64,000 bases of DNA from Eutreptiella sp. 'Long Island Sound 2002' (taxonomy: Eukaryota > Protista > Euglenida): positions 49,600,001-49,664,000 of the forward strand of contig OZ038379.1 of NCBI GenBank assembly GCA_964036045.1. Direction: 5' to 3'. Below, piece by piece: positions 1-64,000 of this stretch (positions are counted from its first letter, which is position 1; each line of letters starts with the position of its first letter). Both the position numbers and the translations under genes were made by a program. Below the pieces are notes generated by a model. It did not search any database. It had not been told where the DNA came from and saw nothing but the letters and a program-made list of their open reading frames with translations.

Positions 1-3000
1 ACGCTCCCAAACTTCCGTGCGACCCCTTGAGTTGGGATTACGGACTTCCTTGTTGACGTGTGGACTCTTGTGTTGGGGATGTAGAGTGCCACACTTCGGT
101 GTGGCCCCTTGAGCTGGGGATACACACCCCACGCTTCAGCATGCCCCCTTGAGTACGAGATACAGACTCCCGCAATTTTGTGTGGCCCATTGAGTTCCGG
201 ATACGGCCTCGCAGGTTTTGGTGTCATCCCTTTCGTTGGGGATACAAACTCCCACGCTTTAGCCTAGCCCCTCGGGTTGTGGATCCGGACTCCCCCGCTT
301 TGGAGAGGCCCCTTCAATTGCGAATACTGAGTCCCACGATTTTGGGGTGAGCCCTTGAATTCGAGATATAGACTCCCACGATTTTGGGTGGCCCTGCAAG
401 TGGGCCACGCCAACTCCCACACCTCCGTGTGGCCCGTTGAGTCGGGGACCCGGCATCCCACGCTTTTCCATAGCTTGAGTTTGAGATAAGGTTCTGTGTG
501 TCCTGTTGAGTGGGAGATACAGACAACCACGCTCCCAAACTTCAGTATGCCCTCGTGAGTTTGAGATACAAACACCCATGCTTCGGCGTGGTCCCTTCAG
601 TGGGGGATGCGGATTCCCACGCTTTTGACTGGGGGCTACAGACCCCGAGAAATTTGTGGTGCCCCTTGAGTTGGGGGGACCGACACCAAAGATTCATTGT
701 GTTCCCTTGAGTTGGGGACATGCACTGCCACGATTTCGTGTGGCCCCTTGAGTTGGGTATGCGGACTGCAACGCTTTGGTGTGGCCCCTTCAGGTGGGGA
801 TACAGACCCAAACGCTACACTTTGGCCTATTGAGTAGAGCATACCGACTTGCACGCTTGAGTTTGGCCCCTTGAGTTGGGGATACCAACTCCCACACTTC
901 AATGTGTCGCCTTGAGTAGGGGATACTAAATCCCTTGCTTTGGCATGGGATACGGACTCCCACGCTTGAGTCCTGCAAGTGGGCCACGCCAACTCCCACA
1001 CCTCCATGTGGCCCGTTGAGTCGGGGACCCGGCATCCCACGCTTTTCCATAGCTTGAGTTTGAGATAAGGTTCTGTGTGTCCTGTTGAGTGGGGGATACG
1101 GACAACCACGCTCCCAAACTTCAGTATGCCCTCGTGAGTTTGAGATACAAACACCCGTGCTTCGGCGTGGTCCCTTCAGTGGGGGATGCGGATTCCAACG
1201 CTTTTGACTGGGGGCTATGGACCCCGAGAACGTTGTGGGGCCCCCTGAGTTGGGGGGACCAACTCCAAAGATTCATTGTGTTCCCCTGAGTTGGGGACAT
1301 GCACTGCCACGATTTCGTGTGGCCCCTTGAGTTGGGTATGCGGACTGCAACGCTTTGGTGTGGCCCCTTCAGGTGGGGATACAGACCCAAACGCTACACT
1401 TTGGGCTATTGAGTAGAGCATACCGACTTGCACGCTTGAGTTTGGCCCCTTGAGTTGGGGATACCAACTCCCACACTTCAATGTGTCGCCTTGAGTAGGG
1501 AATACTAAATCCCTTGCTTTGGCATGGGATACGGACTCCCACGCTTCTGTGTGGTCCCTTTCTTTGGGAATACGGACTCCCACACTTTAGTGTGCTCGCT
1601 TGCATTGGGCATACCAACTCCCATGTTGTGGTGTGGCCCCTGGAGTTGGGGATATGGAGTCCCATAGGTCAATGTGGTCCCTTTTGTTGGGGATACGGAC
1701 TCCCACACTTCGGTGTGGGCCCTTGAGTAGGCAATACCAACTCCCATGCTCCCGTGTGGCCCCTTGATATGGGGATACGGGCTCCCACTCTTGATTGTGG
1801 CCTCCTGAGAAGGAGATATTTACTCCCACTCTACGCTGTGGCTCCTCAAGCCGGGGATTCGCGCCCTACGCTTTAGTGTGGCTCCTTGAGTTGGGGATAC
1901 GGACTGCAACGCTTCGGTGTGCGCCCTTGAGTAGGTGATACCAACTCCAGCGCTTCCATGTGACCCCTTGAGTAGGGGATATATTGAGTTGGGGATACGG
2001 ACTTCCACTATTTTTTTTGGCCCTTTGAGTTGTTGATACGGACTCCCACACTTCGGTGTGGCCCGTTGAGTGGGGGACACGGACTACCACGCTCCCAAAC
2101 TTCCGTGCGACCCCTTGAGTTGGGGTTACGGACTTCCTTGTTGACGTGTGGACTCTTGTGTTGGGGATGTAGAGTGCCACGCTTCGGTGTGGCCCCTTGA
2201 GCTGGGGATACAGACCCCACGCTTCAGTATGCCCCCTTGAGTACGAGATACAGACTCCCGCAATTTTGTGTGGCCCATTGAGTTCCGGATACGGCCTCGC
2301 AGGTTTTGGTGAGTTGGGGGGACCGACTACAAAGATTCACTGTGTTCCCCTGAGTTGCAGGCATGCACTGCCACGATTTCGTGTGGCCCCTTGAGTTGGG
2401 TATGCGGACTGCAACTCTTTGGTGTGGCCCCTTGAGGTGGGGATACAGACCCAAACGCTACACTTTGGGCTATTGAGTAGAGCATACCGACTTGCACGCT
2501 TGAGTTTGGCCCCTTGAGTTGGGGATACCAACTCCCACACTTAAATGTGTCGCCTTGAGTAGGGAATACTAAATCCCTTGCTTTGGCATGGGATACCGAC
2601 TCCCACGCTTCTGTGTGGTCCCTTTCTTTGGGAATACGGACTGGCACGCTTTAGTGTGGTCGCTTGCATTGGGGATACCAACTCCCATGTTGTGGTGTGG
2701 CCCCTGGAGTTGGGGATATGGAGTCCCATAGGTCAATGTGGTCCCTTTTGTTGGGGATACGGACTCCCACACTACAGTGTGGCCCCTTGAGTAGGCAATA
2801 CCAACTCCCACGCTCCCGTGTGGCCCCTTGATTTGGGGATACGGGCTCCCACTCTTGATTGTGGCCTCTTGAGTAGGGGATATTGACTCCCACTCTACGG
2901 TGTGGCCCCTCAAGCCGGGGATTCGCGCCCTACGCTTTAGTGTGGCTCCTTGAGTTGGGGATACGGGCTGCAACGCTTCGGTGTGCCCCCTTGAGGAGGT

Positions 3001-5262
3001 GATACCAACTCCAGCGCTTCCGTGTGACCCCTTGAGTAGGGGGTGTAGACTCCCAACTTGCGGTGTTGCCCTTGAGCTGGGGATTAGCGCCCCCACTTTA
3101 GTGTGCCCCCTTGAGTTGGGGATACGGACTCCCACTATTTTTTTTGGCCCTTTGAGTTGTTGATACGGACTCTCACACTTCGGTGTGGCCCGTTGAGTGG
3201 GGGACACGGACTGCCACGCTCCCAAACTTCCGTGCGACCCCTTGAGTTGGGGTTACGGACTTCCCTGTTGACGTGTGAACCCTTGTGTTGGGGATGTAGA
3301 GTGCCACACTTCGGTGTGGCCCCTTGAGCTGGGGATACACACCCCACGCTTCAGCATGCCCCCTTGAGTACGAGATACAGACTCCCGCAATTTTGTGTGG
3401 CCCATTGAGTTCGGGATACGGCCTCGCAGGTTTTGGTGTCATCCCTTTCGTTGGGGATACAAACTCCCACGCTTTAGCCTAGCCCCTCGGGTTGTGGATC
3501 CGGACTCCCCCGCTTTGGAGTGGCCCCTTCAATTGCGAATACTGAGTCCCACGATTTTGGGGTGAGCCCTTGAATTCGAGATATAGACTCCCACGATTTT
3601 GGGTGGCCCTGCAAGTGGGCCACGCCAACTCCCACACCTCCATGTGGCCCGTTGAGTCGGGGACCCGGCATCCCACGCTTTTCCATAGCTTGAGTTTGAG
3701 ATAAGGTTCTGTGTGTCCTGTTGAGTGGGAGATACAGACAACCACGCTCCCAAACTTCAGTATGCCCTCGTGAGTTTGAGATACAAACACCCATGCTTCG
3801 GCGTGGTCCCTTCAGTGGGGGATGCGGATTCCCACGCTTTTGACTGGGGGCTACAGACCCCGAGAAATTTGTGGTGCCCCTTGAGTTGGGGGGACCGACA
3901 CCAAAGATTCATTGTGTTCCCTTGAGTTGGGGACATGCACTGCCACGATTTCGTGTGGCCCCTTGAGTTGGGTATGCGGACTGCAACGCTTTGGTGTGGC
4001 CCCTTCAGGTGGGGATACAGACCCAAACGCTACACTTTGGCCTATTGAGTAGAGCATACCGACTTGCACGCTTGAGTTTGGCCCCTTGAGTTGGGGATAC
4101 CAACTCCCACACTTCAATGTGTCGCCTTGAGTAGGGGATACTAAATCCCTTGCTTTGGCATGGGATACGGACTCCCACGCTTCTGTGTGGTCCCTTTCTT
4201 TGGGAATACGGACTCCCACACTTTAGTGTGCTCGCTTGCATTGGGGATACCAACTCCCATGTTGTGGTGTGGCCCGTGGAGTTGGGGATATGGACTCCCA
4301 CGGGTCAGTGTGGTCCCTTGTTGGGGATACGGACTCCCACACTTCGGTGTGGCCCCTTGAGTAGGCAATACCAACTCCCACGCTCCCGTGTGGCCCCTTG
4401 ATTTGGGGATACGGACTCCCACTCTTGATTGTGGCCTCTTGAGTAGGGGATATTGACTCCCACCCTGCGGTATGGCCCCTCAAGCCGGGGATTCGCGCCC
4501 CACGCTTTAGTGTGGCTCCTTGAGTTGGGGATACGGACTCCAACGCTTCGGTGTGCGCCCTTGAGTAGGTGATACCAACTCCAGCGCTTCCATGTGACCC
4601 CTTGAGTAGGGGATATAGACTCCCAACGTGCGCTGTGGCCCCTTGAGCTGGGGATTAGCGTCCCACGCTTTAGTGTGCCCCCTTGAGTTGGGGATACGGA
4701 CTCCCACTATTTTTTTCGGCTCTTTGAGTTGTTGATACGGACTCGCACACTTCGGTGTGGCCCGTTGAGTGGGGGACACGGACTGCCACGCCCCCAAACT
4801 TCCGTGCGACCCCTTGAGTTGGGATTACGGACTTCCTTGTTGACGTGTGGACCCTTGTGTTGGGGATGTAGAGTGCCACACTTCGGTGTGGCCCCTTGAG
4901 CTGGGGATACACACCCCACGCTTGAGTATGCCCCCTTGAGTACGAGATACAGACTCCCGCAATTTCGGTTGGCCCCTTGAGTGGGCCACACCGACTCATA
5001 CGCCCGGCCGTGGCCCGTTCAGTTGGGGACCCGGCCTACCACGCTTTTGCTCAGCTTGAGTGGGAGATACAAAGTCCCGCGCTTCGGTCGGTCCCCTTGA
5101 GTGGGAGCTATGGACTTCCGCGCTGCCACGCTTCGGTGTGCACCCATGAGTTGGGGATACGGACTCCTACACTTTTGCCTGGCTTGAGTTTGAGATACAA
5201 ACTCCCACGCTTTGGTGTGCCCCTTGGAGTGGGGGATATGGACTCCCACGCTTTTGACCGGG
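1..5262 (+). repeat. Satellite A, ~41-bp monomer (consensus ~GGCCCCTTGAGTTGGGGATACGGACTCCCACGCTTCGGTGT) with higher-order repeats
   Basis: Monomer starts at 2781, 2822, 2863, 2904 (41-bp period). Near-identical translated blocks recur at offsets of 3215 bp (259/3474, 510/3725), 579 bp (510/1089) and 1064 bp (1514/2578). Confidence 0.97.
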
Positions 5263-7361
5263 GGAATGGCACAAGAAGTCGAAGTTGAAGGCAATCTCTT
5301 TCAGGGGCATTTTGTGAGGGGGTAAGAGCCAACCCATTCCGGAAAACGCGCCGTAAAAGTAGCGCGTAGCGCAGATATTCCTCTGGGCATCACTTGTGCA
5401 CCGTGAAGTAGTGAAGTAATGATGCACTATCAGGTTCCTAATAAGGACATGACGGTACAGAAGTATGTGCAGTTCGGATTTTTGGCCACATGGAAACATG
5501 TTACACTACCGGGACTTGCCGCACTAGCAAACCCTTGGGTACAAGACCTGTGTAAACATCCCTCCATCTTGCCCAATCCGTTGCCTCCCATAGTGAAAAT
5601 ACATAACTTGGCACCTTAAGAGCAACCACCACCCTAGTTTGGGGTCTTCTTGCTAGATTGTCAATTTTTCCTACCCGTGTCAAATAGCAGAGGGAAATCA
5701 TCGCTCTTCCGGCCTAGCCACTAGTTAATCTACGGCTACTTGGTCAGGCTACACGGGTAAATCTTCGCGCCGCGTGTGGTGCTCCCCCCAGTGTTACATC
5801 CTACATCTTTTGCTATCCTTGTCAGGATCCTCACAGTGGTGTGTCTGTTGGACAGTTTGGTGTCAAACCTGAACCAAACAATGCACCCAAGGATCCGCAA
5901 ATTAGATACATGGGGTAAACGGATGCAGCCAGCTGCCTTGGTAGTCCAGTGCTGCCTACCTACAGCCAAAAAGAGGACATTGACAGGACACATGACACTG
6001 TTAGACGAGAAGATGGCAGCCACTAAGAAGTAGGTCGCTAAAGAGGTCAAGTCGTAGCAGTAGGTCACACTCATTTTCCTTTTCTAATTTCCCCCATTGC
6101 GTCACTCTCCTTTCAAGGAGAGGGCATCAATAATTCATCAATAACTCAATTGTTAATGTGACGCCAGGCACCTCTTCGGCGGTCCAGCGGCAGTGTCTTC
6201 GCCCTTCTCTTCTCTTCGTTGCCGGTCTGGCAGCCGACTTGGCTTCAGACTTCTCGGACTTCTTTGACACGGGCTTAGGGTTCTTACCTTCCTTGTGCCT
6301 AGTGGTTTTCAGGGGCATTGAGCACAAGCAGGTCAAAAGGGCAATAAGCAGATATATGAGATATATCAGGGCACGGTGAACCAATTCCTTTTCACGATCC
6401 TAATAATAATAGGACAAGGCACAACGAGCATGGCACAGCAAACTCACTACTTGGCAGGAGCCTAACAACAAAAGTGCCACCCGATCTTGACAGCCGCATT
6501 GCCTCAGAACCCCAAGGGCCCCAACCTTGTCAAAATCGTGACAACTAGTGCCGAACATGTCAACCAAACACTCAAGCAACCTCATGCGGACTTCCGAGGA
6601 GGAGAAGGTGAAGCACATAAACAACACGACCTAGTGGCGGCGGTGTGACCTTGTCCTCATCCTCATCTTCATCGGATTTGCCCCACACAGGCTCACCACA
6701 AGCAAACTTCTAGCCATTAGGGTTGAAATCCAAACGCTTCCAAGAATCCACCTCCTGCACTTGTGCAACCACCTTTTTCGACATCCCCTTACCAGTGGTG
6801 CCTTGCTCATGTTCAAGTGCTCCACGTTGAGTTCAACATCTGCACGCATCAAGAGATCTGCCGGAAGAAGGGCAAAGGGCGTGGCCACCAGGGCCGAGAG
6901 GGCAAGGACATTGTCTAGCACCCGAGCACCTGAACAACGGCACTACCCAATTCACAACCTCCAAGGGCAAATCCGACTGCCCACGCATGTTGTGCGCCAC
7001 GGACCTTGGGATCTGGGGAATAGATGCATGGGGTATGCTAAAACGGCCGCCTGTGTGTTTCTATGTGTTGCGTGGATTCACTTCGTTGATCGATTTGCCT
7101 ATGACATTGAATCACAATCGGTTCTTTTGATTGTTTCTTTTCGATATTTACAATACTTGTCACTTCTCAAATTTTGGCGATGGGGCTGTGAAAATCCATA
7201 TTGAAAAATTTTTCCCGCACAAAGTGAATTCACAAGCTACAAGATACGGTCATGTCATAGGTATTTTGCAAGCGAAGCTAGATAGGCTTCAAAATGTAGA
7301 TCACATCGGAGGTTTGCCTTGAGATTCTGTCACCCGAGAACTTTTGCCGAAAAATCAGCCA

Positions 7362-8821
7362 TCAATTGTTGCCACAGCTTGCGTGCATATTGTTGCATTC
7401 CCAAATAGTGTAGGCATTGTCCACAACCACTTGCACCCCTAGGGTCCCCCGGAGGAGGCTTGGGCTGCCACTGTTGCGCAACATGCGCTTCAGCCTCCAA
7501 TAACTCCCCTCCATGGCAAAGCACGAGAACTTTGACAAGATTCTCCACTTCTTTGCAAATAAATACATGTGGTCGATCCAAAGATGCGTCCACATAAGTT
7601 TGCCACACTGGAGCTCATTGGGGGCAGTGCCCATGGCTATGCTATGTCTCCGGAGCCGCCCCAAGTCGGCCCCAGAGAACCATGCGGAACGCCAAGCGAA
7701 CACACACATGTTTGCAAAATTCTCCCACCACGTGTTGCACACCGACTCCCAACCTCCCCCTACTACTTGATGCTGCCTCACACTGGGGTGTTGTAGGCAA
7801 GCATCAATTACCTTTTCCCATCCCCTGTTGCGCATGAAATGGATGGCAACAGCACACTCCATCCTTACCTTCCCCTTGTTGTTTGCCCTCTCATTATTTA
7901 CTTAGGCATGGGTGAAAGTTTTTGCAGCAAGCCGTGCCTCATCTAAAATTGGTTACGACACGGTGCGTGCCACAGTGGCCGGTGCCTTACCTGTCAATTG
8001 TACAACTAGGTCCCGTGTCCCGTTGATGCCGCACAATAGGACACGGAGGACCCGTGGAGGCCATAATCAGCTCGCCTATCCCCCGTAATGGTCCTATATA
8101 TGGAACCTTTGGCAGCAGCCCCAATCCGGTCCGCGTCTATTGCACTTGTCGTGCCAAAGGCAGCAAGGCAAAAAGCACGGTTTTGCATGCAGACCTAGCA
8201 TAGCGTGGCTCCGGGAGATTTTGCCTTCCAGTTTTGGCAGCCCGCCATGAGCACGTGCGCGTTCCCGTCTGCAAACAAAAAAAAGGACTGCCTATCATTC
8301 CCTCCCGTATCCTTAAAACTTACGGTTGCGGCCTTGCGCAACTCATAATCAAAATTTATTTCTTGGGAGGCCGCGTAGAGGGTCTCCCATTTTTCACTGC
8401 CCCTTAGTAGCCACCAACTAGATAGTTGGTTGGGGCTGGCGGTCCCACCCAGCGCGCAATGCACATACGAGGCTTCGTGCCTCGATGTACCATCCACTGC
8501 AACATGCAACCGATGTAGCTGTCGGGCCCCGGGCTGCATGATGTCCGAAGGTGGGGGTGGTCGACACTTGTACCGGTGCCCGATGCGGTCAGGGAGGTAG
8601 CAGGCCGCACCATGGATGGCCGTGTCGTCTCCCGTATAGGCGGTGAACGCCTCGAACTCTGGTGAAGCTAGCTTCCGAAGCATGTTGTACACCTTTTCCC
8701 ATACCACACCGAACGTCATGCTCCCCACCAGGTACCGCGCCTCTGTCCTGGAAAGGTGCAACAACCAGATCCGCCAAACGGCCATAATCAACCTCTCCTC
8801 CATGCTGGGCTCAGGTTGCAC
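7362..8821 (-). pseudogene. Decayed RAG1/Transib-like DDE transposase
   Basis: Frameshifted pieces in catalytic order: AYTGDDTAIH (D2-like), GCMLQ (xxLH-like), AWRS, then THLWIDHMYLFAKKWRILSKFSCFAMEGS (H-x4-H...E spacing as in RAG1 HKTLAH...GNESG). Confidence 0.65.
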
Positions 8822-9051
8822 GGTCTGTGTACCTCTTGTCTCTTGGGTAAGTAAGGACTATTTGCCGGGTATCACGTTGCAGGGTGCTGTGAGCTCCCTG
8901 CTGACAATTTGCTGGAGGTCTTGTAGCCGCCTCCGTCGTGCAAAATCAAGCAAATACCCCAACCAAACAAAAGTAGAACACGACAAATTGTGTGATGTGT
9001 GAATTTGTGCTGTTCATTTGTTTAGTTCATTTGGGGTGTTTTGGAGCGCTG

Positions 9052-9696
9052 GGATGACACCAAAACCTCCGAGGCCGTATCCCAAACTCAATGGGCCACA
9101 CAAAATTGCGGGAGTCCGTATCTCGTACTAAAGGGGGCATACTGAAGCGCGGCACTCTACACTCCCAACACAAGGGTCCACACATAAGCAAGGAAGTCCG
9201 TAACCCTAACTCAAGGGGTCGCACGGAAGTTTGGGAGCGTGGAAGTCCGTGTCCCCCACTCAACGGGCCACACCGAAGTGTGGGAGTCCGTATCCCCAAC
9301 TCAAAGGGCCAAAAAAAACAGTGGGAGTCCGTATCCCCAACTCAAGGGGGCACACTAAAGCGTGGGACGCTAATCCCCAACTCAAGGGGCCACCCAAAAA
9401 GTTGGGAGTCTGTATGCCCTACTCAAGAGCCCACACTCAAGAGTGGGAGTCCATATCCCCAAATCAAAGGGCCACACGGAGGCGTGGGAGTTGGTATCCG
9501 CTACTCATCAAGGGGCCGCACTAAAGTGGGGCAATCGGTGTCCTAAACTCAAGGGACTAAGCAAAAGAGTGGGAGTTTGTATCTCTTACTCAATGGACCA
9601 CACCGAAGCATGGGATTCCGTTTGCCCAACTCAAGGAGGCACACCGAAGCGTGGCAGTCAGTATCCCCTACTCAAGGGGCTGCATTGAAGTGTGGG
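9052..9696 (-). repeat. Satellite A, inverted orientation
   Basis: Reverse complement of the 41-bp monomer (GTGGGAGTCCGTATCCCCAACTCAAGGGG). Confidence 0.95.
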
Positions 9697-10521
9697 TGTA
9701 CCTGCGGCTCACTTGGAAATGTGAAGTTGGGGCTCATTTGGGGCTAAAACGGCTCATTTGGGGCTAAGTGGTGTTTTTCAAGGGGTTTAATGTGAAAAGT
9801 TGTGGCTTTCGGGGGTGGGTTGGGGTTTTGGAATGTCCCCAAAGGGATCCCAATCCCTAGGCCAAGAGGATTTCACCGGGGGGGTTTCTTTTTTTCGACG
9901 GCTCAGTTGACTGAGCATCCCGACTGAGCCGTCACTGAGCCGTCACTAAGCCGGCTCACTGAGCGCTCAGTGAGGGCTCACTGAGCGCTCAGTGAGCGCG
10001 CCAAATGGCTCAGTGAGCGCTCAGTGAGCGCTCAGTGAGAGCTAATTGGGGGCTCACTCAGGGCTCACTTAACATGCACGGGCACAAATCATCCATCATA
10101 AGCACTTACTTGGTCCTTTGTCGCAATGCACGTTCCACAATCCTCCTCACCATGTTCTCCCTCCCCTTCCTCTCCCGCCGGGCACGTGACCAAGTCATGC
10201 ACCGTCGTTGGAACCCCCTTTGCTTGGTCACGGCCCTACTCTCCACCTCCCAACCTTCCTTGCGGAGGTGATCATCTAGCGTGTGGTTATCCACCACACA
10301 CTGCAAGCCGGACCTATCGTTCAGCAAGCTAACCCCCCCACTATTCCTAAGCAACCGTTTCAGTCGCACGTGGCTGCCCTCCAATGCAAAGCAACTAAAC
10401 CTTGCAATGGTCCCCCACCGTGCAACATACGCATACATGTGGTCAACCCACATGTGCGTCCACAACGTCTTCCCCCATCCCAGGTCAAGGTGCCTTGCCC
10501 CCATGGTCCGTTGCCGTTGCA
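9697..10521 (-). mobile_element. Truncated TGTACC-ended DNA transposon (3' terminus plus transposase C-terminus) inserted in the satellite
   Basis: Starts TGTACCTGCGGCTCAC at 9697. 9697-9970 matches the reverse complement of the right arm of the 47467-48025 element. The satellite rejoins across it (gtgtggg|agtccc, cf. 12321-12333) with GG duplicated (9695-96, 10522-23). Confidence 0.75.
10106..10504 (-). pseudogene. C-terminal fragment of RAG1/Transib-like transposase
   Basis: HMWVDHMYAYVARWGTIARFSCFALEGSH aligns without gaps to RAG1 [29 protein letters not shown] (recalled sequence). Clearly paralogous to 7362-7862. Confidence 0.7.
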
Positions 10522-12700
10522 GGAGTCCCTATCCCCAACGCAAGGGGGCACACCGAAGCGTGGGAGTCCCTATCCGCAACGAAAGGGACCACACCGAAGC
10601 ATGACAATTTGTATCCGCAACGAAAGGGGGCACACTGAAGCGTGGGAGTCCGTATCCCCAACTCAACGCGACACATTGAAGAATGGGAGTCCATATCCCC
10701 AAGTCAAGGGGCCAGACTCAAGCGTGGGAGGGTATCCCCTAGTCAACGGGCCACAGTGGAGCGTAAGAGTCCATATCCCCTACTCAAGGGGCCACAACAA
10801 AGCATTGGACTCCGCATACCCAACGTGAAGGGGCCACACAAATGGTGGCAGTGCATATCCCCAACTCAAGGGGCTACAGTGCGGCTTGGGAGTCCGTATC
10901 CCCAACTTAGGGGGCCCCACAAAATTGTGGGGGTCGGTATCCGCTAGTCAAAAGCGTGGGAGTCCGTATCCCCAACTCATGGGTGCACACCGAAGCGTGG
11001 CAGCGCGGGAGTCCATAGCTCCCACTCAAGGGGACAGACCGAAGCGTGGGACTTTGTATCTCCCACTCAAGCTACGCAAAAGCGTGGCAGGCCGGGTCCC
11101 CAGCTCAACGGGCCACAGCGAGGCGTGGGAGTTGGTGTGGCCGACTCAAGGGGCCACCCAAAATCGTGGGAGTCTGCATCTTGAACTCAAGGGGCCACCC
11201 ACATCTTGGAAGTCAGTATTCCCAACTGAAGGGGCCGCACCAAAGGGTGGGATTTTGTATCCCCAACTCAAGGGGCTCGGCTAAAGCGTGGTAGTCCGTA
11301 TCCCCAACGCAAGGGGCCACCCGAAATCGGGGGAGTTTGTATCCCCAACGAAAGGGATGACACCAAAACTTGCGAGGCCGTATCCCGAACTCAATGGGCC
11401 ACACAAAATTGCGGGAGTCTGTATCTCGTACTCAAGGGGGCATACTGAAGTGTGGGGTGTGTGTCCCCATCTCAAGGGGCCACACCGAAGCGTGGCACTC
11501 TACATCCCCAACACAAGGGTCCACACGTCAACAAGGAAGTCCGTAACCCCAACTCAAGGGGTCGCACGGAAGTTTGGGAGCGTGGTAGTCCGTGTCCCCC
11601 ACTCAACAGGCCACACCGAAGTGTGGGAGTCCGCATCAACAACTCAAAGGGCCAAACAAAATAGTGGGAGTCCGTATCCCCAACTCAAGGGGGCACACTA
11701 AAGCGTGGGGCGCCAATCCCTAACTCAAGGGGCCACAGCGCAGGTTGGGAGTCTATATGCCCTACTCAAGAGCCCACACTCAAGAGTCGAAGTCCGTAGT
11801 CCCAAATCACAGGGCCACACGGAAGCGTGTAAGTTCGTATAGCCTACTCAATGGGCCACACCGAAGCGTGGGAGTCTGTATCCCCAACTCAAGGGGGCAC
11901 ACTAAAGCGTGGGGCACCAATCCCAGGCTCAAGGGACCTCACCGAAGCGTGGCACTCCCTATCCCCGACGCAAGGGACCACACTCAACCCCGGGAATCCG
12001 TATCCCCTACTCCGGGGGCCGCACCGAAGCGTCGCAGTCCATATCGCCAAGTCAAGGTGTCACACGGAAGCGTTCGAGTCGGTATCCGCTGCTCATCAAA
12101 GGGCCGCCCTAAAGTGTGGGACTTGGGAATTGCTACTCAGCAAAGGGCCGCACTAAAGCATGGGAGTCGCTATCCCGACCTCAAGGGATGGGCAAAAGAG
12201 TGGAAGTTTGTATCTCTTACTCAATGGACCACACCGAAGCATGGGATTCCGTTTGCCCAACTCAAGGAGGCACACCGAAGCGTGGCAGTCGGTATCCTCT
12301 ACTCAAGGGGCCGCATTGAAGTGTGGGAGTCCCTATCCGCAACGAAAGGGACCACACCGAAGCATGACAATTTGTATCCGCAACGAAAGGGGGCACACTG
12401 AAGCGTGGGAGTCCGTATCCCCAACTCAACGCGACACATTGAAGAATGGGAGTCCATATCCCCAAGTCAAGGGGCCAGACTCAAGCGTGGGAGGGTATCC
12501 CCTAGTCAACGGGCCACAGTGGAGCGTAAGAGTCCATATCCCCTACTCAAAGGGCCACAACAAAGCATTGGACTCCGCATACCCAACGTGAAGGGACCAC
12601 ACAAATGGTGGCAGTGCATATCCCCAACTCAAGGGGCTACAGTGCGGCTTGGGAGTCCATATCCCCAACTTAGGGGGCCCCACAAAATTGTGGTTGCTGC
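10522..12700 (-). repeat. Satellite A, inverted orientation, with a ~1763-bp-offset duplication
   Basis: Same monomer reverse-complemented. Blocks at 10642 and 12405 are near-identical. 10955-11150 mirrors 4975-5175. Confidence 0.95.
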
Positions 12701-14399
12701 ATTCTATTGGTGAGGGGTGTGCACGGCATGCATCACATCCGTTCAAAAGCTGCCTAGGGTTTTGTTCTTTTGGAAGATGTGCAATATTTGCTAAATGAGG
12801 ACAACCGCTTCCCCCAATACCCATTGTGACAGCAAAATCCATCAAGTATGAAAATTGTCTGCAAACGTCAAAAATCGCATTTCCAATTAGTTCCCAAGGA
12901 GCAATGCACAAATGGTGTGTAAACCCCTGTTTTCGCTGTAGAGGTGTACAGACTGTGGTAAAAAGTGGCTTTGTGGTCAAGAAACGGACTCTCAGTTTTT
13001 CATGTATTTTGGTTAAAATTCACTTACAAGGGGGTAAATTTGATGTGCTGAATAGAGGTGATCGTAGAGTTGTTGTGGGGGGCCTTTTTGAGGGCTGCTT
13101 TTTTGCTGTCAGTTCTGACTTGGTACCTCCACCTGCATACGTCCTAGTTGGGTCTTCTAAGTGGACGGCAGCTCGCTGACTGTGGTTGTCGCCGGTCACC
13201 AACAGCAGTTGGGTGGCCCAGGTACTTAGGTTAAGAACGAGGCCAATAACTGTGAGCAGTTGGCTGGTAATTGTGGGCCACAGGGAGCTTTCCTTATGGA
13301 CTTTCTTTGGTTGTTACAGAGGCAACGATTCTGAAGGGTTCCTGGGTTCCTGCTTGTGAATTCCCTCTTCTGTCCAACATTGTGTCTGGTGCATTCGCAG
13401 TTTCTTCCCTGTACACCCTGCCCGTGCTTACTCTTTGGCCTATTCTCCTGTTCCTCCACTTTTGCTCTTTTACATGCACAGCACCTCTGGAGCCAAATCA
13501 GCCCAAGGCAATCAATTGGGTCAAGGTTGCTACAGCCCCATCCATCCCGGCACCTGCACAGAGCTATGGCTATGAAGAGGGGCCCAAAGGGGAGCTGGTG
13601 CAGCAGAGGGCTCCAAACGTTGGCCACACAGGTCCGACCTGCACTCCCATTTCACACCCCATTGCCTCCCACACAGGCCTTGCTTGGTGCTGCGCCCACC
13701 CTTCCCTGCAAAGGAGATTGCAGCGTCCATATTGCCTGGCCACCAGGGGAATCCCCCTTGCCACTTCATATTTTTTACGTGCTCTGTATGGACGCATTGT
13801 GGGTTCCCCGCATGACACAAGGAGTTGCTACCAAAACCTCTGCACCTGTTGCCGTTTTTTCTCATTTACATTTTGCAGGTGCTTTTTGCATCCACATTTG
13901 ACAGATGCCTCCTGCAGCCAGATACAGAGCCGCAAAGGGGCAAGACTCAAACTTGCATGGGAGGGGGGTTGTACTGTATGGGGTGGTTGGTTTACATTCA
14001 CAATCGGTGTCCAGTGCCATGTCTTTTGTTTGACCTGCCTTTTGGTCAAGGTCCTTTGTGTTTCTTGAGAGTGGGAAAGGACAAAGACTCACAATTGCTG
14101 CATACACCCCCTATTGCGCCCACTGCCATGCTGGTGCTAGCAGGTGCCTGAGTGTTCAGTGGCTGAGTCGCAGCTGATGCAGGCACCACCCAATCTGGGA
14201 TACCCATTGCGTCAGGGAAGACGCCACACAGGTGCGTGCCACCCTGCGTAAGCAACTGTGGCGGGATGGCCTCCACCCTCTGCTAGAAGCAAGGCACCAT
14301 TAGGGGGCCGTTTCTCCCTGTGCCTCCTGTTCCTTACCTTTGCACAGTGCCATGCTCTCTGTCCTGGGGTGGCATGGTAGGTTGAGGTGTTGCATGCCA

Positions 14400-15000
14400 A
14401 GGGCATGTCATGCGGAGGGCAATCACGGGTAAGATTGAGTATGGTGAGGCCAACCGACCAGGGAAGGCATCAGGGTTAGTCTCACAGCCTGATTCCTCAG
14501 CCCACAATGCACTACCTCCTTCGTGGGTGCAGGTCTACAAAACACGACTCGCAGCCCCGCTGCCATCAACCTCAGGAAAGCCCCCAAAGAAGGCCTCCCC
14601 CATGTTTTGCGGGGGTTGGAACTGCCGCAACATTGCTCAATATCTCATGAGATCCCCCCCCCCCCTGTGCGCAACACCTAGAGACCTGACAACCCTGGCA
14701 CAGCTCTCTATCCCCCCCATTGATTTCACCTTCATCCAAGTTGCGCAGCGGAAAAAATACCAGTGGTTGAGCGACTGCGGAACCGGCTGCCTAAGGCCAC
14801 GCTGTGCCCCATCGACCATCAACTGGGGGATGTCAAACAATCGGTGGTGGGGTGCAGGTTTCTCAAAGTGGCCTTTCACCTTGCAATTCAGTGCTTGGGG
14901 CCAGCGAGATGCGAAGACTTGGATGAATGAGACCCCAGATCCTACTCTGGGACCAGCCCATTTTCTCCCTTCAGTCACCAGTAGGCTTTGCCACGTGGTT
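14400..15000 (-). pseudogene. Highly decayed non-LTR (LINE) reverse transcriptase fragment
   Basis: Minus-strand remnants KPAPHHRLFDI, LGVAHRGG (GVxQG-like) and EVDG (xxDD-like) in RT order, with frameshifts. Confidence 0.35.
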
Positions 15001-15119
15001 GTTGGTCAGCAGTCAAGGCCACTTGGCAGTGCACAGTTTGGTCAAATTCAAGCTGGTGCATCCCATGTTGGATTTCTTCCTCACATAGTGGCTGTGTTTT
15101 ACATTGGTGGGTAGGCTTC

Positions 15120-15990
15120 GTGTCAAGCGTAAGTCGCTTATTTTCTTTTTATTTGGCGTAAGTCGTTTTTTTTTGGCGTAAGTCGAGTGTGAAAAAAAAC
15201 AACTCAAAAATCACCTCGAAGAGAGGTTGTTAGATCAAGCGCAGGCGCGGGCGTCGTATACCCCCCTTTTTGGGGCTCATTTGCGTAGCATACCCCAAGG
15301 CATGATATTTGATGTCCAACCCCTTGTAAAATCATTATTTTGCCCAATAAGACCATCCCCCTATGGATTTTTTGATTCTGAGGCCTGTATCCCCTAAAAC
15401 CGGATAACACTTTTTTGAGGGGGGGGCTGGGGGGGGTCAAAAGTTTCGCTGGGAAGGCTCCAAGCAATGGGAGACAAGGCCGTGCCGCATTCGCCCCCAG
15501 TCGAATGGTAACGCAGCCAACTGCCCATTTTTCGGTCGGCGGTTGGAATCCTGGTGTTGCGCGCCGGCGGCGGCGCTGCCACCGTATTGCCCGCACCAGG
15601 GTTCGAACCGCCGACCAAAAAGTCTGCTTTACCATTCGGCCGCTGCCCATTCTACACCGCTTTTTCTCCCCACTGTCTTACTGACTGATGGCCTGTCTAA
15701 TTGACTGACGGCCTCTCTTCGAGGTGCACTGCCAAAGGCAATACAATTTGTGGTACGCGACTTACGCTTTTTTTCTGCCGCGAACTACACCCAAAAATAA
15801 AAGTTACGCGACTTACGCTTTTAAGAAATAAGCGAGCTACGCTTTTTTTGTAACGCGACCCACACTTTTTTTGATACGCGACCCAGAGCAAATAAAAACA
15901 AATTAGCGAGTTACTTTTTTTTTACGCGACCTACGCTTATTTTGATACGCAACCTGCTGCAACCTACCGCCAAAAGACATAAAAATAAGG
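15120..15990. mobile_element. Fold-back/MITE-like element: perfect 15-bp inverted repeat flanked by oppositely oriented GCGACTTACGC arrays
   Basis: CACCTCGAAGAGAGG at 15212-15226 and CCTCTCTTCGAGGTG at 15712-15726. GCGTAAGTCG copies at 15128-15190; CGACTTACGC-like copies at 15757-15945. No TSD seen. Confidence 0.6.
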
Positions 15991-16024
15991 GCGATGAGGC
16001 AGCCCTTTCTGATTTTGTTCCCCT

Positions 16025-18297
16025 TTGCACGGGGGGGGGGAGGCGGGCCCATTCCTTGTATCCCCCCCCCCCCCCCGGGTTTTGAGAGATAGTGGGTTGG
16101 GGGCATGGCACCAAAGCCCCCCCCCTTTTTTTGCATGGCACCAACGGCACCCCCTTTTTTTCGCATGGTGCCAACGGCGCCCCCTGTTTTTTGCATGGTG
16201 CCAAAGGGCGCCCCCTGTTTTCTTTTCATCAAACCATCGGTGCTTTTGAGCGCCAGATTAGCAAGAGGAGGCGCTATACAAATGTCGTTTGTTGCGAAGT
16301 GCTTTCCGGCGGAAGATTAGCAAGACGGGCCGCTACACAAATGTTGTTTGTTGTGAAGTGAAGATCGTGCACTTGGAACAAAACCCTGGCCCAAGTGCAG
16401 CGCCAAATTGTTTTAGGGGCGAACACAGTACTGCGTCCTTTTTTTCCTTTTTGTTTCTTTTTCCCACGCGACAAGTTGTACCACGATGTGGTCCAGGAGC
16501 CACAGGCATGGACTATGGCGGTGACATACATTGTGTCTTGCCTAAAGATGATGAAGTACGAAGACAATAAGGGCAACAACCATACAACCATTGGTTTGCC
16601 TTGGAGGTAGCGCCACATATTTATTGTCAATAGTGACGATTGTGAAGGGCTCCATTGGTTTCTTTGTGCCATCGACTGCAAAGTCCCAGTATGGGCCTTC
16701 AAAGTCCACATTTGGGAGCCACTTTGGGGTAATTCTTTGGTCCGGGCAATGTTGAGACGCCTCCAGTCAAAGGGTGTGGCCGCACATGCTCAAGCTTTAG
16801 GTTTTCAAGAGGATTGTTGGTCATGTGGCTATCAATCGCTGCATGTTTGTGATGAGGTGGCTGGCCAAAGGGAAAGTGTGCATGATATTGTTGTTACACC
16901 TTTGCCGAAAGGATTCATCAATGAAGCACTACGTATCATCAATGAAGATCACTCCGTCCGAGTCCCCGGCACCATCCCGGAGAATGGGTGGGAGGGGGAG
17001 GTGACTTGCTGGAAGCCTGGAGAATGTCCTCCTACCCTAGCCTCCATCCCTGAGTCCCCGCCCCCATCTACTTCCTCCCTCTTTTTCGATGAAGAGTATC
17101 CTCTTTCGGAACCCGAAGGCAACATTGCTGCCTCCTCCTTGAACCCAACAGTTTGAGACTTTCCTACCTTCCCGGCCACCAACTCCGAGGACGTGCCCCA
17201 AGATGGGAGGTCAACAAAGGGCAATGTTGAGGCCATTCCATAGACACCTTAGTCCACTTCCCCTTCTAACCCCCCACAAATGATGATGCCCGTCCATACG
17301 TGTTCATCCGTGGGAAGCTTTTCGAGGTGCCCGAGGCGTACCCAAAGGGCGCAAAGGGTCGGTTGGTGAAGGACGAACGATTTATTCGAGAGCTAGAAGA
17401 GTTGCTTACGAAGGACATCCATAACGCTTGTGTGTGGAACACGAATCCGCGTGCAAAGCCAAAGATATCGGACACAAAGTCTGATTTGATCTACAAGCGT
17501 TTGTTTGCCAACTTCTTGTAGTTGGTCCCATGCCATTATGGTTGCATGCGAAGAATGTAGTTGGCCCGAGGTGAACGGACTTTGGTGGTATCGCTGGCTT
17601 GAGCTTCGTAGCCAGTGGCACCGGTAGCAATATAGTCATTTTGATACCGCTGGCCAAAGGCTGAAGGGCAAATTGCATTTTTTGTTTGCGGTCATGATGA
17701 GTGTGCTCCATGTTATTTCCGCCATTTGCCAGTGATGAGTATAAAAGCCACATTTCACGCCACGGCTCCATTGCTTTACCCGTGCTGGAGGTACCCAAAG
17801 TGTCCGTGGGGGCTATATGCTTTACCTCCTCCGGTAGCGATGGCGGTTGTGGGGTGGTTCTTGTGTTTCCCCGCCTTTTTTTATAAGGAAAATAGGGGTT
17901 TTTTTCCCATGCGCGATTCAAGCCCAAAAATAAAGTTCATGCGACTTACACCAAAAGAAAATTTTTGTCGAAAAAAAACGAGATTTACGCCCAAAAAAAT
18001 TTCCGCAATTTATGCCAAAAAAAACATAAAAAAGCGACTTACACTTATTTCCCAATTGAGCTACGCTTTTCTCAGTAGGCTCACGGGGGGGGGGGGGGCT
18101 GGGCCCAGTCCTTGTATGCGACAACCCATAGCCCCCCCCCCCCCCCCCCGGGTTTTGAGAGATAGTGGTGTTGGGACCATGGCACCAACGGCGCCGAAGT
18201 TTTGTGTGCATGCTTCCCTTTCATCAAACCATCCATGTTTTGAGCGCCAGAGTAGCAAGACGAGGCGCTCAACAAATGTTGTTTGTTGCAAAGTGAA
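16025..18297 (+). repeat. Direct repeat pair (16025-16360 and 18085-18297), each preceded by CGACTTAC arrays and ending ...GTTGTTTGTTG-AAGTG
   Basis: Shared gggccc-ttccttgtat...ccccgggttttgagagatagtgg...ttttgagcgccag...caaatgttgtttgttg; probably two copies of a transposon terminus. Confidence 0.75.
16395..17156 (+). pseudogene. Ulp1/C48 (SUMO protease-like) cysteine protease relic
   Basis: One frame with a single stop at 16608-16610: IFIVNSDDCEGLHWFLCAIDC...VHIWEPL...GFQEDCWSCGYQSL = His (HW), acidic residue, Gln and Cys (SCG) of the C48 fold. Confidence 0.7.
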
Positions 18298-19899
18298 AGA
18301 TCACCACAACTACTGTGGACACACTTGCCCTTGTGCATACCCTACTTCACAACAGCCACCAGCAGTTTCCCTAGTCCCACCCCAAATACACATCCCCCCT
18401 GGAGGTATGCATTTTGTAGTAGTGCCCCCCCCCCCCCACGGGCGAAGCCCTCCCACGGGTGAACACCCCCCCCCAAACACCCTCCGGCCGAACCCCCCCC
18501 CCCAAAACCCTCCAGCCCCCCCCCTACATCCTCTAGCCGAACCCCCCCCCCCAATTGCCCACCAGCCCCCTCCCCCCGCACGTTTTAGCAGATCCTTTGG
18601 GGGGGGGGATTGTCGCATCAGGACCGGTTGTAGTCGCCCCCGCCCCCCGTGGGTAAGCTTCCCTCAGCTCAACCTTCCAAACACTAAGGCCAGGACCTGC
18701 ATATGGCCATCCATCTTCTGAAAGACACTGGGCACCTCCAACACCCGTGCATGCAAGGTGGTGGTGGTGGGGGGTGGGTGTGCAGGATTTGCACCTGCAC
18801 TAGTATGGGCTGGAGCTTGCCTTGGACCCCCCCCCCCCCGCACTATTGCCCACCGTGCTATCGTGGGGGGGGTGGGGTGAAAACGGGCACGGGTGTCCAC
18901 TCTTGGAACACCCATGGTTTTCGAGGCCCGGACAGTCGCGAGGGCCAGGGCGTCACTCCGCTAATTTACGTGCTCTGGAGGTCTAAACTCCTTCTGTGGT
19001 TGCATTGTCACGGAGTGCCCTAGCCCTCACGATGGTTGCACGGCGCCCCTATGTTTGCGTGCTACGTCCTTTTGTCTCGTGTCCACATGCTCCCATTTTC
19101 CCGTACCTTGTACACGTACTCGCACATGTTTGTCAACAACGTCCCCTAAACTTTTCCGAAATCTAAGCAGTCTTTGTACCATCCCAAGCACCGAATTCAA
19201 GACTTAACGTCTTGGCATTCGGAAAAGCATGTCTGTGTACTGGGAGTGTACCATGTGTCCGCCGCTCTACATGTAGAAAACCAACGCTGCCACGAAACTC
19301 GCACCCTTGACAATGTCTAGTTGTGCTCTAGTATGGTATACCCAGCTAGGCAACGTTGGACCGTGGTGCCACAGCACAAGACAAACCATCGATGGCACTC
19401 AAGTAGATCCCGGGCTGCACCCGGGGTGGGCAGGTCGATAATGTAGTAGGCCGCTTGTTGGCGTAGGACAAACATGGGCCGCCTAGGCTTTTCTAGCAAA
19501 ATTGTGTTGTGGTGCCACCAATAGACGGTGTCCCTTGTTGCAGCGTGGTGAATGCGTTGCTTTGGATCATATGCTGACGCCCTCGTGAGGTAATGCCAAA
19601 GATGCAGATGCAGTGCATGCGGTACCCTGGTAGCCTTAGGCTCGGCTACTTTCCAGCTCCTGCACGCAAGAGGTGATTGGTCGGGTATAAAGATTGATAC
19701 GCACAGGATCCGCTACCTGACAGGAACCGGTCCCCATAGTCATGAAGTTGCAGGGGTTGAGAGGCACAAGACAACTGTAGTATAGTCTTCCAAAAGCTGA
19801 AAAAATTTGTGCCACCTTGTGTGGAGGTTGCCCCATGACGGACGAGAGCTCGCTGTGATGGAGTGAGAACATGGCCAGTCACTGACAGGGTGACCCAAG

Positions 19900-21130
19900 A
19901 AACCGCAATTAAAGGGCAGTTGGAGATGTCTTGCGTAGTAAAACCCAGATACGAAAGCCCCCACTGTATTAGTACTCCCCATCACGTGGGGAGGGATATC
20001 GACCATTAAGGTTCGATGCGACGTAGCTCCGCCGCCATCTCAAAGTACAAAATGGCTCTCCAAAAGCCTCCATATTGACAAACGTCTTGGTAGGGTGCAG
20101 CCATGACAGGCTTCCCACAGAAACACGCTGAACACGCAAAGATGTGTCTAGACCATGTCGGAAAGTGACCATTCGAGGATTCTTCCCCCACGCTCCAGAG
20201 GCACCATGGGATACGTAATAAGCATAGGTCGCCACCGCGGGGTTTTATTCCACGTCGTGTTGTTTGGGACGATGCTTCCTCACTGAACGGTCCAGCACCG
20301 CCCGCGTATCATGAAATTGTATTCCGTACTTACAAAACCCCGGCTTAAGTGGTTGTAGACCTTCGATTTACCCTAGGGGCGTTGGGTTAGCCGGCCATGC
20401 TTGTGCTCTGGCTTCTGGATCAACGGCATCCATTGCCGCGTCTAACAAGGTACCATCCTAATGAGGGTACAAGTGTTTGGGGGGGGATTAGCAGCCATCG
20501 AGCAATACTCAACAAGCAGGAGATCCACCAAACCTGTGCCGAGGTGACTCAGCCGGCGGGAATGAAGAGCCATGATGTATGATTTCGAGTACATGAAAAT
20601 GCCGCCTTCTCAAAGGCTACGTACTGTGGCACAAGAGACACGTGGCGCCTCCCGGAGCACACTCTTGACCCGAAACAAAACCCAGGTCGGGTAGACCTCC
20701 ACTATGTAAGAGTGGTCAAGCTAGCATTGAATTGACCCCGGCCACGTGAGCGTTTCTAGGCAGCAAAAGCCCGCCCACGGCCGTTGGAGGGGAACCACGA
20801 GCCATGACTGACAAAGAACAGGTGCCGGGGACCTCAGAAGATGTAGGTAGACATTGTAACAAAGGGAGTAACGCCCTATACCAAGGCAAAGAACGTTCCA
20901 ACCGCCACTGCCATGGAGCGACCGGCCAACCTGCAGCATGCACATTTTTCAAAGTGTAGTATCCTGGATCCATCCATGCATGGATGGATGGCCACTGGTT
21001 GCCAAGCATGCACCGCTCTGCACATGACATGACTGATCGCCTATGTACCCTTTGTGCACCACACTTTTGAATGAACTCGCTCACTTCGCTGACTTTTGGC
21101 CCATTTTCCTGTGGTTTTGCGTCTTTGTGC
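19900..21130 (-). pseudogene. Highly decayed LINE ORF2 reverse transcriptase
   Basis: In order on the minus strand: PKVSEVSEFIQK, WMDPGYY (PG.DG-like), KHLYPH, KVYNHLSRGF (KAYD-like), RVSVGSLS..FVNMEAF (RQG.PLSP-like). Confidence 0.4.
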
Positions 21131-21329
21131 CCATTTACTGTGCTTTCTTCGCCAAAAATTAAAGAAAATTCTAAACATGCAAGATGTAGTTTGAATCGTT
21201 GGAAAAACAGCTTACATTGGGAAAAAATTGCTAAAATTCGCATTATTCGTATTGTCGTACACGATGGCGTTTGCATTTCTCAGTCACATTGGTATTTGCG
21301 CGAAAATCGCGATTTTGAAGGCAATTCAT

Positions 21330-21560
21330 CTCACCTCACCTCACCACACCATGCACACCACACCACACCACACCACACCACCCCACACCACACCACACCA
21401 CACCACCCCACAACACCCCACAACACACCACACCACACCACAACACACCACACCGCACCACACCACAGGTCGCCGCACCACACCGTACTACACTACACCA
21501 CAACACCCCTCCCCACCACACACATCACCACACCACACCACACTACACCACACCACACCT
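21330..21560 (+). repeat. (CACCA)n-type microsatellite
   Basis: Direct reading of the sequence. Confidence 0.95.
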
Positions 21561-21664
21561 ACCTACCGACGCCCCCACCACTTCTTCCTGTTTGCCCATC
21601 GGTTCCCTTTGTCGTGCCCTTCCCCTCCTTTTTTTTTAATGTGTGGTACATGGAGCAGCAGCCG

Positions 21665-24330
21665 CATACATTATCTGTCTTTCAGATATGCTTCTGTGTT
21701 TGTTTGTGTGCGCTTATGCGTGTGGATGCGTCCGTGAGTGTTTCTGCACATTGGTGTGTGGTTGTGTGTGGGTGCGTGTGAGGCGGGTGTGGCGTTTGGG
21801 TTGTCTTTGTGCCCCGTTGTAGAGCAATAAATTGCTTGGGCTCGGGAGGTGGAGGGCTTTGGAGGGGATGACACGGGGAAGTTTATTTGGGACACAAGAA
21901 TGGGAGAGAACGGGGGGGTGTCGGGTATCAACATTGTTGCACCCCAAGACTAGGGTTGTGTTTGAAGGGGGTGCTGCAGGCGTGTGTGTGTTGGGGAGGG
22001 GGGGGGGTGGCATGGACAACCCAAAGAAGCCGTTGTGGTGCTGTAGCTCCACATAGTCGTGCGAAGGTGGCGCGAATTCCCTGCATTATCTTTCTTTGAG
22101 GTCTGCTCGTGTGTTTGTTTGTGTGTGCTTATGCTTGTGGATGTGTCTGTGCGTGTGTGTGCACATTGGTGTGTCGTTGTGTGTGGGTGCGTGTGAGGCG
22201 GGTGGGGGGTTCGGGTTGTCTCTCCGCCCCTTTGTGAGACAATAAATTTGTTGGGGTTGGGAGGCGGAGGGCTTTGGAGGGGATGACACGGGGAAGTTTA
22301 TTTGGGACACAACAATAGAACCAAAGGGGGGGGGGTCGAATATGAGGATTGTTGCACCGCAGGTTCAGGGCTATAAAGGTTTGAAGGGGGTGCTGCAAGG
22401 GGGTGGGGGGGTTGTGTTGGGGAGCAAGGGGGGGGGGGGTTTACAGCCCCTAGAAGGCGATGCGGTGCTGTAGCCCGAAATATTCGCGGGAAGCTCGCGA
22501 AACTAGCACTACAATCGCGCGAAGATGACGCCACACTGGCCCAAAGATCGCCGAATAGCCTGCATTATCTTTCTTTCATGTATGCTTCTGTGTTTATTTG
22601 TGTGTGCTTATGTGTGTGTATGCGGCTGTGGGTGGGTGTGTACATTGGTGTGTGGTTGTGTGTTGGTGCGTGTGAGGCGGGTGGGGGGTTTGGGTTGTGT
22701 GTGTGCCCCGTTGTAGAACGAAAAATTTGTTGGGCTCGGGAGGTGGAGGGCTTTGGAAGGGATGACACAGGGAAGTTCATTTGGGACACAACAGTAGGAG
22801 AAAAAGGGGGAGGTGATGGGTAGCAGGGTTGCTGCACCCCAGGACCAAGGCTGCGTTTGAAGGGGGCGCTGCACGGGGGGGGGGGGGGGCATTGACAGCC
22901 CCCAGAAGGCGATGTGGTGCTGCGGCGTGAGACATTCGCGCGAAGTTCACGACACTAGCACGAAGATGGCGCGAAGATCGCCGAATAGCCTGTGTTACCA
23001 TTCTTTCATGTATGCTTCTGTGTTTGTTTGTGTGCGCTTGTGTGTGTGTATCTGGCTGTGGGTGGGTGTGTACATTGGTGTGGGTGGGTGTGTACATTGG
23101 TGTGTGGCTGTGTGTTGGTGCGCGTGAGGCAGGTGGGGGGGGTGGGTTGTCAGTGTTCCCCCCTGTAGAACAATAAATTTGTTGGGCTCTTTGGAAGGGA
23201 TGACACAAGGAAGTTCATTTGGGACACAACAATAGAACAGTAGGAGAAAAGGGCGGAGGTGTTGGGTAGCACGGTTGGTGCACCCCATGACTAGGGCTGT
23301 GTTTGAAGGGGGTGCTGCAGGGGGGGTGGGGGGCATTGACAGCCCCCAGCAGACGTTGTGGTGCAATAGCGCCAGACGTTCGCACGAAAATCGCGCGAAG
23401 ATGTACCAAAATTGCGCGAATGCCCTGCATTCTCTTTCTTTCAGATGTGCTTCTGTGTTTGTTTGTGTGCGCTTATGCGTGTGGATGCGTCTGCGGGTGT
23501 GTCCGCACAGTGGTGTTTGGCTCTGTGTGGGTGTATGTGGGGGGTTCGGGTTGTCTGTGCGCCCCCTTGTATAACAATAAATTTGTTGGGCTTAGGAGGC
23601 GGAGGGCTTTGGAGGGATTGACATGGGGAAGTTTATTTGGGACACAACAGTAGGAGAACAGGGGTGTGTGTGGGATATCAGGATTGCTGCACCCCATCAC
23701 TAGGGGTGTGTTTGAAGGGGGAGCTGCACGGGGGGGGTGTTGGGGTGGGAGCGGGGGGGGGGGTCAACAGCCCCCAGAAGGCGCACTGGTGCTGTAGCGC
23801 GAGATATTTGCGCGAAACTAGCACGGAAATCGCACGAAGATGGCGCGAAATCAGTGGGAAGATCGTGGGAGTTGCCCGCATTATCTTTCTTTCATGTATG
23901 CTTTCATGTATTTATGTATGTGTTTGTTTGTGTGCGCTTATGCGTCTGTATGTGGCTGTGGGTGGGTGTGCACATTGGTGTGTGGCTGTGTGTAGGTGCG
24001 TGTGAGGCGCGTGGGGGGTTTGGGTTGTATGTGCGCCCCCTTGTAGAACAATAAATTTGTTGGGCTCGGCAGGTTGAGGGCTTTGGAAGTGATGACGCAG
24101 AGAAGTTGAATTGGGAGACAACAATAGGAGAAGGGGGGGGGGGGGCACTGGCGGGTATCAAGATCAAGATTGCTGCACCCCAGGACCACAACTGTGTTAG
24201 AAGGGGGTGCTGCGGGGGGGGGGGGGGGGTCGGTCTGGGGAGCGGTGGGGGGGGGGGAATGGACAACCCCTAGAAGGCGCTGTGGTGCTGTAGTGCCAGA
24301 TATTCGCACCAGAATTGCGGGGAGTTTGCA
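21665..24330 (+). repeat. Tandem repeat, about 6 copies of a ~415-480-bp unit with GT-rich and G-tract segments
   Basis: attatctttct..tatgcttctgtgtttgtttgtgtg recurs at about 21670, 22085, 22562, 22995, 23428, 23880. Shared ggagggctttggaggggatgacac and gaagtttatttgggacac. Confidence 0.92.
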
Positions 24331-24783
24331 CGAATTGTCCGCATCATCTTTCGTGCGTGTATGCGGTGACAAGGGGGGTGAGGTGGGGGGTGACAAGGAA
24401 GGTGAGGAGGAAGGGGACACGGGGGCTAAGAAGGGGGGTGCCGGGGGTAAGAATGCGCCCCGGCAACCCCCCAGCACGCGGGAGGGGTAGCTTGTGTGTC
24501 GCGACTCACGAAAGGGGGGCGCAGGGGTAGGGGGGCTAATTGGGCTAACCGGGCTAATCGGGCTAACTCACCACCAAATGACCAGGCGCTGGCCCGCCAA
24601 GTGACGTTGGAAATGATCGAAGGGGTGGGGTTGGGGGGCTAACCGGGCCAACCGGAGGCCGGTGGGGGGGGAAAGGGCCCTCCGTGAGTCGAGTGGAGCA
24701 TCGGGACCCTGTCATTCGCCACAGGTGGCCATGGTAGCGGGGGAGCCTCTCTTTGAGGAGTGGCGGAGCATAGAAAACATGTA

Positions 24784-24816
<33 letters not shown>

Positions 24817-25058
24817 CCCAAATTCAGCTGAAAACAGTGAAATTGTGGGGGAAAACCCTGGGCCCCCGAGTACGGATAGTGGGGTCCAAGTTGCAATCCT
24901 CAAAGTACCCACCACGTACCCCACGGGGGGCGGGGGGCACCACTTTTTTCTATTCTAGCCTTCTAGCACCACCTAGGCTAGAATGAGATCGGGTCTTCTA
25001 GGGTGTATCAAGCGGGACCGCAACCGCGCCGCAAGCTGCGCCAAGCATCCACGGCGCG

Positions 25059-25862
25059 GTGCACCCGACTCTCGTCGCGTGGCAATTGTGGGCTCAAACA
25101 TCATGGCCACTCATACTCAACAATAAGTTGGCACAGGTAGCTGTGCAGTTGAGCGAAGAAGTCATCAACCATGGCTTCTACTCTGGGGTCGCACCGCAGT
25201 TCCCAACCTACGCCGGGGTGACAGTCCCGCTGACGCAGATCCTTCTGTACTGTGCCGCCTATCGTTACAAGAACGGCGTAATCCGCATTTTCGAGCTCCG
25301 CATGTTCACCCCCTACTCACCGCCAACAACGACACGGACGCCATCAAGAGCGGCACCACCACTCGTACCGCCAACGGAGGCAGCCAACCGGTTCGCGCCG
25401 GACACCTCTGCACTAGCGCCCCTTCCATTGGGACCGGTGCCCAAGCCAACATCAAACACACCAACCAACGCCATAGCCCTGCTCGGGGCAAAATCATTGG
25501 CAGGGCAACACATCCAGGAGCTCACCAGAGTGCTTGCACAAACAAGGATGTGGTCCACTGCTGGTCGCGCGTCGTGGACTGTGGGTCCCGTTTTTTGGAC
25601 GGGCGGGGTTGGCTACGTTGGTTTCAGGGGCGTCGCACATATGGTCGGGGGCGTTGGTTCCCATCGCACGTGCGATTCAATGCGGGGCCCCAGCTTGGGC
25701 CAATATGAGCTGCGCGGTAGCCACTGCCTAATCCGTTGCGGTGGTTGCTTGGGCGGCTGCCATTACTGGCGCGGGGCGTTGCTGGGCTGGGGCTGCCAGC
25801 TGTGCCTCGCATGCTTGGCTTCCTTAGTGCCACTGCCCGCAACTGCAACAGGGTGCCAGTAG
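25059..25862 (+). CDS. Unidentified ORF (267 aa; N-terminal ~165 aa protein-like), probably transposon-derived
   Basis: Non-repetitive stretch (HGFYSGVAPQFPTYAG...LLYCAAYRYKNGVIRIFELR) followed by a Pro/Thr-rich linker; no recognised motif. Confidence 0.3.
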   Translation: MHPTLVAWQLWAQTSWPLILNNKLAQVAVQLSEEVINHGFYSGVAPQFPTYAGVTVPLTQILLYCAAYRYKNGVIRIFELRMFTPYSPPTTTRTPSRAAPPLVPPTEAANRFAPDTSALAPLPLGPVPKPTSNTPTNAIALLGAKSLAGQHIQELTRVLAQTRMWSTAGRASWTVGPVFWTGGVGYVGFRGVAHMVGGVGSHRTCDSMRGPSLGQYELRGSHCLIRCGGCLGGCHYWRGALLGWGCQLCLACLASLVPLPATATGCQ

Positions 25863-27012
25863 TGGGCCGGACATGTCCCATGCCGGTTGCCCCTGACCCA
25901 TTGAGTCCGTTTGTGGCGTAGGCAAGTTCATTCCAGCCTAGTGGGCCTACCGGCAATGGCGACACTGGTGACCAAATGTGCACCAACGCATGTCAAAGCA
26001 CGGAGCGTATGACGGCGGCGCATGCGGCGCGTGCGAGAAGAAGGATTGTGCCCACTCCGGTTGCGCGAACCCGTTGACACCCAACCATGGGCTCACGGTC
26101 GTGCCTTTTTGCTGCGCCGCAGGTGCACCTGTTGCCGAAAGTCGTCCGTGGCGGCAACAACGCAACTCTTCAAGAAAGATGCGCTCAGCCCATGCGGCAT
26201 TGGATGATCCATCCACTGGGGCCGATGCTGGTCGGGACCCGACCAGACCTTTGCTTAAGGGTGGTCCGACTGGACTGGGGGGGGGGGGGGGGGTGGGTGG
26301 GTGGGTCCGTGGCCTGTGGGTGGGTGGGTTAGTTTGGTTTTGGGCAATTTGGCCCAAGGTGCCTACTCCCCCCCAGGGGGGGGGGTGGGGTCTGGGTTGG
26401 TGGGTGGGTGGGTGGGTGGGTAGGGGCTGGGTAGGGCCTGACTCTCCCAAACTAACCGGGTAGCCAGGATGGACCAGACATTTTGCTGTATCCTGTGCAG
26501 GCTTCTGGTCCAGCGATGCTGCCAGAGGCCGCCCTTCACTTCAAGGAGGTCACGGTGCATCCCCCACGATGCATGCCCCTCTCTGCCCACTCCCTGTGCA
26601 GCAAAAAGGAGCCAGCACTAAGTTATGCCTGTTTGTCCTGCAGTTGTGTGTGGGTGGGTGCGTTCAGTTGGTTGACAGTGACAGGTGCCTTGCTTGTCCC
26701 ATCTCGGGCTCTCTCTGATGCTTCAAGTGGTTTGCTTCGCTCTGTTTTTTTTTGGTGTCTGTTGGGCCAGTTCTAGTTATGGCCTCCAGTCAGTCATGCT
26801 TCCTTGCTTGTGAGTGAGTTGTCGTTGTCAGAGAGATTGGGGGGGTGTCAGAGAAACACGGGCAGCGTCCTTTTTTTTCTTGTGCCCGACGCTGGATGCT
26901 GCACCCCCACAGCATCCACCCTCCTGCAGGTGGGTACCCTGGTGGCAGCGCAGGTTAACCCCTGTGCAGCCCTCTCATTTCAAGGGAATTCCAAAAAAAA
27001 CGAATTTTCAGG

Positions 27013-27415
27013 TTGTACACAGTACTGGAGCTTTGGGATGACAGCAGATGGGCCAGTGGTTCACACCGTGCATGCAAGTTGCATTGTTGTTTCTTGTGTT
27101 TCCAGGTGCAAAGACATTTCTTCGGATAAAAAAAAACTGATAAAAAAAACAGATGGCAGCCTGTACAAAGTACTTGAGCAGAGCGCTGCTGTAACAGCTG
27201 GTGGTCCAGTGGTAAAACCCTGTGCACAGTACTGGAGCTTTGGGATGACAGCAGATGGGCCAGTGGTTCACACCGTGCATGCAAGTTGTATTGCTGTTTC
27301 TTGTGTTTCCAGGTGCAAAGACATTTCTTCTGATAAAAAAAACAGATGGCAGCCTGTACAAAGTACTTGAGTAGAGCGCTGCTGGAACGGCTGGTGGTCC
27401 AGTGGTAAAACCCTG
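27013..27415 (+). repeat. Tandem duplication of a ~200-bp unit
   Basis: cacagtactggagctttgggatgacagcagatggg...gtggtccagtggtaaaaccctg occurs twice (about 27016 and 27225). Confidence 0.9.
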
Positions 27416-27458
27416 GGCTGTTATCTCGCAGGCGTGGGTTCAAACACGGGGTCCGGCA
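27390..27458 (+). pseudogene. tRNA-like pseudogene or SINE head (anticodon loop CTGTTAT, GTT = Asn-like)
   Basis: A-box-like TGGTCCAGTGGTAA, B-box GGTTCAAAC, D-stem GGT/ACC, partial acceptor GCTGG/CCGGC; anticodon and T stems imperfect. Confidence 0.45.
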
Positions 27459-28949
27459 CTCTCAAATTTTAGGTCCCTGATGCTCTGGCAAAATTTTCAG
27501 TATGCAATTGACTGACATATGATGCAGGCTGAACTAACCCCCCCCCGGACTGGGGGACCCCCCCCCCCCTACTGGGGGAGTAGGGGGGGGTCTGGGTGGG
27601 TGGGTGGGTGGGTCAGCTTGGGTGGGTGGGTGGCTTGGCCAGTCCTGAGGCAGCCCCAAAATGACCCCCCCCCCCCTCCAGTTGCTAAGCAATGGTCTGG
27701 ACCCGACCCCAAATGGGGGGGGGGGGGGCTCTACGGACCCCAAAATTGTCGCACGGAACAATGTGCTTTGTCGGCGCCAGAGGCGCCGCAGATTTTGTTT
27801 TAGGCATACCGCCGGGGGAATTTTTTTTGTTCGACCCTATGTGGTTGTACCCAACGTACTTAGAATTTCGTGGAGATATCAAAAAATGGGTGAAAAGCAC
27901 ACAAAAGTTTATTGTACCCTTCGTTAACCGGCCGTTTGAATCCGAGATTCACGGTACCGTGAATTTCACCTATTTTTGCTGTTTTTTGCTCGTAACTTGG
28001 TGCCATTGTGTGCTTTTGTCGTGCTATCTTCGCCCAAAGTAAGATCCAACAAATGTGTGCAATTTAGAGGTTTGAAGTAGTCGCATGCTTCAACACATTT
28101 GGTGAGATTCGCGTGAATGTGAAATTCACGCACCCAAATTCACGCACAAATTCACGCTAGATTCACAGATCCACGAGAATGTGCAATTCGCACGAAATTC
28201 GTACGAATTCGTACGAATTTCGTACCAATTTAGTGCGAATTTCGTGCGAATTCGTACGAATCGGCCCCAATTTCGTCTTGTCACTGCTATTTGTTGCACA
28301 CATTGGATATTGAACAATTTGTTTTGTAGATCCCTAGATACACGCTAGCACGCACAATTTCGTTCTAGCCTAAAACGACATCGTGAGGGCATTCTACCCC
28401 ACAACATCTAGCTAGAACGTAGACTATAACAGGAATCATTCTAGCCTAGATGTATTCTACACTAGAACACAAATAACAAATCAAAACAATACACATTACA
28501 TTTCTTAATCTTTGTTGCATTGCTCACAAATTTGTTGCGAAGGGCATAGGTTATAGGTGATAGTGGATGCAGTGGTGGGGGGGTCCGTTGGGGTCAAAGC
28601 ATTGTTGCATTGCTCACACAGTTGTTGGGAAGGGCAAAGGTTATAGTTGCTAGTAGATGCATGAGGGTGGGGTGGGGGGGTCCATTGGGTCAAATCATAG
28701 GAGTGTAATCAACCACGTCTAGGGTTGGGAGGGGGGGGGGGGCAAGGAGACCCCCCACTTACAGCCCCTGAGTGTCTGGGTGTGGGGTTATGAGGGTGTC
28801 TTGCTTGTTGCAGTGTGGTTAAGGTTAGGGAGGGTATCCTTTTTCTCTTCACAGGTTTTGTGTATCCCCATGGCTCTCATGTGCTAGTTCTCATACTTTG
28901 GCAGCAAATAATCAAGTCAGCGCCGACTTTACAGTATGCTCCCGTGTCT

Positions 28950-29083
28950 ACTCGGAACTGTGTACTACACAGGGGAATCTGACTGTTTAATTGAAACACA
29001 GCTTTGCGATGGGACCTGCTGGCTGGTTCCGCGAGGTGACTTCTGCCCAGTGCTCTGATTGTCAATGCAAAGAGATTTAGCCG

Positions 29084-29141
<58 letters not shown>

Positions 29142-29465
29142 GACTGATTATTGACGCGCATGAATGGATCAACGAGATTCCTGCTGTCCCTAGATGCTGG
29201 CTGGTGAACCAACCGCCAAGGGAACGGGCTTGGGTGTTCCAGCGGGGAAAGAAGACCCTGTTGAGTTTGACTCTAGTCGGACAGAGTGCAGCAGCATGGA
29301 GGGTGTAGCACAGGTGGGAAGTGCGCGCCAACTCATGGCATTGATCATGGCCTTCGCGGCCATCTCGACTGTCGGCTCTTCCTTCTGGATGAGGCTCCGC
29401 GCTGCTACGCGCAAGCTTGCAATGAAATACCACTACCTCCACAGCCGCTTTACTAATCGGATGAT
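28950..29465 (+). rRNA. Isolated LSU (28S-type) rRNA fragment, probably a pseudogene
   Basis: Conserved GGGGAATCTGACTGTTTAATT, GCGGGAGTAACTATGACTCTCTTAAGGTAGCCAAATGCCTCGTC, GGGGAAAGAAGACCCTGTTGAG, TGAAATACCACTAC. Flanked by non-rDNA and a GT microsatellite. Confidence 0.93.
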
Positions 29466-29483
29466 TCGGGTACGGGTGTGTAT

Positions 29484-29484
<1 letters not shown>

Positions 29485-29518
<34 letters not shown>

Positions 29519-29585
29519 TGTGTGTGTGTGTGCCGGGGGGCAGGTGTAGGGAAATGTGTGTGCTTGGTTCTTTGGTCACCTCACA

Positions 29586-29646
<61 letters not shown>

Positions 29647-29714
29647 TGCGTGTGTGTGTGTGTGTGTCTGCGTGTGTGTGTGTGTGTGTGTGTCTGTGCG
29701 GTGTGTGTGTGTGT
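29485..29714 (+). repeat. (GT)n microsatellites
   Basis: Direct reading; they generate the spurious CV/HT ORFs. Confidence 0.97.
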
Positions 29715-31927
29715 GCCGGGGGGGCAGGTATAGGGAAATGTGTGTGGGTGTGGGGACTTCGGTACATGCATAGGTGGTGTTGGTGTGGCTCTTCGTGTGT
29801 TGTCCTGCAAAAATGGTACGAAATTCGTACGAGATTCGTACGAAGTTCGTACGAAATTCGTACGAAATTCGTGCGAATTTCGTACGAAATTCGTGCGAAT
29901 TTCGTACGAAAAGTGCCTCACAGATAGGTACTGTGAATGTGGTTGTTACGAAATTCGTACGAATTTCGTACGAACTTCGTACGAATTTGGCACGAAGTTC
30001 AAACTATTTGCATGAACTTGTGTCATTTTTGTGTGTGTGTGGGTGTGCCTGGTCAGAGGGGTTGTTGTTTGTGTGGGCGTGGGTGCATGGTGTGTGCGTG
30101 CCTGGGTGATATGTGCATGCATTGGTGGTTCTTGGGTTCTTGGGTGGTTTTGTTGAATCATGTGGGACGATACTTTTGTGCTGTTTGTAGTTTGTGACTG
30201 TCTGTCGTTTGTGTTTGTTGCGGCTGATTGTCATGATGTGTGTGTGATGCCTGCTTTTCGGCTGTGTTGGTATCGCTGTTTTGCTTGCTGCTTGTTGTGC
30301 TTCGTGTGTCTGCTGCTTCTCACTGGTGACTGTTGCTGATGACGTGACTGTGTTGTTCTTCTGTGTTGTTGTTGTGTTGCTGTGCTGTGTGCTATTGGTG
30401 GGTGTGGATGGTTGCATGGGCGGCTGCCTGTTGTTGAATCATGTGGGACAATATTTTTGTGCTGTTTGTAGTTTTGTGACTGTCTGTCGTTTGTGTTCGT
30501 TGCTGCTGATTGTCATGATGTGTGCGTAATGCCTGCTTTTCGGCTGTGTTGGTATCGCTGTTTTGCTTGCTGCTTGTTGTGCTTCGTGTGTCTGCTGCTT
30601 CTCACTGGTGACTGTTGCTGATGACCTGACTGTGTTGTTCTTCTGTGTTGTTGTTGTGTTGCTGTGCTGTGTGCTATGGGCTGACTGTGTTGTTCTTCTG
30701 TGTTGTTGTTGTGTTGCTGTGCTGTGTGCTATGGGTGGGTGTGGATGGTCGGATGGGTGGCTGCCTGTTGTTGAATCATGTGGGACAATACTTTTGGGCT
30801 GTTTGTGGTTTGTGACTGTCTGTCGTTTGTGTTTGTTGCTGCTGATTGTCATGATGTGTGTGTAATGCCTGCTTTTCGGCTGTGTTGGTATCGCTGTTTG
30901 GCTTGCTGCTTGTTGTGCTTTGTGTGTCTGCTGCTCCTCATTGGTGACTGTTGCTGATGACGTGACTGTGTTGTTTTTCTGTGTTGTTGTTGTGTTGCTG
31001 TGTTGTGTGCTATGGGCTGAATGTGTTGTTCTTTTGTGTTGTTGTGGTGTTGCTGTGCTGTGTGCTATGGGCTGAATGTGTTGTTCTTCTGTGTTGTTGT
31101 TGTGTTGCTGTGCTGTGTGCTATGGGCTGACTGTGTTGTTCTTGTGTGTTGTTGTTGTGTTGCCGTGCTGTGTGCTATGGGTGGGTGTGGATGGTCGGAT
31201 GGGTGGCTGCCTGTTGTTGAATCATGTGGGACAATACTTTTGTGCTGTTTGTGGTTTGTGATTGTCTGTCGTTTGTGTTTGTTGCTGCTGTTTGTCATGA
31301 TGTGTGTGTAATGCCTGCTTTTCGGCTGTGTTGGTATCGCTGTTTGGCTTGCTGCTTGTTGTGCTTTGTGTGTCTGCTGCTCCTCATGGGTGACTGTTGC
31401 TGATGACCTGACTTTGTTGTTCTTCTGTGTTGTTGTTGTGTTGCTGTGCTGTGTGCTATGGGCTGAATGTGTTGTTCTTTTGTGTTGTTGTGGTGTTGCT
31501 CTGCTGTGTGCTATGGGCTGAATGTGTTGTTCTTCTGTGTTGTTGTGGTGTTGCTGTGCTGTGTGCTATGGGCTGAGTGTGTTTGTTCTGGAGAAAAATG
31601 ATACAAATTCATGCAAATTGTTCGAAATTCGTACGAAATTGGTACGAAGTTCGTACGAATTTCGTACGAATTTCGTACGAAATTCGTAACAACCACATTC
31701 ACGGTACGTATTCACGGTACTTTGGGGGCGAATTTCGTACGAAATTCGTACGAAATTCGCACGAATTTCGTACGAATTTCGTGCGAACTTCGTACGAATT
31801 TCGTACCATTTTTGCGGGACACTGCACGAAGAGCCACACCAACACCACCTATATGCATGCAACAAAGTCCCCACACCCACACACATTTCCCTGTACCTGC
31901 CCCCCCGGCACACACACACCCACAAAC

Positions 31928-31960
<33 letters not shown>
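29700..31960. repeat. Long inverted repeat (arms ~29700-30030 and ~31590-31960) built on TTCGTACGAA palindrome arrays
   Basis: ccggggggcaggtatagggaaatg...aaaaatggtacgaaattcg...gaatgtggttgttacgaa is reverse-complemented at 31680-31910. Confidence 0.88.
30130..31575 (+). repeat. Tandem repeat, ~285-bp core with variable ~55-bp TGTTG-rich subunits
   Basis: tgtctgtcgtttgtgtt recurs at about 30199, 30481, 30817, 31263. Confidence 0.9.
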
Positions 31961-31963
<3 letters not shown>

Positions 31964-32049
31964 ATGCACAAAACACACACCTACCCTCGATGAAAGCAAA
32001 CAGCCCCCCACTCGACCCACACCCACACACTGCCCGCCCACACACCCTC

Positions 32050-32942
32050 ATACGTACCTGGACAGTGGATGTGTCACGGTTAGATGTTTAGGGGGGGGGG
32101 TTCTGTGTGTGTGTGTGTGTGTGTCTGCCTGTGTGTGTGGATGGGTTTCTGTGGATGGATATGTGTGTGTTTTTCTGTGGGTGGGTTGGTGTGTCCATGT
32201 GTATTTGGGTGTGTGGTTGTGTGTGTTTGTGTGTACGCGCGTGTTGCTGTGAGGTGCGGGAAGGGTGTGTCTGTATGTGTGCGTGTGTGTGTGTGTGTGT
32301 ATGGCTTGTGCGTATATGTGGTTTGGTGCTCCTCACATCCTCACCCCCCCCCCCCCCCACACACAGGCGCACGCCCACACGCAGAACCAAAAAGACAGTC
32401 ATGCACCCCCCCCCCAACCCACATACCATCAATGAAACGTACCTGGACAGTGGATGTGTCACGGTTAGATGTTTAGGGGAGGGGGGTTCTGTGTGTGTGT
32501 GTGTGTGTGTCTGCCTGTGTGTGTGGATGGGTTTGTGCGGTTGCGTGTATGTGGGTCGGTGTGTCCATGTGTAGTTGGGTGTGTGGTTGTGTGTGTTTGT
32601 GTGTGCGCGTGTGTTGGTGTGAGGTGCGGGAAGGGTGTGTGCGTATGCGTGTGTATGGCTTGTGCGTATATGTGCATGGTTTGGTGTTCCTCACATCCTC
32701 ACCCCCCCCCCCCCACACACACACACAGGCGCACGCCCACACCCAGAAACAAACAGACAATCGTACATGTAACCCCCCCCCCCCCCCACACACACACACC
32801 CACATGCCATTAGTGGAATGAAGCCGCCCTGCAACCCAACCCACACGCACACCCACAAACTGCCTAGCCACACATACGCACACACACCTGCATAGTGGAT
32901 GTGTCGTGGTTAGGTATGTGGGGCGGGATCATTGTGGGTGTG

Positions 32943-32985
<43 letters not shown>

Positions 32986-33290
32986 ATTGGTTTGTGTGCC
33001 TGGGGGCGTGTTTGTGTGTGGGTGTGTATCCATGGGTCCGTGGTTGTGTGTGTGGGTGTGTGGGTGTTGGTGTGAGGTTTGGGACGGGTTTGTGTGCGTA
33101 TGTGGTCGGGTGGCCCCCACATCTTCACACACACCAACACACAGACGCATGCCCGCACGTAGACACAAACAGGAAGTCATGCATCCACCCACATGCAAAC
33201 CCAACCATACACCCATACACAAACCCACACAAATCAACACACCCCACACAAAGGCACACCCACACACATGTGCACATGTTGCATGTAGCC
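32050..33290 (+). repeat. Three diverged ~385-450-bp tandem units (GT-rich then CA-rich)
   Basis: tacctggacagtggatgtgtcacggttagatg at about 32054 and 32438; variant at about 32887. Confidence 0.8.
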
Positions 33291-35140
33291 AAGGTGCCTG
33301 CAGGGGTGCATTGGGGGGGGGGTACCCCGGGTGTTAGGACAAATGAGGGGGTGCACAAGGGTGAAATTTGTATGAATTCACGTGAATTCACGTGAAATTC
33401 GTACGAAATTGGTACGAAATTCATGCGAATTTCGTACGAATTCACGTGAATTCACGCCTGTGAATTGGCTACAGGCTTGCCGGGTTTCGGCACCTCTCGT
33501 TTTGGGCACGCTTCGGACATGATAGATGCTTTTGGGGCGGGACTTTCATTGGATGATGCGTAATGAAGCCGGGGGAAGAATTTGGGCCCCTCAAATCCCT
33601 CGGAAGGATCCAAAAATATGGCATTTTCCCCCAAAAACCTCAAAATTTGGGTAAATTCACGTGAAATTCACGCAATTATTCAAACGGCCACTTAACCCCC
33701 GTTCACGAAGGGTACAATGTGGCCACCTTGCCCACAAGTGGGCCACTTCTGATTGTGCCCCCCACTCTGAAGTGGAGGGGACCCCCCAGGTGGTAGGGGT
33801 TATGTAGCCACCTTGCCCAGTTGTAGGCCACTTCTGATTTTGTCCCCCGCTCTGAAGCAGAGGGGATCCCCAAGACGTTGCAAGCCTTTGACAATTTCCG
33901 GGCCCCATTGCCACCGAAGGTGAAGCCCGCTGCGCCGCTGGCCCTACCCACTGTTCTCCCTGCTCTTTTCTCTGCGCCAAACCAGGGTAGTAGTAGTGGT
34001 GGCAGTAGTAGTAGCAGCAACTCCACCACCAATGCCTCCTCCAGTACGAGTGCATCCCTCGGCAGTAGTGCCCCGTCAAGCACTAGTGACTACGTGCCAT
34101 CGGAATCCATGTCTGATGGGCCGGCAGCTTGCCACGTCACAAGATCGCAAGCAGCCTGCCCAAAGAAGCGTGCTCGCCCCAAGAGTACCGGCAAGAGGGC
34201 ACGCGACGAGTGGGAGGATGATTCCGATGCTTGAGGCCCCTCCCCTCCCTTCGCTTCTCTACATATATGTCTGCGGTTTGTGACAAGGGGAAGGGAAGGC
34301 CTTTGGGCGGACTCAGGCGGCATTCAGTAGTGCTCTGAAAGTGCTGCAGTGCAGCAAAACAATCATGAGCTATGACCAGTCACAGTGCGTCTTGTTAGCT
34401 TTGTGTGTTTGCGCGCTTGGACGGGGCCTGACCTAAAAGGTTTTGGGTTTGGGTCAACGAAGGGGGTGTGTGTGCCCCCCCCCCCCCTTTCGGAGGGGGG
34501 TGCCCTCCCCCCCCCCCCCTCACAGCCCTCCAAACTGTCGAACAACCCTCGGGGTCAGACAGTGGCTGGCGGCGGCCCCCGTGGATCCATCGGATACTTT
34601 CTTGAACAGGGCCACAATGCTGCTCATCCACGAGTACAGTAGATGCTCTTGGATCAGGTTGTTGATTTTGGCTACCGTGAGGGCCGGCACGATGTTTTGG
34701 CGCAAGCCGTCATTCTCCAAGTTCGCGGTACATGGCGCTATGATTTCGCCTCTTCCTTAGCGGCCATCAGCAGTAGGGGTGTCCGTAGCACCTCGGCGAA
34801 ACCGTGCATGCAGGAGCTGGCTACCGAGAGGATTGCCACCAGACATGGCGCCGGAGGAGGCACCACAGCGGCTCCTACAGCAACTGGCATTGCGGAAACT
34901 GCGGCGGTTCGGCGGCCCACAACATCATGTCGGCAGTAGGATACCGCGACAAACTATGATTACTGGCCCGCACTGTATCACACGCACAATGGTTGGCCGT
35001 CAAGGCCATTGTTCGAGTCTCATCCCCCAAAGTGCCCCCACGAGTATGGACAACAACTAGAGACCTGGAACACTAGGACATGCATGGGGACACTGAGATT
35101 CGGAGCGTGTATTCTTCGGTGCCGTATTGGCGGTTGTGTA

Positions 35141-35520
35141 TTGCGCGCAGGGGACCTTGCATCGTTGTGGTAGGCTTGGTTGGCCACCGCCGGCTTGGTC
35201 ACCTTCCACGATGATAAATTCCATGGACAAGATACCTCCTACTCACTCTCACCTTTCGTGGAATCCTGGAGGGCGCACATCTATGGACAACGGCGCCCCG
35301 ACCACAAGGACTTTAGCAAGTTGTTCCCCGGAGGCAAAGCGACCGTCACGAACTTGCTGTGAGACATCGTGCACACCACGCTGGCCGCCGGAGTCACGTG
35401 CCACCCGTGCGGGGCCGCACCCTTCACCCGCATGGGGGGCAGCATCGGAGCTTTGGTCGGCCGGGCACACTAGCACTTGTAGAAGCAGGTGCAGCACTAC
35501 GCCCATGCTGCTCCGGCGTG
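35141..35520 (+). pseudogene. Tyrosine recombinase domain
   Basis: One frame with stops: LRAGDLASL (R-box), VTFHDDK, LFPGG, VTCH, VGRAH, QHYAH (catalytic Tyr). Confidence 0.6.
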
Positions 35521-36997
35521 GGTATGACCTCACCAACTGCACGTGCCGCTGCCCCAAACAGCCGGCACCCCGCACCGATACGCCAAGAAGATGGTGCCCG
35601 CCGGGAACTCATAGCCACGGGACGCTTTGAAGGCGGTACCACAGCCTTACACGCCGCCGTGCGCACATGGGGCCGTCACACGACCCGTGGCTGTGCCGGA
35701 CGGGCAGGACGGGTCATGGCTGTGCGGACAACCGGTCGGATAGTGACCCACTAGCCGAGGATAGCAAGGACCTCAACAACGTGGACGCACCCAAGCACCA
35801 ACCGCCCACACCCCAATTCCGTGCATCAGCTCCCCTTGCGCGAGGCGCCGCCACGGTGGTGGCCATGCCATCGGCTAGGGAACCACCGCCGCCGGTGCGG
35901 GCAGCCCCGAGCCCCGCCCTAGGCATGACTCCGGCCCCACACCCCAAACGCCCGTTACGGCACATTGTTCTCATCCACCCTTCCGCCGCCAACGAACACG
36001 CAGGGGCGCACGTGCAACCGGACCCAAGGTGTGCTTGCGCTGCTATAAGCGCGCCTACACACCCAACGGCAGCAGGCACTGCTGTAGCCGCTAGGTGCCC
36101 TACGACCGGGAGCAACGACCTGCCGCAACCGGCCCAGCAAGAGGCACCATTGGTTACGGACCGCGATGCAGGGGCCACCCACACCAACGCCACAGTGACC
36201 GCGATGCCCTAGCACCACTGCCACGAGCAGCAGGGCACCTCATGCAGGCGGCGCAGTGCCACATCCAGAGCACGTACCACCAGCCCCCGGTGATGACACC
36301 CACGGCGTGTGCGTCCTTGAGGATATGGACTGCAACGCGGCGACCACCAACAGTGCCGCCGCCAACGAGCGTAGTACCCAAGCACCAGGGCCAAGGGCCA
36401 CAGATACCAGGGCACCCCGGAACAGTGCGCGAACAACGCACCAGCAACACACGCCGTTGGCATCGGACAACACCATCCAAAAAGTCTGCAAACCCAACAA
36501 GCCCGCGGACACAGTGGACGCACCAAGGTTGCCCAGCCGATCCCCGACCACGAGCCCCGAGCGGGCAGGCAGCGACGACACGCACGGCGAACACAGCACC
36601 TCTAAGCAGGGGCTTCTACCGCCATCAACCTCCACATCCGCCAGCTTCAACCCTGTCAGCCGGTGGTATCCCCGCCGCATATGCCCGTCATCGCTCAGTG
36701 ACTCTCAGTTCGCGCCCTCAACGGTCTCGGATGACAGCCACTACACCACGAGCACCAATACCGCCATCGGGCTTTCGGGCAGCACCCCAAGGCGCATGCT
36801 GAAGCAGACCAAGGGAGGGCCCCCTACCCTAGCGCAGGCCTAACGGCCGCGATGACATGCCCTCAGCCAACGGGCAGGGGTTACCACGGCAGCAATGCCC
36901 CAAAGCGCACGAGATGAGGACCCACACACTGGGTATGTGGTCACGGCGCCTCGGAGGGGCGAGCGACTCCAAAAATGGGTAGCCGTGCAACTACCAC

Positions 36998-38260
36998 TTG
37001 GTACCCACGGAACGGGGGCACATAGCCGTGCTACGCGAAATTGCCAAGGCTGTACCCAGCATGGCACACAAGTACACCTGGACAGGTGGATCTGAGAAGC
37101 TCAACCAGGGACTCATCACGATTTTGATTGACACCATCATTGTGGGAGCGGAATATTGGGGCAAGACGAAGACTGTGTGCGTGGCGATCAGGGACACGCT
37201 CACCGACGTGTGCCAGCTCTTCACAAAGCTGGACGTCTCCAACATGTTCTATACATGCAGACCACCGCCAGAGGCGGTTGGGGGGATAGGCGTACATATC
37301 GGAGACATGGTGTACGGCTTCCCGGGCCTCTCTTTCAGGTGGACACACCGCTCAGCACCGGCGCAAAAGTTGCTGGGGACATACCTTAGAGTGCTACACC
37401 CGGACCAAGTGATAGTGTTGCAGTACCTCGACGATATGTTGATGTTTCGCACGTACCGCAGCTTGTTGCGGATGGATACCGTGGAACTCTCAACAACGCT
37501 CGAACCCGGAGGATGGGTAGTCAACCCCAAAATGAGAACTCGAACCAGCAGAGCGCATCCAATGGATGGGGAAAAACATCAACCGGACGGACCACACCAT
37601 GAGCAGCGACACGGGGTACCCGGCAGCGCTTGTGACATTGTGAATCAACATGTGCACAACGGGGTACACCCAGCGGGGACTGCACCGCATCCACGGCCGC
37701 ATCTTGTGGGCGTGGCGACCTGGTAACCCCGCCATGCCGTTCGTGGCGGATGCATTCGCCTGGCTGTACTGGGGACCTATGGCCAGCCTCCAAGCACACT
37801 CCACCCACTGTGGCCAAGGGATTGGCACAGGCCATGGCGCTGATGTTCCGCCCGTGGCGCGCGGCGGCGCCACCCTAGACGGGGCCGCGGTGGTTTGTGG
37901 ACGCGGCGCCATATAAATTCTTCTACGTTGTGGGTCTATGGGCATGTGGGGAGCAGACATCGGGTACCGCATGCGGCAGGCATCCGCGTGGGTATGATCT
38001 CAGCAGCTAGCGGAACTGTATGGCCTCACCACGGCACTCAAGGAGGCGGCGTACAAGCAGTTATCGGGGCTTGACATCGTGCAGGGTAACCTGGCGACCC
38101 TTACGTTAGTCATGCACCTGTGCGTGGCACCGCTGTTGCGCGCACCGCACTGGATATTGCGGCGACTACACCACACCCTACGCTGGAGCGGGGTCCAGCC
38201 GCGGTTATACTCAGTGGCCTCGGAGTACAACCCCGCGGAGCCAGTCTTGCGGGCACTGCA
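36998..38260 (+). pseudogene. DIRS-type reverse transcriptase and RNase H
   Basis: TKLDVSNMFY, LQYLDDML, GWVVNPK; downstream ELYGL, QGNLATL, SVASEYNPAE (RNase H-like). Confidence 0.85.
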
Positions 38261-39109
38261 GACACAATTGGCAGAGGCGGTTCATAGAAAACATACGGGT
38301 GATAGTCGACAAGCTCCAGCGCACGCCCACGGCAAGCGCCGATTTCGTGGGCATTGCGTCCCGCAAGGGATAAGACCCCCCCCCCCCTCCCGCCGCCCCC
38401 TAGTGCCACGGTGTAGCGCTGCTGTGGGCCTTGAGGCCAATGCCAACACGGGCGGAGCGCAGAAACCGGGACTAGTACTAGCAGCTTGCCATAGTGCCTG
38501 CGCGTTAGTTAGCACAGGGGCGGCGAGATACGGCGGCCGGGCGGCGTGTGGAACAGCCCACACGCACCATGCGTGGTGTAGGAACGGCTGAGCCTACAAC
38601 GCCGCGCATGCCGGAGGGCGAGGGACATCATGACGAGGCCACAGGCCCTCAGACGACTGCCAACACGGGCCATGTCCGTACTACCAAAACTGCGACGCCG
38701 GCGGGCGCTACAATAGACAGAGCCTGCATGGTTAGACATGTAAGCCGGGTGACGCACAACCACAGCCACAGCGCTTGGCGTGCACATGTATGTGCACCTG
38801 CCGCGTCGGCCAAGCGAAGGCATGCAGAGCTAAGAGCCCTTAGGCCAATGTCAACATGGGCGGAGCCCCATTCCGGAACCACTGGACGTATACTGTCAAA
38901 AGGCGCCCGTATACAGAGCCACGGGCCCTAAGGACAATGCCAACATGGGGAAAGAGCCCCCGCTATACACTATGGCCTGGCAGTGGCACTGCCCACACGC
39001 CGGGCGAGACTAGCTCGTAGAAGGGGAGCAGGGGGGGGCACACATGCCCACATCTCGCCTCCCCCCACCCCACCGGCCCATCACCACCCGAGTCACGCGC
39101 ATGATACAC

Positions 39110-40570
39110 GTGCAATTGGGGCAACAGGGCTCAAGCATGTGGTGGCATTGTGGTTGCAGCGGCGAGCACAAGCCTACCCGGGATGCCAGTGCATTGAGTC
39201 GGCAGCCCGATTTGTGCATGTGAATAGGGAGTGAGGGTAGTGAAGCTGGCAGGGGATGGCAGAGAGAGGCCATGCAGGATGAGGCAGCAGAAGGGGGGGG
39301 GGGGTGCGGACACAATACACCCTAAACGCAGGTTTAAATCTTAAAACACAATTCGGGCCTACCGCGCCTCCTCCCTCGGCAGTGCTTTAGTTATACAGCA
39401 GAGACCCACCCACGCAACCCATATCAGGCCGGTCCACAATCGAACCTCCAGGTTATAGAGGTCGGGGATACGTGCAGATGTCTATTTGGAGCCATGATGG
39501 ACTGTAGCAATGGACTTTGAGCGCAGCGTGGTGGCAGCGGCGAGCACTGGCCTACCCGAGAATGCCAGTGCAGTGAGGCAACAACCCAATTTGTGCATGC
39601 GAATAGGGAGGGAGGGTAGTGAAGGTGGCACGGGATGGCAGAGAGAGGCCATGCAGGGCGAGTGTGGGCCCATGCGCCGTGGTTGAGGAGCCCTTTAGTT
39701 AGTTGGGCCCAACTTCCACCGGAGCACGGGTAGGCATCGCCGCGGACGAGGAAAATGAGCAGCCTGTTCCAATCGATGGTGTCCACCAGGGGTGGGCGTG
39801 ATTGGATGTAGCGCGCCCACAATGGTAGCGGTCAAGAGCGGCCACTTGTAGGGGGCTCTGGCACAGACACGGGTGGATCTAGCGCACGGGGGCTTCACCA
39901 ACTCCTTCCATGTGTCCGTGAAGCGGTCACCTGAAGGGATGGGTTGGGGGAATCGGAGACCGTTGCGGCGGGATAAGCGGCCCCCAGTCGGGTCATGAAC
40001 TCCGACACATGCCGGAAGCCGGACTTGGGGACATTGAAGTCCCTAAGCAACCGAATCAACTTTGGTGCCGGGAAGAGGACGGAGGCATATTGCTTCGTGG
40101 CCTCTTTGTTTCTTGCGGATGAGCAGGAGTTGGGCAACCTCAGTGGCCGGGTACCAACGGGCCTTAGCCAAAGGGGATGAGGCCACGCACTTACCAAAGA
40201 GTTGTGAGACCAATGGGTCACGCAAACTCTTGGCCCCACTCAAACGCGTGAGTGTCTTACTTGGTTCGAAAATGGTGCCCAACAAGAGCTCACCCACGCA
40301 ACCCATATAAGGCCGGTCCACAATCGAACCTCCAGGTTATAGAGGTCGGGGAATGATACATGCAAATGTCTATTTGGAGCCATGATAGACTGTAGCAATG
40401 GACTGTGAGCTCAGCGTGGTGGCAGCGGCGAGCACTGGCCTACCCGAGAACACCAGTGCAGTTAGGCGACAACCCGATTTGTGCATGCGAATAGGAAGGG
40501 AGTGGAGCTGGCAGGGGATGGCACAGACGGCGATGCAATATGAGGCAGTAGAAGGGGGTGGGGGGGGGGG
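39110..40570 (-). repeat. ~385-bp repeat family, copies at 39110-39660 and 40290-40570 (a third array at 43400-43900 is on the + strand)
   Basis: Shared tgtataactaaagcactgccgagggagg, gatgtctatttggagccatgat and ggtccacaatcgaacctccaggttatagagg. Confidence 0.9.
39661..40290 (-). pseudogene. N-terminal half of a RAG1/Transib-like transposase (first catalytic Asp)
   Basis: KLIRLLRDFNVPKSGFRHVSEF, then LLIFLVRGDAYPCSGGSWAQLTKGLLNHGAWAHT, which continues as TPAYLWVIG at 43900. Confidence 0.55.
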
Positions 40571-40899
40571 GGGGGCAAGGCTCCAAAGGAAAAACACACT
40601 CCCCAACACCGCCACGACCTACCCGTGCCGAGGCCTGCTCGCAAAGCTGGTACACCACGCAGTCGGAACTCCACTGGGCCCTGAGGCCCCTGTAGTTGAA
40701 TCAATGTCGTGCTAGGGTAACGTTTACCAAGGCGGCCAGCATTGGTAATAGGGGAGCCAATGGCAAAGGGAGGTGGGTGAAACCAACCAACTCGCGCTCA
40801 TCCAGTACATAAACCAATTGCTCATCCCCCGCAGCCGGAGGCAGAGCGAGCATGCAATCAGCAGCCGGAACCAAAAAAACTGAGGGTTCCTAGGGGGGG

Positions 40900-43103
40900 G
40901 GGGAAGTCCATGTCCGAGTCTGCGATTAGCTTGACGGGGGGACGGTGTGTGGGTGCTTGGGGTAGGGTACGGTCCCTGCTTGACCATTTCCCGTTGACGG
41001 CAGGGTTCTGTGACTGTGTGGGGAAGGCCTGGAAGGGTAGGTAGAAGGGTGTGGGTGCCGTAGAGTGACCAGGCATTTAGCCGTACGCCCTCCCGTAATG
41101 CAAAGGGGGCGTGACAGCGGCTTGCATGGGATTCCGCACACAAGGATTGTTGTAATACGAATTCAGTTGCCGGAACCATTTACGGGGGGGCGGGGGCTCA
41201 AGCGAGGGTGGCGATGCACGGCATGCCGTCGGTGCCGGCGCTCTCAAGACGGAGACTGGGACCGCCGTCGTTGTTCACAACGCTGATGCTTGCTATGCCC
41301 TTGCTCACGAGACTCAATGCAACTCTCCGTAGTGTCCGGCTTGCAGACCGGAGGTGCGGGCGTGGCGGAGCCCCCACTGCGTGTAGGGGCAGCGACTGGC
41401 GCGACAGGGGCTGAGGTCCAGCCGCCACACCCAGCCTTCCCTCTGCTGGTGTACGGTGTCGAGGGCTAGCGGTAGGATTTCTACCGCTGCACTCTGCACC
41501 CGCTACGAGTCATGGAGCCGTCTTGTTCAACCAACATCTTTGCTTCCTCCCGAATACCAAGGTTAACGAAAGACATGTTTGCATGTACATGCTCTTCAAA
41601 GGCTGTGTATAGGTGATCATGAAATTGAGAGCGTAGGAAACCGGCTAGAACCCCACCACATATAGGCTGAGCTAGGGGATCTAGCGGTGTTAACCACTGG
41701 ATATTGCAGCCCAAAGGGAATTGTGCCGGGTTCGAATGTGCCCAACGACCTCCGGGACCCCATCGCGTGATTCGACTTATGTGCCTGCACTGCGGGATTC
41801 TGCCCGGGTATACGCACTGACACTTCCACTTGAGGGTGTGCCTTGACAAATTCTACAGCAACTTGGGCGACCTGGGGTGTCAGCTGCAGGAACGATGTGA
41901 GGAACAGTGAGAGCGAAGGAAACCACGCTGCGTGCCGCGCACCAACACGTGGATTGTGGGGGGGCAACGTTTGTGAAGGGTCTTAAGCAAGACTTCCGGG
42001 ACTGGCACAGCTTGCGGAGGCGCCTTGCGAGGCAGACTCAGAAGGATCTTTGATGCCGGGTGTACAGGAGTGTCCACCGCCCGAGGATGAGCATCCACAA
42101 TGTGTTTGCGGTCCAAAGGCGAACGAACGTGGAGACTTGGATCACAAATCATCCATCCTTGCCTGTAGGCGGGACACTGCAGCGTCGTGCGCACGCTTTT
42201 GATGGTCTACAATTTTTCTTGCGGACCTCAGCGCCTCTTCTGAGGATTGCACCTTTTCGCATACATGGCGGTGCTCCTTCATCAAACGTTGCAAGTGTAC
42301 GCTGGTACCCAGAGCAGTATACTTGGGGTTGCTTGCTCAAACTAAGACAATAGATCTATTTGTCCGGGGTAGCCCTCAAATAGGTTCTCCAGTACCTCTC
42401 TGGTGGACCGTGGAGAGACCCACCGGCTGTGGTGCCCGCTCCATGTGTGGGATAAAACCGCCCATGTGCATGTTTGGGCGGAGGTGGTGTGGTGGCGCAT
42501 CTTGAGCTCGCTGATCAATCAAAACCGCCAAAGAGAGTTTGGGGACACAAGGAGTACCGATGAGCCCTTGCGGGGTGCATAGGGCCATGGGATCTTGTAA
42601 CCGAGACGCCACATGTAGCGCTAGGACCGACGCCGGCGCCCACGGCGGGAAATGAATTCCAAAGTTTGGCCGACGAGATGTTCCTAGCGGATTGACGCAG
42701 TAGAAGCCTCAAGAACTTGCGGCGCCTGCTCTGCGAGTACGCACTGCGCTTTGACATAGGAAGGAGAGCCCGCTAGAAACTTTTGTTGAGGGGTGGCCAT
42801 TGGATCCACACCCCACCACAAAACTCGCACGTAAAGCTGGTGCAAGATGTTGGGGGCGACGTGTGGAACATTGAGGGGACGAGTAGGCATGTTGAGAATG
42901 GTGGGCCACTAACTGCGGGCGCATCTTTCTTGTGCCACTTAGCCCACCGGGCGCACAATTGCGGTGGAAGTCGCTGGGAGAAAGGGTCAAGAACCAGGTG
43001 GGAGTACTGCGTGCCCCGAAAACCCGGTTTGTGATCTGGTCCTTAAAGCCCCAATAATTGCCGGAGTTGGGCTCGGAAAGCGTTGCCATATAGCCACCGA
43101 AAG
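40900..43103 (-). pseudogene. Decayed Helitron-like Rep/PIF1 helicase, 3' part
   Basis: SGNYW...STPTWFLTLSPSD (Helitron_like_N GxPxxFxTxS-type motif), SNPAQFPLGCNIQ (YNP...NxxxQ-like), LCITGG (helicase motif I-like); many frameshifts. Confidence 0.55.
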
Positions 43104-43399
43104 TACCCTAGAGACCTACTTTAAAACGAATATGGCTAATTTTAATTTTTCAGGAATCAAAGGGGGTGAAAATTGACTTGTCAAATATTAATATGTTAAC
43201 CCAACTTTGGCTCGTTTGCACTGCTTTGCTTGTGCGCATACTATGCTCATTAACGGTTTTCGGTTGGTCCAAGGGTGCACAATGGGCTGTTAGAGGCGTT
43301 CAATACTCTTTGAGGTGGTTACATAGCCCCACATTTTTCTCCCCGGTCCCGCTACTCACACCACTCCCAACTACCCTTTTCTACTGTGTAGGGTCTCTG

Positions 43400-43899
43400 C
43401 TGTATAACTAAAGCACTGCCGAGGGAGGAGGCGCGGTTGGCCCAAATTGTGTTTTAAGATTTAAACGTGCGTTTAGGGTGTATTGTGTCTGCACCCCCCC
43501 CCCCCCTTCTGCTGCCTCACCCTGCATGGCCTCTCTCTGCCATCCCGTGCCAGCTTCACTACCCTCCCTCCCTATTCGCATGCACAAATTGCATTGTTGC
43601 CTCACTAAACTGGCATTCTCGGGTAGGCCAGTGCTCGCCGCTGCCACCACGCTGCACTCACGGTCCATTGCTACAGTCCATCATGGCTCCAAATAGACAT
43701 CTGCATGTATCATTCCCCGACCTCTATAACCTGGAGGTTCGATTGTGGACCGGCCTGATATGGGTTGCGTGGGTGGGTCTCTGCTGTATAACTAAAGCAC
43801 TGCCGAGGGAGGAGGCGCGGTTGGCCCGAATTGTGTTTTAAGATTTAAGCCCGCGTTTAGGGTGTATTGTGTCCGCACCCCCCCCCCCCTTCTGCTGCC
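43400..43899 (+). repeat. ~385-bp repeat family, 1.3 tandem copies
   Basis: tgtataactaaagcactgccgagggaggaggcgcgg at 43402 and 43786. Confidence 0.9.
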
Positions 43900-45091
43900 A
43901 CACCCGCCTACCTATGGGTGATTGGGATGGCCGTATGCGGGAGTAAGGACATGGCCGCGCTAGCGACAATATGGCCCAAAACCTGTAGGTATACACTCGT
44001 TTCATTTCGCTTTCGTTTTTGCGTTACTTTCTCGAGATAAACATTTTATATTTCGTAGATATTAACGTCGACTGAAAAGTTAATCTAATATTAACCTCGA
44101 AAAATTAATACAAAAATTAGGTGTATTTTTTTTTAAGGTTTTGCAATCCGTACATGACTTCAAGAGGTTCTATTGGGGGAGGAAGTGGGTGGAGAGTGAG
44201 TTGGTCATCGGGGGTTACCAACCCTTTGGGAGACGCCTCACTGGTGTCTCAATATTGACCATCATGGGCTCTATTTACAATATGAGTGTGTGGGACAAGG
44301 TTGCGGCAGCATGGGTAAAGGCGGGGGTCGGCCGCACATTGGAGGGGGAGGCGGTGGCCCGTCTCCGCTATCAGGAGACGGGCCTCAACTTGGAGAATGG
44401 GGTGTGTGTAGGTGACCCGCACATCGTGGTGGAGCGGTGCTTGGTCTTCCTATGCATCCTCCATTGTTGCATGGCCATGGGCCGCCTCCAAGTGGCCTTC
44501 ATTGAGGCCCGCCTAGGGGACCTTCCCAAGGACAACGCCACGGCGTGCAACGCGTACCATACCTGGCACGCACGGGTGTCCGACCGGGTTCCTCGGTTGC
44601 ACCTAACAGAGAGGAGGCACGGGCATGGTTCCTCGCATGGGAGGAAATCGGGCCACTATTGGCCTATGCCCCAGAGGATGGAGAGCGGCAAGCCGTGGTT
44701 GCCATGCGGGACCTCCCTCTGGGACTTGTACTCGGATACACCACCTCGCACCGACCTATGGGCCGCCGAGGTCGCGCGGGCCTACCGCTTGCATTGCGGC
44801 AAGGCCGCCTGTCAATCGAACTACCACTTCTGCTTGGAGGAGGACATGACGTTGGCGGTGGCTATTGCGGCGGCGCTTGGGGTTGGTTTGGGCGCGGTGT
44901 GCGCCAATGTCGTTGAGAGCCTCAACTCCAGTCTCAAGCGGGCCTACAACGACCACACGGCCCGCCAGGGGGGAACGCCGGCGGCAACGGCATTACAACG
45001 GAAGTGGGAGGTGGTCTTGCAAGCTTCGGAGTGGTGGTTTTTAAAATTTGACCTTCCATTGAGACACCATGGGGCGCCTTATACCGCCTAG
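43900..45091 (+). pseudogene. C-terminal half of a RAG1/Transib-like transposase with a GT-AG intron (43989-44137)
   Basis: Exon TPAYLWVIGMAVCGSKDMAALATIW; then VLQSV...VIGGYQPFGRRLTG (D2 position mutated), CILHCCMAMG, LGAVCANVVESLNSSLKRAYNDHTARQ (cf. RAG1 ESGNKLFRRFRKMNARQ). Confidence 0.72.
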
Positions 45092-45159
45092 CGTACCATG
45101 GCCAAAGTCATGGCCACCCAAAGCCCCCCGCCCTCCACCTTCTCTTTGCCACCCCCAGC

Positions 45160-46103
45160 TCTTGTTTCGCCACCACATGGACCAAGAAATGTTGAAGTCC
45201 CTCTTTGGGGACCTTCTAAAAGCCCAAGAAGACCGCCTGGTATGCTTGCTTTGCTTGTGTTTATGTTTCCATGGGAGTTGATTTCTCGGGAGTCTCATTT
45301 CGTCTTTGTAGGTTCATATTAGCAACGGCGATGTTTAATATTTGATGTATGGATTGATTTATGTTGTTTAAATATTAACCTCGCAATTATTAATGGTGGG
45401 TGTCAAAAGTTAAACTTTTTTTTGCTTTCTTTTTGTAGATGGGCCACCTGGAGGCACGCTTGGTAGTAGCAGCAACAGTACCAGCTGCAACAGACCAGCA
45501 ACACTGGCAGCACTAGCAGCGGCAGCAACCACACGACCTCTCCCGCCTCCGTGTCCCCCAAAACCAGCCCCCCCCGAATGGCTCCTAAAAGCCTTGGGCC
45601 CCAGGTCGTCGGCCGCCCGCAGGGCAGAGGTGATCCCCTGGTCGGCATAGGCCCTTCAGGAGGGCTGTGCAGGGCATCAACCCCTGTTCGTGGGCGGCAC
45701 GCACGCCCACATGACCTTGGAGTTGGTGTTCCGCCGCCTGGTGTGCTGCCAGATTTGCCGGCACGGCGAAGGCAAGGGCACCTCGCGCCGATGCACTGAG
45801 CTATGGGCAAGTGACCCGGCGCCCACTACCCGGTGAGCACATGAGCCCCGTGCCTGAGGCTGGTCCTCTAAGCTCACTCATCCTGTGCGGTGATCCTCGT
45901 GGCGTGCAGTTTGGAACCGCGGATTTTCTTGTCGCCCTGCAACATTGCGTCTCGTTGGGATGGTGCAGTCAGTGGCGACAAGGAAAGAGGGTCGACTTCA
46001 TGTTCCAGTGGAGGGTGTGGAGGCCCCTAGCGGCCTCCACACTATTTCGGACAACGATGGGCGGTGTCTAGGCTGAAGGGCGCCTCGATCCACTGGTTTT
46101 GAG
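45160..46103 (+). pseudogene. Second spliced gene fragment downstream of the transposase, unknown product
   Basis: EMLKSLFGDLLKAQEDRL|gtatgc...ttttgtag|MGHLEARLVVAA; another gtatgc donor at about 46104; stops in exon 2. Confidence 0.35.
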
Positions 46104-46419
46104 GTATGCTTGTTTGCTTGCTAGTTAATCCTTCGTCAATCCTGGTTGATTTCTGTAGGTTAATATTTAATTTTTCGATCGGCGGCAGAAAAATTAAGAT
46201 TAACAGTTAATATTCAGTTCGAAAAGTTACGAAAGACGTCGCAAAAATTCATCATTTTTGCCCTTATTATTTCAATAGGTAGTGGATGTCGTGGTCCACG
46301 CTGGGGATGCGCGGCCCGTGCGCATTGCCTAGCGTGACCACGGCTAGGCGCAAGAGCTGCCATTGGGCAGCCTGCACCGCTTGCTTGCCACCGACGCCGC
46401 CAAGGGGTCTGCCATCTTG

Positions 46420-46790
46420 AGGGGTTTGAGGTATTGGGAGCATGGGGGGGTCTGCTCGGAGGTCTGGGTGGCCTCTAAGCAGTACTTGGCTGGGGAGTGG
46501 GCCAACATGGGACTGGTGGGGTACACAAGGGCGGAGGATGAGGGGGTGTGGGCAAGGATGGTGGGCGGTGATTGGGAAGGGGAAGAAGAGGTGCAGGAAG
46601 TGAAGGAAGATAACCCTCCCCCCCCAAGGTTAAAGCACCACCCCCTAAACCCCGAGCCACCAAAACTGGTGGCAAGAAAATTCCGAGAATGCATTTTGAG
46701 TCGGATGACTCATCAGACGGGACCCTCCCCCCCTCCAAAAAGGAAGCTGCCCCCCCCCCCCAAGACAACCCCCCCCCCAAATCTGGAATC
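46420..46790 (+). repeat. ~370-bp direct repeat, second copy at 57228-57600
   Basis: Near-identical ...tctgctcggaggtctgggtggcctctaagcagtacttggctggggagtgg...aaaattccgagaatgcattttgagtcggatgactcatcagacggg. Confidence 0.92.
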
Positions 46791-47466
46791 TGGAATCTGG
46801 CTTACCCGTCCGAGGCTCTGGCACACCCAGAGGGGAGCTCGAAAATTTGGGCCGCCTAACCGCCAAGGGGCGGCGTACTCGGTCCCGCTAGGGTCGAAGC
46901 GGGCAGAAGGCGGAGGTACCCTGTGCCAAGGGGACCTCCGCCGGCCGTGTTTTTGCTGGGGGGGGGGTTCCTGCGAGAGGGGGCGAGGGGGAGTCCATGC
47001 TGGTGAGGAGTGGTGGGGGGGCAGGTGGGGTCGGGTAGTGGAGGCCAACCTGGGGGTGGAGGCTAGCGGGTGGGCAGCTGGGGCGGGGGGGCAAGGCAAG
47101 GCACACCGGGGTCCGCGCAGTGCCATTGCTGCACGCCTTGCCCCAACATGTTTCCCCAAAGTAAAAGGTGTTTGCCTACTCTTGCTCTCCGGTGGCGGGT
47201 CAGTTTCCTATGTTCCGTTTTGTGGCTGCTTGGGCGCCAAGGGGGCGTTTGGCCTTGTCGTGCCGCGAAAGTTCATGCGCTCTCGAGGTGCTGTATGCAG
47301 TGCTTAGCAGGACTGTGCGCAGGAGGCAGGTACAAGGCAGTAGTGGGATGCTTTATTCTTCCGGCCAATCCGTGATGTCCAGGGGCGCGCCACTGGCGCG
47401 ACCCACTGATAGCCGTCTGGGTAGCGGGTGACGAATCAGGGGAGGGCTATAGTGGCCTTGGATCAA

Positions 47467-48025
47467 TGTACCTGCGGCTCATTGGTGGCTAAGTGGAAAT
47501 GTGAAGTTGGGGCTCATTTGGGGCTCAGTTGTGCATTGCGATGTCTTTGTGCTTGTTTGTTGTGCGTTTTGCATGCTAGGTAATGTGCATTTAATGTTTT
47601 TAGAAGTTTTAAATAGATACTCACTTGGTCAAGGTTCAAGGGGGGGGTTCTTTTTTTGGCGACGGCTCAGTTGACGGAGCGCCCGAGTGACCCGTCACTG
47701 AGCTGGCAGTGAGCGCTCAGTGAGCGCGCCAAATGGCTCAGTGAGCGCTCAGTGAGCGCTCAATGAGCCGGCTTAGTGACGGCTCAGTGACGGCTCAGTC
47801 GGGTTGCTCAGTCAACTGAGCCGTCGAAAAAAAGAAACCCCCCCGGTCAAATCCTTTTGGCCTAGGGATTGGTGTCCCTTTGGGGACATTCCAAAACCCC
47901 AACCCGGCCCCGAAAGCCACAATTTTTCACATTAAACCCCTTGAAAAACACCACTTAGCCCCAAATGAGCCGTTGTAGCCCCAAATGAGCCCCAACTTCA
48001 CATTTCGAAGTGAGCTGCAGGTACA
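47467..48025. mobile_element. 559-bp MITE with TGTACC termini, ~55-bp imperfect TIRs and 2-bp TSD (AA)
   Basis: TGTACCTGCGGCTCA...TGAGCTGCAGGTACA. Shared GAAATGTGAAGTTGGGGCTCATTTGGGGCT in both arms. AA on both flanks. Central CTCAGTGAGCGCTCAG arrays. Confidence 0.85.
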
Positions 48026-48029
48026 AAGG

Positions 48030-49975
48030 CAAAGCCCGAGGTGCGGCACAGGACGACAGGGTAGCCATCGTCGGGCGACTAGCTGGCCATGCGGGAGGCG
48101 TCTCGGGGGTCGGCGCCGAGAGCACACACCACCCAAGCCATGGAGATCCCGGGCGGCACGAGAGGTGGCAGTGGGATGCAGGGAGCGGCGCCTGTGCTGA
48201 GCTGCCAGGAGTGGCACCACCGGAGGAGCCACCCCAAGACGACACTGTCCGAGAGGCTGAGGGTAGTCGACTCGTCGTGTACGTGTACGGGGGAGGGGAC
48301 CGGGGCTTGCGAGGCGACCCGGAGGGAGGGCGCCTCGGAGAGGGCGAGCCGAAGGGGGGGAGACGTGGGCGCCAGCGCCTCATGGCGAGCTGTAGCGACC
48401 TCCGCTTGTTGCGCTGCGAGTAGCAGCGGGCGTTTGGGGTTTGGGTTGGCGACCTTCACTGTGCCGGTAAGGTTGAGGACGAGCTGGTGGGGGGTCGCGC
48501 GCGCCCAGGGGGGACGGGGGATGGCGAGGACGTCCCACGTGAGGCCGACGAGCTGCGTGGGGGTGACGGCGAATGTCCCGAGGTTTATGGGGAACACCAA
48601 GGGGTGGCGGAGCAACTGGCATGCCGCGGACAGGTAGTGCAGGAAGAACACGGGGCAGACACGGAGGAGGTGGACGGAGATGTCGGTGTGGGCGAGGTGG
48701 CAGTAGAGGCAGAGGACCCTGCCGTAGCCAGGGGGATGACGCTGGACTGAGAGCAGGCGGTGCAGCATGATGATGCGCACTGCTTGGGGGGAGGATGGTG
48801 CCTGAGTCCAAGGCTGGGATGAGATGGGCGGAGGACCAAGCCCGGTGTTGTGGGGGGTAGTGCTGAGCGAACTCCTCTTCCCGGTGAAGGAGGGTGACCG
48901 GCTCTGCTAACCAGTGGTGCAGCAAAACAAGGCGTCAGTGATGGGTGGCGAGGCAGCGGCCCGCGAAGCGGTGAACCCATGGGGCTGTAGACTTTCGGGT
49001 AACAACCGCGCCAAGCTCAGCCAAGTATTCGGCTTCAACGTTAAGCCGGGCCAGGAGGGAGACGTCACCCGTATCGTGCTGAGGTGGAAGCCAGGCTTCC
49101 ATGATGCGTGCACGCAAGTGGACGATTGCCGCGCGGAACGGGACCGTTAGGTAGGAGCTGCTGGGTGGGGGCCTGGTAAGGTCAGCCATCAGAGCGACCG
49201 TGGAATCAATGGCCAGCAAAACGTCGCCCGCCCAGTCACCAAGGGCAAAGAGCACGGCGATCTTGGCGAGCCACTCTGCATCCGTGGAGCTGCCGGAGCA
49301 GGCGTGCATCCCGAACCAGAGACGGTAAAAGATGCCCATCTCGGGGTGCTAGAGGACAACTACTGCGCCGAGGCGATGTCGTGTTTGGCTGCCATCAGTG
49401 GCAACCACCACGTACTGCAGGGACCAGAGAAAAGTGATGTCCACTGAGGTGTAGTACTCGCCGTCGTGGAGGGGGGGGCCGGGACACGTGTGCAGGACGA
49501 TGCCAAGAGGGAGCAGCAGGTCGCGCAAGCGCCAGCCTTGGGGCTGCCAACATGCCCTCGGCGGGAGGGACAGGAGGTAGTGGGTGGCCACCACTGCAAG
49601 GAAGTTGGTGCCCCACAAAGCCCCGAGGTACGAGGAGCTGGAGCTGAGCGCGGAGGTCTAGTCAAGGGCACCGAAACCAACAGCTGCCAGAGGCAGGCGG
49701 AGCGGCGAGCGATGGACCCACGGGGGCGGGCGGAAGGCCGCCAAGTAGACGCTGTCGGTCACGCGCTGGTGTGGGCGGAGGTCTACTAGCGAAAACAGGA
49801 CCCCGCTGGCTGCGTAGTCCAGCATAGCAAGCCTAGACGCATGCAGGGAGCGGAGGAGTAGTGCGGGGCCGGCCGGGCTGCGCTTAGTGGCCTTGTGAAC
49901 TTAGCGCAAGGCTCGAAGGGACTTGGTGGCGGAGCGGAGGAGAGGCAGTTCGGGGAGGAGCGGGATGCCTGCCAA
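48030..49975 (-). mobile_element. LINE 3' part: post-RT region, RNase H and C-terminal zinc knuckle
   Basis: LAGIPLLP; VVATDGS...GAVVVL...SSTDAEWLA...AIDSTVAL...WLPPQH (RNase H D-E-D); CLYCHLAHTDISVHLLRVCP (CCHC). Confidence 0.85.
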
Positions 49976-50399
49976 CTCGGGGGGGGGGGGGGGGCTGCAG
50001 AGATGGATATATTCATTTGTCTACCTCGCGCAGAACGGAATCAACTTTTTTGTTCGTCAAAAATGAATCCATAAAGTTTTGTTGTTCCGGGGGGTTTTCG
50101 AACGCGCCGGACGTCGTGGAAGCATCCGTTTTGTTCGTTTCCACCGTTTTTCATGTGAGAAGTGTATCGTTCCGTTGCCTCTACCTTGGCTTTCGTGCGC
50201 CGTGTGCCGGCGTATTACGTGTGTTACGTGTTCTAAGCGTTTGATTCTAGGTGTGCCTCTGGAAACCGAATAACAGGTTTTGCATATCCGTGCAAGGTGT
50301 GTTCCGTGTGCCGCACGTAACGAACACCATGCTTCTGGAGGCCGGAACCCACGTTTTGCGCGAGCTACGCGTCCTCCTGTACCTCAGCCCTTTCTTTAT

Positions 50400-53300
50400 G
50401 CCCACACCCCTTTTCCCGGACAGCCACAAGCAGTAGCTCGCCAAGGGGGGCCACCTGGGGAGTTGGGGGAGCGCAGACACGCTGAAGCACAACGCGTTCA
50501 TCGTGTTCCAGATCAAACACCAGACATGTATGTGATTGTTCAATGGGGTGGAGTACGGGTGTTGTGCTTTTTGATGTCTCCCACGTCCATACCGTTCGTT
50601 TCGCCTTTTTGCTTCTGCTTCCGGGGCCATGCCACACATTTCTTCACAACTGGGTGGCACGCAGCCATGGTGAACCTCAAGAAGGTCGGCAGCAAGGCTC
50701 GCCGAGAGGATGAGATGTTCCTCACCAACGTGACCGCATATCAAGTATCCATGCATGACACGTGCCATGTTGTTTTGTATGGTCGCACCGTGACAGTCCC
50801 CGGTCTCCATTTTCAATAAGCTGCTTACCCCACCAGCTGCCTGCAGAGTAAGACGAAGAAAGGGAAGCCGCGCGATCCCGCGAAAGTCCAAGATTGCCGC
50901 GCTAAGCCTGATGGATGGTTCGAGTACACAAAGGTTGTACTGTGCGTGCTGCGTGTTGCATCTATAAGTGATTGTGCCCCGTGTCATATGCGTGTTGCGC
51001 GTGTTGCGTGTTCTGCGCGGTCTGGTGATGTGCCTCTCGTTCCGCCTCTTGGGGCGCCGCCATCGTGTTACACGTGCTGCGCGTTCTGCAGATCCAAGCA
51101 AACCGTTGTGGACTTGGTTGGAGGGCGAAGAAGAGAGTGAGGAGGAAGAGGAGGAGGAGGCATCAGCGGACGACAGAGACGAAGAGGAGGAAGAGGAGAC
51201 CAAGGAGGAAGACGACGACGAGCCAGCCCATGGCAAGAAGCAAGCCCGAGGCGCACCGAAGAAGGAGCATTCCGAGGACCAGCCAGAGGACCCCGTTGTG
51301 CCGGAGAAACACTCTTCTTCTTCCGCGAAGGCAGCACGGTCCACCATGCTGGAGGTCAAGCAGGAGCCGCAGACAATGGCAGAGAAGAAGAAGCATAAGT
51401 CGGAGGAGCGGAGCCCGCCCAAGGTGCCACCGAAGAATTCCGAGGCGGAGATGCCGAAGAAAAAGCAGGACAAGGACAAGCCGGCCCGTGGGCACGTGTC
51501 CTTTGCGATCGGCGGGAAGGGCCCGCAGAAGAGCATCAACGCCGCACCGACAAGAGCAGAGAAGTTCCGGCATGAAGGCGGGTACGACCGTGATCTGGAC
51601 ACAATGCTGAGAATCTTGGAGACGGACTTCAATGCCACCGTGGGCCGATTGGTGATGCACTACAAGGAGTGCTTGTCGAAGGAACCCAAGTCCAGGCAAG
51701 AGATCGGTTTGGCAGTTCTGCTGCACACCAGTGTCCGGGCCTTGAGCGTGCAAAGCGTGCTGAGATGCGGGACCAAGAACGCCCAGTCGGCTGCAACAGC
51801 CCGTGAGTATTTCGAAAAGCGGTATCCCTCGAGCAGCCCGCGGCAAGTGGCGGAGGGGATTTTGAAGGGCCTTTCAGTTTGTACGGGTTGCGCCGCCGCA
51901 CCGCAATGGCCTGTGGACCTCAGCCCGCCATCAGAGGGTATCAGTCTGGCCAAGCTGAGGATGGAGGGCCTCCGAGGTGGTCGTGGAGGTGGCGGGGCCG
52001 ATCGGGTCAGCACAATCGGCATCGAAGACATTGTTGACATGGAAACGGATGTTTTGCAAGTGTTGCGCGCGTTCTCTGTTGTGTTTCTATATAGTCGTGC
52101 CGCGCGTCATGCGCGTTCCGCGCGTTCTGCGCGTTTGCTTCTAGCCTGCCTCTGGAGGAGAATTCTCGTTTTCCGCGTTCTGCACGAGAACTTCGTCCGG
52201 TTTGTCCGGATGGCCGGCCTGATGGCGTACGAATTGGAAGAGGAACGGAACCTCGAACTGCCGGCGCTTGGAGCATGGTCGCTGGTGCGCACCCGAGAGC
52301 TGGCGGCGAAGAAACCGCGGGTATTTGTGTGCTTTGTGGTCTCGGTGGTGTGCGTGTTGTTGCCTCCGCCGCGCCTCTGGAGGCCCATGGTAGCGTGATG
52401 CGCGTTTTACGCGTGTTGCACGTATGATGCCGTGCACGCTTCTGGAGGAGGATTTTCCGTGTTACGCGTTGTGCAGACTGCCGCTTGGGATTGGGAGCCC
52501 CCTCACATGAGCGGGTACCCGCACCTTCAACCCCTGCCACCGCAGTACCCGCCGCCTCATGCCCACCGTCAACCCCAGCAGTCGTACCACCAAGACCCGC
52601 AGTGGCACCCCTATCCGCCACTGCCCCCCCCCCCCCCCCCCCCCGCCTCCGCCGCATGGCGCGCCGCCGCGGGGCCCCCCGCCTTCCCTGCCCTATGGCG
52701 CGCCCCCCTTCGCAACGGGCGAGCCGCCGGAGCTTCAACCGAAGATGCTGCTCGGCCCGTTCACTGATGTGGCACAGATCAAGAAGGTGCGTGGGCGGCT
52801 GCGGAACCAACCCGATCGTACGTCCTCCGTTGCGGCTTTCAATGCGTGGTTTGTACGGAGCCGTGAGTCACATGTATGTGGGCCCCCGGTCTCGTCTGCC
52901 CAATGTTTTGCAACTCGGTGGCCTCCGTCGTGTTTTCGGAGGATCCGCAGGAGACCGGCGAGACGCGGGACGATGAGCCCCAGAGCATCAGAGCAGAAGG
53001 ACCTAGCGCCGTTGCCATGGAGGAACAGCGGGTCGTTGTGCTGGGTGTTCTCCGCGTGTGCTTCTTTGTCCCTCCAAAGGCCGCTGCGCTCCGTGTTGCG
53101 CGTGTTGCGCGTTCTGCGCGTTCTACATGTCATGCCTCCGCGTTGCCTCTGGAGGAGAGACGTCACGTTGTTCGCATTCTGCAGAAGCTTCCCCCGGAGA
53201 CCAAAGGTGAGGAGGCCAAACAAGGGCCCAAGGAGGCCGCAGAAGGCGCTGCCGAAGGCGCTACCGCGGGTGCGGAGGTCTCAGCAGGGGGCGATGGGGG

Positions 53301-53611
53301 TCCGGCAGGTGAGCAGGTGCGCGTTGTGGTGCCACTACAGTTTGCGCGTCATGCCCGTATGGTTCTGTTGTGCCTCTGGAATCCGCCCCGGCGTGTGTTG
53401 CGCGTTCTGCGCGTGTTACGCGTTACATGTGTCTCGATTCTTGCCCTCCTCTGGAGGACAGCACCCCGTTTTCCGTGTTCTGCAGGCGCCTGTGCGAGTG
53501 AAGGAGGAGCCCCCCGACTCCCCGGAACGCCATGCCGAACCGGAAGGGGCTCCGGATACGGAGACGGCTGCCGAGGGCAAGATGACGGACGGCGACATCA
53601 AAGAATTGTAG
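50400..53611 (+). pseudogene. Multi-exon gene of unknown function (acidic/Lys-rich, Pro-rich) with homologous GT-AG introns
   Basis: Predicted introns 50934-51091, 52051-52188, 52321-52476, 52853-52950, 53032-53184, 53317-53485. Splicing gives KKPR|TAAW, EEQR|KLPP, AGEQ|APVR and removes a stop. A frameshift in the poly-C near 52630 and stops in the 5' part suggest decay. Confidence 0.6.
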
Positions 53612-54030
53612 AGGGCCGGGAGGGCTAGGAGGGGGAGGACGGGTGGGAGGGTGAGGGGTCACAGGGTTTTTTCTCCCCGCTTGGAGAACCGAGTCCAAAA
53701 TGGCCGGACCCCGACGAGTCCCGGGGGCGTCAAAGTTCGCACCTTGCTTTGCGGGTTCCCCCGTGGGAAGTTTCAGCGCAGACAGGCTCTTTTTCGATTG
53801 AACCCCTCCCCCCTCCGCTGCAGATTGCCGTGTGGTAGGGGAATTGAGGCTCAAACCCCCCCCCCCCCCAAGAAAAAAACACCGACACTGCCCTGTGCTA
53901 CGTGTGCTGCGTGTTGCCTCTGAGTGTGCCTCTGGACTGCGTGTGGCGCGTTCTGCGCGTGTTGCGCGTTCTGGGCGTTGCCTCCGGTACTGCCTGTGGA
54001 GTCTGAATGTCCGTGTTCCGTGTTATGCAG

Positions 54031-54800
54031 ACACACCGCTCTTCGAAAATGCCATTTCCCACGAATCTTTATGCGGGTGCACTCACCCTGGAGGATTGTG
54101 CAGCAAATATCATGCATGGAGTCCGGCCAGGCCAAACTGAACTAGTCGGGTACACCGAGGATGAGGTGTGGGACCACATGTTGGCTCCCATCCAGGAATT
54201 GCAGCGGGCATCCCTCCGAAAAGCAAACCTCTCCCACTTGATCCCCCTAGTACCAAGGTGTGTCCCACTTGCTTCTAGCGGTTGGCCCAATGGATTGTAG
54301 TGTTTGCCCCAATCGATTCTAGCGGTGGCTTCCATTTCCGAAGGTACAATGCCTTCATCCTCCTACTAGGCATGGTACAGCCCATCCAAGTAGATGGCAT
54401 CTGGGAACGGGACGGGTTACTATACAACCCCTTCATGGCACGATTGCTAAGCCGCAAGGAGTACTACGTCTTGCGCCGTAACATCCGGCCCGACGTTGTT
54501 GAACTACTGGAGGAGTGCAACGGGCAGTGGGCTGGTGCCTAGCGGTTGGGTGGCGCGGCTTGTGGGGATGAGTCCGTGGTGCCGCACAAAGGCATACGTG
54601 CCGGCCCACTACGGGTGTTCATCGCCCGCAAGCCCCACTCAACCGGCATCAAGCTCTATTGCCTTGCCGATGCCACTAGTGGGTACGTGGTGGACATGTA
54701 CCTGTACACGGGTAGACGTGGCAACGGCGGCGGTTTGGCAACAGTGCGGGCAACTTCAATGCCCAAGAGATCATGACCATGTGGGCAGGTCTCCTCGCTT
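54031..54800 (+). pseudogene. piggyBac transposase (DDE_Tnp_1_7-type), 3'-truncated
   Basis: YNPFMARLLSRKEYYVLRR; ACGDESVVPHKG...FIARKPHSTGIKLYCLADATSGYVVDMYLYTG. In-frame TAG at 54540-42; second and third catalytic Asp absent. Confidence 0.88.
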
Positions 54801-54804
54801 CAGG

Positions 54805-55900
54805 GAGCCGGACCAGAAAGTACTCCAGCTTGTCGGGGTGAAGGACTTGCCCGGCTCGGCGGGAGGCGTCACGGCAGGCGTCAGCCTGGGTCAGCCTGGG
54901 ACACTTGGGGTAGGGTCGGGGCAAAGAAACGCCCGTCGTCACTGTAGACGAGAACTGTGGCTGGGAGGGATACACTGAGGCCTGGCAGTCGGAGCGGGAG
55001 GCTTAGCGACCAGTCAATGGGCTGAGAAAGGGTGAGGACGTGGCCGGGGGCCTGATAGTGCAGCGCTGCGAAGGCGTCTCCGTGGTTGCCTCCCTCACCC
55101 CCGGAGAAGGGAGGGGGGCAAAGCCTTCACGGGTAATGACCCTGATGACCAATCTGCTATAGTAACGGTGGGCCCAGGCTTAATAATCTCAGACTGACAA
55201 GAGGAGCCGAAGGAGCCCGGGTGAATTCTCGGACGACCCGCAGGTTTGCGTTTGATTCGTCACAATTGCAGATGGCGCAGGACCCATGATGCGTCAGGCT
55301 GGAATAGATGGCGGCGCGGCCGGCCAGCACCACGAAGGGGGTGCTCAGTCCGGTCGTGTACGAGAAGACGACGGGGGTGTACGCAGCTGACACCTCTAAG
55401 TTGGTGGCAAGACGCTCCGCTGCTATGCCAAACAGTGTGCCTGAAGCAGCAGACTCGACGTCCACGGGGCGGAACGAGCGCGCTAGGTGGCGTGGGAGCG
55501 GTTTGGTGGGCTTCCCTTTGTAAATCCCATATCTCACTTTGCCATTCAGGACGGTTGGGGTGCTAGCCTCGGCCTGCAAGAGGGAGTGCAACAGTCCAAC
55601 GTGGACCCCACCACCAGCCCAAAACAGGAGGGACCTTGTGACGTTGTCAATGGAGACCGCAAGCGTGAGACTGCCCAACCTCCGCACAGCCAAGGACTCG
55701 GTGGTGAGGAGGGGTGCTGCGTTGAGGCGTCCAAGGTACGTGGGGGGGGTGGACGGGTCATCCGGGGGCAGGCCAAATCTGAGGACGCTGAGCAGGTGCG
55801 TGGTGGGAAGTTCGAGAGAGGGGCAGCGAAGGGGGGACCAGGCAGCCAAGTCAAACGGGGACTCGAAGTAGGCTTGGTCCACATGTAGGTGTCGGTTCGG
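54805..55900 (-). mobile_element. LINE reverse transcriptase (5' part of the LINE continuing at 49975)
   Basis: IYKGKP...RSFRPVDVES, FSYTTGLST, CDESNA, VLVYSDDGRFF (YxDD at 54935-54946), QVLHPDK. Confidence 0.88.
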
Positions 55901-56129
55901 GCCGGTGTTGGGGGGGGGGGGGTTGGCACAAGGCCGGGGTGGGGGGGGCACATGCTCCTCTTACCTCCTCTTGCCCTCCCTCTAACCATATCAAGACTGA
56001 ATATTGGGACCGAGCTGGTGGGGGAGGAAACATCAGCTATGACTGGTGAGGGACATCAAGAATGATTCACACATTGATGGCTCTTGACAAAGTGAAATCA
56101 GCTTGCAAGTGAACCCCATCACCACGAGG

Positions 56130-57010
56130 CCCACTTTCAAGGCTTTTTGGACTTTTGAGGGGCCAAAATACCCCAAAATGGGCTCAAAATGGGCTCAAAG
56201 TGGGCTCATTTCACCCGTTGGTGCACCCCAAATGGTTCAGGATGAGGTTTGGAAAAATGCGTTTTTGACCCATTTTTGACCCATTTTTGGTCCCAAAACA
56301 GCCCATTTTCAAGGCATTTTGGGATTTTGGGAGGACCAAAATGGGCCACCACAAGCTCAAAACGGTCCAAAAACACTTGTTTTTAGCGTCGCACATGGTC
56401 TAGGATCATTTTTGAGAAAAGTCATCTTTTTGCCCCTACTGGACGCTATTGACCCATTTGGGCACCCACCTGTTTGGGCTTGAGCTTGCAGCTTGCCGCA
56501 GCCTAGTGGGCCTGGGTACGGGGGGTCTAGGCGTCCGTTTGGGCAATTCTGAGGGGTGGAAACCACAAAAAGTGGGGGGTTGCGGGTGGAGTAGGTGCCC
56601 TCGGAATCGCATTTTGAGCCATGTAGCCAAAGATATGGCCTATTCTTGGTTTGTGGCTGTCGGCATTTGGAGCTTCCAGGGGCCTTTTTGGGCCGTTTCC
56701 CGGACATATCATTGAGTTAGAGGGCCGCAAAGAGCTCGTTGACACGGGAAGTCAAGCCGCACGTGGAGTGTACCCACCGTTTCCCTTCGTTTGGCCGTTT
56801 TGAATGTGTTCCAGGGCTTTTTTGGCCCAAAAATGGCTGTTTTTGGCCCTAAACTGCAGTTTTTGAAACTGAGGTCTGCCACTTGCGAAGCCCGTTCCCG
56901 GCCGCCACCGTTGAGTTTCTTGCTCAAACGTTGTGTGATTGTACTTCACACCCATTGGTATCATCCACCAAAATTTCACCTGAATCTGAAGCACCACGAC
57001 GGAGTTCTGA
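56130..57010. repeat. Probable interspersed repeat with short internal tandem units (AAAATGGGCTC, TTTTTGACCCA)
   Basis: Internal 10-11-bp repeats, non-coding; no termini identified. Confidence 0.4.
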
Positions 57011-57029
57011 TTTTTAGCCATTTCGCGCG

Positions 57030-57085
57030 TGCTGCTTGCTTGCTGCTTGCTGCTTGCTGCTTGCTGCTTGCTGCTTGCTGCTTGC

Positions 57086-57120
<35 letters not shown>

Positions 57121-57122
57121 GC
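57030..57122 (+). repeat. (CTTGCTG)n/(CTTG)n microsatellite
   Basis: Direct reading. Confidence 0.95.
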
Positions 57123-57609
57123 TAAACCTAGTAGGTCCACCCTAGACACTAAAAAGGGTTATAAAACCAAGACTGGTTCCACCAGCTCGGTGACCATCAC
57201 CATAAACCTGACCCTAACCTTTGGGTTTGAGGGATTGGGAGCATGGGGGGTCTGCTCGGAGGTCTGGGTGGCCTCTAAGCAGTACTTGGCTGGGGAGTGG
57301 GCCAAGATGGGATAGGTGGGGTACACAGGGGCAGAGGATGAGGGAGTGTGGGCAGGGATGGTGGGCGGTGATTGGGAAGGGGAGGAAGAGGTGCAGGAAG
57401 TGAAGGAAGATAACCCTCCCCCCCCCCAAGGCCAAAGCACCACCCCCTAAACCCCTAGCCACCAAAACTGGTGGCAAGAAAATTCCGAGAATGCATTTTG
57501 AGTCGGATGACTCATCAGACGGGACCCTCCCCCCCTCCAAAAAGAAAGCCCCCCCCGGCCACAAAGGCCACCCCCGCCCCCAAGACAACCCCTCCCCCCA
57601 AAGGGGGGG

Positions 57610-58122
57610 GGATGGTGCCGACGACCTCATCTTCGGCACCAAGGTCCACGTGCCGTATTCACGGGGCGTGGAGGTGGGCACCGTGTGCGGTGTCCACCGG
57701 AGGAAGGTGGGGGTTGTCTGGGTGGAATACCCACACAACCCCACGCTCTACGAGGTGGCCCGCAACCTCCTCTTCCCCTCCCTTGAGGCCGCCCATGAAC
57801 ACCTTGAGCGTGTTCGCAAGCCCAAGGGCAAGCCCCCCCCCCCCCCAAGCCTTCAGGCCAGCCTGACCCGAAGACTAACCCCCTGACACACCCCAAGACT
57901 AACCCCCAGACAGACCCCAAGACTAACCCCCCGGTTGACCCCAAACCAGAAAACAGCCCCAACCCTAACCCAACCCTTGACCCAACCCAGAAATTGTGGG
58001 ACCCCAAAGAGGGGTCCCAAGAAGTGTGAGAACACTTCACACTCTGAGAGGTGACACCACTTGTGGAACAGTACAACAACGGGCCATGATGGCCAGAAAT
58101 GGTACCCGAATGGATGGAAAAG
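57610..58122 (+). pseudogene. Transposon-associated gene fragment: possible SH3/Tudor-like barrel followed by a Myb/SANT-like remnant
   Basis: GTKVHVPYSRGVEVGTVCGVHRRKVGVVWVEYPHNPTLYEV; downstream EHFTL*EVTPLVEQYNNGP*WPEM ending at an aag|gtatat donor. Confidence 0.3.
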
Positions 58123-58420
58123 GTATATGTTGTGTTGTTGTGTGTTTGTAGGGTTTTTTAGGGAGGGTTAATTTTTGCAGAAAAGAGTTATTTTCCGGCA
58201 GGTTAATATCAACGTCGGCGCCGGTTTAATTTTTAATATTTCAAAAATTAATTGAAAAATTAGAATCAAAAATTAAACCCAAGGACCATTTTGATATTTT
58301 TTCGCAAGGAAACCGGTGAGACCGCCCCCCCCCCCCCCCTAAAAGGGTCAACTTTTAGTTACCGTATTAATTTTTGGCCAAAAATTGAATTTTTTGGTTT
58401 TAACATAGGTCTCTAGGGTA

Positions 58421-59900
58421 GGGATTCCAACGCAAGAGCAACTCTTGCGAGCTAGCATCGGTTGTTTGGGCGAAGACTAACAAAGGCAATTACTGGCCAT
58501 AGCGACAAGATAGTGAGTGATGATTTGCACGCCTGTGGGCGTCTTGATGTCCGTAGTGATGGTGAGGAGCACGCCATTCATGGTGAATGTCGCTTGTAAG
58601 TCGCTGACTGCACACAACTCTCCTTCCAGAGCCAGCCACCTCCAGGAATCACAAAGGTGCATGGGGGTCTGGATAGTGATGTCCCCTAGTGTTCTGATGA
58701 CCTCGTGTAGCGCCGGCAAAGAAACATCTGATGTGTAGTCACACAACAGGGACTGCCGGCGCGGAACCGTATTGCGTTTGAGCAGACGCAAAAACCGGCC
58801 TGGCAGGTCAGTGAGGGTAGTAGGTAGCGGGGGCATGGCGGGCTGCGAAAAATGAAGAGTGGTTACAGGAACGCCGCTGGGGTGGTACGCAGACACAGAG
58901 GTAGGGTTAGTTGAAAGCGGGAATGCCTCCGGCCACCTGCCGCCGAGCCCAAACCCCCCTAGGAGGCAGCGTCCCCGGACACTTGGATGTAGATAAAAGT
59001 CCCAGTAGCAAGGCAACAGGAGGTATGAGCGTAAGAACGGACCGGCAAGGCTACACAAGGCAACCATCTTTATTGCTGGGCAGCGGCAACAGCAGCGGCA
59101 GACGAGCTGAAACTAGGTCTGGAGCAAACGCCGCTTGCTGAACAGCACGTACAGCATTAGCTTTGCCCATGATCATGAATCTTTGTTGTGTTGTTTGGAA
59201 ATTTGTCGTGGTCACGCTCACAAATAGTTCTGGCCACTGCGTACCACCGAGATGTGCCCTCCGGATCTCGTGTGCCCAATGCTTCTCGTGTCCTGGCTTG
59301 GAAGTCCGCGGGACAATCGCCACTGCGGTCCAGGAGCCGTTGGATCAGCCAACCCCTGAAACGTTGGAACGCGGTCAAGGCATTTTTTCTTGCTACCGGC
59401 GGCTGGCGGATAACTAGAAAGAATTGGGGACAACTGTCGCCCAAAGTGTACCGTGAATTGTTGAGGTCGACCATACGCTCAAAGCGCTCTACTTCCTTAC
59501 GTGCGTCCCTGGCACGCCTGCGCGTGCAGCGTGCTTACGACAGTCCTTGGGAGCCTGCCCGTCTGACCTGCCACTTCCGGTCCCGTGTCTTTTTTCCCGG
59601 TGCCACCTTGAGACATGATAGGTATTCCTCCTTTCCTCTGTAGTTCGACCAAGAGGTGCAGCTCGACCCTTGGGGGCTCCTGTGCCCACCATGCGGCGAC
59701 CCTCCCTCACCCGACTGTGCGTGATCTGCGGAGGGGAGTGCCCCTGCAGCACAACAGGTTGCCTGAACGGAGCCGGCTTAATACCACTACAACCCGTCTT
59801 CAGGCTCGCTTCTCTTCCTCCTCGGCTCGTTCTTTGTGCTATGCCCCTTCCGCGTGCACCTCGCTCGTCTATGTCTCCTGCTGCGCTTGATGCCGGTTCG
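58421..59900 (-). pseudogene. Probable 5' continuation of the Helitron-like relic
   Basis: Removing 43106-58418 and one TA gives a continuous reading QELLLRWNPYFRWLYG into the Rep-like region; otherwise decayed ORFs. Confidence 0.35.
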
Positions 59901-60972
59901 TCGGCATCCAGTGGCAAAAGAAAGCATTCTTAGGAGGCCTGGGTGCATTAGTCAGAGTTGGTTGTTTCACCGTGTCCTGTGGCGTCACACTTCGCATTGT
60001 TCTGGTCACTCTGACACTGTAAGTTGACTGTCACAGTTGTACCCGGTGTACCCAGTGTACCGTCTGTGTCATGCATGCACTGTGGAGTCCTGGGTTGGCA
60101 TCCCCCCCGGCGTATCCTGTGGGTCGGTGGTGGTGTGTCCCTTTGTCTACGGCGCTGCACGGTAGACCAGCCCCCCACAGTTAGCCTGTGTTTGTACCCT
60201 CTTCTGCCCTGGGCTCGCAGGGGGGTTCCCGACGTGGGCCTTGGTCCATGTCCATGCTCGCTTGGCGGGTGCGCCCAGCTGGTGCCTTGGGGAGCATGCA
60301 AAAGGGGGAGGGGGGGGCAAGGCTGTTTCAGCCACAACGCAAACGCCAGAAGAAAGAACTGTATGCAGGGGAATTGCAGGCCACATTTCAGGAAACCATC
60401 GCCAAATATTTCTTGAGAGAAAGGGGTGAGAGGTGATATATCCAGGTCCTCCGAGGACCATCCGCAGCTAGGGAGGGTGGTGGGATATGGGGTCTATTTT
60501 GGGGATTTGCGGGATGCAGCGGTGTACCTCCCCCGGAATGAAAAATAAACAAAAAACAGGGGAGAACTCCGGGCGGCACTATATGCCGTACAACACCAGA
60601 CACCACACAAGTGCACGCTCATATGTATGGCAGCTGGTGGTTATGGGCATCACTGGCAAGGCACAAAAGTGGTGCCGGCACCGGTGGCAGGGCTCTGTGG
60701 GCCCAGTTGGGCATGTAGACCTCTGAGACCGGATGCTGCAGGCATTGGGTAATGAAGACTAAGGTTGAGGTAGGCGCTTGGAGCCAATTGCAGTGAAGTA
60801 AACCTGACCCTTTGTGGCCCCCACTGATGCATCTGTCATCCCAGAACAATGTTTCAGGCCAGCCACAGGCGTGTGGCGTGCTGTGTCTGACTGCTTGTGG
60901 TGGCAGGTGTGTGCAGAGCTACAGCCCATCTCTTGAGCAACTGCTTTGTCACGTGTTTACTGACACATATAG

Positions 60973-61268
60973 GCATGAACTCTGATTCCCCTGGCCCTGG
61001 GCAGTACGAGCCAGATGTCTCGATTACCCGGAAGGCCCTAAGCACAGCCACGTTCGCCAAGGGCAAGCAGGGGCGCGACTGCTTCAACATGGCGAAGGAC
61101 TCCTTCAGCCGCCCAGGACCGGGGCAATACGAGACGGGCCTGGTGACTGAGGACGAGGTTGTGCGGCCGTCGCCAGTGTTCCTGTCGGCCACCACGCGTG
61201 ACAAGAAGGCAAAGGAAGGCAAGGATGGGAGTTTGAAGCATGAGACTCCAGGGCCGGGGTCCTATCAG
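60973..61268 (+). CDS. Internal exon of a SHIPPO-repeat (ODF3/STPG-like, PGPGxY) axonemal protein
   Basis: PGPGQY twice and PGPGSY in one open frame; acceptor atatag| at 60972, donor cag|gtgtgt at 61269. Confidence 0.85.
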
Positions 61269-61989
61269 GTGTGTGTACGGAATGAGCATGTGTGCGTTCT
61301 ACTCTCCAAAATTGGCCCAGTGTTGGCCAAAAGTAAGAACAACAACAAGCCACACCGGGATCTTATCTCAAAGAACTTCCAGAAACAACACTAACTCTAA
61401 CAACACTCAGTAACAGCGCAACCACTGAAAATGCAGGCAACACTGGAAGGGTGCAAGTCTCCAAGAACCCCATTGCTCGCTCGTGCTGCTGCCATTCTAT
61501 GATGGTCCAGATTATGGGGTTGTCGGTGAGCTGAAGACCAGATGGTGAGTACAGGCAGAGAGTACCCTGGCTTACAATCAACATGGAGCATTAAAGCCAC
61601 GCCCAAAGTGCATCCTATTTATTTTGGGATCTGGCTGGATCTTGGCATGCAGGGCGGGTAAGTTGTATGCACGTCACATGCATTGCATGCAACTCGTTGA
61701 ACCTTCAGCCTGAACAAGTTCTCCCGGCCGTCTGCACGAAGGAGCCCTGAGAGGCTGCCTTCTCAGTCCACTGACACAACTCATCCCCTTCCCCTTCCCT
61801 TGGCCTCTGGCCACAGTTAGTTATCAAATGTCACTGGGGTTGGCTTGGGCCTAACATTGCCATTGGCACCAAAGGTGGAAGGACATGGCAGCATACCACA
61901 ACAGCGCCCACGATGCATGCAGATGTCCATCACAGTTTGCGAAGATGATAGAATGCATGGTGCTTCCAAGGGTATGTGCACACAAGACT

Positions 61990-64000
61990 ACCGCTAACCC
62001 CCAACCATACTCCCAACCCTTACCCCACTGCCCGATGCTCCAAGCATGGAGGCAATGTACTAGAGCACGTCCATTGCCCGGTGCTCCCTAGCATGGGGCA
62101 ATATAGTGAATGAGATCCACTGTCCACTTGCTCCCCAGTAGTGAGGCAGTGTACAAAAAGAGCTCCACTGCCCACTGCTCGCCGGCATTGAGGCAGTGTA
62201 CCAAAGAAGATCCAGTGACTGCTCCCAGCACTGAGGCGGTGTATTAAAGGAGTTCCAATGCTCACTGCGCCACAACAGTGTGGTAGTGTGTTGAAGGAGA
62301 TACACTGCCTATGCCCAATGCTCCCCACCATTGAGGCAGTGTATTGAAGGAGATCCATTGCGCGGTGCTCTGCTGCAGTGTGGCACACGGCAGTGTAGTG
62401 AAGGAGATTCACTATCCACTGCTCCCGAGCAATGAGGCAATGTATTGAAGGGGTTCCATTGCTCATTGAAGGGGTTCCACCGCTCATTGCTTCCTAGCAA
62501 TAAGGCAATGTCTTGAAGCACGTCCACTGCCCACTGCTCCCCATGAGCCAGGTGGTGTCCGAAGGAGACCCACTGCCCACACCTCCTCATGAAAGAGGAG
62601 GTCTATGGAAAGATATCCACGGCCTAGTGCTCCACAGCAGTGAGGCATTGTACTATAGGACATCCACGGCCTACTGCTCCCAATCAATGAGGCAATGTCT
62701 TGAAGGAGGTCAACTGCCCACTGCTCCCCAACAGTGAGGCAATGTATTTAAGGAGATCCACTACTCACTCCTCCCCGTAGAGAAGCAAAGTATTGAAGGA
62801 GTCCCAGTGCACATTGTTTGCCAAAAGTGAGGCAGTGTAGTGAAGGAGATCCACTACCCATTGCTCCCCAACAATGAGGCAGTATACGGAAGGAAACCAC
62901 TACCCACAACTCCCCATCAGTATGGCGGTGTATTGAGGGAGTCCCACTGCCCATTGCTACCCAGCACTGGGGCGGTGTATAGGAGGAGACCGACTGCCCA
63001 TTGCTCCCTAGTAGTGAGGTAGTGACGTGACGGAGGTCCATTGCCCATTGCTCGCTACGACTCAGGTAGTGCACTGACGGACATGCAGCGCCCACTCGCC
63101 CCCAATAGTCAAGCAATGTATTGAAGGAGTCCATTTGCCCACTGCTCCCCAACAGTGTGGCAATGCCCTTGGGGCAAACCACTTCCCGCTACTCCTCGGC
63201 ATTTACGCAATGTATTGAACGAGATCCATTGCCTACTACTCACTAGCGGTGTGGTATCTCAGGAGGTCCACCGCCCACTACTCCATAGCAATGTGCCCGT
63301 CCCGTGAAGGAGAATCATTGCCCACTGCGCCCCAGTACTTCGGCGCTACTGTGGAGGAGTGCCACTTACCACTGCTGCCCCACATTGAGGCAATATACGA
63401 GAGGAGGTCCACTGCCCACTCCCTCCCCGCAGAGAAGCAAAGTATTGAAGGAATCCTGCTGCACACCGTTTCCCAAAAGGGAGGTAGTGTAGTGAAGGAG
63501 ATCCATTACCCATTACCCATGACCCATTGCCCGTTGCTCCCCAACAGTGAGGCAGCATACGGAAGGAAACCATTACCCACAGCTCCCCATCAATATGGTG
63601 GTGTATTGAAGGAGTCCCGGTGCCCACAGCACCTCAGCAGTGTGGCACTGTATTGAGGGAGTCCCACTGCCCATCACTACCCAGCAATGGGGCCGTGTAT
63701 AGGAGGACAACGATTGCCCATTGCTCCCTAGCAATGAGGTAGTGACGTGACGGAGGTCCACTGCCCATTGCTCCTAAGTAGGCAGGTAGTGCACTGACGG
63801 ACATGCAGTGCCTGGTCCTCCCCAATGGTCAAGCAATGTATTGAAGGACTCCAATAGCCCACTGCTCCCCAACAGTGAGGCAACGTACTAAAGGAGGTCT
63901 ACTGCCCACTCCTCCCCGTAGAGAAGCAGAGTACTGAAGAGTCCCACTGCACACTGTTTCCCAAAAGTGAGGCAGTGTAGTGAAGGAGATCCACTATGCA
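61990..64000 (+). repeat. Satellite B, diverged ~43-47-bp monomer (GAGGCAGTGTATTGAAGGAGATCCACTGCCCATTGCTCCCCAACAGT) with higher-order blocks
   Basis: gaggcagtgta-like starts at 62143, 62190, 62233; gagaagca-agta-tgaag recurs at about 62780, 63431, 63921. Confidence 0.93.

Follow-up and report, generated by a model that had tools for sequence, protein, structure and literature searches.

Several introns of one gene in the euglenid Eutreptiella sp. 'Long Island Sound 2002' resemble one another, and this raises the question of whether a single mobile sequence gave rise to them and, if so, whether it moves through the genome at large. The window analyzed here is a 64,000-nt stretch of contig OZ038379.1 (GenBank assembly GCA_964036045.1; positions 49,600,001 to 49,664,000, forward strand), and coordinates refer to the window unless preceded by L073, a copy of a second transposon family. 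The gene in question, with 9 exons and 8 introns, is the second (accessory) gene of a multicopy, piggyBac-like two-gene DNA transposon, and the window copy of it is a pseudogene. A first-pass annotation, made from the letters of the window alone, had attributed its look-alike introns to one mobile or homogenized source. What stands of that proposal is a shared origin or constraint, with at least one intron (at 52060) probably made from the shared sequence; a genome-wide introner is not supported, and ongoing homogenization is unlikely.

The shared module and its members

Three motifs mark the shared sequence, which we call the module. Over the 64-kb window, GCGCGTTCTGCGCG (≤2 mismatches) has 12 matches against 0.29 expected, all on the + strand at 51006-53977, and GCCTCTGGAGGA (≤1 mismatch) has 5 against 0.28 expected, all within 52148-53458, which upholds the earlier claim of motifs shared by the intron set of 50160-54030. 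The 3'-end motif GTTCTGCAG was found 8 times in the same 64 kb (1.78 expected; 7 of the 8 within 50302-54030), and the three motifs as a set are confined to 50160-54030 of the window, far above chance. All-against-all local alignment, scored against shuffles (z 5-23), placed five introns (50934-51091, 52060-52185, 52321-52476, 53032-53184, and 53317-53485) and two leaders (50160-50395 and 53880-54030) in one sequence family. Alignment against shuffles had been suggested together with the original claim, and the five introns came out of it with z 5-18 among themselves; the further claim, that the repeat also occurs at 50160-50395 and runs up to 54030, held for both leader modules (z 5-12 and up to 23, respectively). 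Module and nonmodule introns separated cleanly in these alignments. Two segments had been listed as weaker members, of which 50934-51091 is a full member (z up to 17.5) and 52853-52950 is not a member (z <1 to every module); the first two introns (0 and 1) are likewise outside the family.

The module is A-poor, 130-180 nt long, and built from 9-nt GCGCGTTCT-type repeats, then one to four TGCCTCTGG motifs, the last of them followed by the module's only purine-rich patch ~30 nt from the end, and then the GTTCTGCAG 3' end. Adenine makes up 6-10% of the modules and clusters ~25-35 nt ahead of the AG. What the modules share is a mosaic made up of a pair of short motifs and a well-conserved 3' end: the last 20 nt of the five module introns share 70-85% identity in every pair, and the first 20 nt share 25-55%, a likeness that is mainly compositional, with 5' ends that are not collinear. 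The TGCCTCTGG and 9-mer motifs are repeated, with number and order varying between modules. All five module introns are phase 0 in intact copies, as first described for four of them. The 3' termini are always CAG, which either abuts an exon or precedes a start codon by 10-54 nt, and all modules lie on the sense strand; the motif sites of the element are on the + strand, the exceptions being a pair of TGCCTCTGG sites that each family 2 copy has in its acidic exon 3. The modules have no terminal inverted repeats (TIRs) or target-site duplications (TSDs), the sole repeat at their junctions being a CAG|G-type microhomology. Their motifs did not match the textbook branch-site consensus, and a search of 49800-54400 against Rfam returned nothing relevant. 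Folding energies of the module introns were not consistently lower than those of shuffles (z -2.4 to +2.5), and hairpin-forming introns are not supported. A common sequence origin or a common constraint is supported for the five introns by comparison of their sequences.

Exon-intron structure of the transposon genes

By comparative evidence, the module segments inside the gene are canonical GT-AG introns, the form proposed at first. Family 2, which shares 52% protein identity with family 1 (the family of the window copy), has the same exon borders, and L073 yields an intact 7-exon model in which every intron is GT..AG. Exon homology between the families begins and ends exactly at the GT-AG borders, nucleotide identity by codon position is 0.645/0.718/0.333, and the conserved frame survives only with the GT-AG segments removed. 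Depending on the intron, 84-100% of family 1 copies have the GT and ~60-100% the AG. In exons the copies differ mostly by indels divisible by 3, which is not so in introns, and no copy with precise intron loss from the accessory gene was found among ~30 copies, the deletions seen being random.

The same segments could be imagined as translated coding repeats, since the open reading frames (ORFs) 50968-52398 and 52559-53611 run through several of them and three of those in the window have lengths divisible by 3. Such lengths, initially taken for a family property, are not one: the family 2 module introns measure 168, 160, 178, and 181 nt, so the latter three would break the frame if retained, and one segment carries an in-frame TAA. 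The low A content makes stop codons rare in the segments whatever the frame, their translations lack protein-level conservation, and in the spliced frame, conservation of the protein picks up again immediately past each AG. We regard coding repeats as extremely improbable.

Along the + strand, on which all of the parts described here lie, the window copy has a conserved noncoding segment (50076..50162; 76% identity to L073 2129-2215, z 23 versus shuffles) that adjoins the first leader module upstream and may act as a promoter or as the region where accessory-gene transcripts start; the spacers neighboring it are not conserved between families. The accessory-gene leader module (50160..50395) is degenerate, with its terminal CAG 10 nt from the ATG; in family 2, two cleaner modules occupy the same place (L073 2221-2348 and 2470-2604), each with a CTGCAG end. 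The first-pass annotation had not listed the upstream exon 0 (50398..50527; 130 nt, 24/43 residues identical to family 2 at equal length, with an in-frame TAG in the window copy) and intron 0 (50528..50649; phase 1, nonmodule, no similarity to other introns), the acceptor of which is AA by mutation in the window copy and CACAG in other copies. Exon 1 (50650..50744; 18/31 residues identical to family 2) is followed by intron 1 (50745..50846; GT..AG, phase 0, nonmodule, z ~0 versus both its family 2 orthologue and the modules) and exon 2 (50847..50933; 87 nt, 14/29 residues identical to family 2, equal length). The module-type, phase 0 intron 2 (50934..51091) has GT in 11/11 and CAG in 11/11 copies found, and a 1-nt deletion directly after it shifts the frame of the window copy.

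Exon 3 (51092..52059) encodes an acidic, lysine-rich N-terminal part and then a conserved helical domain (97/184 residues identical to family 2), modeled by AlphaFold with pLDDT >90 over ~100 residues. The predicted domain had no fold match (Foldseek best E 0.19; VIA best Z 4.2), the accessory protein matched no Pfam family, and a word search and a full HMM search of protein databases returned solely genomic ORFs of the same species. Intron 3 (52060..52185; module type, phase 0) reads CAG|GTGTTG...CTGCAG|GAG in most copies; in the window copy, the donor side reads CAA and the acceptor is destroyed (CTGCAC). A module intron had rightly been placed here, at 52051-52188; homology moves its borders to 52060-52185. 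Homology of exon 4 (52186..52320; 26/43 residues identical to family 2) begins exactly at the acceptor, and intron 4 (52321..52476; module type, phase 0) aligns to intron 3 with z 14.8. The proline-rich exon 5 (52477..52852) is frameshifted in the window copy at a C23 run (52622-52645), in place of which other copies have 61-74 nt. Intron 5 (52853..52950; nonmodule, phase 0) was seen in family 1 only and is probably an ordinary intron, with GT in 43/46 copies and lengths of 89-99 nt, not multiples of 3. Exon 6 (52951..53031; open frame, 3-nt indel versus the main subfamily) leads to intron 6 (53032..53184; module type, phase 0, z 17 to introns 2 and 3), which is present in 34/34 family 1 copies checked, and exon 7 (53185..53316; open frame) has 12- and 24-nt indels among copies. 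Intron 7 (53317..53485; module type, phase 0) is the orthologue of family 2 intron 5 (73% identity, z 9.3), and the last exon, including the stop codon (53486..53612), has a frame open to its TAG.

The transposase leader module (53880..54030, + strand), the CAG end of which lies 18 nt short of the ATG, aligns collinearly to L073 5840-5999 (~73% identity, z 23.5). It takes the central place in the module family, as the best or near-best match for most modules. The first coding exon of the piggyBac-like transposase gene (54049..54257, + strand) is followed by an 86-nt nonmodule intron (54258..54343, + strand; GT..AG), the presence of which varies among copies: it is exactly absent (CCAAG|GTACA) in 7/34 family 1 copies and in family 2. 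The adjoining exon (54342-54787) shares 70% identity with L073 6242-6688, inside the family 2 ORF L073 6152-7594, which matches PF13843 (DDE_Tnp_1_7; E 7.5e-20); the transposase ORF fragments of the window copy have no Pfam match because this copy is broken. Between the transposase leader CAG and the ATG runs an open in-frame stretch, 6 (family 1) or 10 (family 2) codons long. The leader modules are without a GT donor and have a conserved putative start region upstream.

Conservation, gain, and genomic range of the module

Comparison of families 1 and 2 gave 67-73% identity (z 6-10) for orthologous module introns and z 23 for the transposase leader, against z ≤2.7 for introns 0 and 1 and the post-stop spacer. 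Synonymous sites and ordinary introns are randomized between these families and the module is still ~70% identical, its similarity between families equaling that within families with neutral sites saturated. Judged by this conservation beyond neutral sites, the module is probably maintained by selection acting on the transposon. Between family 1 subfamilies, divergence is 6.4% in exons, 6.7% in introns, and 7.8% at third codon positions, intron and third-position rates so similar that the constraint is visible only in the deeper comparison.

Presence or absence at homologous sites, a comparison proposed with the original claim, was informative for intron 52060-52185: genomic ORFs from four more distantly related families (families 3-6) continue across its site without a break. 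The family tree is ((F6,(F5,F4)),(F3,(F1,F2))), by midpoint rooting with no outgroup. Given its absence from those four families, the intron was probably a gain in the lineage leading to families 1 and 2, a direction that follows from parsimony only and becomes ambiguous if the root lies on the family 1+2 stem. Intron 53032-53184 has no counterpart in family 2, where a single 372-nt exon of low complexity is too poorly conserved to align the site, and it was probably gained in family 1. The position of intron 4 is old on the same kind of comparison, and ORFs of families 3-5 change to noncoding-looking text from the same residue as the intron 4 site; the translated ORF tails of families 3 and 4 scored z -0.2 to 3.4 against the module, mostly nonsignificant. 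Ongoing homogenization of the module introns is unlikely, because paralogous introns are distinct and stable across dozens of copies and likeness across families is as high as within them.

Intron 53317-53485 has at least 40 copies (93-98% identity), and all 40 scored copies lie inside copies of the whole element. A strict module pattern had 183 matches in the genome and 0 in the control, and all of the matches listed fell at the same set of fixed sites within two sister families of the transposon. With a generic pattern (482 matches, 0 control), 98/100 among the matches listed were at known positions in families 1 and 2, and 2/100 were away from them. The module thus appears confined to the transposon. 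An introner that seeds unrelated host genes is not supported, since the scored copies of intron 53317-53485 sit in whole-element copies, and on the same grounds we drop the label introner-like that these introns had first been given.

Readings of the module and known systems

In our reading, the module is a 3' splice-site cassette private to the transposon, kept by selection on the transposon and occasionally seeding new introns, and we give this reading slightly better than an even chance. The module before each ORF would supply the acceptor when leaders are spliced, be it by spliced-leader trans-splicing or through a 5'UTR intron, a role suggested by the CAG end at exon starts or before start codons, the restriction to the sense strand, the localized A, and the donor-less leaders. 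With a GT in front, the module would become a complete cis-intron. Occasional copying to another CAG|G within the gene would yield a new phase 0 intron, such as the one at 52060, dating to the common ancestor of families 1 and 2, and probably the one at 53032 in family 1. Copying may have proceeded by reverse splicing, reverse transcription, and recombination or by microhomology-guided DNA copying, and multiplication of the transposon would then carry the new introns along as passengers.

Euglenozoan outrons are the acceptor regions for spliced-leader trans-splicing. The leader modules are like them in being donor-less, in having a conserved putative start region upstream, and in placing CAG shortly before the start codon, and their use in trans-splicing is putative; we are aware of no published case in which one segment is both outron-like and the body of several cis-introns. 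In the tunicate Oikopleura, Denoeud et al. (2010) reportedly described near-identical introns lying within single genes and attributed this intragenic propagation to reverse splicing. As in Oikopleura, there are several similar introns per gene, AG|G-like sites, and no transposon hallmarks. Unlike there, the module introns are common to two families with saturated synonymous sites and are still similar, which at such an age implies constraint, and the leaders of two genes consist of the module as well. To our knowledge, a recognizable source of a new spliceosomal intron is rare, and none has been established for euglenid conventional introns. One intron family here combines at least one lineage-specific position, conservation beyond neutral sites, and a plausible portable splice acceptor, and its conserved module might reveal cis-signals of Euglena splicing, so far poorly known. 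The host gene, with hundreds of copies in several diverged families of one genome, offers natural replicates for the study of intron gain.

Euglenid nonconventional and intermediate introns, suspected to have originated from mobile DNA (PMC4770533, PMC3935182, PMC11282704), belong to the same organism group; the module introns differ from the nonconventional ones in having GT-AG borders, no pairing of CAG at +4..+6 with CTG at -8..-6, and no excess secondary structure. Introners, known from Micromonas, Aureococcus, dinoflagellates, and Dothideomycete fungi, are defined as at least four introns with similarity reaching both exon-intron boundaries, in genes with dissimilar proteins, and transposon hallmarks occur in a sizeable minority of assessable families (TSD, 49/130; TIR, 72/177) (Gozashti et al. 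2022; PMC9860276). The module introns are like these in being similar, complete GT-AG introns at different positions, at least one of which is apparently a recent gain. They are unlike introners in that all members sit in one transposon-carried gene lineage rather than in unrelated host genes, in that their copy number is due to the carrier, and in that the module is a motif mosaic plus 3' end rather than a collinear element with TIRs or TSDs. The introner pipeline (PMC9860276) would drop such intron pairs as introns of similar proteins. Look-alike introns can be transposon passengers that are not mobile themselves, a trap for introner screens.

If the module were nonetheless a true introner, that is, a small nonautonomous mobile element present in many unrelated genes, the accessory gene would be one heavily struck target. 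Several similar introns at different positions, all sense and with complete GT..AG ends, would suit this, as would the lineage-specific position of one of them and the 2 of 100 sampled generic-pattern matches off known positions. It is quite improbable, given that every scored close copy lies inside a whole-transposon copy, that the other 98 sampled matches are fixed positions in two families, that the other 60 kb of the window holds no module motifs, and that TIRs, TSDs, and collinear 5' ends are absent. Concerted evolution, in which gene conversion made unrelated preexisting introns alike with no function and no gain, draws on a similarity that ignores orthology (paralogues are often the best matches) and on the presence of the module in families 1 and 2 at the old intron 4 position. 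Yet each intron is a distinct type, stable over dozens of copies; introns 0, 1, and 5 of the same gene are unaffected; and the 52060 intron is absent, not just different, in families 3-6. Conversion within lineages also gives no explanation for cross-family similarity that equals within-family similarity at saturated neutral sites, and we consider concerted evolution rather unlikely.

The module could also be a self-propagating intron with the transposon as its host, inserted by reverse splicing at CAG|G in the transcript of the element and fixed by reverse transcription and recombination, which we think doubtful. If this were true, the hundreds of genomic copies would be a reservoir for introners of host genes, and uniform phase 0 together with the in-frame stretch from leader CAG to ATG would make an interchangeable splice network, in which accessory exons could be joined to the transposase. 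A DNA-level alternative sees the modules as arrays to which either protein of the element (transposase or accessory) or a host factor binds, acting as a promoter, an enhancer, or a transposition enhancer and simply tolerated in introns and leaders. Short motifs in variable number and order, modules directly upstream of both ORFs, strong motif conservation between families, and a helical domain of unassigned function in the accessory protein are what such arrays would lead one to expect. We give them only a small chance, since the orientation is strictly one-stranded (bar the two exon 3 sites per family 2 copy), the module ends are exactly GT and AG in each cis-intron, and no motifs occur near the element ends or in the rest of the window. 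Roles in binding and in splicing would be able to coexist in one module.

Accessory gene model

Five introns of the accessory gene and the leaders ahead of two ORFs have in common an A-poor sequence (the module). This intron and leader module is private to a transposon, and there is evidence both that selection acts on it and that at least one intron has been gained. Exon-by-exon translation and comparison with other copies gave the accessory gene, the partner of the transposase gene in this piggyBac-like DNA transposon, nine exons (0 to 8) and eight GT-AG introns (0 to 7); exons were treated singly by reference. All introns except intron 0 were phase 0, bearing out the canonical, phase-0 form described in the first-pass annotation, and the intron that it had placed at 52051-52188 lies, by homology, at 52060-52185 (intron 3).

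A word search identified a second family (P0076; 52% identity to the window protein, which represents family 1). One of its copies, L073, has an intact 7-exon model (introns of 77, 87, 168, 160, 178, and 181 nt), and over exons 0 to 4 the GT and AG sites mark precisely where the homology of the window protein to L073 begins and ends. Identity between families 1 and 2 at codon positions 1, 2, and 3 was 0.645, 0.718, and 0.333, indicating saturated third positions and strong purifying selection on the exons. Read-through of the segments was excluded, since it would shift the frame wherever the intron length is not divisible by 3 and would meet an in-frame TAA; long ORFs cross the segments because A is scarce. 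The databases searched contained no transcript evidence for the accessory gene. P0098, a genomic ORF of another assembly, was rejected as a spliced product, being an internally deleted family 1 copy in which exon 3 is joined straight to exon 6 and intron 6 (53032-53184) is then read through.

The window copy of the accessory gene is a pseudogene: exon 0 contains a TAG, the intron 0 acceptor reads AA, one nucleotide is deleted after 51091, intron 3 has CAA|GT and CTGCAC (CAG|GT and CTGCAG in most copies), and a C23 run shifts the frame in exon 5. This run (52622-52645) stands in place of 61 to 74 nt of proline-rich coding sequence in other copies; it could be a genuine replacement or have arisen as an artefact of sequencing or assembly. 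Other long homopolymer runs are G16 (49979-49994) and C14 (53856-53869). Approximately 190 nt, present in nearly all other family 1 copies, are missing at 53795/53798, between the accessory stop codon and the transposase leader. The accessory protein matched no Pfam family; a helical domain was confidently predicted, with no fold match.

Composition of the module

Within the 64-kb window, GCGCGTTCTGCGCG (≤2 mismatches) had 12 matches (0.29 expected), GCCTCTGGAGGA (≤1 mismatch) had 5 (0.28 expected), and the 3′-end motif had 8 (1.78 expected). All were on the + strand at 50302-54030, the sole exception being a weak 3′-end-motif match at 18966. Noncoding pieces of the element, compared all-against-all by local alignment and scored against shuffles, split cleanly into module members (z, 5 to 23), namely, the introns starting at 50934, 52060, 52321, 53032, and 53317 and the leaders at 50160-50395 and 53880-54030, and nonmembers (introns 0 and 1 and intron 5, 52853-52950), which matched no noncoding piece (z ≤3.4). 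The look-alike introns reported in the first-pass annotation are therefore real, with corrections: both the motif sharing and the alignment beyond shuffles held, and of the two introns listed as weak members, that at 50934 belongs to the set and that at 52853-52950 does not.

The module is a mosaic in which GCGCGTTCT-type 9-nt repeats are combined with one to four TGCCTCTGG motifs and with a 3′ end that is conserved (final 20 nt, 70 to 85% identity in each pair). Its A content is only 6 to 10%, with the sparse A residues concentrated 25 to 35 nt upstream of AG. Each module lies on the sense strand and ends in CAG, at an exon start or 10 to 54 nt ahead of a start codon, and the leader modules have no donor. 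From the CAG ends, shared strand, A cluster, and donorless leaders, the module is inferred to act as a portable 3′ splice-site cassette, which would serve both cis-splicing and leader splicing. A folding test against shuffled sequences lent no support to hairpin-forming introns. Module-to-module similarity was not in line with orthology, and the transposase leader was the hub. L073 has an additional patch resembling the module, with one TGCCTCTGG and two 9-mers, on the + strand 3′ of the transposase ORF (~7770-7890); the window copy has no such patch downstream of this ORF.

Selection, homogenisation, and mobility

One mobile or homogenised sequence had been proposed as the source of the introns. 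Between families 1 and 2, ordinary introns 0 and 1 could not be aligned, nor could the spacer that follows the stop codon (z ≤2.7); orthologous module introns were 67 to 73% identical (z, 6 to 10), and the transposase leader was collinear (~73% identity; z, 23.5). Similarity of modules across families equalled that within a family despite saturated neutral sites, which points to selection on motif content and disfavours homogenisation. A nonmodule segment upstream of the first leader (50076-50162), which may be a start region, was also conserved between families (z, 23).

Copy searches covered the 2.28-Gb assembly (G000). Intron 7 (53317-53485) had at least 40 scored copies (93 to 98% identity, from 259 candidates), and the flanks of each fetched locus aligned to window positions 51800-54800, which makes these loci copies of the entire element. 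A strict module pattern gave 183 matches (0 in the control), and those listed were all of three orthologous intron types. A generic pattern (TGCCTCTGG, 10- to 40-nt gap, GTTCTGCAG) gave 482 matches (0 in the control), and of the 100 matches listed, 98 fell at positions already known from families 1 and 2. No terminal inverted repeats or target site duplications of the module were present. On these grounds, the module is a transposon passenger rather than a genome-wide introner; the introner reading keeps at least one intron gain and loses genome-wide spread. A published introner pipeline would discard intron pairs of similar proteins (PMC9860276). Literature searches found no description of the element or of introners in Euglena. 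Repeats at 27.9 to 33.9 kb of the window, satellite-like and others, recur in the flanks of unrelated family 2 copies (L074, 170-673; L075, 6190-9980), which shows a repeat-dense genome.

Intron gain in the accessory and transposase genes

A full HMM search found four more distant families (F3 to F6) as ORFs on Mb-scale genomic contigs; families 3 and 4 each had >100 scored copies in G000. ORFs of all four pass the 52060 site uninterrupted, with zero residues gained or lost, and those of families 3 to 5 then enter noncoding-looking text at the site of intron 4 (52321-52476). By parsimony with midpoint rooting of the tree ((F6,(F5,F4)),(F3,(F1,F2))) (support, 86 to 99%), intron 3 was probably gained on the stem of families 1 and 2. 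Insertion of the module at proto-splice sites, via reverse splicing or microhomology-guided copying, would fit the exon ends upstream of introns (CAG, AAG, or CGG) and the string TGCAG|G at both intron 3 junctions. For the family 1 introns at 52853 and 53032, no family 2 counterpart was seen, but low complexity prevents alignment of this region. ORFs of family 3 show an intron within the region that is exon 3 of families 1 and 2; its 9-nt period and an ending that fits GTTCTGCAG are only suggestive of the module type (z, 3.4).

The accessory gene adjoins a piggyBac-type transposase gene (PF13843; E, 7.5e-20 in family 2; 70% nucleotide identity, window versus family 2). In the latter gene, an 86-nt GT..AG segment (54258-54343) is missing to the nucleotide (CCAAG|GTACA) from family 2 (L073, ~6240) and from 7 of 34 copies of family 1 (L018, L019, L039, L049, L052, L053, and L059). 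The segment is flanked by an AGGT repeat, contains a 25-nt direct repeat (~80% identical, 44-nt spacing), and is not module-type; it resembles an intron gained recently in family 1. Directly 3′ of the family 2 transposase, the minus strand of L073 (7901-9789) carries ORFs matching Helitron_like_N (E, 5e-16) and DUF6570 (E, 6.6e-18), whose position may reflect more than chance insertion.
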